From the NCBI GenBank assembly GCA_965112735.1, contig OZ218953.1, positions 3,534,001 through 3,598,000 of the forward strand: a DNA stretch of 64,000 nucleotides, in the 5' to 3' direction. The notes beneath the pieces are model-generated. The model was given only the letters and a program-made list of their open reading frames with translations, had not been told where the DNA came from and ran no database searches. Shown one piece after another: positions 1 to 64,000 of this stretch (its first letter is position 1; every line of letters begins with the position of its first letter). This DNA comes from Phaeosaccion multiseriatum (taxonomy: Eukaryota > Protista > Ochrophyta, other classes). The position numbers and the translations under genes are program-made.

Positions 1-42
1 CCGTCTGTGCTGCCCCTGTCCCCTGTGTGTGCTGCACTACAG

Positions 43-169
43 GCGGTTTCATCGACGACGTGGAGCTGTTCGACAACGCCTTCTTCGGCATCTCCGCGGC
101 CGAGGCGGCGGCTATGGACCCCTCCCAGCGCCTCATGCTCGAGACTTCCTACAAGGTGAGTGAGGGGTA

Positions 170-201
<32 letters not shown>

Positions 202-3200
202 CAAGAGTACATTTTTTTGGACGCAGATTAAAAGTAAGAAGTGGAAAGCCTGTCTGCCTATCTGCCTGTCTGCCTGTCTGCCTGCCTGTCTGCTTGCCTG
301 CCTGTCTGCCTGCCTGAATATCTACCTGCCTGTCTGTCTGCCTGCCTGAATGCCTGCCTGCCTGTCTGTCTGCCTGCCTGTCTGTCTGTCTGTCTGTCTG
401 TCTGTCTCCCTGTCTGCTCGCCTGTCTGGCTGACTGGCTGGTTGGCTCGCCGCCCCTCCTTCCGGCCGGCCTGCCTGCCTGCCTGCATGCTCCTCACCAA
501 GAGAATAAATCTAAACCTCTGTGTGACCTTGAACTTCAAACAAACTTTAAACAGGCCCTGCATGCGGCCGGGTTTCCGGGCCGGCACGCTCTTCGGGGAC
601 AGAAAGTGGGTGTTTTTGTGGGTATGGCGGGTAGCGACTGGGCCGCCCTGGAGCACAAGGTGGCGCACGGCAAGGCAGTGAGCGGCAGCAGTAAGGCAGT
701 GAGCGGCAGCAGTAAGGCAGTGAGCGCCCCTCCCTCGGGCTACTCCGTCGTGGGCAGCTGCCCCGGCTGCGTGGCGGGCCGCGTCTCACAGAGCTTGGGT
801 CTCACGGGCCCAAGTCAGACCCTGTGCGCGGCATGTCCATCCTCGCTGGTGGCGCTGGATGCGGCATGCAACAACCTGGTATTGGGGCGGTGCTCGGCGG
901 CGGTGGTGGGGGGCGTGAACCTGCTGCTGCATCCAGATACCTTCCACTCGCTGGGAAGGGCCGGTCTGCTCTCCAAGCGACGGTAAGTGCGGGAGTCAGT
1001 GAGTGAGTGAGTGAGTCAATGAGTGAGTGAGTGTGTGAGTGTGTGAGTGTGTGAGTGTGTGAGTGAGTGAGTGAGTGAGTGAGTGAGTGAGTGAGTGTGT
1101 GTGTGTGTGAGTGAGTGAGTTAAATAACGAGGGAAAGTCAGTGGGCAGTCGTCCGTATGCCTCGCCTCACTGCATGCCCCTTCCGACCCCTTTCCGACCA
1201 CACACAGCCGCTGCAAGTCGTTCGACGCTTGCGCCGACGGTTACGTGCGGGCCGAGGGCTGCGGCGCTATCGTTGTGAAACGCCTCGACGACGCTGTGGC
1301 GGCGGGGGACAACGTACTCGCGGTCATCAAAGCCACAGCCGTCAGCCACAACGGAGCAAGCGCCTCCCTCGCGGCGCCCAAGGGACAGGCCATGCAGAGT
1401 GCGGCTAGGGACGCACTGGCCCGAGGGGGCTTACATGGTACGGAGGTGAGCTACGTGGAGGCACACGGTACCGGCTCCAAGCTGGGGGACGCCATCGAGA
1501 TGGGTGAGTGTGTGAGGTATAGCAGAGGGGGGAGGATGAGGGAGCAGAGGAGAGGCGGGAGGAGGGAGTAGAGGAGAGGGGTGGGGGTGAGCGGGTTTAG
1601 GAGAGTAGGGGTGGACGACGGAACACAGGATAGGGGTGGATGAGTACGTACAGTACAGCAATGGGGGGTGGGTGGAGGAGTGCACTACAGCAGAGGGGGG
1701 TGGGCGAGTGGGTGGATGAGTGCAGCAGAGAGGGGTAGGTGAGTGCAGCAGTGGGGATGGGTAAGGGACCAGGCAAGGACGACGTGGGGTTGTGGGAGGT
1801 GCAGAAGAGAGGGCGGGCAGCAGTGACAAAGCGACTTGACACCCTGTTCTCTCAAACTCTCACGTCACGCGCCGCATGTGTGCACTTGTGCTCTTGCTTT
1901 TGCTTTTGCTTTGTCTCCTCCTCCTCATGCAGGGGCTCTTAAGGCCGTGTTCGCCCCTTCCGACCGGCCTCTCCGCTCGCCCCTCGTGGTTGGGTCGGTC
2001 AAGAGCTCCCTGGGCCACATGGAGGGTGCCTCGGGTATGGCACAGCTCATCAAGGCCGTGTTGGTGCTCCGGCTCGGGCAAGCGCCGCCCAACCTGCACC
2101 TGTCTAGCCCAAGCGACAAGGTGGCTACCTTACTGAAGGGGGCACCCGTGCTTCTGCCCATGCCCAGCCCCGTATCCTCGGTTGGTAGCAGTGACGGGAG
2201 CGTTGGGAGTGATGACACAGGCAGCAGCGCGGACCTGTCTAGTCTCGGCAAGGGCACGACGACAATGACGGCCTTACGCTCCTTCTGCCGCGACGGGGAG
2301 AGCGTGGTGGCGACTGTCAATTCCTTTGGCGTGGGTGGGGTCAACGCACACGTCGTCCTCAGTAGTCCAGCACCATCCGAGGAGGAGTGGAGGCCCACAG
2401 AGCCTAGTGCAGCAGAAGGCACAGCAGGGGCAGGCACAGAGGAGATGCTCTCGGCGGAAGCGGCGATTACTCTGGCACAGCGGCCCTGGGAGGCCTTCGA
2501 GAGCAGGCGCTCGTTTCCTATCCCATGGGTGCGGGCCGGCGTCACATCGCCCCCGCTGTCGCCGCCGCAGGAGCAGCAGATGCAGCCTCCACCCTCCGCT
2601 CGACGCTGGAGACCTTTCGGGAGGCGAGCGACACAGCAAGTTCAAGGGGGAGAGCAACAAAAAGAGAAAGGCCAAGGCAGGGGCAGAGGCAAAGGCAGAG
2701 GCAGAACGCTTCTTGGCTTGAGCCGTGAGCTGCTCAACAGCGGTACCCCTCCCCCCTCTCCCACTGCCACCCCCGGCACCTTGGCTAGCGGCCCCAGTGT
2801 GGCATCCTCACCGCCGCACTCGGACAAGCAGCGTTTGGTCCTGCAGGCCCTCTCTCCCTTGCAGAGGGAGCAGGCCGTGAGGGCTATCGTCGCAGAGGCG
2901 CTGCAGCACGTGTCCGGAGGAGGCGCCGAGGAGCGCGTCGTCGAGGAGAGCATCACCGACGAGGGGGACATGGAGGAGGGGCGCATCGCCACACAGGTGC
3001 AGCAGCAACACCACCACCACGGGGACGACACGGACGTGAACATTGTGGAGGCGCTCTCGCATGACTCCATGGCCATCGCTGAGCTTGTGGCAAGGGTGGT
3101 GGACAGGGTACAAGGCGAAGGGGCCTGTGCCAGTACCAGTACCACGGCCGTCGCTTACTGCAACTCTGACATGCTGCCCTCCCCCCCCCGATGCGGCGGA

Positions 3201-6200
3201 GGGCTAAGAGAGGTGGTGACGGTGGCGGCGCTGTACGACATGCCCGGGCTTCAAGCCTTCGCCAGCTTTGTCAGCCACGCCTGCAGAGGAGGAGGACTAG
3301 CAGGGGGAGGAGGAGGAGGAGGAGGAGGAGGAGGAGGAGGAGGAGGAGGAGGAAGACTAGCAGGAGGAGCAAGGGGGCACGGAGGTGGAGAAGAAGAAGA
3401 CGGAGAAGCCTGGGCGCGGGCTGAGAAGGGCAGAGATTGGCAGGAGAGCGACTTCTTCCTCCCGCCTGGGCACAAGGCCCGCCCGCACTGCTCGGGGCCT
3501 CGCCTCTTTGTGGCGGCGACTCTGCAGCTCCTTGCGATGTTGTTGGTGCTCTCTCTGGTGCTCGTGCTGCTCGTCAGGGTGCCACTGAGCGTGGCGTGTT
3601 GGGTATCGGGCTACCCACTCCTCAACCTCTTCCAGGTACCGCTGAGGCGCTCGGTTCGTTGTGCGGTGTATTGCGTTATCCTGGCCTCGCCTCGTCCTTT
3701 TCTCTCTCTGTGTTGCTCCCATCGTGGGGTCGGCCTTTCTCACCCGCCTGCCCTCACATCTCCCTCACAAACCTCCCTCCCTCCCTCCCTCCCTCCCTCC
3801 CTCCCTCCCTCCCTCCCTCCCTCCCTCCCCCCCCCCCTCCCCTCTCTCTCTCTGGCCGCCCTTCTCGCCACTCTGCTGCTCCCCGCGCTGCTCTGACTGC
3901 TCCACAGGTGGTGAAGGTGCTTGCGCTGCAAGAGAGCATCACCGCCGACCTCGGCGCCGTGCGGGGAGAGCCCCTCCTAGACAACCCCTATGCTGCACTG
4001 CTGGTGTCGAGTCTCCTTGGAGCCGCCTCCTTCGTGCTTGTTGCGCTCTTCGCCGCGCCGCTCGTCAAGTGGGGGGTGGTGGGGCGCTACAGACCCGGTG
4101 TGTGCGCCGTCTACAGTGTTTTGCACCTGCGCTGGTGAGTGAGTGGGCGTAACACGAGCTGAGAAGTTTGAGTTTGAGCGAGGTGGAAGGGGCGGATTGA
4201 TGGTTCGAGAGGTGGAGCGACTGACTAGCAGCCAACCCAGCTGCTTGCATCTCTTGCCCCCTCCCCTCTTCGTGCTGCTGCTGCTGCTGCTGCTGCTTGC
4301 CCCACTTCCTGCCTGCCTCATTTCCACACCGTCTGACTCGCCTGCTCGTAAAAACCTCGATATGCTCTCCCGCCTCCACGCTCCTCCTCCTCCTGGACTC
4401 ACATCACCTTATCACAGTTGGCTCGTCGAACGGTACCTGGAGACAGTCTTCTACCCCATCGTGCAGATGCTGCTGCCCGACTCCGTGCTGCTCGTGCCCC
4501 TCTACCGCCTCATGGGTGCCTCCATTGGAAGGGGCTGCGACCTCACCGGGGTGCGGCTGAGCGAGTTTGACCTTGTATGCATCGGAGACAATTGCTCCAT
4601 CAGCAGTAGAGCCGTCCTGCAGCCCAAGACCCTCGTTGGTGATATGCAGATGAGCTTCGACGAGGTGAGTGAGTGAGTGAGTGAGTGAGTGAGTGGGTGG
4701 GTGGAGGCATACAGGCATACAAGCATATAGGTATATCGACTGGTGGACAGGTGGCCAGAAGCCGGCCCCCTTTTGCTTTCCCGTTTCGATAGATTCTCAC
4801 ACACTCTCGCATCACCCCCCTCCCCCCCCCCCCCCCCATATACACACGCGCACACGCACACACGCACACGCACACACACACGCACACACCCACACGCACA
4901 CGCACACACGCACACACATATCCGCCCGCCCGAATCCTCTCGCAGGTGAGGATCGGTTCAAATTGCCACCTTGACACCGCTTGCATCGTGCATGGCGGGG
5001 CCGAGCTCGAGGAGGGCGTCATGCTCGCGGTTCGCGCTGCGGTGCCTCCCGGTGCCACGCTGGCCGGCGCACGCACCTACCAAGGCAGCCCTGCGGTGAC
5101 CGTCTCGGGCCCAACCCCCTACTCGCCCTGCCCGACCCGGCCTGCGCTGGACGTTTGGCAGTCTCTGCTGCAGCAGGTGCTCCTCCTCGTTGGATATTTG
5201 GTTTTGTTCGTGCCAGGCTTGCTGCTGGTGACCGCGCTACAGCTGGAGGCGTCCGACCGGGTACACGGAGGCCGCTACGTGGGGCTCGTGCTGCTCCTCC
5301 TCGGGGCTGTGGTGGTGAGCGTGGTGGCCGTGTTGGTGAGCGTGCTCCTCAAATGGCTGCTTGTGGGCAGGCTCAAGACGGGTACCAACACCGCCCGCCA
5401 CATGAGTCGGTTCGGCCGGGCCGCTCGGGAAACTGCCAATCGACTCATCCTGGTGAGCGAGCCCCTCTTGCTGCAGTACTTTCACTTCACGGGCCTCTTG
5501 GCGCTGTACTACCGCATGCTGGGGGCCTCCATTTCGCTCAGCGCCGTGCTCAGCACCGGAGTCGTGCTGTCCGATCCGGACACGCTCTGTATCGGAGACA
5601 ATGCCTTCCTCGGGGGAGGCGCTGCGCTGCTCACAGAGACGAGCGACGGCACCATCGAGGGGTGCGTCGTGGGAGAAGGGACCAACTGCGGAGACCAGAG
5701 CATTGTCGGGGCCGGAGCTCACATTGGCGCACACGCACTCGTCACTTCGCGCTCTTGGGTGGCGGAGGGGACCAAGGTACCCAACAGGGCGACCCTGACG
5801 GGGCTGCCTGGCCGGCCTACGACGAGGGGGTGGAGGAAGGGCGAGAGGAGGACAGAGGAGGGGGAGGGGGGGGGGAGAGGCACCAGCCGTGGCGTACCCA
5901 CGGGATGTGTGACGCTGCAGGCCCTGCTCATCGCCGTGGCCCACCTCGCTCGCGTGTTGCTGTGCGCAATGGCGGCGTGGGAGGGGCTGGAGGCCTTGCA
6001 GCCGCCTATCCACGCCTGGTACCAACAGCACGCCTACCGCCAAGAAGAAGGGGGGGCCAGCCAGAGCCACCATGGCGCCCTTGCCTTCCTTGCCCCTGCT
6101 CAGCGGGCCATTTGGTGCCGTTTCGACTGGCAGACGTTGGCGCTGCCCCTTGCCTATCTGGCCTACCTGCTTCTTGGCTGCTGCACCAATGTGTTGGCCA

Positions 6201-6742
6201 AGTGGCTCGTGGGTAGGCACGAAGAGGGAACGCGGGGGATGGGCAGCTGCTGGGGACTGAGCTATCACCGCTTCGTGGGCTTTGCGGATCTGGGGCGAGG
6301 TTTCCCGGCCTGGATGCTGGGCACCCCCCTGTACCCGTTGTACCTCAGAGTCATGGGAGCTAGGGTGGCCCCGTCCTGCTACACGGAGACGGCCTGGCTC
6401 TTTGATGTGGAGCTCCTCACTGTAGGGGAGGGCAGCATGCTGGCCAGGGACGCCAACCTGTCGCCGCACAACATCCAGATGGGCGAGTGCGAGCTGCTGC
6501 CTGTGAAAGTGGGCCACTCGTGCGTGGTGGGAGTGTTGAGTCGCCTGGTGGGCGGATGCACCCTCAAGCCGGGCGTTGTCGTGGGAGACAATTCTCGACC
6601 CAGCAAGGGACAGATCATCCGCTCCATTGGAGCAGGAGCAGGAGAGGTCTCCGAGTCGGGAGGCCAGCGGAGCAGCGGAGAGTGGCAGTACGCGGGCGTG
6701 CCCATGAAGCCCTGTGTTGCGATGGCCTATGGGGGCTGCTGA
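43..6742 (+). CDS. Type I polyketide synthase, 3' portion (5' end outside window): KS - ACP - Pls/TIGR02353-like membrane terminal domain. Exons 43-155, 555-982, 1208-1503, 1933-3635, 3908-4134, 4418-4664, 4946-6742
   Basis: GT-AG junctions join in frame. KS motifs: [35 protein letters not shown] (catalytic Cys), [53 protein letters not shown]-like HDSMAIAEL (Ser codon 3066-3068). Three repeats of hydrophobic helices + KW..GR + YR.(M/L)GA + hexapeptide LbH ([24 protein letters not shown]). Confidence 0.9.
672..726 (+). repeat. In-frame 21-bp tandem repeat (~2.6 copies, KAVSGSS) inside the KS domain
   Basis: aaggcagtgagcggcagcagt at 672 and 693, partial copy at 714. Confidence 0.9.
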
Positions 6743-7682
6743 GAGGATCTGAGGAGGAGACTCTCCCGAGGACGGGGGGGTTTGGGTTTCGCACGTTAAG
6801 GATATTTGCATGTATGTAGGGAGGGAGGGAGGTGGGAAGTAGGAAGTGTGTGTCGTACCGAAGGGTGTTGTTGGCATTCATTCGTTGTATCATATCTAAA
6901 GGAGTGGAAGAGAGTTGGAACTGGGAAGAAGTGGCCGATCGTTTCGGGCACGGCTTTTTGAAATGGTCGAGGCACCTGTATAGCTAGCATGTAGTCAGGG
7001 TAGTCAGGGTCAGGGTCAGTGTACACGTCAGGACCCGCAGCCCCTTACTCACATGTGGTACTATTTGCATTTGATCTCACATGTTGTGTGAGATACGTCG
7101 GGGGAAGATTGTGAGGGCTCGTGGAACAGCTCGAGGAATCGATTACAGATCAAGGAAGTGAGTTACAAAGTCACTTTGACGTATGGCACCGTGGTAATCG
7201 AGGAAAATATGAGAGCCCACGAACTCAAAAAGCACTGCGTCCCACACTCTTTGGCCATTTTCTTTTATGCCGCGAGCGAATTGGGAATTGGAGTGGTTCA
7301 CAGAAGTAGCGATAGGCGATAGACCGTCTGCTGTGTGTGCTTGGGCGCACGATCCCCCAGGCCCTAGCACGACTCGACACACACATGTAAAACACTTTGC
7401 TATTACAAAAGATTACGTATACTAACGACAAAAGAAGGGATCGCGCGCGCACGCACACAGATCAGAGGCACGGTTAGACTTGATAGGCAAGTCACAAAGA
7501 AAGGGAAGGGGGCTAAGATACGCATTTCTAAACTAATGATAAGTGGGCGAAGGTTACTACCAAAGCAAGCAGCACGCACGCACGCGCGTTGGAGAGCAAC
7601 GGGAAAGTGGGCCACCCGCAAACCCCAATCACACCCAGATGGCACCAAACACCAAAAAAGTGCTCTCTTTGGGCAGTTGGGG

Positions 7683-9116
7683 ATGGTATCTCTCTGGATT
7701 CTCTGGATTCTACTGCTCTTTCTCGTTGGAGGAGAGTGCAGTGAACAGCAAGCTCCAGGGAAGGCGCCCACGCAACATCAGCGGGAGCAGGGAAGGGAAG
7801 AGCAGCCCTCCACGTCCTTCACTACAACCTGCTGTGGGCAGGTGGACATCTCTGTTCCGAGGCTGGGGGAGGGCGGAGCAGGTGGAAGCAATGCGGCCAA
7901 AGATGGTGAGGGGATGAGCAGGGCGGCTCGCATACATGGCATCAGCCTGCCGGAGGAGGGGCGGCCGACGAGCGAGAAGTCGGTGCTCATCCTGTATGCA
8001 TATCACGAGGGATCTGCTCAGGGGGGCGCCCGAGACAACCTCGTCTTCTTTCTCAGGGTCGGCTTGCTTGAAAACCCGCGATACCAGGTTAGCAGCAAAG
8101 AGTGGGCTCGGTTCATGCTGAGGGACGGGTAGAATTTGTCCGGCCAGGCCACTGAATCCCGATCGACCCCCTGTCATACCCTTGCCTGCGGCTGGACGCT
8201 TGCTTGCCCCCAGTTCGTCTTCGTCGTAAACGGGTGCCACACTGTGATGTTTCCCACGAGCCTGCCCAACGTGCATCTTCTGGAGAGGGAGAACGAGTGC
8301 TTCGACCAAGGAGGGTGGTCGGCCGGCATCGACTACATGCACCGCTGGCAGGAGCAGAAGCGGCAGGAGCAGAGTCAACGGGGGTCAAAGGAGCAGGAGT
8401 CGCAGGGGAAGGGGCAGGGCTTCGACTTCTACGTGTTGCTGAATGGCTCTGTGCGCGGCCCGTTCATGCCCCGCTGGGCCTCTGAGCAGGACTGGGTACG
8501 CGTGCTGCTGGCGCCGCTGAGCGAGAGAGTCAAGCTGGTGGGCACTACCTTCAACTGCATGAGTGACCCAGAGAGGTGAGCCCAGTCCGTCCGGTGCCTT
8601 CGCTTCGGGGCCTGTCCGAATGTTGAGGCTCTGCGGATGAGCACAGGACTGCTGCCTGGGAGGGACGCTCACACCCACACTCTCACTTACACTCACGCTC
8701 ACTCACACTCCTACAATCACCCTATTGACACTCACACGCACAACCCCCCGGCGCCGCTTGGCCTCTCCTCTCCATCAGAGCGCATCTCCAGTCCATGGTC
8801 CTCGCCACTGACGCCACAGGTATGCGCACCGTGCTCCGACAGCGCCTGCGGGCGTGCGAACAAGAGCAACAGTTGGGGATACAGCAGGACCAACAGGGCC
8901 AACAAGGACAGAGCCAGGCACAGGGCTGGACCAAGGACGATGCAGTGGACTACGGAGAGGTGCTCTACTCGCAGGCCTTCCTCCGGGCCGGGTATGCTCT
9001 GCACTCCCTCATGCTTGCCTACCGCCGCCTGCCTCACATCGCCTGGGACAACTGGCCGCAAGTGCAGCAGGTGCGTTGCCTTGGTTGCATGCGTACGCTT
9101 AAGGGGGGGGGGGGGA

Positions 9117-9182
<66 letters not shown>

Positions 9183-9186
9183 GGCC

Positions 9187-9242
<56 letters not shown>

Positions 9243-9885
9243 CCTTGAGCGGTGGAAGCTGTATGCGTGCATGCAGGCTGTGGGAGCAGCCTGCAGAAGG
9301 GCGGGGCGGGTAATGGATGATGAGTAGAGGGTTGGGCACTTTGTTTGCTCACGTTCAACAAAGTACCCTGCTTGTCCACCTCCACCTTCTGCTGCCCCCT
9401 CCCAACTGGCGACTACTAACCAATCCCCTTTCCCTTTCCCCATGTGTGTGTGTGTGTGTGCGCGTGTGTGTGTGTTTGCGTGTGTCGGCTGTGGGTAGGT
9501 GTGTGACGAGCTGGATAGGCACTTGGTCACCGCCACTGGAGAGAGCGTACATGACCCCTATTCCTCACACCCTGACGATAGAAGGCTGCTCAGCGGTGGC
9601 GGAGGTGGGGGCTGCGTGCCCCCTCGGCAAGAGCAGGGGGGGCAGGAGGGGCAGGAGGGGCAGGAGGGGCAGGGTGGAGGGAGGAGGGCGGGCGGCGAGG
9701 TTTACCCTCCGGCGTGTCTACCCCCCGTGCCCCTGCCCCACCCCCTGGAGGTGATGTTCGTCAAGACCAATCGAGAGGTCCACACAGAGGCGGTGGCGGC
9801 CTACTCTCGCTGGGCACTGGCGGATCGCCCGCCGGGGGTGGGGGGAGTCGCAGACTTGGTCTCTCCGGAGAAGGGGATGTGCTGA
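7683..9885 (+). CDS. Secreted/ER-targeted RgpF (rhamnan synthesis F)-like putative glycosyltransferase. Exons 7683-8087, 8214-8575, 8779-9070, 9499-9885
   Basis: Signal peptide MVSLWILWILLLFLVGG. Motifs LILYAYHE..NLVFFL, RENECFDQGGW, VLLNGSVRGPF, KLVGTTFNC, HLQSMVLATD, EVLYSQAFL, PLEVMFVKTNR resemble an RgpF-like family I recall from algae, fungi and giant viruses. Splice sites join in frame. Confidence 0.65.
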
Positions 9886-11295
9886 AGTGATCGAATGCAT
9901 CACATCACCCAACACCAACCCCCCTGTACGCGGGGTGCCGAGGGTGAAGTGTTGTGTGTGGAGGTGTTGACTGCTCCCGAACGGCGGCCCTGCGTGGGCA
10001 AGCTGTGCCCCTGTGACTTGTAAGGGCTTCGGCACTGACGGAAGGACGGACTGACGGGGGGGCGGACGGACGGACGGACGGACGGACGGGCGGGCTACTG
10101 CCTTGTGCATGCGGCACACACTGCACATCTGTGACCGAGACACCACGTGCATCAGGTGCCTCTGCCGCCGCCTCCTCCTCCTCCTCCTCCTCCTCCTCCT
10201 CCTCCTCCTCCACTACCACCACCACCACCTCTCCTCCTCCTCCTCCTCCTCCTCCTCCTCCCCTTATGAGGGGTCTGAGGCGAGGCTGCCCGTTGCGATT
10301 GATGGACATGGTCACTTCGCCCTCCTTGGCAACGGCTGTGGCTCCTCAAAGGATTGTCCTGACTGACCTCCCTCTGTCGCACACACACACACAGAGAGAG
10401 AGAGAGTGAGAGAGAAAGTCACCCTCAGGGGCAGCATCACACAGAGAAAGAGCATGTGCCTGAGCGAGTAGTCGTGGAAGGGGGGGGGGAGGAAAGAAGG
10501 AAAGACAAGCCCCTCCTGCTCCTTCGCTCCTGCTCCTCCCATGTGGCGCACGAGCTTAGCTCAGGCTCTAAAGGTGTTAGGCGGCACTCCTTGACGGCAC
10601 CACTCGGCTCCGCTCTCTTGGGGAGCGCTGCCGCTGCCGCCTCTCTTGACGGATGGAGAGATGCCGTACATACGCTTTCTGCTTCTGCTTCTTGCTTCTG
10701 CTCTTCTGGCAGTCGGGCACTTGTCTTCGTGGGGCCCAGCAGGGTGGAAGGGTGGGCGGGGGCCCTCCTCGGCACATGAGGCATGTGGCTCGCTGCTGAT
10801 ACCCACTAAGGACAGCATCTCCTTCGCTCTAGTCACTCTACTAATTAATTTTTTATTTTATTTTTTAATTTAATTTTAAAATTAAAAAAAAATTACTGAA
10901 ATAGATTAAAGTAGCCAAACAACAAGGGGGCGCTGAGCCCCTCCCAATGTAATGCAACACACAATAATACGTCCTAAGCAACGATCCAACCGTCTAGTTA
11001 TGTATAACGGGCCCAGACCAGCAGCGCATCGACCCGCACCCCCCTTCCTTCCCCTTCCTTTTCTTCTCTACAGGTTTGTAGCGACTCGAGTCGCTGTCCT
11101 CAAGAGGGTCTCGTCTCCACACTCACCTCCTCTGAGAGGTGGGTGGAGACAAAGACAACTATGAAATTAGTGCCTCCCCTTCGCCCCCGCGTCTCGCCTC
11201 CGCTGTCTATGAAATTCACTCCTCTCCACCCCACCTTTACCCCGACTCACCCCACTCCACGCCACCCCGCCCCACTCCACTCAACTCGGCTAGAC

Positions 11296-11441
11296 ACTCG
11301 ACTTGACACCCCACTCGACACTCGTGCACTAGTTAGTCCTCTACATGTGCCAACTTAGAAGGGCGGAGTACTCGACTTGAACACCCCACTCGACAATCGT
11401 GTACTAGTTAGTCCTCTACATGTGCCAACTTAGAAGGGCGG
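11296..11441. repeat. Tandem duplication (~72-bp unit, 2 copies) spanning the AIF stop codon and proximal 3' UTR
   Basis: actcgacttga(a)caccccactcgaca.tcgtg.actagttagtcctctacatgtgccaacttagaagggcgg at 11296-11366 and 11370-11441. Confidence 0.9.
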
Positions 11442-12335
11442 CGTGAGCACCTCATTCCCGTACCGCATGCTGCCCTTGGTCTCCTCCAGCCGCAGCCAGT
11501 CATCAGGTGCCAGTGGGATCTGTCGCTTGAGCTGACTCAGAGAGGACAGCTTGGGCTGCTGACGAATCACCTCCCGGGCACGTTCAAGCAGATCGTCAGT
11601 GTTCCACCTAGTACCATCCGTCGCATGGGAAAGGAAAGGAAAGGGAAGCAACGGTGCGGCGCGTGTGAGTACTTGTGAGCACATGCAGTTCGAAGGCGGG
11701 AAAGACTCTGGTGGGGTGAGCTTCATGGGGAAAACGACCGGAACAAACTCTGCCTGCCCCCCCCCCTCCCCCAATGGGCCCTCCCCCTTGGGGACCCCAC
11801 GCCCCTGGGTCCTTCCTTCTAACACCTGAAACTCACAGGAGGATGCCGACGATGGTGTCTCCTCTTAGGTAGTACACGATGCCCCTCCCGTAGGGGTCCC
11901 TCGCCTTGGGTTGCTGGTTAGGAGGAGCGGGAGGGGGCAGGGAGGGAGAGAGGCAGAGGGAAGGGGAAGAGGAGTTGAGGGAGGACAGGGGAGGAATGAG
12001 GGAGAGAGGCAGAGGGAAGGGGAGGAGGGGTTGAGGGAGGACAGGGGAGACCCCTTGCAAGGTGGGAGAGACAACAGACGGACCACACCCACCCACCCAC
12101 AGCCCCGCGTCAACCTCCCCCTAGTCCTCCTCCCCTCGCGGCCTCTGCCCATACGCCTGCCCGTCCGCCTCTTGTTCGCTTATTATTAGAGTGGGCAAGC
12201 AAGGCCAGCAAGCAGCACCATAGTGTACCTTGAAGCCCTTCACCGACGGGACAGAGGCGGCGCCGATCGCTGCCCCCTTCGACGCCCCAGCGACAGCCAC
12301 GCGTTCTGCAGGCGCCCCAGCCGGAGGCAAGCCCT

Positions 12336-12382
<47 letters not shown>

Positions 12383-12531
12383 CCCTTGCTGCTGCTGCTG
12401 CTGCTCCTGCTGCTGCTGCTGCTCGAGAGGAGCGTGGGTGCTTGTGTGGTCCGGCCCTTCCCCGCAGTGACCCACATGCCCACGGTGCGGAGCCGAGCGT
12501 CGATCTCGCCAATGCCTGTGGACGTGTGGGG

Positions 12532-12562
<31 letters not shown>

Positions 12563-14876
12563 TGACAGGAAAAGATTAGGGTAAATTGGAGCACAGCACA
12601 GCACAGAGCGCGTGAGTGAGTGAGTGAGTGGGTGAGGGAGTGAGGGAGTGAGGGAGGGTGTGCATGAGCGAATGCGCCGCTAAAGCGGGGGAGGGGGATG
12701 GTAGTGGACGTGCTGCACTGGGACTTGTTGGCTGGCTGCGTCGTGCACGAAGTCAATGAAATGGGTGTACCATTGGCTGCCATCTTCACTATTCCTGCCC
12801 ACATGCATTACCTTCGATGAGTACGTCAATCTCCTCCAGGTGGCTGCGCAGGATGGGTTGGTGCGTGTAGGGCCGGGGCTGCGGACCCTGCCAGGGGGAG
12901 GAGGCACTCCCGTTGAGCGAGGCGGCGGAGGAGGAGAAGTCGGCAAGGTGTGCGCTGGCCATGTTGTAGCCCTGTCGCATTGATGCAAGGAATGAGGGCA
13001 TTGCATCGGGGGCAAGCAAATGAGTGAGTGAGTGAGGGAGCGGAACACAAGGGTAAACAAGTGAGTGCGGCGGGGGGGGGGGGGGTTACGAATACGAATA
13101 GCTCACACGTTGAGCGTCCAAAAGTAAAGCGCTCCTCTACCTAACCTGCCTGCCCCTATGCCTGCCACGTGCCCTTACTCTTGCCCATATGCCTGCGTTA
13201 CCGTATGTCTGCCTGCCTCTCATACACCCACCGCGAGTAGGCCGCTGTTGACGCTGTGGTCGTATCTGTCGATGCGCCTCCTGCCCAGAGCGGGGTCGAA
13301 GTAGCTCGCCGCGCCCCCCGCTGCATACACCCCGTTGCCCGCCTCTAGCATGCTGTTCACCACGATGCCGCCTGGGCAGGGGGGAGGGGAGGGGATGGTG
13401 GTGAATGGGAGGAGATGGCAGTGGAACGGTCAGACGTCACGTCAAGGCAACACTCCCACGCACAAAGAGGGGGAGTCGAATTCTCGTTCTGTACCCTGTG
13501 CTTTGCTCACTCACTCAAGTCACTGCCTTACCGTTGTTCTGATCCAGCTCTAGCCCACTCTCCTTGGCCAGTTGGATATCCGCCTCGATGTGCGTCGACG
13601 CCAGCACGATGTAGTCCGTGGGTACAGACTGTTTGTCCAGGCAAAGGCAAAAGCAGGTTGCGGCCCGGGCGAACAGTTTCAATTGATTCGTCCTCCCGGC
13701 CGGTGCATTGTACCATTCCGAGTGTGATGTCACACACGCCCCTCCCTCCTCCGTCCCCCCCTCCTCCCCCTCTCCCCCCTCCTCCTCACCTCCTTCTCCC
13801 AGCCCTGCACAATGAGGGCGATTTTTCCATCGTCATAACTGAGTCGGAAGTCCGTTACAAGCTTCTCCTTGACAGCCCGTACGCCTTTCTTCTCCAACAG
13901 ACGCTGCACGTGCCTGGACAGGTAGGCAGGCAGGAGGCGCTGCATGGGGGAGCTCTCGGCGTAGACTTGAGACACCACGAGGTTGGGCGTGGCATCGCCC
14001 TGCTGCTGCTGCTTGCTCCCCTGCTTGTCCTTCGTGCTGCCCTGCTTAGTATCCTGGTTGGAGCCCTGCTGCAAGTGCCGTGACCGTGTTAGAGTCGTAT
14101 CACATGCGGCAGTCCCAGGAGGGGTGGGTGGGGGGCGTGGGGGAGTGTTCGTCAGTCAGTTCGTCAGTCCGTCAGTCAGTCGGTCCGCCAGTCTGTCAGT
14201 CCGTCAGTCCGTCAGTCAGTCCTTCAGCCAGTCCGTCCGTCAGTCAGTCAGTCCTTCAGTCAGTCAGTCAGTCAGTCAGTCAGTCGGTCAGTCAGTCAGT
14301 CAGTCAGTCAGCCAGTCAGTCAGCCAGTCAGTCAGCCAGTCAGTCAGTCAGTCCATCAGTCCGTGAGTCTGCAGCTCAGGAAGAGCGGCCAAACAAAGCA
14401 AGGTTGGAGCGCGTTCGTCCGTGCCCTCCCTGCCCATGAGACTAACGACCCAAATAAGGCCTGTCTGATCACTGCCTCCTCACACCACCACCCTCCCTCT
14501 CCACGTCCGTACCTGGGTCCTCCTGGCGAGGGCCAGCGCAATTTCGGACCCCAAAAAGCCCCCCCCAATGACGGTGATGTGCTTGGTGCGGTCCCGCTCC
14601 TTCCCCTCGCCCCCCCCCTCGCCCCCCTCCTCCTGCTGCGTGTGTATGCCGCCGCCCCCGCCAACGTCCTGAAATCCCCCCTGAGCCTTGGCTGCGAGGC
14701 GCTGGAAGTCCTCCACGCTGCCGAGGGTGTTGAGTGATTCGTCAAGCAGCTGAAGGGCTCTGAGTCAAGGCAGTCGGGGAGGACCCCGAGTGGAGGAGTG
14801 GAGCAAGGAAGGGGATAGGGGGGGGGGGCTGGTAAGGACGGACGGAGATGCGTCTTTCTCTGTATCTCTGCATCTC

Positions 14877-14920
<44 letters not shown>

Positions 14921-16685
14921 CGCCTGACGGTGAGAGCTCCGCCCAACAGGCAGACGGAGGCCCACGGAGGCCTACAGAGAGAGAGATCCCTGCCTCACCT
15001 CGCGCTGTCGAGCACATAGAACTTGCGCGGCTTCCCCGGGGGGGCGAGCAGGCATTTGCTGTAGTATACACGAGTGGAGCCGTCCAGCACCACGCAGTGC
15101 TGCAGGGGTGAGGAGGGAGAGAGAGGCGCGCAGTGTCTGCGTCAAGGGAGGCGGGGGGCAAGGCGGCAGGGGAGGGCGTCCTAGACTACGACTACCACTA
15201 GTCCTCTAGCTAGTTTTACTCCTTATGGTCCGCGCTCAGTGTGTGTGCGTTTGTGTGCGTGTGTATGCGTGTGTGCGTGCGTGCGTCTCCCCCCCCCCTC
15301 CTGGCACGCCCTCGATTGAGGTTTCCGGTGCGTGACAAACGCAAAAGTATGACTGAGGAAGTCAGAGAAAGCGACAGACAGGGACACGTGTATGCGACAA
15401 CTCCCACCACCATACGCTACACCAAACCTCACCCTCACCGCCCTCCACCCCGCACCACGTACATTCTCCTGATCGATGCGGAGGTTCTTCTTGTACAGCA
15501 GCGACACGCCTCTCGAGGGGGAGTGCCCTTCCGCCGCCTGCAGGGGCACACTCCCGCCCACGTCCCGATTGATGTGCCTTCTCCACTCGTTGTAGGCGTG
15601 GCGCAGGTCCTGAGGCATGGCCGAGAAAGACATGTAAGGAGCGTCATCCGCCTCGGGCGCGTCGCTGCCCATCCACTGCGGGGGGAGCTCGTCGTTGATG
15701 ACGAGAATGTCCGCGTCTTTTGATGGTGATGGTGACGAAACAGGAGGAGAGGGGGGGGGGGGGGCGGGGAGGGGAGGAGAAGGAAGAGGAGGAGGGGGTC
15801 AGGCAGGGGCAGCGAGTGCCCGCTCAAGCATCGAAGCCGCGCTGGGAAACAAGCACACGCGACACGTGTGCCGGCCTCAGGCTCGCTAGCCATTCCGGCC
15901 ACTGCCTCCCGTCGGGGGTTGGTAGAGCAGGAGAGACGCATGCCCCTCTCAGGCGGGACCTTACGCGACGCACCTGGCTGCACCATGCGGATGGACTCAA
16001 TGGCCGCGTTCGCCGTGGTGCCACAGCCAACAATAACGTAGCTGTAGGACTTGTGGGGCTTCGTGATGATGGTGGGCATGCCCCCCCCGCCGCCCTCCAG
16101 CACATCTCCCTCCACCACTGACTCGTCGTCTGCGGTGTCGTAGCCGCTGCCGCTGCTGCTACTGACACTGGACTCTGCGGAGACTGTTGCAAGGACAGCC
16201 GCGCCTGCCATCGCTGCGAGGCCGCCGAGAAAGTGCCGAGAAGAAGAGCCGTATGAGCCAGACCGCCCCTCCCTTCCTCCTCCTCCTCCTCTTCCTCCTC
16301 CTCCTCCTCCTCCCTCCCCTCCTCCCTCCCCTCCTCCCTCTCCTGCTCCTTCTGCTGGTGGTAGTGGCGCCCTCATCAAGGGCGATACGGCCGGGCATGA
16401 CGTACTCATGGCCCTTCCTCGCTTTCCTGTCCCACTGCAGATTCTACTTCCTCCCTTGCAGTTGTTGTTGGAGGCGGATACAGACTTGAAGCTCCTCCTG
16501 CTGCTAATGCCAGCGCTGCTGACACTGCCGCCGCCTTTGCCATGGCCGAGGCAGTGAGGAGAGCTTCGAGGGAGGCATGACTGCGTCGATCCGCCTGCAG
16601 TAGAGGCGGCGCTCCCCCCCAGCGGCCGTCCTCTTTGTGTTGTTCGCGAGGTTGCTAGCCTCGCTATTCGGCCGCTCGTGTGCAT
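11430..16685 (-). CDS. AIFM1: Apoptosis-inducing factor (AIFM1-like) mitochondrial flavoprotein, multi-exon, divergent active site
   Basis: Arg/Ser-rich presequence from ATG 16685, followed by a hydrophobic anchor. Motifs YVIVGCGTTANAA, ITVIGGGFLGSEIALAL, LPAYLSRHVQRLLEKKGV, LAKESGLELD..NGGIVVN, LGRRRIDRYDHSVNSG, GIGEIDARLRTVGMW, YGRGIVYYLRGDTIVGILLWN. Confidence 0.85.
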
Positions 16686-17372
16686 ATTTTTACGCACAAA
16701 CTTCCCCAGATAGCTCCCCAGGCTAGCAGGTGGCTTGGGCTATATGGCATATGGCCTTGGGCACATGGTATATTCTTTTTCCTGCTGCTCTTTATCCTCC
16801 TGCTCGGTTCAAGCCCAGCTAATCTTACGTAATTTCGCTGACTTATTATCCTTCACCTCCCTTCCCTCCCTTTCCATCTCACCCAATTCTCTCCCCCTCT
16901 CCCTCCCTCTCATTTGGTAAGTGGGCTACACTGCTCTGGCTGCTGCTATTGATTCTGCACGCTTCTGATGAGCTCGTCCCTCGCTCTCCCTCTTCTCTCC
17001 TTCTCTTCTGCTTCTCCTTCCACTTTTTTCCCCTTCTTCCCCTGCCCGCTACCTTTCTCGTGCAAGTGCTCCCTCATCTGCAAAAAAAAGGCGGCCGAAA
17101 GCAGATGCATTCCCGATGACCAAGGAATTCAACAGCTGGCGGGCTGCAGGTGAGAAGAGGACTTCCCCTTCCGTCCTCGCTCTACCTCTCTCCCCGCCTC
17201 TTCCTCTCGTACACACACACACACACACACACTCCCTCTGTCCTCGCCCCCTCCTCTCTCTCGCACTCTCTTTCTGCTTCTGTTGCACCATGTAATACAT
17301 GCCCATTGGTTGACTCGCAGAAAACAGGTGTCGCCCGACTTGAGTGTCACCCAGGACGTGGGCTGAAGGCTC

Positions 17373-20300
17373 ATGGACTACAACTACCGCTCACCTCCGC
17401 CTTCAGAACACGAATACAACTACCGCTCCCCTACCCGGTCAGACCACGAGCCGCTGCTGAAGGATGCGGAGCACCTGGAGTCAGGTACAGGTGCAGGGCG
17501 GGGACGGAGGGGGGGAGGGGGGGGGGGTGCCAGGGAACACGCCCGAGAGCACAGCATCAGCGCTGGAGGGGATGGGGGCCCAGCCTCCTCCACCTCAGTG
17601 GCGACTGTGAGTAGGAGGCTTCACTCGTCCATCACCCCCAAGGAGGGAGCCGCCGGGGCTGCCGCACCCAGGGGCGTGACGCACACGTCCGGGGGGCGGG
17701 AGGGGCAGCAGCAGCAGCCGCCGCCGCAGAAGCAGCAGTTTGCGATCCAGCACCAGCAGCAAAATTCGCAGCAGAAGCCAGCCGCGCGCCGTCCTGTGTA
17801 TGAGCACCCCTGCTTCATGCGCTTCGTTGTGGCGCTGGTGCTGGCGATTGGGTTCACCCCCATTGTGATGAAGCTGGAGAGGGACGGAGAGGAGCTGCAC
17901 GAAATGCGCTATCACAACACCAAATACAGAGACATGAACCCCCATATGGAGCACGTTAACATTGGCTCCCTTATTGGCTACTACTGCCACGCGCCCTTCC
18001 CCGGGTCGCTGGACGGCCTCAACCACACCGTGCCCCAGGACGGAACGCTCCTCCAAGTGCAGGTCCGTTAACAGTTTCAGTTTCAGTTGGTAGTGATCCG
18101 TCCGGGGCGGCCTTTGCCTGCGACTGACTGACTGGCTGACTGACTGACTGACGGGCTGGGGATCCGCAGGTTGAGAGCGAGGGAGCGTCGTCAACTCGCT
18201 CTCTGCCCTCTAAGTCACTGTCAATCGCTCTCTCCGTGCTCGTATCTGGGCTGTGCTGGGTTGATATCTCTGCTCTTTTCTTGCCTCTCGTCTGCGTGGC
18301 TCAACTCTTGAGTACCACCATTGCTCTTCCGCCACTCTTAACATACTCCGACATCATGCTCTGGCCACTCCAACAGGCGATCACTCGCAACGGAGACCGA
18401 GCCCCGCGCCACGCCTTCCCATACGAGGACACAACGTGGCTGTGCGAGGCCGGGGAGATGATGACGGATGCCGACCTCAACGATTTCCCCACGCGGGTAC
18501 GGCGAGACAGAGACGAGCCGCCCGTATTTCGTATCGACGGGCTGTGGCAGGGCAACTGCGCCAAGGGAGACCTGACGGAGCGGGGTTACACGCAGCATTA
18601 CATGCTCGGGCAGGCGCTTGCCCTCACGTACTCGACCTACCTGGCCATCAGGTGGGCGCTGCTGGGCTGTGGCATGGAAGGGGGCATACAAGGGGCCATG
18701 TATGCACACATGCTTACATTCACTTGTGGGGTGTGTAGGCCTTTTCTGAAACGGCTGGCTGCTGAACAACGACCCCCCCCCCCCCCTCCTACCTCTCTCA
18801 CCGCCCTGCCCATACGCCTCTGCTCAGCCCGTCCAACACGTACGTGCGAGCGATAGACACGCCTTCCTCTGTGGCATCTGTCAAGGCGCTGGTGCAGGGA
18901 GTGCTCACCCTGAGCGTCGAGAGCGGCGCCGTGAGCATCAACACAGCCATAGACCCCCTTCACGACTATCTCGTGCCGCAGCCGCAGACCTGCAGAGCGC
19001 TGGGCGCCCTGTTCGAGGAGATGAAGGGTGAGAGAGGGGGCGAGGGAGGGTGTGGAGGGCAAAGGGAGGGGGGTTGCAAGGGGGAGGGGGAGGGGGAGGG
19101 GGAGGGCGTCAACGAGCCAGTTGACAGGGGGCTGGAACACATTGCGTTGAAGGGGAGGGGGGGAGCGATGTGCACGAAGGGGAAGGCCAACGCACTGACT
19201 GGACTCCCTTTGCTATTCTTGCCTCTGACTCCTTTTCTTGCCTCTGCCTCGCCTGTCCCCGCCTGCTGCCGTCACTACAATCTCCGGCCGTCGTTGCCGG
19301 GCTTACAGGGAGCCCTTTGTGGAAGAGCAACGTATCCCCCCCGGAGCGGCCCACGCTGTTGCACGACTTGGCGCAACGCACGGGCATAGACTTGGTGTGT
19401 GTATGTGTGTGTGTGCGCGCGTGTGTGCGTGTGCGTCTGTGGTGTGTATTTGTGTGTGTACGTGTGCATTTGTGTGTGTATGTGTGTATGTGTGTATGTG
19501 TGTGTGCGTGTGTGCGTGTGTGTGACCCATCGCTATGAGGGGGGGGGGGGCAGCGCGCATTCCTCCGCTCTCCCTCGCCCTGTGTGTCTGTGCTTTGTGC
19601 TTTGCCTCTGTATTTTTTGGGCGGCATGTCCCGTGTCGCTCCAGACGAGCTTCACTCCCTCCCTCCCTCCCTCCCTCCCTCCCTCCCTCCCTCCCTCCCT
19701 CCCTCCCTCCCTCCCTCGAGACTGTCGAGACAGAGCTCACTCTCTCACGTTCTTCAGCGTCACACGTGCCCACGCCGTGCATATGCGCCCCTCCTTCCCT
19801 CCACGCCCGCAGCCGCTGAGTCATACTCTCTGCTCTGTTTGTGCTCATTGCATTCGTGCGTCCTTCCTTGCCTGTTTCCTTTGGCTCATTCCTGCCTCGT
19901 ATCTGCTGCCCCCTCCTTGCCACCTCCTTCTCCTCCTTTCCCTCCTTTCCCTCCTTCCCCTCCTTTCCCTCCTTTCCCTCCTTCCCCTCCTTCCCCTCCT
20001 TTCCCTCCTTTTCCTCCTTTCCCTCCCTCCCCTCCTTTCCCTCCTTCCCCTCCTTTCCCTCCTTCCCCTCCTTTCCCTTCTTTCCTTCCCCTCCTCGCCG
20101 CCTCCTCCCACAATGCGTGGCTCCTGCCCTCGTTGCGGGTTGTGTGTGGTGCCATGCATGCAGGTGAAGGGGTGGAGCGACGAAGAGCGCGCTGTCTGGG
20201 TCAGCACATACGAACACTTCTTCGACAATCTGCACAGCAGGGACTGCCACGAGAAGCCCTTGCCTTGCGAGAGCACCCGTCAGAGGCAGAGGCAGGAGGA

Positions 20301-21816
20301 GGTGGCAGCAGCAGCAACAGCAGCAGCAGCAGCAGGGGCGGCAGGGGCGGCCGAAGAAGCAGGGGGGTGGAAGCGACGGAAGGCTGAAGATGAGGTCATC
20401 GCTGGTGGTGGTGATACTGTGACGGAGTCGACGCAGGACAAAGGCAAGCCGGGTGGTCGAGGATCGCGAGTGTTGCAAACTCGCATAGAACGCGGAGGGA
20501 AAGTGGGAGGAGGAGGAGGAGGAGGAGGAGGAGGAGGAGGAGGGGGGGGGGCAGGCGATTGGAAGGAGGAGGCGGGGGAGCAGCGCACGAGAAAGAGAGG
20601 CCCTCACCTTCCCCCTCCTCCCGACATCCCCAATGAAGGGGAGGAGAAGGAGGAGGAGGTCGCAGGCGGGCCGTCAGAGAGGGAGGGAGGGGGAGGGGGG
20701 CCGCTGAGATGCGTGAGCGATGCGGAGAGGGACGCGGTGTTCGCGGGCGGGCAGTGGGAGATCAAGTATAAGTACTCCGGCTTTAAGCAGCTCGCAGTGG
20801 CGCGTCTGGCTGCAGGGCCGCTGCTGGCGGTAAGTAGCGGAGAGGAACCGTTGGGGGCTGGGGGGCGTGTGTGTGTGTGTGGATTTGTAACGTCTACAAC
20901 ACTGAAACTGAAACTGAATCTGGAACTTTGTGCTGCTGCTCTTGCCCTGCCCTGCCCTGTGCCCCCTTCTGCCCTCCCCCCCAGGAGCTGCTGAAAAACA
21001 TAGACCTGGCCGTCGACAATGAGGAGTCCTACCTCGCGGGGGGCAGCAGCGACGCGCTGGAGCAGATGCGCGTGTACTCAGGCAACAAGGACACCGTCGC
21101 GTCGCTGCTCGGGGCCTTGCAGGTGGGTCGGTGGGCAAGAGAGCGGCGGAAGGGCTGAATGACTGGTAGACGGGCTGGCTCACTAGCGGGCTGACTGACT
21201 GACTGACGGACTGGCTGACTGACTGACTGACCGACTGACCGACTGACTGACTGACTGACTGACTGACTCCTTGCCTGACTGCGTCCAATGCCGTCGTTTG
21301 TTGTCGCGCAGGTGGAGGAGTGGACGTGGCCCCCATATGCTTCTAACCTGGTGCTCGAGCTTTGGGCGGACAAAGAAGCCGGCAGCTCCTCGCACACCGT
21401 CAGGGTAGGTGAAGGGCGGGGCGAAGCGAGGGGGGGGGGGCGGGGCAGGGGGGGACGTGTGGCGCGAAGGTTTTCGTGTACGTTCTCTTGTCTTCCGGTG
21501 TGTCTTTCGGCCTCTTCCCCCCCCCCCCCTTCGGCTCATCGCCACAAAAAGACGAAAGGGAAGGTTGGCTGCATCTAAGTCGTACCGCCCCCCTTGTTCG
21601 TCCCCCCCACAGCTCATGTACAACGGACAGAGCACACAGATGGGCTTCTGCGAGAGCATTCACTGCCCGCTGGTGGTGTTCAGGGAGTACCTGCACACCA
21701 ACCTCCTTCCACGGAGAAGGGAAGGAGAGGAAGGCAAAGAGGGGGGGGACGCCTGGGAGAGCGGTGCAGAAGGGGGCGGAGGCGGTTTGGCGCAGTGGTG
21801 CAACGAAGGGCTGTGA
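17373..21816 (+). CDS. Type II membrane histidine acid phosphatase (branch 2)-like protein lacking catalytic residues. Exons 17373-18062, 18377-18651, 18828-19027, 19309-19394, 20164-20829, 20985-21122, 21312-21404, 21613-21816
   Basis: TM segment FVVALVLAIGFTPIVM. Motifs LLQVQAITRNGDRAP (cf. RHGxRxP), GDLTERGYTQHYMLGQAL, CHEKPLPC, RVYSGNKDTVASLLGAL (cf. YSGHD), WPPYASNLVLELW, VRLMYNG, CPL..F. Confidence 0.8.
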
Positions 21817-22519
21817 TGACTGGCGGGAAAAGGGCCCCAAGATCGGCCTGAGAGCGACTTTCAGCTGGCGACGAGCCCTCCTTTGCACGAGCAAGGTTTC
21901 TGCCTTGGGAGGTTACTTCGCGTAGAAGCGAAGCAGTGGTGTGCGTACATCGATGGCAGTCCATCGTCCATACACGAAGGAGGCGCAAAGCTCTCCGGAG
22001 AGACAAGAGAGGGAGACAGAGAGAAAGAGAACGACATCGCCAATACCCAGGCTGGAGGCTGTATCACCACGCAAGCAGGCCTCTCCCACGCCCTCTGTGG
22101 AGGACGTTGGCGGCAGCCACAAGGCCGCCGTTGCTTCCGCTCTGCCCTGCCCGTTGTTCTTGGAGCGAGAAGAGCTCTTTGAGCTGTGTGGGTGCGTGCC
22201 TGTGCATTCAGCACCCGGGAGGGCCGCTGTCTGTCGCTTCTATCGTCAGCTCTCGAGGAAGGAGGGAAGCACATGGGCAGCAGGTGGTTGATACAGCAGT
22301 CGGTGAGAGCAGCGGCATGATGAGCATGAGCTCCAAAAGCGTCTGAGGAGGGGGGATCCTAGTCCCCAGGCGGAAGGTTGGGCTACGCGTAGACTAGTGC
22401 CAGGAGCATCCCCTCCTCCTCCTTTTAGTGCAACAGAGGCAGCACACACACACGCGCAGTTGGGCTAGCTAGCCAGCCAGAGGGAGGGTATATCCAGCCA
22501 GCCAGGGAGGGTATACTTT

Positions 22520-22560
22520 ATTGACTTAATAGGAATCACCTAAGAAACTGAAAGTGTGAA
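22520..22560. repeat. 41-bp dispersed repeat, copy 1
   Basis: attgacttaataggaatcacctaagaaactgaaagtgtgaa, identical to 63081-63121. Confidence 0.9.
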
Positions 22561-22811
22561 AGTGTGTGTGTGTGTGTGTGTGTGTGTGTAGGGTTGTCGG
22601 GAAGCTCTTACAAATGGCACGCGGAGAACCACCCTCGACGGTTGCGAGGGAGGACTCCCATTTTTTTTTTCTCTCCTCATCCTCTGACAGCTCCATGAGC
22701 TCATGTTCACCCCCCCTACTTTCCCCTCCCTATCTTGGATGAGGGGATCTGGGGGAAGGGAATCCATCCTTGCCTGTCTGCTGCTGAGGGCGGCAGTACG
22801 CCGCTGTGAAA

Positions 22812-25800
22812 ATGATCGTTCCCATCGAAGCGGCCACGCCCCCCAAATCTCGCTTCAAGAAGGTCACAGACAAGAAGAGCGGCAAGCCCTACTGGTTTGA
22901 CAGGGACACGAAGGAAACCTTCTGGTAAGAGCGAAGAAGGGGAAAGTTCATGAAGAAGTGACGCAATCAGGAGATCACTACAAAACGCATTTTGTCCTTC
23001 GCTCCGACTACTCCGTTCTTCTTGCGTCACGAGGCACAGCCTCTGACCATAGCCCCTCTCCTTCGCCGTCCGAGAAGCCTTGTCCCGCTTGACGCCCCTT
23101 TCCCTCCCTCCCATCCTGCCCTGTCCACCCTTCTCTACATGCAATGCTGCGATGCCTCTCTTGGGCGCTCCAGGACGGATCCCGAGGCCCCTCAGAAACG
23201 GCAGCAGCAGCCGCCGCAGCGGCAGCAGCAGCCACCTGCCGTCGATCCTAGACTTCGGAGAAAACGTGAGTTTGTAAGGGAGTGAGTGACTACTCTGGGT
23301 GACTGGGATAGGGCCGCCCTCCAGTAGCAGCAGCTAAGGGTGGCACTGAACCCCCCACCTCTTGACTGCTCCCTCCTCCTGAAACCCCAGTGTACGGACT
23401 CCCTCCCTCTCGATGCGAGGCCCTGGGCGCCCCAGAATGTGCCTCTGTGTGGTGGCCTCGTCCTGAGGTCGAGGATGGACGTGAGGATCAAGGCCAGGGC
23501 CAGGGCCAAAGCCAGAGCCAGGATGGTCCGCGCAAGGCAAAGCTTCTTGGCTACAAGGTGAAGAGGTACCGCTTCGACCAGGAGGGAGAGGGCGTGATGA
23601 AGGGCGAGTGGCGGCTCAAGGGGGAACTGTCCGTGGACGGCGCCGGCTCGCTCAGGACCAAGGTGACGGGCCTGACGAACGGCCTATGCTACCGCTTCAG
23701 CGTGGTGAGCGTGTCCGAAGACGGGCTCAGCGGAGAGAGCCCCTTCTCCAACCCCGTGCGCCCTGCGGAGCTATTGCCAGACGGGTAAGTGCTTGAGGGC
23801 GTCCGTGAGGGTGTGCATACCGACGACTACGTGTTCCCGCTGCTGAGAGGTGGGGGGCCGCCTCTTTCCTTCCTTTCTTGCTGGTCCCGGGCATCAATCA
23901 GGCCTGTCACCATAGCTGCGGTGCCGAGGAGCCAGAGTACGCTGAGCACTTTCCCTCAAAAAGCGAGCCTTGTCTGTGGTAGTGGGTTGGGTCCCACGAA
24001 TGAAGCGAGCACTCATTCACTCCACGTCTGCTGCCTTTGTTCACTTTTGGCAGGTGGCAGGAAGTGATTGATTCGTCGACGCACAAGCTCTTCTACAGGA
24101 ACGTCAAGACGCAGCAGGTAGGTACATTCCGTCACGGCTCTGATGTTTCGCTTATGCTCACCCCCTCGAGTCCCTCCGTCTCCCTCCCTCAATGTTGTTG
24201 TTGTGTGTGCGTGTGTGCATGCACAACTCAAGGTTAGCGCCACCCGTCCCCAAGAAAACGCCCTCTTTCTTCCCTCAGAGCTCTTCCTCACCTTCCGTCC
24301 TGAGGAGACGGACACCATTACCTCCACTTTCAAAGAGGTGAGAATGGGGAAATGAGCAATGGGCGACGCTTGTACTACCAACACGCGCACAAGCTGTGAC
24401 GACACCACGGGAGGACGTCGTGAAGAAATGTCTCCCTCACAACATCGCATAACTCTGTCTCCCTCTCACGCTCCTACCCTACTCTGTCCCTAACCCATCT
24501 GCCTGTCCCACTCTCCCTATTCCTGCGCCGTAATCTCTCATATCGCCGCCACCACTCACCCCTCGAACCCACCCCCCCTCCCCCCCCTTCAGCGGAACCA
24601 CATCAACGGTGGAGGCGGCTTGACTCTGGTGGACTTCATGGAGATTCTTCCCTCTCTTGGGGAGCGGATGAGTCGCAATGGCTGCATAGAGCTCCTGGAG
24701 GCACAGGGGGTCAAGTTCAGCCGAGACAAGAAGAAAGTCTCACCAAAGGAGGCAGAACGGCCGCAGGTGAGGAGGAGGGAGGGTGGGAAGCAGGGAAGCA
24801 AGGAAGCAGGGAAGCAGGATGGATGGATGGATGGATGGATGGATGGAGGGAAAATGGCGGGCAAGAGTAGACGGCTTCCTCCTTCTCCCTCGATTTGCCT
24901 CAACTCTTTCCTTCCCTGCCGTCTCCCCCCCTCCCCCCCCCGCCCATCCATTTACATCCCTTCATCCTCTCCAGCTGAGCCTGATACACTTCGCCGGCGC
25001 TCTGTCCGACATCAAGGCCAAGCGCGCACGGAGGTCTATGCCTGTGCGGGCCTTGGCATGTTGGTGAGTAGGCACGTACGCACAGAAAGCTGTTACAGAA
25101 TATGCTCTCCCTTGTCCTGTTGTAGGTGTGCGTGCGAATGAATGCCTTATCCTGTGTGCGCGTGTGTGTGCGTGCGTGTGTGCCTGTGTGTGTGTGTGTG
25201 TGCAGCTTCGCTCACTGCACGACACACGTGTCTACACGGGGCCTGGTCGCGTCGGAGGCTGTGAAGATGGGAGACTGGACCAAGCAAAAACATCCCGTGA
25301 GTGTCAGTTCCAATTCAGTGGCTCCTCCTTTGTCTTCAGAGTTGCGGATTTGACTCCTTTTGGGACCATGTTGGCACAGAAGCAAGCGAGGATCCGACAT
25401 AGGTTCGGGTCGATATTGTCATGGTCTGAAACTGAAACGGAACCCCTTCGCCGAACCTCCGCTGCTCTGCGCGCATGCGCTGCCCTGTCCGCCTCTCCGT
25501 CCTCTCACCCCTCACCCCTCATGGCCTCTCCACGCCCCTCTCTACCTCTCCCTCCCTCCCCTCCCCCTGCGCAGGTCATCAAGAAGATGTTCTTCATCAA
25601 CTCCGTCACAGGGGAGACGAGCTGGAAGGTGCCCAATGGTGCGTGCGTGTGTGAGTGCGTGCGTATGTGCGTGCGTGTCTCTGACGATGGCAGTCGATGC
25701 CCCTGTCCCTAGTATTGTCTCAAGCCGTGTTGGGTCGCTGGCTGTTCTCTCCGTGTATTTGGTTTGGCTTATCACCACCTGCCGTGGCTGGGTACCGACG

Positions 25801-25888
25801 CTCTCTGCAGATGTAAAGTTCTTCATCAACGACCGCTTGAGGGCGGAGCTGCTCAAGGCCTTCAGCGAGGACGATATTGAGAACTTCA

Positions 25889-25975
<87 letters not shown>

Positions 25976-27654
25976 CATGTATGTGTGTGTGTGGGTGTGC
26001 GTGCGTGTGCGTGCGTGTGTGTGTGTGTGTGTGTATGTGTGCGTATCGCCACACCGAGGGAGGGCCTTCACATGAGAGCGCGTCCTGCCCTGTCCTGCCC
26101 AATCCTGTTCTGGCCCTCGCCCTCACCCTCACGCTTACCCTCATACTCACCCTCACCCTCACCCTCACCGTACCCTTGCCTCCTGTCTCTATGACGCCCT
26201 GCTCACGATCTGCCCACAGACGCAATTCGACAAGATGGACCTGGACGGGAACGGCTCTGTGGATGTGGAGGAGCTCGGCATCCTGTGCAGGGCCTTTGGA
26301 GAGGTGACCACCAAAGCCAGGCTAAGGGCCATGATGCGAGAGGTGGACCAGGACGGCAGGTGGGGCAGCGCAGGAAAGGAAGGGGATGGATGGATGGATT
26401 GAGGGAGGGAGGGAGGGAGGGAGGGAGGGAGGGAGGGAGGGAGGGAGGGAGGGAGGGAGGGAGGGAGGGAGGGAGGGAGGGAGGGAGGGAGGGAGGGAGG
26501 GAGGGAGGGAGGGAGGGAGGGAGAGTCGCCCCTCTTGGTCGGTCCCTGTTGCATGTACGGTCGCTCGAGCCCTCTGGGCCCCTCAATCTTGTCCGCTCCA
26601 TGTGCGTGCGTTTGCGTGTGCGTGTGTGCGTGTGCGTGTGTGTGCGCGTGCCCTCTCAGCGGAGCGGTCGACTTCGACGAGTTCTTGTCGCTCATGCTTG
26701 CCGTGAGCAAGGGAAAGGTACGTACGCAAGGCCCATCACTTCCATCACTTCCATCACTTCCATCACTTCCATCACTTCCATCACTTCCATCACTTCCATC
26801 ACTTCATCGCTTCATCCCTTCATCGCTTCACGCTTCCTTCGCTTCATCGCCGAGCAGCGTGGCACCATTCCCACCTAGCTCGTCAGTCTCTGTCATCTTT
26901 TTCTCCAACGCCCATGCCCTGCCATTCTATCCACCACGCGAACATCACCAACCTACCAACCAACCAACCAACCAACCAACCAACGAACGAACGAACCACC
27001 TAACCCCTCTCTACAGGCGTCTCTGGGGTGGGGGCGGGTCAAAGCACAGGTGGAGGAGTTGCCCCTCTCGCAGCGAGACGAGGCGGGGGGAGGCGAGCAG
27101 CAGGGTGGGGGTCACTCGTTCTCGGGGCGCATGGGCGATTTGCGACACCAGCTGCAGCTCGAGAAGGACCGTGCAGAGAGGGGCAGCGGCGGATTGGGGG
27201 GGGGGGATAGGCCTAGGCGCAAGAAGCTGCCCCACGGGAAGGCCTGCGTCTGCGGGTGCAGGTGCGTCGGGGGGGCTTACGTGAGCGTACGTGAGCACGG
27301 CGTGAGACTGGCTCGGGGCGCAAGGGTTTCAGCTTCGGGGTGTTGTATTCGACCATGGGCAGACTCTCATTGGCGTTGGCTGCTTCTCTACACCCGGAGG
27401 GATTGTATTGTTTCTCCCTCACTCCGACACATAGCTAGCTGGAAACCTTCCCTCTCTCCTCTCCTGTCCTCGTCTCATCTCCCTCCCTCTCTGCGTGCGT
27501 GCATGCGTCTATGTTGTGTATGTGTGTGTGTGTGTTCGTCTGTGCGTTTAGGGCGGATGTGGAAGCCGTGAAGAAGATGGAGGCGAAGAAACGAGAAGCG
27601 GCGAGTCACAACGTCAAAGACTCTCTCTTGAAGACGAGGCGCGGCGGGGGCTGA
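22812..27654 (+). CDS. Multi-exon WW - FN3 - WW - degenerate EF - WW - EF-hand pair protein with C-terminal HxxxCxCGCR motif
   Basis: WW: KVTDKKSGKPYWFDRDTKETFWTDP, GWQEVIDSSTHKLFYRNVKTQQVS, GDWTKQKHP..KMFFINSVTGETSWKVP. FN3: VWWPRP..GYKVKRY..VTGLTNGLCYRFSVVSVSEDGLSGES. EF loops: DLDGNGSVDVEE and DQDGSGAVDFDE. Some internal exon boundaries were not fully resolved. Confidence 0.8.
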
Positions 27655-28737
27655 CGGCTTAGAGCTGAGGCCCTGACCCCTACTGCTCTCTTTGAGTATT
27701 CCACAAACGCCCCCCTCCAGCCACCACGCACACACGCACACACCACATCGCGATGGGCGCGCAGACTTCTCGGCAAGACCCTGGGCCCCGCCGCCCTGCC
27801 GCCGCTGCTCGCCCTCTTGGATCGGCCCCCTTGCTTCGGCCCCCTTGCTTCGGCCCCCTCGGGTCGGTCCAGTTGACCTCGGCTGACGTCACGCTGTATG
27901 TGTTGCTGGGCTCCCCGTCTTCCCCTCCCCAGAGCGCTTCGTCTCGATTTCTACGGGTGGTAGCAGCATTGAGGTCGCAAGGGCTGGGTGAGGAGAACAG
28001 CGGTGAGCAGCAGCCTGCAGCAATACGTGTACGTGGAACTTCTGTGGCCTCTGTGGACGCATTTATGCTCAAGGCTCCCTTTCCATTATACACAGTAGCA
28101 GCACCGTCTGGGTGGGTCGAGGAGTGCATAGTGCATCGAGAGACGAGAGAAAGCCTCGGCGTGGGCGCTGCTGCAACTCACACCACCTCCTCCCTGGTGC
28201 CCCAATGTGCTGTTGGGGAGAGAGAGAAAGTTAATGCAACGCCCACCTTTGGTCTGCAGTGAAAAGGCAGATGAGAGAGAGGGAGAGAGAGAGAGAGAGA
28301 GGAGACAAATAATTGATTTGTTTATGATGTATCCTCACCCCCTATGACACACGCACTGCACTGAGGTCTATTGCTCCACTCCGCTACTTCACTGCCGCAC
28401 GGCTCCGAAGCCAAGCCTCCGCCCCTTCCATGGTACTGTGGTAGGGTACGGGCCTCGGCTCGGAGTCCACGCTGCTCCACATATATACTGACACACCATG
28501 CAGACTCGCCCTCCTGACCTGCCCTCGACGCCATGCAGACTCGCCCTTCTGACTGCTCTCGGGGCCGAGAAACACGACGGCCTGGTCTGTCTGCTCTCCC
28601 TTCGTCGTCTCCGACTGGGCGCGTTGTAGCTCATGCTCCTCCCCCCCACCCACCCCCCGTCCCCTCCCCTCCCCTCCCCCCCCACACACCTTTTCTTTTC
28701 TCTTTGAGGACCTCCGTCGTGTCGAAATTGCCGATGC

Positions 28738-28773
<36 letters not shown>

Positions 28774-29110
28774 AGAGGTTCAGTTTCAGTTTCGTCTCTA
28801 TTCGCAGGGGGGCTCTCGACCCCTTCGCTGTTGCCGCGACTCCTTCGCTCCAGAGCCCCCAACCTTTCCCCTCCTCCCCTTCGCCCCCCCCCCCCCTGCT
28901 TCCAACTCTGTAGGTCCCACCGTTGCTTTGCCATCACTGCCAATTGCCAGTGTGTGCTCCCCTGGTCTCTTTTCGGCCCCAGCCTTGCCAAAGCAAAGCC
29001 CCCCCCCTTGCCTCCTGCTGCCCCCGCCCTGCTCGAACAAAACACACCCAAAACAAAATCACAAAATCACCAAATCACCAAGAACTCCCCTCCTCAGCTC
29101 ACGCTGTGCT

Positions 29111-29948
29111 TCAGCTGACGCTGTGCTGCTGCCTGGACAGATAGGCCTCCCTCTCCTGCAAGCTTCGCCCCGCCAACCATTCCTCCGTGGCCCTCTTGGC
29201 CCGGTCGCTGGAGCTGCGGATGCTCTGCTCAGCGTGCGATACGAGAGCCTCGTCCATATGACGATACAACCCCTCCAACACCGCCGCAAAGGCCGCTTCC
29301 TCATCCTCCTCATCCTTGTGGTACTCTTCCTTCTCCTTCGCGTCCTCCTCCCCCACCCCCCCCTTTTCCTCTTCTTCCTCCCCTCCCTCCTCCACCCCCT
29401 CGCTCCCCTTGTGCGCGTGCGTCTGCGACCCGTCGCTCCCCTTCAGCTTCTTCTTGGCCCCGCCCAGCTCCTTGCCAAGTGGCGCATTCTCCTTGCCCAG
29501 GACCATTCCTTGTCCCCCCCTTCCGCCCCCCCGCCCAGCTACCTTGGCCCAGCACCTGGTTTGCTGCGGTATCTGCCTTGCCTCCTCCTTCAGTTGAGAC
29601 CTGAGTGCCTTGGGCTTCTTCGTCGTCCGAGGAGAAGCAGAAGCACAAGCAGCAGTAGCAGTAGCAGTAGCAGCAGCTGGGGCAATAATGCCTGCGATGT
29701 CTACGATATCTGTGAGGTCTTCGGGAAGGCCGCCCGCCGTTTGTGCAGTGAGCATCCCTTCCCTCTGCAGCCGCCTTGCCTCCTGAAGGACTTCCTTCCT
29801 GTTGTCCTGCTCCTCCTCCCCCCCGCCATCCCCTCCCCTTCCGTTAGGCCCAGCTGGAGCTGCCAAATCGCCCACAATGAAGCAGCGATACCGTTCCGCC
29901 CGCGAAGCAGCAAACCACGCCATCTGGTGCTGCATCTGCAAAGCGAAG

Positions 29949-29979
<31 letters not shown>

Positions 29980-29984
29980 ACATG

Positions 29985-30015
<31 letters not shown>

Positions 30016-31116
30016 CGCCGCGAAAGCCCCTGCCCTGCTGCCCTTGCTGCTGCTGCTGACCGCGGGCAGGGTGGCCTTGGTGAATGGGCTGATTGGGCTG
30101 GTGGTGCCGACCGGCCTGGCGGCTGAGGGGGCGTGGGGGGGGTGAGCGACTGAGTGTGTGGAAGCGAGTCGGAGAGTGGCTGAGGGACTGGTGCTGCTGA
30201 CGCCTCGGCCGCCCTGGGCGCTGAAATGCCGCTGGTGGAGGAGGCGGAGGAGGAGGGGGCGGCGGCGGAGGACCTGGAGGGGAGCCAAAGGCGAGGATGG
30301 GCTGCTGTATCCCCATCTGCTGGGGAGGCAGCTGCGGGGTCGGAGGGCCGCCCTGCTGCGCACCTTTCCGGCAGAAAGGCATAGCCGACGAGGGGACTTC
30401 TGCCCCTCCTCTCCCCCTCACTGGCGAAGGGCCCGGCTGCTGCTGCTGCTGCTGCTGCATCTGTTGCATAGTCAAGTACTGCTGCTGTTGTTGCTGCTGC
30501 TGTTGTTGCTGCTGCTGAGACGGAAAGGGGGCGAATGCCAAGGGGCCACTACCCCCCCTCCCGTCAATGCTGCTGCTGCTGCTGCTGCCGTTGCTGCTAC
30601 CGTTGCTGCTGCCGTTGCTGCTGCCGTTGTCATTATCGCTGCCACTGGTGCAAATGCTCGTGCTTCGCGTGCGACACTTGACGTCCGCAGCGCCCCCCCC
30701 CTGAAGGCCGCACGAGGGGCCTGTGGAGGTGCTTGTACAGCAGCAGGCGCCTGTGCAGCAGCAGGGCAACATGTGCATGACCTTCTCGAAGGCAGAGGGG
30801 CCCTCTCCTCCCCCCACCCCTCCTGTTTGCCCTGCCTGCCCTGCTTGCGGAAGAAAGTGCCCCCCCTGGCCAGAGCCAGTGGGCGCGTGAAGGTTCCCCC
30901 TGGGACTCACCAAGTCATTAAGGCCGCCCGGAGGAAGGCCCCTGCCCTCGTGCTGCTGCTGGATGGGAAAGTGGTTGTGTGGCTGGTTCTGCTGGTGCTG
31001 CTGCTGCGGCTGGTACTGGTGCTGCTGGTGCTGCTGCTGCTGGTGCCGCTGCAGCTCAAAGGGCCGTTGAAAGTGAACATGCTGTTGCTGGTACTGTTGG
31101 TGGTGGTGCTGGTGCA

Positions 31117-31154
<38 letters not shown>

Positions 31155-32425
31155 CTTGGCGACGGACACACAACCTGCGCCCACGCCCCCCGACGGGCTT
31201 CCTCCTGCCCCTGCTCATGGCACAAAAAGCCAGCCGAAGGGGACGGGGGAGAGGACGGGGGACCGGGCTGACCAGAGGGCCCCATCCGCTGGGCAGGGGC
31301 ATCCCGGAGGGACGCAGACGCGGGTCCAGACAGGCAAGGGGCGGAGGCGAAAGAATGCGCCAGTGAAGGCGGCGCTCCTCCTTCCCGACAAGGGCACTCC
31401 GAAACGTCCCTCTGCTGCGTGTGCTGCTGCAAAGGCATGGGCGGCTCCATCGGCCGACATTGCGGCTGCAGGTAGGGCGCCATCTGTTGCGGCGGGTGTA
31501 GCACCAAGCCGGTTGGCAGGGGTCGTAGCTGCAGCCCCGCCAGCCCCGCCGCGAGCTCCGCCTCCGTCGCACCCCCCTGCCCCCCCCCCCCCGTCGCGAG
31601 CTCTCCCGCCCACTCCCTGCCTCTCCTCCTCCCCCGACTCATCCCTTGCTCGTACTCTTCCTGCTCCTCCCGGCCCTCTTCCCCCCCCTCTCTCCTATTA
31701 GGTGTTGCACTTGCGGCGAACCTCCCAGCAGGAGAAGTCGCGGTGGAGGGGGGCGTGACACTGGAAGTCATCATAGGGGAGGCCATTGTCGACCCCGCCA
31801 TCCCAGGGCACTGGATCGATATTCTGGAAGGCAGGCAGGAGGGAGACTGGCGGGGGAAAGGTTTGTCATCGTCTCCCCTGCCGTTGCTGCTGCGACTACT
31901 ACTACTATTACTAGACCGACTCTGCTTCGTCATTTGTTTCTTCGGCCCCTCCGCGGGCTCCAGGCTCTGTCCTCTGCCGCTGTCCTTCCGCGGCCGCCGT
32001 GGACTCTTCCGCCTCTTCCCCCGGCCCCCTTCCCCCCCCCCTCCCGCCTCACCATCCACATCCACTCTTCTACCGCAAGGCTCCCTAGCTGAGTCGGGAA
32101 CCCTGGGAGACTTCGATCCCGAGCCCCTCCCCCGATCTGTGAAGGCCTCCGCTTCCCGGCTACTGGTACTGCTGCTGCTGCTGCTGCTGCTGCGGCTTGG
32201 TTTGGGCGAATTACCAAGTTGAAGGCCTTCGCTTTCTCGCCCCCGTCCCTCCTTTCGAACGCTCTCTGCTCCGACACTCGAAGCAACCAAGTTTCCTGCG
32301 CCGCGGCTGCGGCTCCTGCTGCGGTCATTCCGACCTCCGCCAGCGGAAATGGCAGCGCTCACCGCTGATGTTGCCTCTCCGAGAACTGTGGCGCCCCTCC
32401 CTCTCGGCATACAGCCCTTACCCAT
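29111..32425 (-). CDS. Large low-complexity (polyQ/S/P/G) protein of unknown function, 1104 aa, apparently a single exon
   Basis: 3.3-kb uninterrupted ORF with an ATG. In-frame trinucleotide tracts and a helical-looking C-terminus. No recognisable domain. Confidence 0.6.
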
Positions 32426-33063
32426 GGCCTTCGCGCCTACACCCCAGACTCCGCGTGGAGAAGGAGGGAGCTCTGCGCTCCTCTTGTGTGCCCTGTCAAA
32501 ATCCTCCCCCCCACCCCGCTCATCGATCCCCCCTCATCTGAGGAACGTTGTGACGAAGGGTGTTTTTTCGGGCCCAACAAGAAGGGGCCAGTTATAATGG
32601 CCGGTTTGTGTGTGGCTGTGCGGTGTCCTGGACGCTCCTCTGCGGTCTGCGCCTCTGACGGCCAAGGGAGGGAAGAGAGGGCACACAATTTCCGTCGCTA
32701 TAAATCACAAACGGGAAGGGTAAGTGAGGTTGTTCAGTTTGAGTTCCAGGTTGCTGCCGGGTTGCAAAAAAAAAATACGTTTCCGCATACGTAATAAGGA
32801 CGTCAGCAAAAATATCAATCAAAGGAGGAGGAGGAGGAGGAGGAGGAGGAGGAGGAGGAGGAGGAGGAGGAGGAAGAGGAGGAGAGGAGAGGGGTAGAGA
32901 AGGAGGGGTTCCAGCGAGAGATATCAAAATTTTGATTGTTATGACTGACTGACTGACTGGTGTAAATTATCTCAATATCGTATCGTTCATGACATAGGAT
33001 CTCTCCCCTACATGTGTCTCTGATCGCTGAGAAAAGCCTACCCTACGCAGTTTGGGGAACTGC

Positions 33064-36000
33064 CTACTCGTAATGCTGCGAGAGAATGGCGTTGTCCATG
33101 GCGAATTCGCTGCGAGACAAGCCGTGAACGAGCAGGCAAGCAAGGAAGGGGAAGGGGAGAGTGCGGGGTGGGTGGAGTGGTGAGAAACGGCACTGGCGAC
33201 TGGCGACTGGAGACTGGCGACTGGAGAAAAGCATACAACCCCCTCCCCCTTCACCTTTCGGTTTTGGCTACTCACATTTGCGACTCGCCACCGCTGACTC
33301 CGAACTTGACGGGGCGAGAGTTGTTGCTGACCGTGCCCGTGACACTGCAGCGTGATGGCTCCCTGGTCACTCTGCAGCCCATCCATCCGAACACCTGGAA
33401 GTCGCCACCGTCCTGCTGGATGAAGATAGACACTTCTCTCTCCGCGTTCACCCCACCGTCGTCCCCCGTCGTCCACAGTTCTGCCGAGAAGGTGAATTTC
33501 TCTCCGAGCGCAACGTCGTCGCGAGTTTGGTAGGCCTGGATCTTCCATGTCTGAGGAGAGTTGCTCAAGCCCGTGGGGCGGAATTGGAGATGTTCCACGG
33601 CGAAAATCGACGCCGTGACGTCGTCATTGGTAAAAGTAGTCCAACCGTCCAGGCCAGCGTCCTGCGAACGGAAAAAAAAAAAAAAAAAAAAAAAAATCAG
33701 GCAGAGGACAGAGCAAACAAGGGCGAGGTGGGAGTGTGGGAGTCAGAGCGAGAGGAGGATAGCCGCGGCAGGGAGGTTTGGAGAGAAGAGGAATGAGGAG
33801 CTGGAGGCGAGAGCAGGTGATGAATTAATATTCTCGTGGAGCTACCCCACCACCGACGCTCCATCCTGAGTCGCCTACTTACGAGGTCGGGATTCTCGAG
33901 GAGGTTGTTTGTGACGAGAAGAGCAGACTGCACAAGAACACCATTTTGTTCCCCCCCAGCGCCGAGCCCGAAGTTGGTGGGACTGCTGGCGTCGGTGACG
34001 ACTGAACAAAGGAGCGGGGCAGACGGAGGGGGGTGGGGGGTGAGTTCAAGGCCATCACCGGAGGGAGGGAAACAGAGAAGAGAGGGGAGGAGAGAGGAGT
34101 TCCACATGAGCACTCACCGCCGGAGACGGAGCAGCGTGACCACGAGTCGTCAACAATTTGACATCGGTGAGATCCGTACGAGTACCAGCCGCCTCCGCTT
34201 TGTTGGATGTACGCCAGCACAGATCGATCGCCCGAAACGCTCCTAACCATGAAGGAGAGCCAAAAGCGCTGGCCCTCGTTGGCCCATAGTTGTTGTGACA
34301 GCTGCAGAGACGGAGAGTGGGCCAAAGGCAGGTGGACAGAGAGAGAGAGAGAGAGAGCGAGAGGGAAAAGGGGGGGGGGGTGAGAAGATTTGTGAGGACA
34401 CCGGAACAGAAGGGCAGCAAAGGACGTCAGGAACAGTAATGCCCTGGTGATGCTTTCTCCTCCTCCTCCTCCTCCTTCCCCCCTCCCTCTCTCTCTCTCT
34501 CGCCTACCCACCTGGCTGTGCCAATCCTCGCCGGCCTCCTGGATGTCGAACCTGTGATGGTGGTGATACAAATATGTTAGTGGCCCTGCCGTTACGTCTC
34601 GGAGCTTGACATGGCCCAAGACTCGCAACCTACCTGACGTTTCCCCCCTGAGGGCTGACGTTGTTGGCGTCATTTGGCCCGTTGAAGGTGTTCCATCCAT
34701 TCAGGCCTTCCGAGAAGTCGGGGTTCACGAGCAGATTCTTGCCCTTGTTGTAGATAGGAGGCTCGTAGATGCGAACCCAGTCAACCTCCATCGTAGCTGG
34801 GAAAATGTTGGGATCAATACCCTTCTGCCCCCCCCTGCAGATTGAGGAGAAGCGAGAAAACAAACAGCACAGGGCAGGGAGCGAGCAAGAGCAAGAAATT
34901 CGTGAACAAATTGAGTGAGAAGGCAGCGTGGGCTGAGTGTTGATAAGGAACAAGACCGAGCGCAGACTGCACCTCTCCTCTGCCCCTCACCACTTACCAC
35001 TCGCCCCCGATGGCAATGTTGATGATGAGATAAAAAGTGTTCTCGTCGGTGAAAGGCCAAGTCGCGAGGTCGTCTTCGTGATCGTTGTTGTAGTACATAT
35101 GCGGCAGGTGGTCATCCACAGAAGCTTGGACGCCATGGGGGGTCCACTGCATTCTGTACGTGTGCATCTCAGACTCCGCGGAGGGTAGATCGAGATCTCC
35201 ATTGGCCTCCACCCCTGTTGAGGGAGAGGGAGGGAGAGGCGGAAATGATGAGGGAGGGTGCTTATCGTTGATTCAGATGTCCAGTTGAGAAGGAGAAAGC
35301 CGGCCCGAACCTGCCTCAGGTTGGGCAGGGTTGGACGCGAAGAGCTCACACACAACACACAAATACCAATTGCACACACCCAACTCCTCGTTCCCTCCCC
35401 CCTCCCCCCCCACCCACCAACACACCTTGTCCGTCCACCCAGAACTTGCGGAAATTTGTCTGATTTGGGGGGGGGGGGGTGTAGAGGAGTAGAGGAGGAG
35501 AAGCAAGAATTGGCGGAATGAAGGAATGCGGGAGAAGAGAAGATGGGGCCAAAAGCGGCATACTAGAAGTTAGAGGACTGCTCGTGGAAGTGCAACAAGC
35601 AAGAAGGCCGCCAACCTTGCCCACCGCCCCCCACCCGCACACAGACATACCTCTGTGCAATGGGCCGAAGCCTTCACCTCATCCGGGTCATAGCCCACGT
35701 GCTCCATAATATCAAGTTCGCCGCTGGCAGGCCAGTCTCCGTATGGTTGCTTGTCTGAGTACATCCAGATCGCAGGCCTGCACAGAAAGAGGAGGTAGCG
35801 GAGCAGCGCATGAGCAAAATTTGGCATTCGGGCCTAACAAACGTCACTTTCATTTTTCCTTTCTCTCTCTCACTCACCAAGTCCCTCTCCCTACGGGAAG
35901 CTTTGCCCTGACCTGTGGAGTGCAAAACGGGTTGGTGGTGCGGATGGTGGTTAGGAGACGACAGGAACAGCGTGAGGAAAGGCCCACTCACCTCCACAGT

Positions 36001-36297
36001 CCCATAGTTTATGTCCACTTTGCCCTGTGTGGAGATGCGAGCCGAAGTGTATCCACTTCCCGACCGCCTTGCCCTCAGAAAGGCCGACCCTTCCTGCACA
36101 AAGCAGTTGCTTGGTGCGCGTGTGTACTGCTGAAGCTCATCGTTCAGGCTGTAGTTGGGATTCTCCCGGTTCCAGCTCTCCTCGTTCAGGGTGTATCCAT
36201 CAAACTCGTCCACAAAAGACAGTCTCTTTCCGCCCTCGCTGGGTTGGACAAGAAGGGCAAGCAGGGCCACCAGGGCGCCATTCACACGGGGAGCCAT
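33064..36297 (-). CDS. Secreted GH16 beta-1,3-glucanase (laminarinase-type) with C-terminal CBM4/9-like modules, multi-exon
   Basis: Signal peptide. Motifs DEFDG, NDELQQYT, YTSARISTQGK..YGTVEVRAKLP, WPAIWM, WPASGELDIMEHVG (intact ExDxxE), HTYRMQWTP, WPF..FYLIINIAIGGEWGG, FPATMEVDWVRIYE, then NLLVNPDFSEGLNGW and NLLENPDL. Confidence 0.9.
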
Positions 36298-36833
36298 CGA
36301 GATACAGAAGGGACGAACAACTTTTTCTCCTCCAGTCCTGCAGCACCCTACAAAGATGTGATGTACTTCACAACCTTTGATGGTCCGGTTTGAACGACAC
36401 GTAAGTGTGTGATAGCATTACGACGTGATCATTCCGGGATTCCTGCTACTGGCCGAAAAGAAGGGTAAATTTTCACACATCGCCTCCGATGGCGGACTGC
36501 GCGGGAATTCAGGCCGGTCATGCTGGGTATAAACGAGGGGCTAATACAATAATGTCGTAATGAGAGCAGAAGTGTGTATGTAGGATGAATTCTACACCTC
36601 CCCAAACGGGTTCTCAGGCTCACTTCTGCACTTGCACACCTCTGCACTTCTGGCCGACGGCTTCGGGCCGCTTGCAGCATCCCTGCAGGCCCCTTCAGCC
36701 TGCCCACTTCTGCCTACCGGTAGCCTGCTACATAAACTGTACGATGGCAAGACCCGACGCCGGAAACCATGCCCATTCTCACTATTGCACCTTGCACCTT
36801 GCACCTCCCTCTACAAGTGAAGATCGTCAATCG

Positions 36834-39800
36834 TCATTTCGAGAGGGCTTGTAACCGACTCCTGATTTGGCCGTGCAGGTCGCAGAGGTGCTCCACGTAC
36901 GAGGGGCCGTGGGGCGTCTTGTCCTGGATCAGGCTGCTCACGAAGTCGCTCTGCCGGGCCCGGGGGGTGGGGTGCGGAGGGCGAGCACACAGCAGGGTGG
37001 GGTGGGGTGGGGTGGGTGAGAAACACTCTACGAAAGTAGAACCGGTCTGCCACAACCGAACTGACAAAATCGGGTACAAAATAGACTCAGTCCCGCCACT
37101 CTTTCTCCCCCCCAAAAAGCCGCCCAAAGCCCCGCCGTGCCCCTCGCCTCACCTCCTGCTGAGATCCCGTGTTGAGCACGACAACCTGCACGGCGTGGCA
37201 AACCAGGGTCATCTCGGCCCGCAGCTTGCGGATTAGGGCCCAGCACGACTCCAGCAGTTGGTCGTCCACAGGTCGGGGCTCTGGTCGTGGCTCCAGCTCT
37301 GGCCTCAGGTGGAGGTGTAGCTGGGCCACAGGGTCGTCGGGCAGCGCCGACACGCCGAGCAGGGAGTGCAGCACAGGCGGGGGGCATGCCTTGCCCACAA
37401 AGAGGAAGAGACCCACGGCTGGGCTGTCCAGCAGGAACACCCCGCCCACAGAGAGCTTCTCCGACGAGCAGGGCAGCGGCTGGGGTGACGAAGACACCCC
37501 TGCTGCGACAGTGGTCACTACCGACGAGGGCGAGGTGGTGGTGGTGGTGGTGGTGGTGATGGCGAAGAGGCGAGGGTGCAGCGTCTTGATGACGTCCACC
37601 GTGCGCATCTTCTTGAGCAGGTGCAGCTGCAGCCCGCGCTGGTCGGCAACAGGGTCGCAGGGCAGCCAGTTCTTGGCGTTACGTCGGTTCTCCCGCAGGC
37701 CCACTGTCAGCCCACGGGGGAAGTAGGCAGGTAGGCAGGTAGGTAGGTAGGTAGGTAGGTAGGTAGGTAGGTAGGTCGGTAAGTAGGTAGGTAGGTAGGT
37801 AGGAAGGAAGGAAGGAAGGGAGGGAGGTAGGTAGGTAGGTAGGTAAGTAGGTAGGTAGGTAGGTAGGTAGGTAAGTAGGTAGGTAGGTAGGTAGGTAGGT
37901 AGGAAGGAAGGGAGGGAGGTAGGTAGGTAGGTAGGTAGGTTGGTTGGTAGGTTGGTAGGTAGGGAGGCAGGTAAGTAAGTAGGCAGGAAGAAGGAGGTAG
38001 GTAGGTAGGCAGGTAGGTGAGTGGGTGGGTGAGAGCGCGGTAAGAGGTGCGGCGGAAACCAGAGGAGGAGGGTAGGTCAGTCAGTCTGTGAGTGATCTCT
38101 CTGTCTGCCTTGCCTCTCTGCAGGCATGCCCTCCGTGAGGGCCCACCCACCCATCCACCCACCCAAAAACCTACCCCCCCACGCACCCCCGCACTCATCC
38201 ACCCAGCCACCCACCCACGCACCGTGCTTCCGGAGCGCCAAGGAGAAGAGCGGCAGCGTCCGCATGGACTCTGGCAAAATGAGCTGCCCCGGGGGGAAGT
38301 TTGTCGCGCAGTGGAGCCGATACGCCAGCAGCATGTCCAGCACAGCCCGCTCCATGCTCGCCTGCACCTGCGCTACAAGCGTTCCCAGGATTTGCTCCTC
38401 GGACTTGTTCCTCCCGTCTACACCTCCCAGCCAAGAGGAGGAGGAGGAGGACGAGGAGGAGGAGGCAGAAGATAACCAGGAGGAGACGGAGGGCGTCGAG
38501 CACGGCGGAGAGAGGCTCAGGGCGGCCTGCCGGGCCAGGAAGGTGGTGACGCACTCCACATCGGCGGCCTGGAACACACTGGCCGGGTCGGAGGACAACA
38601 CCAGCGCCAGCGAGTGGCATCGCACGCGTCTTTGCCCCTCAGGACATGTGTACACGAGTGCGGCCTGCACGTACACCAGGTTACCAACGCTGTCGCCCTT
38701 GCCCGCCTTGGCGCTTCCTCCTCCTCCTCCGCCGCCGCCGCCGCCTATTTTCATGGCCCCCATGAGGCCCCCCGGGGAGTGCTCGAGCTGCACCAGCACA
38801 CTCGTCTCTCTCGTGAGCACGGGCACTTCCAGCTCCCCGTCCACAGCCTCGCTGCCCACACCCGACAAATAGGGGCTCACCACTTCGAAGCCCGAGCTGC
38901 AGCGCACCTTCAGGATCGCGTCGAGCGCCACTGTGCCGCCTGTCTCACTACTGCCTCCTCTCGTCGGCAGCCCAGCTCTCCCTTGCCCCCCATTGCTCCT
39001 CGCTCCTCCTTCGCCATTGCCCTGACCACTGCCCAGTGCCAAGGCAGCGACGAGGCGGGCAGCGATGGCCTCCTTCTGCTGCCTCGGCGCCACGTCCTCG
39101 CGGACAAGCTCCTGATGGCCGTATTGGCCGGCGGGGGCTGCAAGAATTTGAGTCGATAGGCCCTCCAGCAGAGTGATGTGACCGCCCGTCACGTCGGCAA
39201 GCTGAGGCAGCAGGCAAGACGGAGAAGAGGAGCCAGGGGCGAGACAAAATGAGGTGTTAGGGGGGGGGGGCGGATTCTTGCGGCACAAACGCTGCATGTA
39301 CTGACACGACTGTTGACGAACAAAACGTCCTTCGCCCCTTCTTCTTCCCCCATCACACTTGGCGACCACGCGCAGGGTGCGTGTACTCTTTCCCTCCCGT
39401 CCCCCCCCCCCTGCCCGCCCATCTGCATCGTCCACCCATCCGCCAGCTCCAGGACCAGACACACACACGCACCTGAGCGAGGGCGGGTATGTCCCAGCAC
39501 GCCCCTCCCCCGATGCCCAGCCCCACACCCTTGCTTGACGCCCCTCGGCCGTCGCTCTCCCCTGCGTCGCGGCTCAGCAGCAGCAGCAGCTCTATGCTAA
39601 TCTGCAGCCGGTACAACACGAAAAGACGGGTTGGGAGGTTACTTTCAGAGGTTACTTTCAGTCCTGTGCCCCTGGCGGTAGGTACAGAGGAGGGGGGGGG
39701 GAGGGGCTCTGGAGCAGTTCTGCTCGAAGCAGCAGCAGCAGCAGCAGGAAGATGAACGCAAGATAGACATTGGAGTCGGACAGGAGATGGCTTGCGTCAC

Positions 39801-42591
39801 TTGTAAAGAAGAAAAAGGCCACACAGCCCGCACACGCCCGCCCGCCCACCCACCCACCCATCCATCCACCCGACCTGATTCGCGGCGCACACTTTGGCGA
39901 GCTTCTGGTAATAGCCCCCATCCTTTGGAGGCCTGTACAGCAGCTCCTCGCTGTTGGTGCCGTAGAGACGTCCCATCTCCGCGTTCCCAGGGCGGGGCGG
40001 AGTGGTGATCTTGCCAGCCCCCTCGTCGGGCGGGGAGTACCCCATTAAGAACATTCGGCCCCCGAGGTTGTTGAGGCTCATGGCAGCGGCCTTGAGGGCA
40101 GCACCGCCCACGCTGGCGCTCTTGTCCTGGGGGGGGAGGACGGGGGACACGATGAGTGACGGATGCAGCGCATGTCAATGGGGATAGGAGTAGGCGCGTG
40201 AGGGAGGGCGGGGGGGGGGGGATTGCTCCTTCGCATCAGTGAAGTTACGCAGTCCCCAAATCCGTGCACCCCCCTGTCTGCAAGTGAAACCGCACCCACC
40301 AAACCCACGCACCCATATCCTCCCCACTTTACAGACAGAACAAAAGACCCTCTCTCCTCACCGACAGGACGCCGCCGCAGCGTTGCCTGTGCGTCTCGGC
40401 GTGAGTGGCCAGCAAGCCCGGCACACTCTCCAGCAGCTCGTTCAGCGTCACCGAGTAGCTCCGCGAGGGGCATGGGCATGATCCTCCTCCCCCCCCTTCT
40501 CCTCCTCCTCCTGCTCCTGCTGCCTCATCCCCTCCCTGCCTTCCGTCCTCACTCGCTCCTCTGGGCAGCGCGGGCAGGAGCCAGTGCTCCCGTGGGAGGG
40601 CGCAGAAGGGGTCGTCCGCGTCCGTCATAATCGCCATTTGTAAGCCCCCCCGGGCCGTGACTCGGTAGAAGTGTACGGAGGTGTCGAAGGTGACGAGTCC
40701 CACTCGGGCCCGCCTCCAGTGCCGCCTATCCGCCTCTGTACGGCCGTTCACGGGATCTGATGATGATGACCATGATGATGATGATGATGATGATGACGGT
40801 GGTGCTGTAGTCCCGTTCTGATCCCCCCCCCCTTCCCCTCCTGTTAGTCCCCGTGTTGCCGTTGCCATGGCCTCTCCGACGGCGGCGAGGCATGCTTTAG
40901 AGAAGCCGCTTGCCATGGCCTCGGGGCAGCAGTCCACTGCGAACACGTAAATCGGCTCCTGCACATCACATGGGTGTTGCATATGGGTATCCATCAGTCA
41001 GTCAGTCAGCCAGTCAGGGAGGGGAGGGGAGGGGAGGGGAAACTACCCACTCCGGGCAAGGGCCAAAAGGCGAGTGCCGCATCAGGCGGGTCAGTGAGAT
41101 GCACAAGCAAGCGAAGACATACAGCGAACTACACCGACGTCATCCAACGTGTACGCGTGGAGCGCAGTCAAACAGCCCCTCGCCCTTGGCTTCCGCTACC
41201 GTCTTGGCTAGCACACCCGCACGCACGCACGCACGCACGCACGCAACACGCACCTGCAGGGGCCGCACGCTGTACTCCTTTGGCACTTTAAAGTCCACAC
41301 TGCCGCAAGAGAGCTCTGGTCTTTGCAGGTGGTCGTACCTCAGGCCAGACGCGTCCACGTTGTCTTGGTAGTGCCGGGGTACGTCGTTGAGCATTGCACA
41401 CAGCGGACACTCCCACTGCGCGCCAGAGGGAGCCACGAACCTGATCATGCCACCACCACCACCAACCAGCACACAGCAGTGGCGGCGACAGCAGCACGAA
41501 CAGCAGCAGCAGTAGCAGCAGCAGCGGCACAACAATGGTTGGCGAAGAGCAAAGATTCAGAGTGAGGGTCAGTTAGAGAAGGAGGCGAGGGATGTAACAA
41601 CGAGAGAGGCGGAGCGAGCAGGAGCTCCCCTCTCCTCTCCTCACGCCTCTCCTCATGCTCTACACGTACTTTGCGTGGCAGCTGATGTAGGCCCTGCACC
41701 TTGAGCAGCGTGGAGGGCCGGCATCGCCGAAGTCCACCACGGGCACAGGCGCTTCCCCGTTCGCAGGGGCTGCCATTGGACACACCTCCACCGCCAGAGG
41801 AATCTGATGTCGCGACGTCGCAGGGCACAAGCGGCAAGGGCGTGAAGGTCACAGGTGGCGGCAATGGCAACAACGTCCGTGCGAGTGGGAGAGTGGGTGT
41901 GTGGGAGTGGGAGCCGAGGACGCAGATAGAAGAGTGTTTCTGAGCACCGCGAAGTACTCCCTGTATCTCTGTCTCTGTCTCTCCTGCTGGAGGGCCCCGC
42001 GCCGCCCCCTTCCCTTCCCTCCCTATCTCTCCCCCTTCCCCTGCCTGCTCCATCCCCTTCTCCCCCTCCCTCCGCTTGCGCTCACTCACTTTCAGAGCCT
42101 TGAGCGTCTCTTTGTCCAGCGGCACGCAGCCGAGGGTGGGCCGCATAAAGCGCGGACCGGCGTTACCTGAGCGTACACGGTTTGGGTAGATGGGTAGATA
42201 GATAGGCAAGCAGGTACATGAGTAGGGGAAGATGAGAGTTGGAAGAAAAAAAATGAGTCAACAGCCAGGAGTAGAGGCGGAAACATGTGTGGTGTGGTGT
42301 GACAAATGAATTAACAACACGCCACTCCCTTCTCTCCCGCACGCACCCTCGTCGACCGTGCAGAAGGAGGAAGAGGCCAGCGGTCGGCTCCGCTTGCTCA
42401 CGGGCGTACACGTGTAGTACTTTGCCGTCTCTGCGCTAAAGTCCGGCTGCGGTACTTGGGCAGGATCGATGCGAGGGACGTCCGCTGCCATCCTCTGTGC
42501 TGCTGGTGCTGGTGTTGCTGGCCCGGTCGGGCCTTGTCCCGGAGGACCCCCTGAAGGCGGGTAGCCGTGCCTCGAGGAGGCTGGCGGGTAA

Positions 42592-42626
<35 letters not shown>

Positions 42627-43418
42627 TCCGTACTGCTGCCCCGCGAACGGGGGGGGCTGCTGCTGCGGCTGTCCGTACTGCTGCCCCTGCTGTGATTGCT
42701 GCCACTGTGGCTGTTGTGACGCTATCCCCCCTCCGTGATGTCCTGACTGCTGCTGCTGCCGTTGCTGCTGCTGCTGCTGCGGCGGCGGCGGCGGCTGTTG
42801 CGTCTGCCGCATCTGCATCTGCGGCGGCCCAGGGGGTGCCCCCGTCCCTGAGGAATACCGCCCCATCCCGGGCCCCGTCATCGCCCCTGCCTGCACTGAC
42901 GGTGGTGGGCCCGCGACGCCCATCCGTGCCCCGGCAGATGCTGCTCCACCCGAAGGGGGTTGGTGCAGCGAGGGCCCGGCATACCCTTGCTGTGGTGCTG
43001 GTGGTTGGCGTCCAGCTGCTGGGTAGGATGGTGGAGGGAAAGGCGATGCGACTTGAGGAGGTGCACCACCAGAAGCACCTAAAGACGGCCTCATTCCTGC
43101 TGCGAGGGTCGGCGCAGGAGATGGAGCAGCCGCGGGAGGCCCGCGAGAAGGAGCCACCATGGATGGAGGTGCTCTCAAACTAGAAGCTCCTGCTGGACTT
43201 GGGATGGAGCCCTGCCATTGCTGAGGGGGCAGGGTCGAGCTAGAAGGAGGGCGAGTGCCTGCCGAGCTCGAGAGGTGCCGAGCCTGTGCTGGCTGCTGCT
43301 GCTGCTGCGGCGGCGGCGGCGGCGGCTGTGGCTGCGGCTGCCCATATCCGTTCCCCACCACGGGAGGTCCCTTGTACTGCGGCGGCGGCGGCTGCTGCTG
43401 CTGCCGAAGACGCTGATC

Positions 43419-43472
<54 letters not shown>

Positions 43473-43508
43473 AAACGGAGGCGCTGAAGTCCCTCGATAG
43501 CCTTCCAT
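36834..43508 (-). CDS. SEC24: COPII coat protein Sec24 (SEC24C/D-like), multi-exon
   Basis: Q/P-rich N-terminus, [21 protein letters not shown]. Zn finger [29 protein letters not shown]. Trunk [14 protein letters not shown]. Also [53 protein letters not shown] and C-terminal [16 protein letters not shown]. Confidence 0.93.
37722..38025. repeat. Intronic (GTAG)n/(GGAA)n compound microsatellite in SEC24
   Basis: Directly visible tetranucleotide array. Confidence 0.9.
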
Positions 43509-44270
43509 TTGGCTGTGGAGGAGGGTCCCCTTCCCCTCGCAAAGCCGATCTCTAAAATGCTAATTTCGTCAATCCTACCCACGTGGGTATTGCTGGATCC
43601 CTGCTTTCCTGGCTTGGGTGCTGTCTCTGTAAGATGTGTAAGCAATGGGGGGGGCGGAGGGAGCAAAGAGGCGTGACGGAAGGGGTGAGCGTATGAAGAG
43701 GAAAGAGGAGAAGGGGAAAGTCCGCTTGCCAAGAGACAGAAGCAAAGAAACGCACCATAAAGCACAAGCGCGATGGAACACTCCTTTCGGTCAGTGAACG
43801 CGCTGGTTGGCTCTCCTGTCTACTATTCCCCTACTCCTCCAGAATAACAACATGTGAAGGAGTTGCCATTTGGGGTTACGTCCGTCAGCTCCGGCTACTT
43901 CCTGTCCTATGCTCGATGACGGGCAGGCAGCATCAGGAGGAGAATGGGTAGCAGTCTTGGAGGTAAGCAGTGATAGCAGCTTCCTGGATCATAAGCGGGG
44001 CACGCACTGTCCGTTTTTAGGAAGCTCCCGCTAAAGGTACCGACTCCGAAAGAACGAGGGAGAAAGAGAAAGAGAAAGAGAAAAGTAAATAGATAACCGA
44101 AAGCGCCGAGCTATCGACTAGAGATGTATTCAACAGAGTGATGAAGTTGCTGACGCTGCTGCTTCCCCGGTCTCCCCCCCCCTCACAAATGCAACCTGCC
44201 AGACGTTGAAGCAGAGTAACATACCGACGCAGCAGCAGCAGCAAGAGAGAGGGACTGCTACATAGAAAGG

Positions 44271-45154
44271 ATGAATCGCAGCTTCTCTGTTGAAAGGCTG
44301 ACTCCCCACTTTGGGTCGGCCAAACGAAGTGCCTCCGTTTCGAGCGCTGTGACCAACCTCGTGAGCACCATCATCGGCGGTGAGGCATGTATTCTCGGCA
44401 GTGGGCATATTGCTCTGCGCCCCTCTATCCTGCGAGGAGGGGGGGGAAGAATCTCCGCTGACCTCATACCCTGGGTTTTCCTTTTCTGTCGTGTTTTCCC
44501 CTCCACACCGTCTGCCTGCAGGGGGCGTGCTCTCTTTGCCCTTTGCCCTTCAGCGCGGGGGGCTCATCCCAGGGATTGTGCTCCTGCTGGTGGTGGCAGT
44601 GGCCTCTGACTTCAGCGTCTACACCCTCATCTCGTGCAGGTGAGTGTGGTATGTTCTCAGACCTTTTGCTCATAAAGTTCTTGCTGCCTTCAGTCCTGTG
44701 TGGAATACCGCCCCCCCACCCCCCTTGGCTGGGACTAGTTGCCCCGGCCTCCCTCCCTTAAAAGCCCCCTGGTACACTGCCCAAAGCCTACGCCACCTCC
44801 TTCCGTAATCTCATGTCCCTCCACCCCGCTCAGCCGCCGGTCAGGAGCGGATTCCTTCGGAGACGTCGCGGAAGTCGCGTTCGGGAGATGGGCCAAAATC
44901 GGCACAATGGTGAGCGAGCTGTGCCAAGACTTGACGGAAAGGGGGTTGTTCGGGGGGGAGGGGGGGTTCCCTACCCTCATGTTTCCATGCCCTCAACTCG
45001 AGATGCTTCTCCACCCCACCCCCTAACCGGCCCTGCTGCTACACGTGGTACAGGTGATTATCATTAGCGTGACGTACGTGCCCGCGGTGGCCTACACGAT
45101 TCTCCTGCGGGACCTGCTCACCCCCATCGTGGAGGAGTATCTGCTAGATGACGG

Positions 45155-45197
<43 letters not shown>

Positions 45198-47592
45198 GGT
45201 GGCATGAGTATGAGCATGAGCAGCGGAGACAGCTACCTAGATGTGTACCTGGATGTGTACGGCACCCCTGCCCCTTCCGCCTCGAGCGCTGACGGCATGC
45301 CGGGGGAGGGGGGCGAGTTGAGCCCCTCCGCACAGAACCTGATGGCTCTGGTGCTGCTGCTGTTGATATCCCCCTTCTGCCTCTTGTCCTCCCTGGACAA
45401 GCTCAAGGCGGCGTCGCTGGGTTGCGTCGCTTCCATCATGCTCCTCGCCGCAGCCGTCCTCACAAGGTGAGAGAGAGGTGGGGCAGAGGGACACTCTCTC
45501 GTTGAGGATTGAGGGGCGTGGGTGCGTGCGTGGGTGCGTGCGTGCGTGCGTCTATCCCCCCATCAAAAGCCAACATCTGAACCCCACGCCCGAACCCTTC
45601 CTGACACCCCTGTGACCCTTCCTGACCCTTCCTGGCTCCCGTCCTGACACCATCCTGACCTCCGTCCTCACCCCTCTGTACCTCCCATCCAGAGCGGTGG
45701 GGACCTGCCGGAACGCGACGGACGTGCCGTGGGGACATGCGCTGAGCGGCCCGCGGGAGGGCTGGATGGGAGCGCTGCAGGGCCTTCCCATCTTCGTGTG
45801 TGCCTTCGTGTGCCACTTCAATGTCTTGGTGAGCTCATGTACTGTCCAACTTGACTTCTCCCTCCCTTAGTCCATTCCGTACCCCCCCCCCCCTCACCCC
45901 TCACCCCCTTACCTCTCCACCCTCTCTCTCTCTCTCTCTGTCTCGGCGGTGACGCCAATGCTGGCTTTTACTCTCCGCATCAAGTCTGTCCCTCTCTTCT
46001 TCCGCCCCACCCCTCACCCCCAACCCACTCTCTCTCTCAACCCGCGCACCCCCCCCCCCCACCTCCTCCCCCTTACCCGCCAGCCCCTGCACGGCGAGCT
46101 GCACCGGCCTTCGCGTCGCCGCCTGCACCGCCTCGTGCACTGGACCATGTTCAATGTAGCGATCTTCTACCTCGGGGTGGGCGTGTCGGGCTACTTCTAC
46201 GGCCTGTGCGTGGGACATCTCACGGACAACATTCTCAACGACTTTGACCCCGACGATGTGCTTGTCAACGTGGGGCGGTTGGGGCTGGTGTTGACCATCT
46301 TGCTGGGCTTTCCCCTCATGGTGGTGCCGTGCAGAGAGACCATGCTAGGCCTCTGGGCAGAGCTACGCAAGGGCAAGGGAGAGGGAGAAGGGGAGGAGGA
46401 AGGGGAGGGGAAGCAGGTAGCAGTAGAAGAGCCGCTTCTTCCTTCGCCTTCGCCTTCGCCTTCCCTCTGTGGGGCATGCGCTGCGGTTGCGCTGGCGGCG
46501 GGTGGGGACAACGGGGGAGGCCTCGCGAGGGCCAGTCTGGTGTCCTCTGAGCTCGAAGCGGGAGAGCAGGACGGAGGAGGGGGTGGCAGTGGGATTGGGG
46601 AGGTGTTCGTGTTGGCGGGAACCGAGGGGGGTGGACGGCACCCAATGCCGGAGGAGGAGGAGGAGGAGGAGGACGGGCATGTGTGTCAGCAGTGCGGCGT
46701 GTCCATTGCCGTCATGGCTGGAGAGGGGGTGGAATATGTGGCAGCGAGGGAGGAAAGCGGCCCTTTGGTGGCAGCGTCGCTGCGTAAGAGCGGGGGCGGT
46801 GGCGATGGTGGTGGTGGTGGCAGGGCATGGGGCGGCAGGAGGTGGTTGGGATGGAGGAGGGGGAGGGGCGGCGCGGTAGAGAAGCGTGGCATGGGTGCTC
46901 GGCAAGAAGGAGACGGCCTCAAGGAGCCCTTGCTGGGCAGGGGAGACGATATCGAGAGGGAGGGGGGGCAGGAGCTTGAGGAGAGAAGAGCTCCCGTGGG
47001 CTGGGGAGAGGAGGGAAAAGACGGCTTGAGGGAGGATGCAAGTGACTCCTTGAGCGACAGTACCGACAGCAGCATGAGCCGCGGGGCGAGTTTCCCCCGT
47101 GAGGCGAAGGACAGGACCTTGGGCTCGTTGCTCGCGCCCGACATACTCATGGAGAGGGGCGAGGGCAGCGACGGGGGCGGCGATGGCTATGGGGATGGCA
47201 GTGGACGTGTCATTGCCTTCTCTGGGCAGGGGATGAAGGGGAAGGGGGAGGAGGAGCAGCAAGAAACAGCAGCACCCCCCCCGTCTCCCCCCTCCTCCAT
47301 GCTCGTCCATGTGGCCTTGACCTATGCAATCCTGCTGACGGTGGTGGGCCTGGCCTCTGTGCTGACGAGGGTCACGGACGTGTGGGGGCTGCTGGGGAGC
47401 AGCTTCAACACGCTCGTGGCCTTTGTCATTCCGTGCGCTTGCTACCTCAAGATTCGCAAGTACCACCGCCCGAGGAAGGGCAAGCGCTTCCACTATGTGC
47501 GCAAGCGGATGGCGAGGATCCTATTGTGGAGCTCGACCGTGCTGGGCATTGTATGCTTCGCCAATCAGCTCTATGTAATGGCCAGCAGGTAG
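44271..47592 (+). CDS. Amino acid transporter, AAAP/SLC38 (AVT6-like), multi-exon
   Basis: SAVTNLVSTIIGGGVLSLPFA, SFGDVAEVAFGR, LSSLDKLKAAS, LPIFVCAFVCHFNVLPLHGEL, GYFYG..DNILNDF, FPLMVVPCRE, VWGLLGS..AFVIPCACYLKI. Confidence 0.92.
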
Positions 47593-47739
47593 TAAGGAAT
47601 GTGGAATTTGAAGGGAGAGTTGGTGTGGGTTGTAAATAACGTAACCAAGACAAGTTTGTTCCAGCGGAAAAAGCCCCCATCCCTCGCTTCCTCTTCGCCT
47701 CCTTTGGCCCTTTGAGGTCGTGAGGCCCTCCTCAGAGTG

Positions 47740-47799
47740 TCACCAGATGGCTCACCAGATGGCTCACCAGATGGCTCACCAGATGGCTCACCAGATGGC
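47740..47799 (-). repeat. 12-bp tandem repeat x5 (GCCATCTGGTGA = Ala-Ile-Trp-stop) at the end of the minus-strand gene
   Basis: tcaccagatggc x5 on the + strand. Confidence 0.95.
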
Positions 47800-50700
47800 C
47801 TGCTTGCGCCTCATGTCAGCAAGGCGCTGCCTATGCCTCCACTTGATGCGGCGTTCCGTGACCACATTTAGGTCCACGCCGGTGGCCAGCTGGTGCTGGT
47901 ACAGGCGCTCCATCCACGCGTCTGTTTCCTCTCCCGACTGGGGGAGAGCGTCCATCTGTCGCAGCACCTCCAGTAAGGAAGGGACGTAGTCCGGGATGTG
48001 CTTAAACTGCGCCACCAACTGCGAGGAGCAGACGGGAGGGAGGTCGACAGAAGGAGGGGGGGGGAGGAGAAGGAGGGAGCGAGACAGGGAGGGGGGGGGG
48101 GAGAGCCGAGTCAAGCAGTTGAGAAAGGACATTGCATTTCCAGCCCCCCACCCCGGGGTACGTTGCAGCCCCGGTGCAGAGGGAGGGCGGCCGCTCGCCC
48201 CGACCCCCCAACCCTTGAGTGCCGCTGTCCTCCTCCTCCTCCTCCTCCTCCTCCTCCTCCTCCTCCTCCTCCTCCTCCTCCTCCTCCTCCTCCTCCTCCT
48301 CCTCCTCCTCCTCCTCCTCCTCCTCCTCCTCCTCCTCCTCCTCCTCCTCCTCCTCCTCCTCCTCCTCCTCCTCCTCCTCCTCCTCCTCCTCCTCCTCCTC
48401 CTCCTCCTCCTCCTCCTCCTCCTCCTCCTCCTCCTCCTCCTCCTCCTCCTCCTCCTCCTCCTCCTCCTCCTCCTCCTCCTCCTCCTCCTCCTCCTCCTCC
48501 TCCTCCTCCTCCTCCTCCTCCTCCTCCTCCTCCTCCTCCTCCTCCTCCTCCTCCTCCTCCTCCTCCTCCTCCTCCTCCTCCTCCTCCTCCTCCTCCTCCT
48601 CCTCCTCCTCCTCCTCCTCCTCCTCCTCCTCCTCCTCCTCCTCCTCCTCCTCCTCCTCCTCCTCCTCCTCCTCCTCCTCCTCCTCCTCCTCCTCCTCCTC
48701 CTCCTCCTCCTCCTCCTCCTCCTCCTCCTCCTCCTCCTCCTCCTCCTCCTCCTCCTCCTCCTCCTCCTCCTCCTCCTCCTCCTCCTCCTCCTCCTCCTCC
48801 TCCTCCTCCTCCTCCTCCTCCTCCTCCTCCTCCTCCTCCTCCTCCTCCTCCTCCTCCTCCTCCTCCTCCTCCTCCTCCTCCTCCGCCTCCCCGTCCTTAC
48901 CTGCGCGTTGTCCCCCAAGAAGGCGAGCATGCTTTTCTCCGTCCACGTGTTGGGGGGCGGTACGTACAGGCTCTCCGCCGCAGCGTCTGCGGGGTCCTCT
49001 CTACCGCCCATGTTCGACCTCTTGCCCTTGCCCTTGCCCTTCTTACTGTCGTCGTCTTGGTCTTGTCGGCGGTGCTCGTCTCCGACGCTCCAGCCGGCCG
49101 CGTGATACTTGCCGAGTTGGTATTTGAGAAGAACGTCCTGCATGGTGCCCCATTCGCCAGGGGTGGAGCCGATCCCCTGGCACAGCCTACGGCAGGACGA
49201 GGCCGAGCGCGAAGGGCGGAGGGAGGGAGGGAGGGAGGAGACAGAGAGAAGGAGAGAGAGAGGGAAACAATGGGACAGACAGTCACAGACAGACCGTGAG
49301 GCGGGGTATTCCTAAGCAGTGCTGCCCCTCCCCTCGCCCCCCCCCGACTCCTGTGACGCACCACTGCCATCCGCCGGTGACGTTCTGCAGCTGCTCTGCG
49401 GCTCGCGGTTCCTCCCTTACGAGCGTCCACATCATCTGCGCCCCTTGGACTTGAAGTTCGGTTTCGCCGAGGAGACGCTTCATCGTGTGCAGCACAGTCA
49501 CGATCTGAGGGGAGGGGCAGGAGGCAGGAGCAGGTAGAAGCAGGGGCGGGGGCAGGGGAAGGAGGCGGGGGGGGGGGGACGGGGGGCGGGCCGTTCGAGT
49601 TCAGCGCTTTGCTTTCGACCGGGAGGGAGGGACGTGTGCACCAACACGAAGTGCGCGTTTTGGGGGTACATGCTTCTCTCTCCAGTCAGACGGTCAGTCA
49701 GTCAGTCAGTCAGTCAGTCAGTCAGTCAGTCAGACATTCAGTACAGTCAGTCGGACAGTCAGTCAGTCAGTCAGTCAGTCAGTAACGGGCCCTTCTGCTC
49801 CTCACCCCATCGAGCTTCTGCACTTGGTGCCTGCCCTTGGCGGAGGAGCAGCCCAGGAGGAGCACACGTAGACTCGTGACCAGCACCGCAGAGTTGGCCT
49901 CGTAGCGCTGCATCATCTTCAGAGCCTACGAGAGACATGCACGACAGGCAAGACAGGCAAGACAGGCAAGACAGGCAAGACAGGCAAGAGTGGGGCATGA
50001 ATACGCGTAGCAGAGAGGCGTCCACCTGCTTTGAAGCGTGCTTTGAAGCGATGTACTCGTCTACCAGAGGGGGTGGGGACTCGTCTCGGACCACGGCAGA
50101 GCTTCACCAAGCACTCTCCCTCCCACCCTCCCATCACACACAGAGCCAAGCCGTGTCGCCGCAGAACAAGGAAAAGCGGGGGCGCGGTGGCCAGAAGAGT
50201 AGGGGGAGACTTCCTCTCTCACACGAATGCACGCGCGCACGCACGCACGCACCCCCCCATACACCACCAACTGTCCCTGCTTACTTGCGAGATGACGCTC
50301 TGCTTGAGGATGGTCTCCATGCCCTCTTTGGTCCGCCCCAAGAGCTCCAGCACGCTGTGCACGGCCGAGGAAGGAAGGGAGGAGGCCGCAATCGGTGAGG
50401 GAGGCAACAGACAGCGACCAGGGTGGAGGGGAGGAGGGAGGAAGGAAGGGTGGACCGCTTCAGGACATTGGGTGACTGGCTGACAGACTCGCTGCCTCCT
50501 CCGAGCCGGGCCAGGGAGGCGGTCTTGGCTGCGGGCAGAAAGGGAAGACAAATTGGGCAATATCCACACTCGGAGCCCTCACCGAAAGGCGCTGCTGACG
50601 AGGGCCGGGTTGTGCGCGTGTCTGCGGAAGGTGGACACTGTCTGCAGGCTCACGTCAAGGCTGTTGGCTGTCCGCAGGCACTGGTCAAGGCTGCTGTTGG

Positions 50701-53211
50701 TACTGTTGCCCATCGCGTCGAGGCCATCTCCGGCAGGAGGCGTGAGCCCCTCCCCAGCGCCCTCCAGCACCACTTCCAGCACCTACAGAGGGAAGGGGGG
50801 GATGGGGGGGGTAGTATAGGATGTTACTCGACAACAGGAGAGACAGGCACGAGAAAGAGGGAGAGAGAGAGGGAGAGGGAGAGAGCGAGAGCGAGAGAGC
50901 GTCCCCGCAGGCAGACATTGAGGGAGCGCCTGTCCACTCGCTCCTCCACTCCTGCACTCCTTCACTCCCTTTCTCGCTTACCTCGAGCACATGCTGGGCC
51001 TCCAAGGAGGCGTGTGGAGGCGCCTTCTTGTGCAGCGGCAGCAGCTCCCCGCACAGGGCAGCGAGGTCCACAGAGCCCTTCACCAGCTGTCGCGTCTTGG
51101 CGCCCTGGGCGAAGCACACGAGCAGCCGTAGGCCCAGATGTTGCACCGGCTGTTGAGGTGGGTGGGTGGGCGACACGAAGAGGGATACGCACGGGCACAT
51201 GCACACAGAGAGACAGAGGGGCTTGGCTCAGCTCAACAGAGAGTACCTGTACTTGCAGCTGAGAGTAACTGTACTTGCACTTGACCGTCTCAAACGCATG
51301 CAACAGCCAATCCGCGCACTCCGACACGGTTTTAGTTAGCGCTCGCGCACTCTCAAACACCGTCACCATTGGACCCCCACGCCACCCAAAGCAAACACCC
51401 CAACAATCCAGGCCCCAGGCCATCACCCAAGCTGCCCCCCTCCTCCCCTTTGGTCCGACTCGGTGCCTTAGACCCCCCCCCTCCCCTCTCTACACGCCTA
51501 GCATTCCCCCTACCTCCACCCAACCCCCCCCTCCCCCTGTCCTCACCGGCGCCTCCACGCCGTCCCTGAGTGCCTTGGCCGTGATCCACAGCCCCCCGTA
51601 GTGAGCGCTCCTCTCGCACTCTTGTTCAGACGCCTCCACCACCTTCAACACGCCGCTCAGGCAGTCCTCCAGCAGGAACACGTTGCCTTGTGTCTAAAGG
51701 GGAAGGGGAGGAAGGGAGTATAGACAGGTAGGGAGAGGCGAGGAAAGGGGAAATGGGGGAGGGGTCGTGAGGTGGCGGAGGCGGAGGAAAGGGCAAGCGC
51801 TTGGTTGTATATGAAACGGCAATGTGACGCATCTGCTGCCTTCTTCTGGCCGCACACGGTGTGTGGACTTGATACTTACGCTCTCCAACATCTTGAAGAT
51901 TGTCCGCACGTGCTGCTTCTGCACCACGGGCAGCGCGAGGCTGGAGGGCGCAATGGGAGGGGCTCTGCCGCCGGCGCTGCTGTTGGCGGGGCCGTGCGCC
52001 TCCTTCCCGTCCTCCTCCCCCTCCTCGCGCACCCTGTCCGGCAGCCCTGCGCTTTGCCTGCGCCGGAGCTCTTCCTCGGAGCGCTCCTGAGCCGCTTCTA
52101 TTTCGCTACAGGACAGAGGTAGTGGGGGGGGGGGGGGGGCGGAACACTTCCTGAGTGGCTGCTGTGGGGCCGAAAGGGGAAAACACAGAGAGCCGAAGGA
52201 GGCTTCAGGATAGGCGGAGACGAAAAGGACGGAGTTGTACGTACTTACGCACCTTCTCTCTCGTAGCAACTTCTGCCTCGCCTCCCAGCCCTTCTTCTGG
52301 TAGAAGTGCAGCGCTTGCTTGCGCGCCTCCTCTCCTCCGTCCTCGACATCGGCGTCGGAGTCTCCGCCATCTTCGTCGCCATGACTAGGGTGGGGGTGCA
52401 GGGCCTGCTTCCGGCTCTTCTCTCTCTTGTACCGCTGCCGCAGCGCCTTTCTCAGCTCGCGCGCCTCCACCGCCCTCTCCTCCCTCAGTCGGTCCAGGCT
52501 CCTCTGCTGCTCCATGACAGCGGAGCGCTGCGTGCGGGCCGCAAAGCTCGGGCAGTGTGTGGTGAAGTGCTGCCGGTCGCCGCAACACGTCCACAAGCCA
52601 GTGCGTCTGCACTTGATTCCCGCCACCATCTCCGTCTGAATCCAATGTCCCGTGTGCATGAGCCACGGAGAGGGCATGCTGCTACCCATGGCGGTGGAGG
52701 AAGAGAGGGAGGAGGACGGCTGGGCCAGAGGCCTCGCGGTAATGTACTCTTTGCCTCTAGTGCGCTGCGGGGATGTCGGGGAGAGGGAGGAAGACCCCAG
52801 CGACGATGACATATCATCGCTGTCGTCGTCCGACCCGTGGACGGTGTCTCCATCCTCTCTCAGCTCCCTCTCTATTCTCTTTCGTCGCTTCTCCTCTCGC
52901 TCTCTCCTCCTCTCCTCCCGCTCGGCTTGGCGCTTGGCACGCTCCTCCGCCACTCTCGCTTCCTCCAGCCGGAGCCGCTCCTCCTTGTTCTCCTTCCTCA
53001 CCGCGAGCGCCTCGCACAGCACTCCCGCCCTCTTCCGGGACAGCGCCTGAAGCTCCTCCGCAGTCCACTTCTTCTTGGCCGGGGCAGCTCCTGGCGGCCT
53101 CGGCCTCTTGCCGGGGGAGTGCGATTTGCCATCCTGAAAGTCCAGGTGGTGGTGGTGCGCGTAGTGCAGATCATCCTTGAGGCGAGTCGGGCTCAGGCCC
53201 TCCTTCCTCAT
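47788..53211 (-). CDS. Multi-exon protein of unknown function: coiled coil, BTK-type Zn-motif-like segment, ARM-like helical repeats
   Basis: Long first exon from ATG 53211. HTGHW..LWTCCGD...HCP. Downstream exons with helical-repeat character (QHLGLRLLVCFA, TVLHTMKRLLGETELQVQGAQMMWTL). GT-AG boundaries such as intron 48019-48900. Internal structure approximate. Confidence 0.65.
48228..48884. repeat. Perfect (CCT/AGG)n microsatellite, ~219 units, intronic
   Basis: Uninterrupted run of about 657 bp inside intron 48019-48900. Confidence 0.97.
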
Positions 53212-53516
53212 CAAGAGAGAGAAGAGAGAGAGAAGGGAAGAATGAAATAAAGCCCCCCGGATTCCTAATTTCCATTTTTCAATCAATTTTGTAACCCCCC
53301 TTTTGTTGACTTACTAAGTTTCCTAAGGGAGGAGAGAGCCGGCCTCAAACAAAAAGCCAACAAAAACCCTTGCTAACCCCCTTCCCGAGTGGCAAAGGGG
53401 AGACAGCGGACTCGGAGTCCTTGAGATCCACACCCGCTTCCCCCCCTGTGCCTGCGGCGGAGTAGATAAAGAGGAGCCGTTTTTTTGTGGCGGAGCGGAG
53501 AGCGGCTCGAGAGAGA

Positions 53517-54965
53517 ATGAAGCTCGGCTTGGCGTGTGCGGTGGTGTCTGCGGTGACCCTCCAGGCTTCGGGCTTCGTCGTTCCGTCAGGACTCGTTGGT
53601 CTTCGCCCCTCTGCGCCGAAGGTAGATCAGAGGAGCGCAAGCGCGAGAAGAATTGGGCAGCTCTCGATGGTGTCCTCCTTCCCGGAAGCGGGTCCCGAAG
53701 ACTGGCGGAGCGACGCGGCCAAGTGGGGCGTGGGGATGGCCAAGGGAGCCATGGATCAGGTGTTCGCTGGGGAGGGCCGAGACTACGCTCGCTTCTACGC
53801 GCTGGAGGTGATCGCGCGAGTGCCCTACTTTTCGTACCTGACGGTGCTGCACCTCTATCAGTCGCTTGGGCAGCGCGGCAAGGCCAAGGTGCTCAAGACG
53901 CACTTCGCAGAGACCTTCAATGAGGAGGTAGGTGGGTGGGTGGGTGGGTCAACGTGGGTGTATGGGCGGTGGTCACTTTCCACTGCCGTCGTGATCGTTC
54001 CGTCTAGGGCATGCACACCCTAGCATTGTCCCCCGCGCATGCCCAGACATATCTATGCCCAACTCACCAGAGACTGTCTGTATGACTATATGTCTGTCTG
54101 TGTCCCTCCCCTCTGCGCGGCCCAGATCCACTGCGAGGTGATGGAGGAGCTGGGGGGCAGCATGCTGTTCAAGGACCGCTTCTTCGCGCAGCATCTCGCG
54201 GTGGGCTACTTCTTCCTCGGTAAGCAAAAGGCGGGAGCGTATGGGGCAAGCAGGCAGGCCGGGGGGGGCGGGGGACTCGAAGCGAGTGCCGCGGCCCTGT
54301 CTGAAGGTCTTCTTTAAACATTCCTTCTCCCCTGCTGGGTTGGCGGCCTGCTTACTTGTCGTCTACCCCCCCCCCCCCCCCTTGGCCCGCTCTCCCCTGC
54401 GTCTCAGCGATACTACTGTACCTACTCAACCCGACGGTGGCGTATCACCTCAACCAGCACGTAGAGGAGCACGCTTTCCTCACGTACGACGCCTTCCTGA
54501 AGGAGAACGGGGAGGAGCTCAAGAAGCAGCCTCCCCTGGCCCTCGCCAAAGAGTACTACGAGAAGGGTGAGTGGTCGGACATGGGAGAGGGGGAAAGGGA
54601 GGGAGGCAAATAACCCGATACGAAACTCGCTTGAGGTGTGTCCTCTCCGGTATGTATTACTTGTTGTCATACCGTAAGAGGCTGGGGGCCAGAGCGGAAG
54701 GCGTATGGGCACAACCAACGCGTGACTGCTCTCGCCTCCAGGCCCGCGGCTTCTGACCGTTGCCTGGTCTCCCCCACCCCCCTCTCCTACCGCAGACGAG
54801 CTGTACTGCATGAACAGCTTGCTCTGCGGCAGTGGAGAGGAGCGGCGCAGACCCCAGATCGAGTCCCTATATGACGTTTTCGATGCCATCCGGGCAGACG
54901 AGATGGAGCACGTAAAGACCATGGTGCACCTGCAAAAGCTCAGCAGCGCCGACGGCTGGAAGTGA
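53517..54965 (+). CDS. PTOX: Plastid terminal oxidase (AOX/PTOX family), four exons, bipartite plastid-targeting presequence
   Basis: MKLGLACAVVSAVTLQASG-FVVP presequence. RDYARFYALEVIARVPYFSYLTVLHLY, HFAETFNEEIH, DRFFAQH, AYHLNQHVEEHAFLTY, LYDVFDAIRADEMEH; diiron ligands intact. Confidence 0.93.
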
Positions 54966-55448
54966 AAGTGACGCAGCAGCAGGAGGAGAAGGAGGAAGGG
55001 AGGGAAGAGGAGCATGGCAGCATTCTTTTGTATCTTACGTGTAAATTTTGTTCTCTAGTTGGTTTTTGAGTAAGCCGTTCTTAGCGAGCACTGGTTGTTC
55101 GCAAGTCCGCACTCACGCTCGGGAAGTTATATGTACATCCCGTTTGGACTTCTTGGTTTGGGAGTCACACGGCACGCGAGTGCTCTCATCGCCCGCCCCC
55201 CCGTGCTCCATTCCGAAGAAGCACTTATTTTTGGTCCCCAAGTGGGAAAGCTCCATCGCCCCGTCGCCGGCCAATACTACCGAGGGCGGCCCATGATCTT
55301 ACCCACATGCGTCCCCAGCGTAAAATGTTTGTTACTGTAACTCTCAGTAATTCATAAATCTCTACATAACCCCTATCCCCTGTTCCTTGTAAACAGCCGC
55401 CAAGAACCCCATCGAAGGCCACATAGGCAGACATCCCTGCATGCCTCT

Positions 55449-56975
55449 CTACTCCTCCGCCTCCAGTCCCCCGCCCTGCACTCCTGACCCTGCGCCTCCC
55501 GTGACGAGGCGATGTACAGACGGTGTGACAGAGATGGTGGCCACGAGTCGCAGCGGCTCGGCCAACTTGGTGGCGACCCACGCCATGGCGAGTTGCTTAA
55601 TCTGGGGGTGCGCACTCAGCGCGTGTATGCACGCTGCCCGCGCATCCTCGCTGAGAGGGAGCTTGCACAGCACAATCTGCGCAGCCAGGGCCAGTCGAGA
55701 GAAGACGAAAGAGAGGGCATGGCATGTCAGCACTCAGATGCAAGAAGGCGTCGTGTCGAGTGAAGCACAGAGGCAGTCAGCAGTGCGCTGCTCTCCGTCC
55801 GTCCCTTGCCGAGCTCCGGAGGCAGACCCCGGTGCCCAGAGTCGGGCTCTTGCCTCGCTCGTGTCTGGGCCCCCTGTTTTGCCCACGGATAGGGCACTTC
55901 TTTTGGAGACGCCGCGCGCCCCCTCTCGGGATCAAATCCCCCCCCTCAGCGTCACGCACGCACACACGCACGCACCTGTATGTCCTGGTCGAGGAAGGCC
56001 AGCAGGTTGAAGCCTGCCTCAGCCGTGGGTGCAGGTACGGACACCACGGCAGCTTCTGCAGCTACTGCTACTGCTTGCGATACCAGGTCTCCTGCTTGCG
56101 AGACAAGGTCACCAGCAGCACCACCAGCCGCTGCCAAATCGTTGACCGCGGTTGCGACGGGCGACGCCACCAGGTCTGCTGTGGTCAACGTGGTTTGAGC
56201 CGCTGCTGCAGGGAGGAAGACGGTCAGCCCTGTGTAGAGGAAAAGGAGCGTCAAGACGTCTGCGGCCGACGCATCGACGACGACGACGTTACAGCAAAGA
56301 GAAAGAGAGACAAGAGACAAGAGGGAGAGGGGGGGGGGGGGAGAGAGAGTCAAACAAAAGAGACAGAGGAAGAGCGGACAACGTCAGGGCCTCACTTCAG
56401 CCTTTCTCCGACTCCAAGTATCAATCGTTTCATCCGCACGTGCCAGTCAAGGCGTCACACGCGCTGTCCCTCTCCATGGTCAACTTACAGATTGACAGGT
56501 AGGTGGCCACGCCTATGCCGCCGTACATCTTTAGAAACTCTTTAGGGTTAGCCTTCTTCTCCACGACCCCCACTCCGTCGTCTCCGGTGCCATCGGTGGT
56601 GGTACTGCTGCGCTCTATGCCCCCCTCCCCGCCATTGGTGTGACCCCTCGTCCGTCTCCTCCTCCTCCTCCTCCTCTGATCAGCTCCACGTTCCGCCGTT
56701 CCCGGCTCTTGCTCTTCCCGTGACTCTCCAATTAAGCTCAGCTGGCTCGTCGGCCGGCTCCGCCTCCTCCTCCCACCAGAACTCGCCACCCATGCACTTG
56801 GCGCCCGACCACTTGTCAGCATGCACCTCCTACCACTCCCCGCTTCCCCCCTCTGCTGTACCACCCGCACACCTATTGAAGACTGCAAGCACAGCGACAT
56901 TGCAGGTTTCAAGTCTAGTAGCAACAGCCCCAATCCTGCTGCGGCCACTCTCTCCCTTCGACCAGGGGCCCTCAT
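55449..56975 (-). CDS. DUF1279/FAM210-like membrane protein. Exons 56975-56489, 56259-55975, 55676-55449
   Basis: Spliced KEFLKMYGGIGVATYLSIYVLTLLFLY and LAMAWVATKLAEPLRLVATISVTP match the DUF1279 pattern. Confidence 0.75.
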
Positions 56976-57404
56976 CTTGATTAAAAATGCAGAGTGACGC
57001 ACCCCAAAAAGACCCCTCCTCCTTCCTCAGACTTCCTCTACACCCTTCCCTCGTTTCTATGCAGTGCGTGCACTGATACTGCTTAGAAGCTACAACTGTA
57101 TGGCCGCTGTAAAAAAGAAAAAAGATGAGGAATAGTGGATGACGTCCATTCCACCAATATGTCAACGTGTGGGCGTGCGTGACAGAGTGGCACACCGGAT
57201 GGCACCGGATGGCAATGACCACGAAAAAAAAACGCCAACAAAGCGCCAAAATGTTGTAACAAAGGAGCCTCGGAATTGAGGGACAGAGGGGGGCCTCTGA
57301 GCCCGGGAGGATCTTCGGAAGTAGCAGTGGGGTGGGAAGACAAAACAGAGAGGCCCAGAGGAGGGAAAATACAGCAGAGAAAAGACCAGAGTTTGGCGAC
57401 AAAG

Positions 57405-58240
57405 ATGGGGGGGGTGCGCAGGCGGAGGGCTGGGGAGGGGCCAGGAGGGGCCAATGAGAGGGGCAAAAGGGGGGCGTTCGGAGGATCCGCGCCACCCCTG
57501 CAGTTCCTCACGACGCGTGACAAGATGAGAACCTACGTGCCCTCGGTGGAGCACGACGAGTCGTGCCAAGGTCGCACTCTGACTGGCAAGCAGCTGCTCG
57601 TGGCCAAGAACCGAAACCCCATGATCAGCCAGGTGGTGCGCAGTGACGTTCAGAGGACGGAGAAGTTCTCGGGAAGTGAGAACATTGCCAAGCGACTCAT
57701 GGCCAAGAACAAGGCCCTCCTTCGGAGCACCAAGCGCATGGTGGGGCTGGAGAGGGACAGTCTCGTGCCATCCACAAACGCAGGATCAACGAAGGCTCGG
57801 CGAAGGAGCAGGACGTCAGATCCTGCTGCGAATGAGAGGGGTGGTACAGTGACTTCCACGAGCGTGCTGAGCAGCGCGGGCGGCGGCGGCGGTTGTCTGG
57901 CCCCGTCCTCGGGCAGCTTCGGCAGCCCCCACCCCAACGGGCTGCATCTGAGTGGAGGCCTGCGGGCCGGCCCGCCCCAAAACAAGCCAGAAAAGCGGGA
58001 GAAGGTGGACCCCAATGTGAGCCCCATGCTTGCTCCGTACCGGGGAGGCTCGACCACCGGGCAGGTGGTGACGTTTGGGCATCGGCCCAGCTCTGCCTCG
58101 AGGGTGTTCAACCCCTGCACCATGTCCATGGCCAAGATCACAGGCATGGGCGCGCGGAGGCAGGTCCTGTCTGTCACCATGCTCAAGGATATTCTGCACG
58201 GAGAGACGGAGGGCGTCTTGGTCGGGCACCAGCGGCAGCT

Positions 58241-58273
<33 letters not shown>

Positions 58274-59214
58274 AGAGGAGCAGGACCAGCAGCAGCACCG
58301 CTACGGCCGGGGCAACGATGGCATGCGCGAGGAGTATGAGAGAGCGCAGAGGGGGAGCGGGCATTTGGGCATGGGGTCCGTGGTGTCAGGAATGACGGGG
58401 CCTGGGCCGGACGCCCCGCACTACGATGAGCGCTACTCGGAGCGGCGGGAGGGTGTGGATGAGGATGAGCAGGACGAAGAGGAGAAGGGACTCACGGACT
58501 TCCTGGACGAAGCCGTGCAGGAGCGAGATCAGTGCCAGAGGCAGCACACGAGGAGCGACAGAGGAGGAGCATCGGGGCGGGTGGAACGCGTGTCTGCCGG
58601 TACCGGCTTCAACCACAGCCGGCAGAGCTCGCGGCGGGGCAAGGCCAAGACCACGGGCACGGACAGCGGGGCGTACCCGGACACGCAGCGGCAGCTCCGG
58701 CGCATCATGCGGCGGGGGAGGGACAGCTGGGACCAGTCCTGCTACTTCCACGCCCACCTCACGCAAAAGAAGTTCGCGGAGCACGTTATGTACCGCCCCG
58801 ACCCAGGTAAGGTGGAGCGCAAGAGGGTAGCCTCTGTCTGCTTGAGCCTGTAACCCCAACCCCCCCATCCCCGCTCACCGTACCCCACCCCCCCTCTATA
58901 CCGCTGATACAGCCGAGCGCCTGATGGACAAGATCCGACGCCACGAGCGGGAGGCCTCCGGCTTGGCGAACCGTAAGGACGAAGCCCTCCTCAGAGACGT
59001 CAAGGACGTAGGGGGCATCGCCGCTCAGCCGGGCTGCGAGTGGCACCCTTCACCCGAGGAGAAGGTGGCCCTCACGCCCCGCACGCTGCAGGCCAACCAG
59101 CGAGTAGCGAGTCTGCTGAGGGAGAGAGAGCGCAGGGACCTGGAGCTGAGCAGGAGGGTGCACGAGTACGACACAAAGGCCACCCTCCAGGGCATTCCGC
59201 CGTCGGAGAGGTGA
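57405..59214 (+). CDS. Hypothetical protein (exons ~57405-58806, 58913-59214); start and 3' end uncertain
   Basis: Long ORF joined in frame across GT-AG intron 58807-58912. Contains polyQ. A possible further donor lies at 59211. Confidence 0.6.
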
Positions 59215-59979
59215 GATGCATCTATTTCGCTTGTGAGGCCCACATGTACAAGGGCCAACCCCGTATCGCCGTCGGTGCCGGCACCCTGCGCGAAGCAAAG
59301 AGAATCCTATGCCCCGCTACTGCCCCTCTCCTCCTGCTGAACTCTGACCCCTGACCCCGCTGCCCCTGCTCCTCCTTCCCCTCTCGATCTGCGCCGGACA
59401 AACTCGACTCATCACTCCATCACCGTATGTGAAGGCGGTATCGGGAGGCGCAAGCCATCGCGCGAGCGTACCCGTGAGGCAAGGCCTTACGACGTTGTAG
59501 TAAAAGTAGTAAAAAGAAGACAGAAAGAAGGGAAGGGAAAAAGAAGATCGGCCCCAGGCGAGGTTTCTCTGGCCCCTGATAGGCAGAAGCCAGAGGTCGG
59601 CCTGCGGCCGAAAGCAAGAAGCCAGGGGCTGGGCCTGCGGCTTCAGAAGCCAGCGAGCCCCCCCCCCCCCCATTATTGTTTTTTCGTTCTCCCAGCCTGA
59701 TGAGAAGCCAGAAGCCAAAGAAAAGAAAGGGATGAAGAAAAAAAGAAAAAAGAAAAGTCCGACGGCAGATGGCAGCCTACGTAATGTCTCCCGAAACTCC
59801 TGGTAATAAAGAGTTGTACAGAGCTGTTTGTATTGTGCTGTCCTTTGGCAAGCTGGCTTTGTTATGCTTCTCCTTACAAAACCGTTTCCGCTTTTTACAG
59901 TCCGAAGGGAGAGGAAGTAAGGTCTCTCTTTGGATCAACCCTTTGTAGAGGGTGTGGGTGAGGCCCAGGTGGAGGTGGA

Positions 59980-61380
59980 ATGGCGGACTCTGTGGCGGCT
60001 GAGCTCAATAGCATGCTGGGACACAAGGAAGATGTGCGTGCGTGGAATCCCCAGCCTACGAAATGGTTGGCGAGTCCTCCCCTTAAGCATCGCAAGTGCA
60101 GCCGCAGAATCTCTACAGGAACGCTGTCCGGCAGTGCCGCGTACTTGGGGCGGGGGGAACGGGAGAGGGAGAGGTACCAGCAGGAGGAGCAGCAGCGACG
60201 GAGGAGCTTGCCTCCCGGAGTGCAGCCCATTCCAGGGATGAACGACCGCTCCGAGTGGAGGAGCAGCAGGAGGAGCAGCAGGAAGCGCTCTACCACTTGG
60301 AGTCCGAGCAACAACCTGCAGGAGGGGGGGATCTTTGCGAGACGCCCCTCGTTCGGAGGAAGATGTGCACTAGGGTTTGAGGTACATGATGAGGAGAGAA
60401 GTCATCCTGGCGAGGAGGACACTGTGGGTCTCTACAGCAATCAGATGGCGAGACGCGTGCGAGAGAGCAGGAAGAGGGCAGGGGCAGGGGCGGGAGGCGG
60501 CGCGAATGGGCAAGGGGGGGGGTGCGCAACTATGAGTGGGACGACGCTGCTGGCAGAGGGGATGGCCACGGCTCTTGCCTGGGCCACCAGTGCAGCTGCC
60601 GCAGCTGAGGCTACCACAGGTCCCGCCCCGGAGCAACGGGTGGAGGGGACAGCAGGCCCAGGAGAGGGCTACGAGGACCTGGTATCGAGGAGCGCCATAC
60701 CGGCTTGCCAGAGCAAATACCTGAGGAGTAAATCTCTGCTACGCTCTCCCTCGCTTGAGAGCAGCTGCACCCTAAACAGCTACGGCTCTTTCGCAGAAAC
60801 GCCCTCAATACCGCCCTCCGTACACATGGATTTGTCGCAGCATCAACGAAGTGTGGGGAGTGCAGACATCAACCTCAACCCCAGCACGTCAGGGGGTGGT
60901 CCTACGCTTGGAGCCCCCGGTGGGATATCAAGCCTCTACGGCGCGACAGACGCCCGAACCAGGACGAGTCCAGACAGTCTACTGCGGGAAATTTCGGCGT
61001 ACGGGTGCGAGCTGATCAGCAACCGGCCTGTAGAGCACTTCCACAACTTCCAGGCCAGGGGCAAGAGCCGCCTCAGCACGGCCCAGTCCAGAAGAAGGTC
61101 GGGCGGAGCGGGAACCACTACTGCGGATAATGGTATGGGCGTCAGGGGGGGCTGTCGCACAGCAGCAGGAGGACGAGGGCAGGGGGGTGCGCGAGAGGGG
61201 CGTCTCTTGGCATTGACGCTGGATACCACGGCGCTCCTTCGGGGGGGTTCGGTGACCACAGAGGGGCTTCCCGGCGGCGGCCACAGCGCCGACGCTTTCC
61301 ATGTGTGCAAGATGCGGAAAGAGGGCTCGTCCTGCGCCGTGTGCAGCGCCGTTGAGAAGCCGCCCAAGGGCTGGAGCTAG
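59980..61380 (+). CDS. Hypothetical Ser/Gly-rich protein, 466 aa, with C-terminal HxC..CxxC
   Basis: Uninterrupted ORF with no recognisable domain. Confidence 0.55.
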   Translation: MADSVAAELNSMLGHKEDVRAWNPQPTKWLASPPLKHRKCSRRISTGTLSGSAAYLGRGERERERYQQEEQQRRRSLPPGVQPIPGMNDRSEWRSSRRSSRKRSTTWSPSNNLQEGGIFARRPSFGGRCALGFEVHDEERSHPGEEDTVGLYSNQMARRVRESRKRAGAGAGGGANGQGGGCATMSGTTLLAEGMATALAWATSAAAAAEATTGPAPEQRVEGTAGPGEGYEDLVSRSAIPACQSKYLRSKSLLRSPSLESSCTLNSYGSFAETPSIPPSVHMDLSQHQRSVGSADINLNPSTSGGGPTLGAPGGISSLYGATDARTRTSPDSLLREISAYGCELISNRPVEHFHNFQARGKSRLSTAQSRRRSGGAGTTTADNGMGVRGGCRTAAGGRGQGGAREGRLLALTLDTTALLRGGSVTTEGLPGGGHSADAFHVCKMRKEGSSCAVCSAVEKPPKGWS

Positions 61381-61701
61381 CGGCTGGCGACAGAGACGGC
61401 CGGTAGCGCTCTTGCTCCGCCTACATGGCACGTAGAGAAGATAGTGAGGATAAATCTATCGATTCTATTTACAAACGGCCAGCTGCTCGTCACTGCCGCG
61501 TGTCGCCCCTACTCCTCGGCGGCAAACTGCCAACTGCGTGCAGAGAGAAAGAGAGAGAGTGTCGCTTTCTGCGGGCTGCAGGCCCTCCTGCGCTCTCATT
61601 CAGTCGCCGCCCTAGCCCTCCCCTATAGTTGCACTCCTTCCTCACGGCAGCTTTCTCTCCCGCCTCTCAGCCTGCCTCCCCACGGCGCAGTAGCCTTGGG
61701 C

Positions 61702-63048
61702 TCAAACCATGCGCTTCACCTCGAAGAACTGCCGTATATATCCCACCTGCCACCAGGCCAGGCCCACGAGGATGACCGCCTCGGACACGTTCCACCACAT
61801 GAGGCGTGTGGCCGTGGACTCGGCCGTGACGCGATGCATCTCCTCCATGACGTCCATGTTCTTCTGGTGGTCGATCATAGTCTCCAGGCCCTCCATCAAG
61901 GCCTCTGCGCTCTCCACCATCTTCCTCACCTGTCATGCGAGAAAAATAGGGGAGTTGAACGTACGTGTGTGTGTGTGTGCTGTTGCTGCTGCTGCTAACC
62001 GCCCTTGGCGTGAGACACAAAGGCGCTTGGAGAAGGGGGCGACCGGAGCCTACACAGCACACCCAGGTGGGCCTGAGGGGGAAGCCCCTGTCGTACCCTC
62101 TTCCTTTCCCTACCTACCTTCTGGGGCAAGTCTCCTTCCCCGCTGATGACGGGGTGGTCTTCTGGGTCTAACCCTGCCACGCGAAAGGCAAAGCCGAACT
62201 TCCTGAGGGGGCAACACGCGGAGATAATTCGCTTAGTTATGGGACCCATCTGAGTCGCGTTCCTTCTTCTTTGGCTGAGGGTTGCCCCATCGCCTGTGAG
62301 GGCGTCCACCCGCTCCCCACAGCCTTCTCGAAAGATAGGCTTTGTCGTAAACAAACCCTTTTTTTGTCTCTGCCTCCCCTACCCTACCTGGACTCTTCAT
62401 CTTCGATGTTCTCCCGTCCATTGTGAATGCAAAACTCATAGCGTCCATCCTTGCCCACGTCGTGCGTGAAGGAGCCTTCATTCTCTCCAACTGTGCGCAG
62501 GCAAACAAAAACAAGTGAAAGGGGTCTCTTAGCGCAGTATAGCAAAAGCGAGCGCAGTCCACAAAGTGAAGCAGCAAAGCACGAAAGGCTTCCCCCACCT
62601 TTTTCGTAAATGGGCGTGTCGCCGTGTTCTTCCAGGGAGAGCGTCACTCTGACGGGGTGAGACGAAACTCCTACGCTAAGCAGCTCGAAATTGCCTCCTA
62701 GAGTCATGGAGACTCGCGCTGGCAAGATGTAACATTCCCTGACAGGCAGGTAAGCAGGCAGGAAAGCAGCAGACAAGGAGGGAGGTAGGCAGGTGATAGC
62801 TGAGCAACGAGCAACGAAGAACACCACCCCGCCCTGGCTCCGCTTCGCACTGATTGAGACAGAGACAGAAGCGGAGTGGGAGTAGGTAAAGGGCTTGGAG
62901 TCGTGCTTAAGCGGGTCTCTTCAAATCTTCTCCTTCCTTACTTGCTTCCCGCCTCAATCTCCACAGACAAGCCTTGCACGAGATGTTGCACGAGCGCTAA
63001 TACAACTACAACCAGAACGGCGCGTGGCCCCCAGCGTAAGCGCACCAT
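61702..63048 (-). CDS. p24/TMED (emp24/gp25L) cargo receptor, p24-beta-like, multi-exon
   Basis: Signal peptide. GOLD domain KECY..GRYEFC. Coiled coil followed by HRVTAESTATRLMWW, TM helix and tail YIRQFFEVKRMV*. Confidence 0.9.
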
Positions 63049-63080
63049 CGAGGGGATAAGGGGGGGCCGGATGACATTTA

Positions 63081-63121
63081 ATTGACTTAATAGGAATCAC
63101 CTAAGAAACTGAAAGTGTGAA
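63081..63121. repeat. 41-bp dispersed repeat, copy 2
   Basis: Identical to 22520-22560. Confidence 0.9.
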
Positions 63122-63289
63122 TGTGCGTTGGAATCGTCTCTGTGTCTCCGGGGCCCTCGAGGGGCCGGTTACTACCCCTCTTGGTCGGGGAGAGGGAGTG
63201 CAGGACCAGCTCCGCGGTTGAGCCGACCCAGGACGGCGCGCTCTCGCTCCGAGAGCCACATCTGGTGGCTGCAGCTGACGAGAACACCT

Positions 63290-63886
63290 TGTTACCTGGA
63301 TGAACAAAACATCACCATCTGGGCCCACACGGAGGAGGAGTTCCGCTCCATTCTCCAGTCTGTGCTCGATGCACTCGCCAATGCCGGTTTCAAGCTCGGG
63401 CTCTCGGGTGTATCCATCGGCAACTCGCAAAAGTTCTGCGGGAAGATCTATGATGGCGACGGCGTCAAGCATGACCCTGTCAAGATCCAAGGTCTCCTCG
63501 ACCTCGAGGAGCCCAAGAACGGTGATGAGTTCATTCAATTCGTCGCCGCTGCTGGCTGGATGCGCGACTGCATCCCACGATTTGCAGAGCTCGTCGCTCC
63601 TCTGCAGGAGCTGAATCAAACTGTCTTCTCCGCAGCTGGCTGGCAACCGCAAGCAGAGACGTCACCCTGACGCCACTGCCGCTCCTACTCCTCGCACCAA
63701 GCGTGTCGCTCGCTCCATCTCCCTCTCTTCGGTGGGGTGGGGCCCTGAGCACTCCAAAGCCTTTCAAGCTCTGAAAGACGCTCTGGCTGATCAAGTCAAG
63801 CTTGCTCATCCTGACCCTGACAAGGCTCGCTGTGTCTTTCCTGATGCCAGTGATCTCCATTGGGGGAATGTGGTGACGCAAGTGCG
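63290..63886 (+). mobile_element. Degenerate Ty3/Gypsy LTR retrotransposon pol fragment (RT C-terminal half, connection, start of RNase H)
   Basis: YLDE (YxDD eroded), FCGKIYDGDGVKHDP, QFVAAAGWMRDCIPRFAELVAPL. After a frameshift near 63670: W...AFQALKDAL..LAHPDPDKARCVFPDASDLHWG.VVTQ. No LTRs seen. Confidence 0.88.
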
Positions 63887-64000
63887 CTGCTACTACTGCT
63901 GCTGCCATTCTCCTCTTCGGTGCCGGAAGCTGCTGCCTCGTTGTTCGCCTCGGATGCTGCATCTGCTGCCCCCGCGACATCATCTGAGTCAGCCACGTCC

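Follow-up and report, generated by a model that had tools for sequence, protein, structure and literature searches.

Chain release fixes the final shape of a polyketide, and the release domains known so far, namely thioesterases, reductases and condensation-like domains, are soluble. In mycobacterial Pks13, a FAAL-primed, minimally reducing KS-ACP condensing enzyme, the terminal domain transfers the beta-ketoacyl product to a trehalose hydroxyl at the membrane. A histidine usually serves as the general base in the superfamily of left-handed beta-helix (LbH) acyltransferases. Pls is the epsilon-poly-L-lysine synthetase of Streptomyces albulus and PosA the delta-poly-L-ornithine synthetase of Acinetobacter baumannii, and a fungal Pls is also known. 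To our knowledge, the Pls tail has hitherto been characterised only in bacterial and fungal enzymes of polylysine-like polymers, and the databases treat it as exclusive to single-module NRPS-like polymerases. Neither structure nor mechanism has been solved for this tail (PMC10522769).

Here, a stretch of 64,000 nucleotides from the alga Phaeosaccion multiseriatum (contig OZ218953.1, positions 3,534,001 to 3,598,000), referred to as the window, was analysed. At its start lies the 3′ two-thirds of a single nuclear gene of this GC-rich alga, in which a ketosynthase (KS) and a carrier domain (ACP) are predicted to be fused to a Pls-type tail. The sequence-only reading of the window, made without database searches, knew of no characterised enzyme of this layout, and none was found in the literature, nor was any paper describing a KS-Pls fusion or a PKS-linked Pls tail.

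Gene structure

The gene occupies positions 43-6742 of the forward strand and consists of seven GT-AG exons that form one frame of 1602 amino acids without internal stops; the window begins inside the gene and lacks its 5′ end (Table 1). The three junctions named in the sequence-only reading, 3635/3908, 4134/4418 and 4664/4946, were all reproduced. The second is situated inside a conserved R-x-W and the third inside a conserved I-x-I-G-x-x-C, and the proposed splicing at both is backed by the motif spacing, which survives only if the transcript is so spliced. The first sits in a non-conserved loop, and keeping its intron (3636-3907) would end translation at 3896. The KS alignment with homologues was unbroken across the exon junctions.

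Exon 4 (1933-3635) is open throughout and contains the KS C-terminus, the carrier domain and the first membrane helix (TM1), and since one uninterrupted exon thus joins the KS to that helix, the KS and the membrane tail belong to the same gene. The continuity of this exon, together with the domain scans, upheld the earlier view that a KS, a carrier and a Pls/PosA-type membrane domain reside in one gene that lacks a thioesterase or reductase, and the KS-ACP-Pls-tail fusion is confirmed as a gene predicted from genomic sequence. It seems very improbable that the gene model merges two neighbouring genes, one for a KS-ACP protein and one for a Pls-like membrane protein, or represents a pseudogene. 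Long open frames are commoner in DNA of 64% GC, as exemplified by an antisense ORF of 546 amino acids at 5237-6877, but no in-frame stop occurs between the KS and TM1, the seven exons have canonical borders and are free of frameshifts, and both parts are found on a single transcript ORF in homologous proteins of other protists.

Table 1. Features of the Phaeosaccion multiseriatum fusion gene, in window positions.
Feature	Positions	Strand	Basis
3′ part of the gene, seven exons	43-155, 555-982, 1208-1503, 1933-3635, 3908-4134, 4418-4664, 4946-6742	+	GT-AG borders, frame kept
Ketosynthase domain, residues 1-425, exons 1-4	43-2372	+	PF00109/PF02801 and NCBIfam type I PKS models on exon pieces
KS active-site residues Cys131, His266, Lys302, His307	834-836, 1464-1466, 2001-2003, 2016-2018	+	
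Perfect 21-bp tandem repeat, 2.6 copies, coding KAVSGSS repeats	672-726	+	TRF
Low-complexity KS-to-carrier linker	2373-2849	+	Weak partial KAsynt_C_assoc match only, E 1e-5
Divergent carrier (ACP/T) domain with two long inserts	2850-3302	+	Custom carrier HMM, alignment, AF2
Predicted phosphopantetheine Ser657, motif LSHDSM	3066-3068	+	
Pls-type unit 1, residues 795-1068, with introns 3636-3907, 4135-4417 and 4665-4945 inside	3480-5137	+	Hydropathy, unit HMM, TIGR02353 on exons 5/6
Parts of unit 1: TM1, TM2, KW..GR, YRLMGA, LbH 1	TM1 3507-3581, TM2 3992-4066, KW..GR from 4067	+	Hydropathy/motifs
Pls-type unit 2, residues 1069-1312	5138-5869	+	Hydropathy, unit similarity, unit HMMs
Parts of unit 2: TM3, TM4, KW..GR, YRMLGA, LbH 2	TM3 5165-5233, TM4 5279-5353	+	Hydropathy/motifs
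Pls-type unit 3, residues 1313-1602	5870-6739	+	Hydropathy, unit similarity, unit HMMs
Parts of unit 3: TM5, TM6, KW.VGR, LRVMGA, LbH 3, His1512	TM5 5906-5974, TM6 6134-6199, His1512 6467-6469	+	Hydropathy/motifs
Stop codon TGA	6740-6742	+	

Ketosynthase and carrier domains

PF00109 and PF02801 matched four exon pieces (E 2e-10 to 1.5e-24), with about 60 profile positions of the KS N-terminus missing at the window edge. These matches, and an alignment with five homologous KS domains whose catalytic residues coincide with Cys131, His266 and His307, bear out the intact Cys-His-His triad noted earlier. The motif around Cys131, CAACPSS, is unusual, and the KAVSGSS repeat is an insertion in a surface loop relative to other KS domains. 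NCBIfam NF040607, which we take to be the Pks13 model, was among the KS matches, the similarity to Pks13 being at the generic level of type I PKSs.

On the exon pieces of the window part no cis-acting acyltransferase (AT) was detected with PF00698, an absence that would be compatible with trans-AT loading. Profile scans of the same pieces revealed no TE, R or C domain, and the gene part inside the window contained no ketoreductase (KR). Neither was an AMP-binding match, indicative of an amino-acid adenylation domain, obtained on any exon piece; the carrier is preceded by the KS. A survey of ten other large ORFs of the window recognised only Sec23/24 and an amino-acid transporter; it gave neither AT, KR nor PPTase, and a trans-AT was not identified.

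The carrier domain is divergent, and Pfam PP-binding did not match the region even at E 10. With hhalign against eight carrier domains the register was right at a probability of just 1.4%, which is not significant. A carrier HMM was built from 160 carrier domains of proteins matching the Pls tail, and it scored 11.8 bits (E 1e-5) on the region, a score reached by none of 2000 shuffled sequences (best 5.2). Ser657 falls on the invariant carrier serine in the MAFFT alignment, and in an AF2 model guided by a carrier-domain alignment it is located at the start of helix II, the core helices having a pLDDT of about 90. The top six Foldseek matches of this model were ACP domains of PKSs, with weak E-values. 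The ACP with its DS serine at 3066, as originally proposed, is therefore retained on the custom HMM, the alignment and the model, Pfam being negative. The carrier immediately precedes the membrane domain, the order that the Pls/PosA family requires.

The membrane tail

In the C-terminal tail of about 810 residues, three pairs of hydrophobic helices alternate with three LbH domains. Each helix pair precedes motifs of the KW..GR and YR.(M/L)GA type, and the hydropathy and charge pattern places positive residues at the cytosolic ends of all three pairs. The units are mutually similar (blastp E 2.5e-10, 7.5e-9 and 2e-3), and three tandem units with helices, both motifs and a hexapeptide beta-helix had been recognised before, with boundaries close to ours. 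Unit 1 scored 144 bits with unit HMM F1, and PF00132 (Hexapep) matched in unit 3 (ORF residues 520-550, E 9e-8). The AF2 model of exon 7 (pLDDT 82, pTM 0.83; above 90 over most residues of unit 2) displayed the short regular strands typical of LbH folds, and Foldseek related it to serine/maltose O-acetyltransferases and gamma-carbonic anhydrases, which are trimeric LbH enzymes, with E 3e-5 for the LbH acetyltransferases. A sequence search against the PDB gave only gamma-carbonic anhydrases and hexapeptide transferases and no Pls-tail structure. A likeness of His1512 to a gamma-carbonic-anhydrase-like chain was considered; the aligned histidine was one residue off, and nothing is drawn from it.

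Similarity to the Pls/PosA family, predicted earlier for the C-terminus, was evident from TIGR02353, which matched exon 7 alone with E 3.4e-37, exon 6 with E 7.7e-6 and exon 5 with E 8.5e-3. The best score, obtained on exon pieces only, was 128 bits against a curated cut-off of 423.1 bits. With the spliced protein, an HMM made from 76 Pls-tail domains, which is not the curated model, reached 362 bits (E 3e-112). Of 43 family positions conserved in at least 88% of members, 29 are kept in the window tail and 14 differ. His1512 is among those kept; it is invariant in alignments of 77 and 76 sequences and is found in unit 3 only, the equivalent residue being Lys in unit 1 and Glu in unit 2. Most of the QTHLFEDR motif surrounding it is altered. 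For unit 3 the C1 profile gave 107 bits and the C3 profile only 80 bits, whereas in bona fide members the discrimination exceeds 100 bits, and the assignment of the units to C1, C2 and C3 is ambiguous since TIGR02353 and the 76-domain HMM align them in different registers.

The divergence at 14 positions and the preference of unit 3 for the C1 profile mean that activity of the tail is not assured. A tail that only anchors or scaffolds the KS-ACP in the membrane, with release by another enzyme or by hydrolysis, would agree with this divergence and with the TIGR02353 score far under the cut-off, but we consider it improbable. The invariant histidine is kept, and so are K-W..G..R-x-W, R..G..G and the glycine pattern in all three units. 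Further, the variant motifs SPH/TPH and VGH.C are common to the closest relatives of the tail, which suggests a conserved subfamily instead of decay, and about 810 intact codons with three correctly placed introns argue for selection.

Relatives and distribution

A search of 1.84 billion proteins gave no homologue above 32% identity, and exact look-ups of the exon-7 ORF product, begun either at the initial GTG codon or at the first ATG, gave no match. The fusion of PKS modules to a Pls tail is not unique to Phaeosaccion. A Trinity transcript ORF of Telonema subtile (EP00656_P038690/1) encodes KS-ACP-tail, and Stygiella incarcerata EP01028_P005930 is ordered KS-AT-KR-ACP-KS-DH-ER-KR-ACP-tail. 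Among the diplonemid transcripts and genomes, Artemidia motanka EP01065_P042179 and Diplonema papillatum KAJ9444505.1 ("EryA1") share with metagenome contig L004 the order A-KR-ACP-KS-AT-KR-ACP-tail. Metagenome contig L003 carries KS-DH...A-T-tail, and L002 an uncharacterised PKS-to-Pls-tail protein. The suspicion that uncharacterised homologues exist was thus correct; they are not confined to algae, and were found in Telonema, Stygiella, diplonemids and metagenomes. On the evidence of these predicted proteins, Pls tails that follow PKS modules recur in no fewer than four distant lineages of eukaryotes, represented by a stramenopile alga, Telonemia, Jakobida and Diplonemea.

In the tail trees, one of which was a FastTree of 170 rows with many long branches, the window tail was located outside the bacterial Pls clade and together with PKS-linked metagenomic relatives, some of them eukaryotic-looking. 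A 40-row IQ-TREE, used cautiously, placed it in a separate clade of four members (SH-aLRT 99) with P0001, P0035 and P0055, the last carried on contig L003.

Proposed function

We propose, with moderate confidence, that the tail is a membrane-bound pseudo-trimeric acyltransferase, which replaces a thioesterase and releases the ACP-bound chain onto an amine or hydroxyl. The steps may be depicted as follows: The KS would condense an acyl primer with malonyl-ACP loaded by a trans-acting AT, so that Ser657 carries a beta-ketoacyl thioester. As suggested by the positive residues at the cytosolic ends of all helix pairs, the three LbH domains and the ACP would share one side of the membrane. The LbH domains would assemble into a pseudo-trimer resembling the sugar-nucleotide and acyl-ACP acyltransferases; such three-fold packing has been modelled for PosA (PMC10522769). 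With acyl-S-phosphopantetheine as donor, the tail would acylate an amine or hydroxyl group of an acceptor that lies in the membrane or at its surface, and so serve as the chain-release domain in place of a thioesterase or reductase. The general base would probably be His1512 in the third LbH, a catalytic role deduced from its invariance only. The resulting lipid, sugar, amine or polymer would be N- or O-acylated and might leave through the helix bundle.

Polymerisation in the manner of Pls needs an amine or hydroxyl on the carrier-bound monomer as acceptor. As the window part has no KR, a beta-ketoacyl chain would offer no such group and could not be polymerised in this way. A single releasing transfer per chain, which fits the domains present better, is the more likely course. 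The sequence-only reading had favoured a polyketide polymerase or exporter, a function that was not supported given the missing KR and the weak differentiation of the units into C1, C2 and C3. An iterative tail as in Pls, joining ACP-bound polyketide monomers into an extruded polyester or polyamide such as a wall biopolymer, appears unlikely. It would be in keeping with the polymerisation of carrier-bound monomers that has been demonstrated for homologous domains (PMC8506220, PMC10522769), and the A-KR and KS-AT-KR modules of Artemidia (P0084), Diplonema (P0185) and contig L004 would yield ester-capable hydroxy-acyl monomers. Against this, the fully reducing Stygiella relative (DH-ER-KR) would make a saturated chain unable to polymerise, and the ten large ORFs examined in the window included no polymer-related genes. 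An extended form of the idea, which we likewise consider unlikely, holds that the PKS-to-Pls-tail enzymes polymerise polyketide or fatty-acyl units in the membrane as a class of their own, not described so far and found mainly in protists. In that case the algal member would work with a trans-acting ketoreductase and link hydroxy-acyl units to an aliphatic polyester that is extruded, which could be one way in which resistant algal wall polymers of the algaenan or cutin type arise.

If the tail is a releasing acyltransferase, a membrane-embedded pseudo-trimeric beta-helix enzyme would be a further release logic of PKSs and would link polyketide or fatty-acyl assembly directly with export or with an acceptor in the membrane. 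Its recurrence behind PKS modules broadens the range of donors that the tail probably takes and suggests an as yet unknown class of lipids or polymers in protists. The Phaeosaccion gene represents a minimal version, KS-ACP-tail, suited to expression and mutagenesis.

Comparison with known systems

The window protein resembles Pls and PosA in having a carrier followed by six membrane helices in three pairs and three LbH-like units (PMC8506220, PMC10522769). The sequence homology is significant, the histidine of the third unit is invariant, and C and TE domains are lacking in both. It differs in that the carrier is preceded by a KS and not by an amino-acid adenylation domain, so that an isopeptide-linked homopolymer of diamino acids is unlikely as the product, and the donor would be an acyl or polyketide chain and not a diamino acid. 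The tail is also longer (about 810 versus about 700 amino acids), with 20-32% identity and weakly differentiated units.

The other protist proteins are similar in that this tail, and not TE or R, closes their type I PKS modules, and the Telonema subtile protein has a domain order identical to that of the window part. The identity of their tails to the window tail is only 22-26%, and most of them have AT and reducing domains, which the window part lacks.

With Pks13 the window enzyme would share release by transfer to a hydroxyl acceptor instead of hydrolysis, whereas Pks13 has a soluble alpha/beta-hydrolase TE and a cis-AT and is devoid of LbH and membrane domains. LpxA, LpxD and the serine/maltose O-acetyltransferases, which depend on acyl-ACP or acyl-CoA, have in common with the tail the LbH fold, as found by Foldseek, and would share with it a phosphopantetheine thioester donor. 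These enzymes are soluble homotrimers with three active sites, whereas the window protein has three non-identical beta-helices in one chain, interleaved with membrane helices and with the invariant histidine in one of them only.

Gene structure

The gene under study, encoding a ketosynthase (KS), an acyl carrier protein (ACP) and a Pls-type membrane tail of about 810 residues, lies in a region of 61-68% GC where simple-repeat introns interrupt the coding sequence; GC falls downstream of position 6742. Seven exons read through in a single frame without stop and give 1602 residues. The first bases of the window are intronic and exon 1 enters the KS profile near position 60, so the gene extends upstream of the window. 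Exon 4 by itself encodes the KS C-terminus, the ACP and the first membrane helix (TM1) in one stop-free stretch; no splicing is therefore needed to join KS-ACP to the beginning of the tail. Further on, junction 4134/4418 splits a conserved R-x-W motif and junction 4664/4946 a conserved I-x-I-G-x-x-C, and the spacing of both motifs is correct only with the proposed splicing. Exon 4 and these two junctions bear out the sequence-only reading that KS-ACP and membrane part form one gene. The third junction it named, 3635/3908, falls within a loop of variable sequence and was placed by GT-AG borders and frame only.

Four of the six introns are mostly microsatellite, each different: (GCCT/GTCT)n, (GAGT)n, (CCTC)n and (GTGA)n plus (CACACG)n, several of them beginning directly at the GTGAGT donor. 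The antisense ORF that overlaps the tail-coding exon probably arises from the high GC content.

Features in the window and their coordinates
Feature	Position	Strand	Remarks
Spliced gene, exons 1-7	43-155, 555-982, 1208-1503, 1933-3635, 3908-4134, 4418-4664, 4946-6742	+	GT..AG borders
Intron microsatellites	170-490, 993-1120, 3772-3841, 4665-4703, 4842-4918		4-8-bp unit
In-frame coding repeat in KS	672-726	+	perfect 21-bp x 2.6, giving KAVSGSS copies
KS Cys131	834-836	+	
ACP Ser657	3066-3068	+	
In-frame repeat between ACP and TM1	3286-3369	+	(GAG/GGA)28 run, 17-Gly stretch
Tail His1512	6467-6469	+	third unit
Stop codon	6740-6742	+	TGA
Antisense ORF	5237-6877	-	546 aa
Sec23/24-family exons	38077-39528	-	
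Aa_trans amino-acid transporter exon	45949-47592	+	

Ketosynthase and carrier domain

PF00109 and PF02801 match four consecutive exon pieces (E 2e-10 to 1.5e-24), as do NCBIfam type I PKS models. In an alignment with five KS domains of homologues the exon joins are gap-free and Cys131, His266, Lys302 and His307 fall on catalytic columns, so that the Cys-His-His triad is intact, as first read. The Cys motif, CAACPSS, is unusual, and the KS carries two insertions, one of them encoded by the tandem repeat. A mere fragment of the KS-AT linker follows, and a Pfam search of the exon pieces found no acyltransferase domain after the KS.

The ACP, with its Ser codon at 3066, was the weakest part of the sequence-only reading. 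Pfam PP-binding gave no match to the region even at E 10, and hhalign against eight carrier domains found the right register, not significantly. A custom HMM of 160 carrier domains from Pls-tail proteins among the search matches scored 11.8 bits on the window protein (E 1e-5 for a single test), in three collinear pieces that cover helix I, helix II with its Ser, and helices III-IV. The best of 2000 shuffled sequences reached 5.2 bits; the KS and the sequence read in reverse both scored about 0. In the MAFFT alignment Ser657 coincides with the invariant Ser, and Tyr713 with a nearly invariant Tyr. The AF2 model, which was given this carrier alignment and is not independent of it, has four core helices at pLDDT of about 90, with the Ser where helix II begins, and two inserts that are disordered. 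The best six Foldseek matches of this model were all PKS ACP domains, with weak E-values. The domain is accepted as a divergent ACP.

The Pls-type tail

TIGR02353, the Pls/PosA family model, matches the C-terminus with E 3.4e-37 for the exon-7 ORF, 7.7e-6 for exon 6 and 8.5e-3 for exon 5, confirming the proposed Pls type. On the spliced protein, an HMM built from 76 tails reaches 362 bits (E 3e-112). Hydropathy indicates three pairs of helices, six in all; KW..GR, YR.(M/L)GA and hexapeptide repeats come in this order after every pair. The three tandem units first described are thus upheld, being also mutually similar (E 2.5e-10, 7.5e-9 and 2e-3). The AF2 model of exon 7, a confident one (pLDDT 82, pTM 0.83), alternates long helices with short regular strands. 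Its Foldseek matches are trimeric left-handed beta-helix proteins: O-acetyltransferases for serine and maltose, and gamma-carbonic anhydrases. No Pls tail was found in the PDB by sequence search. AlphaFold and RoseTTAFold models of PosA show six bent membrane helices and three five-turn beta-helices in approximate three-fold packing, like sugar-nucleotide acyltransferases (PMC10522769).

Among 43 family positions conserved at 88% or more, 29 are kept in the window tail. The one invariant His of the family is kept as His1512, where the consensus QTHLFEDR reads SPHNIQMG; the equivalent residue is Lys in unit 1 and Glu in unit 2. Profiles of the unit types C1, C2 and C3 differ by >100 bits between units of bona fide members, whereas the window units are barely separated and the C1 profile outscores C3 on unit 3. 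These comparisons place the tail on a divergent branch of the family and not among its typical members.

Relatives and phylogeny

Searching 1.84 billion representatives exhaustively gave 1074 matches, with identity of at most 32%. The majority have the A-T-tail layout and a length of about 1300 aa, and are annotated Pls/PosA wherever named. A Trinity transcript ORF of Telonema subtile has the layout KS-ACP-tail. Longer PKS forms occur in Stygiella incarcerata (KS-AT-KR-ACP-KS-DH-ER-KR-ACP-tail) and in Artemidia motanka and Diplonema papillatum KAJ9444505.1 (A-KR-ACP-KS-AT-KR-ACP-tail); P0184 is an uninterrupted metagenomic ORF of 11.7 kb with a PKS-linked tail, and P0023 reads KR-ACPx3-tail. 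On a 2.9-Mb contig (L004:1-13777, ENA ERZ25333217), four consecutive called products, A-KR-ACP, KS, AT-KR and ACPx3-Pls tail, follow the domain order of the diplonemid transcripts; its neighbours, including CAF1C, a CDC20-like WD40 protein and CFA20, mark it as a eukaryotic genome contig.

In a 40-row IQ-TREE phylogeny the window tail falls in a four-member clade with the database proteins P0055, P0001 and P0035 (SH-aLRT 99). P0055 lies on metagenome contig L003 (ENA, sample ERZ19395924), where the exons that precede it code for KS and DH and then for AMP-binding; L003:3-6075 looks like one intron-split eukaryotic gene, KS-DH-AMP-binding-T-Pls tail, divided into three products by the gene caller. 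Tails linked to PKS modules are divided among two or more clades, which lie outside the actinobacterial Pls group; because the branches are long, no number of fusion events was inferred. Other tail proteins carry a C-terminal family-2 glycosyltransferase (P0052), amine-oxidase and catalase-type domains (P0183, from the liverwort Marchantia paleacea) or a C-terminal phosphopantetheinyl transferase (P0018).

Literature searches brought up no paper on an enzyme that joins a KS or PKS to a Pls tail. The PosA survey was restricted to sequences of 1100-1800 aa (PMC10522769), a limit that would leave out most long PKS-linked forms. The KS-ACP-tail layout is uncharacterised, yet already present in public protist data.

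Possible function of the tail

Pls and PosA need their tails to polymerise carrier-bound diamino acids (PMC8506220, PMC10522769). The charge distribution predicts the ACP and all beta-helices on the same membrane side, a topology consistent with direct hand-over from ACP to tail. No helper genes were found among ten large ORFs elsewhere in the window; the Sec23/24 and Aa_trans neighbours are ordinary housekeeping genes, and no biosynthetic cluster was seen around the PKS.

The sequence-only reading proposed the enzyme as a candidate membrane-embedded polyketide polymerase/exporter. Polymerisation is possible in PKS contexts where KR domains supply hydroxy-acyl monomers, but the part of the gene within the window has no KR, and polymerisation by this gene would require one acting in trans. 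Because no KR is in view, the donor would be a beta-ketoacyl chain, without a nucleophile, and the chain built by the Stygiella relative would be saturated. These two predicted products argue that the tail in PKS contexts may be a release acyltransferase acting on a separate amine or hydroxyl acceptor. Pks13 passes its product to trehalose, and release by the window tail would be analogous to it in outcome, as transfer to a separate acceptor.
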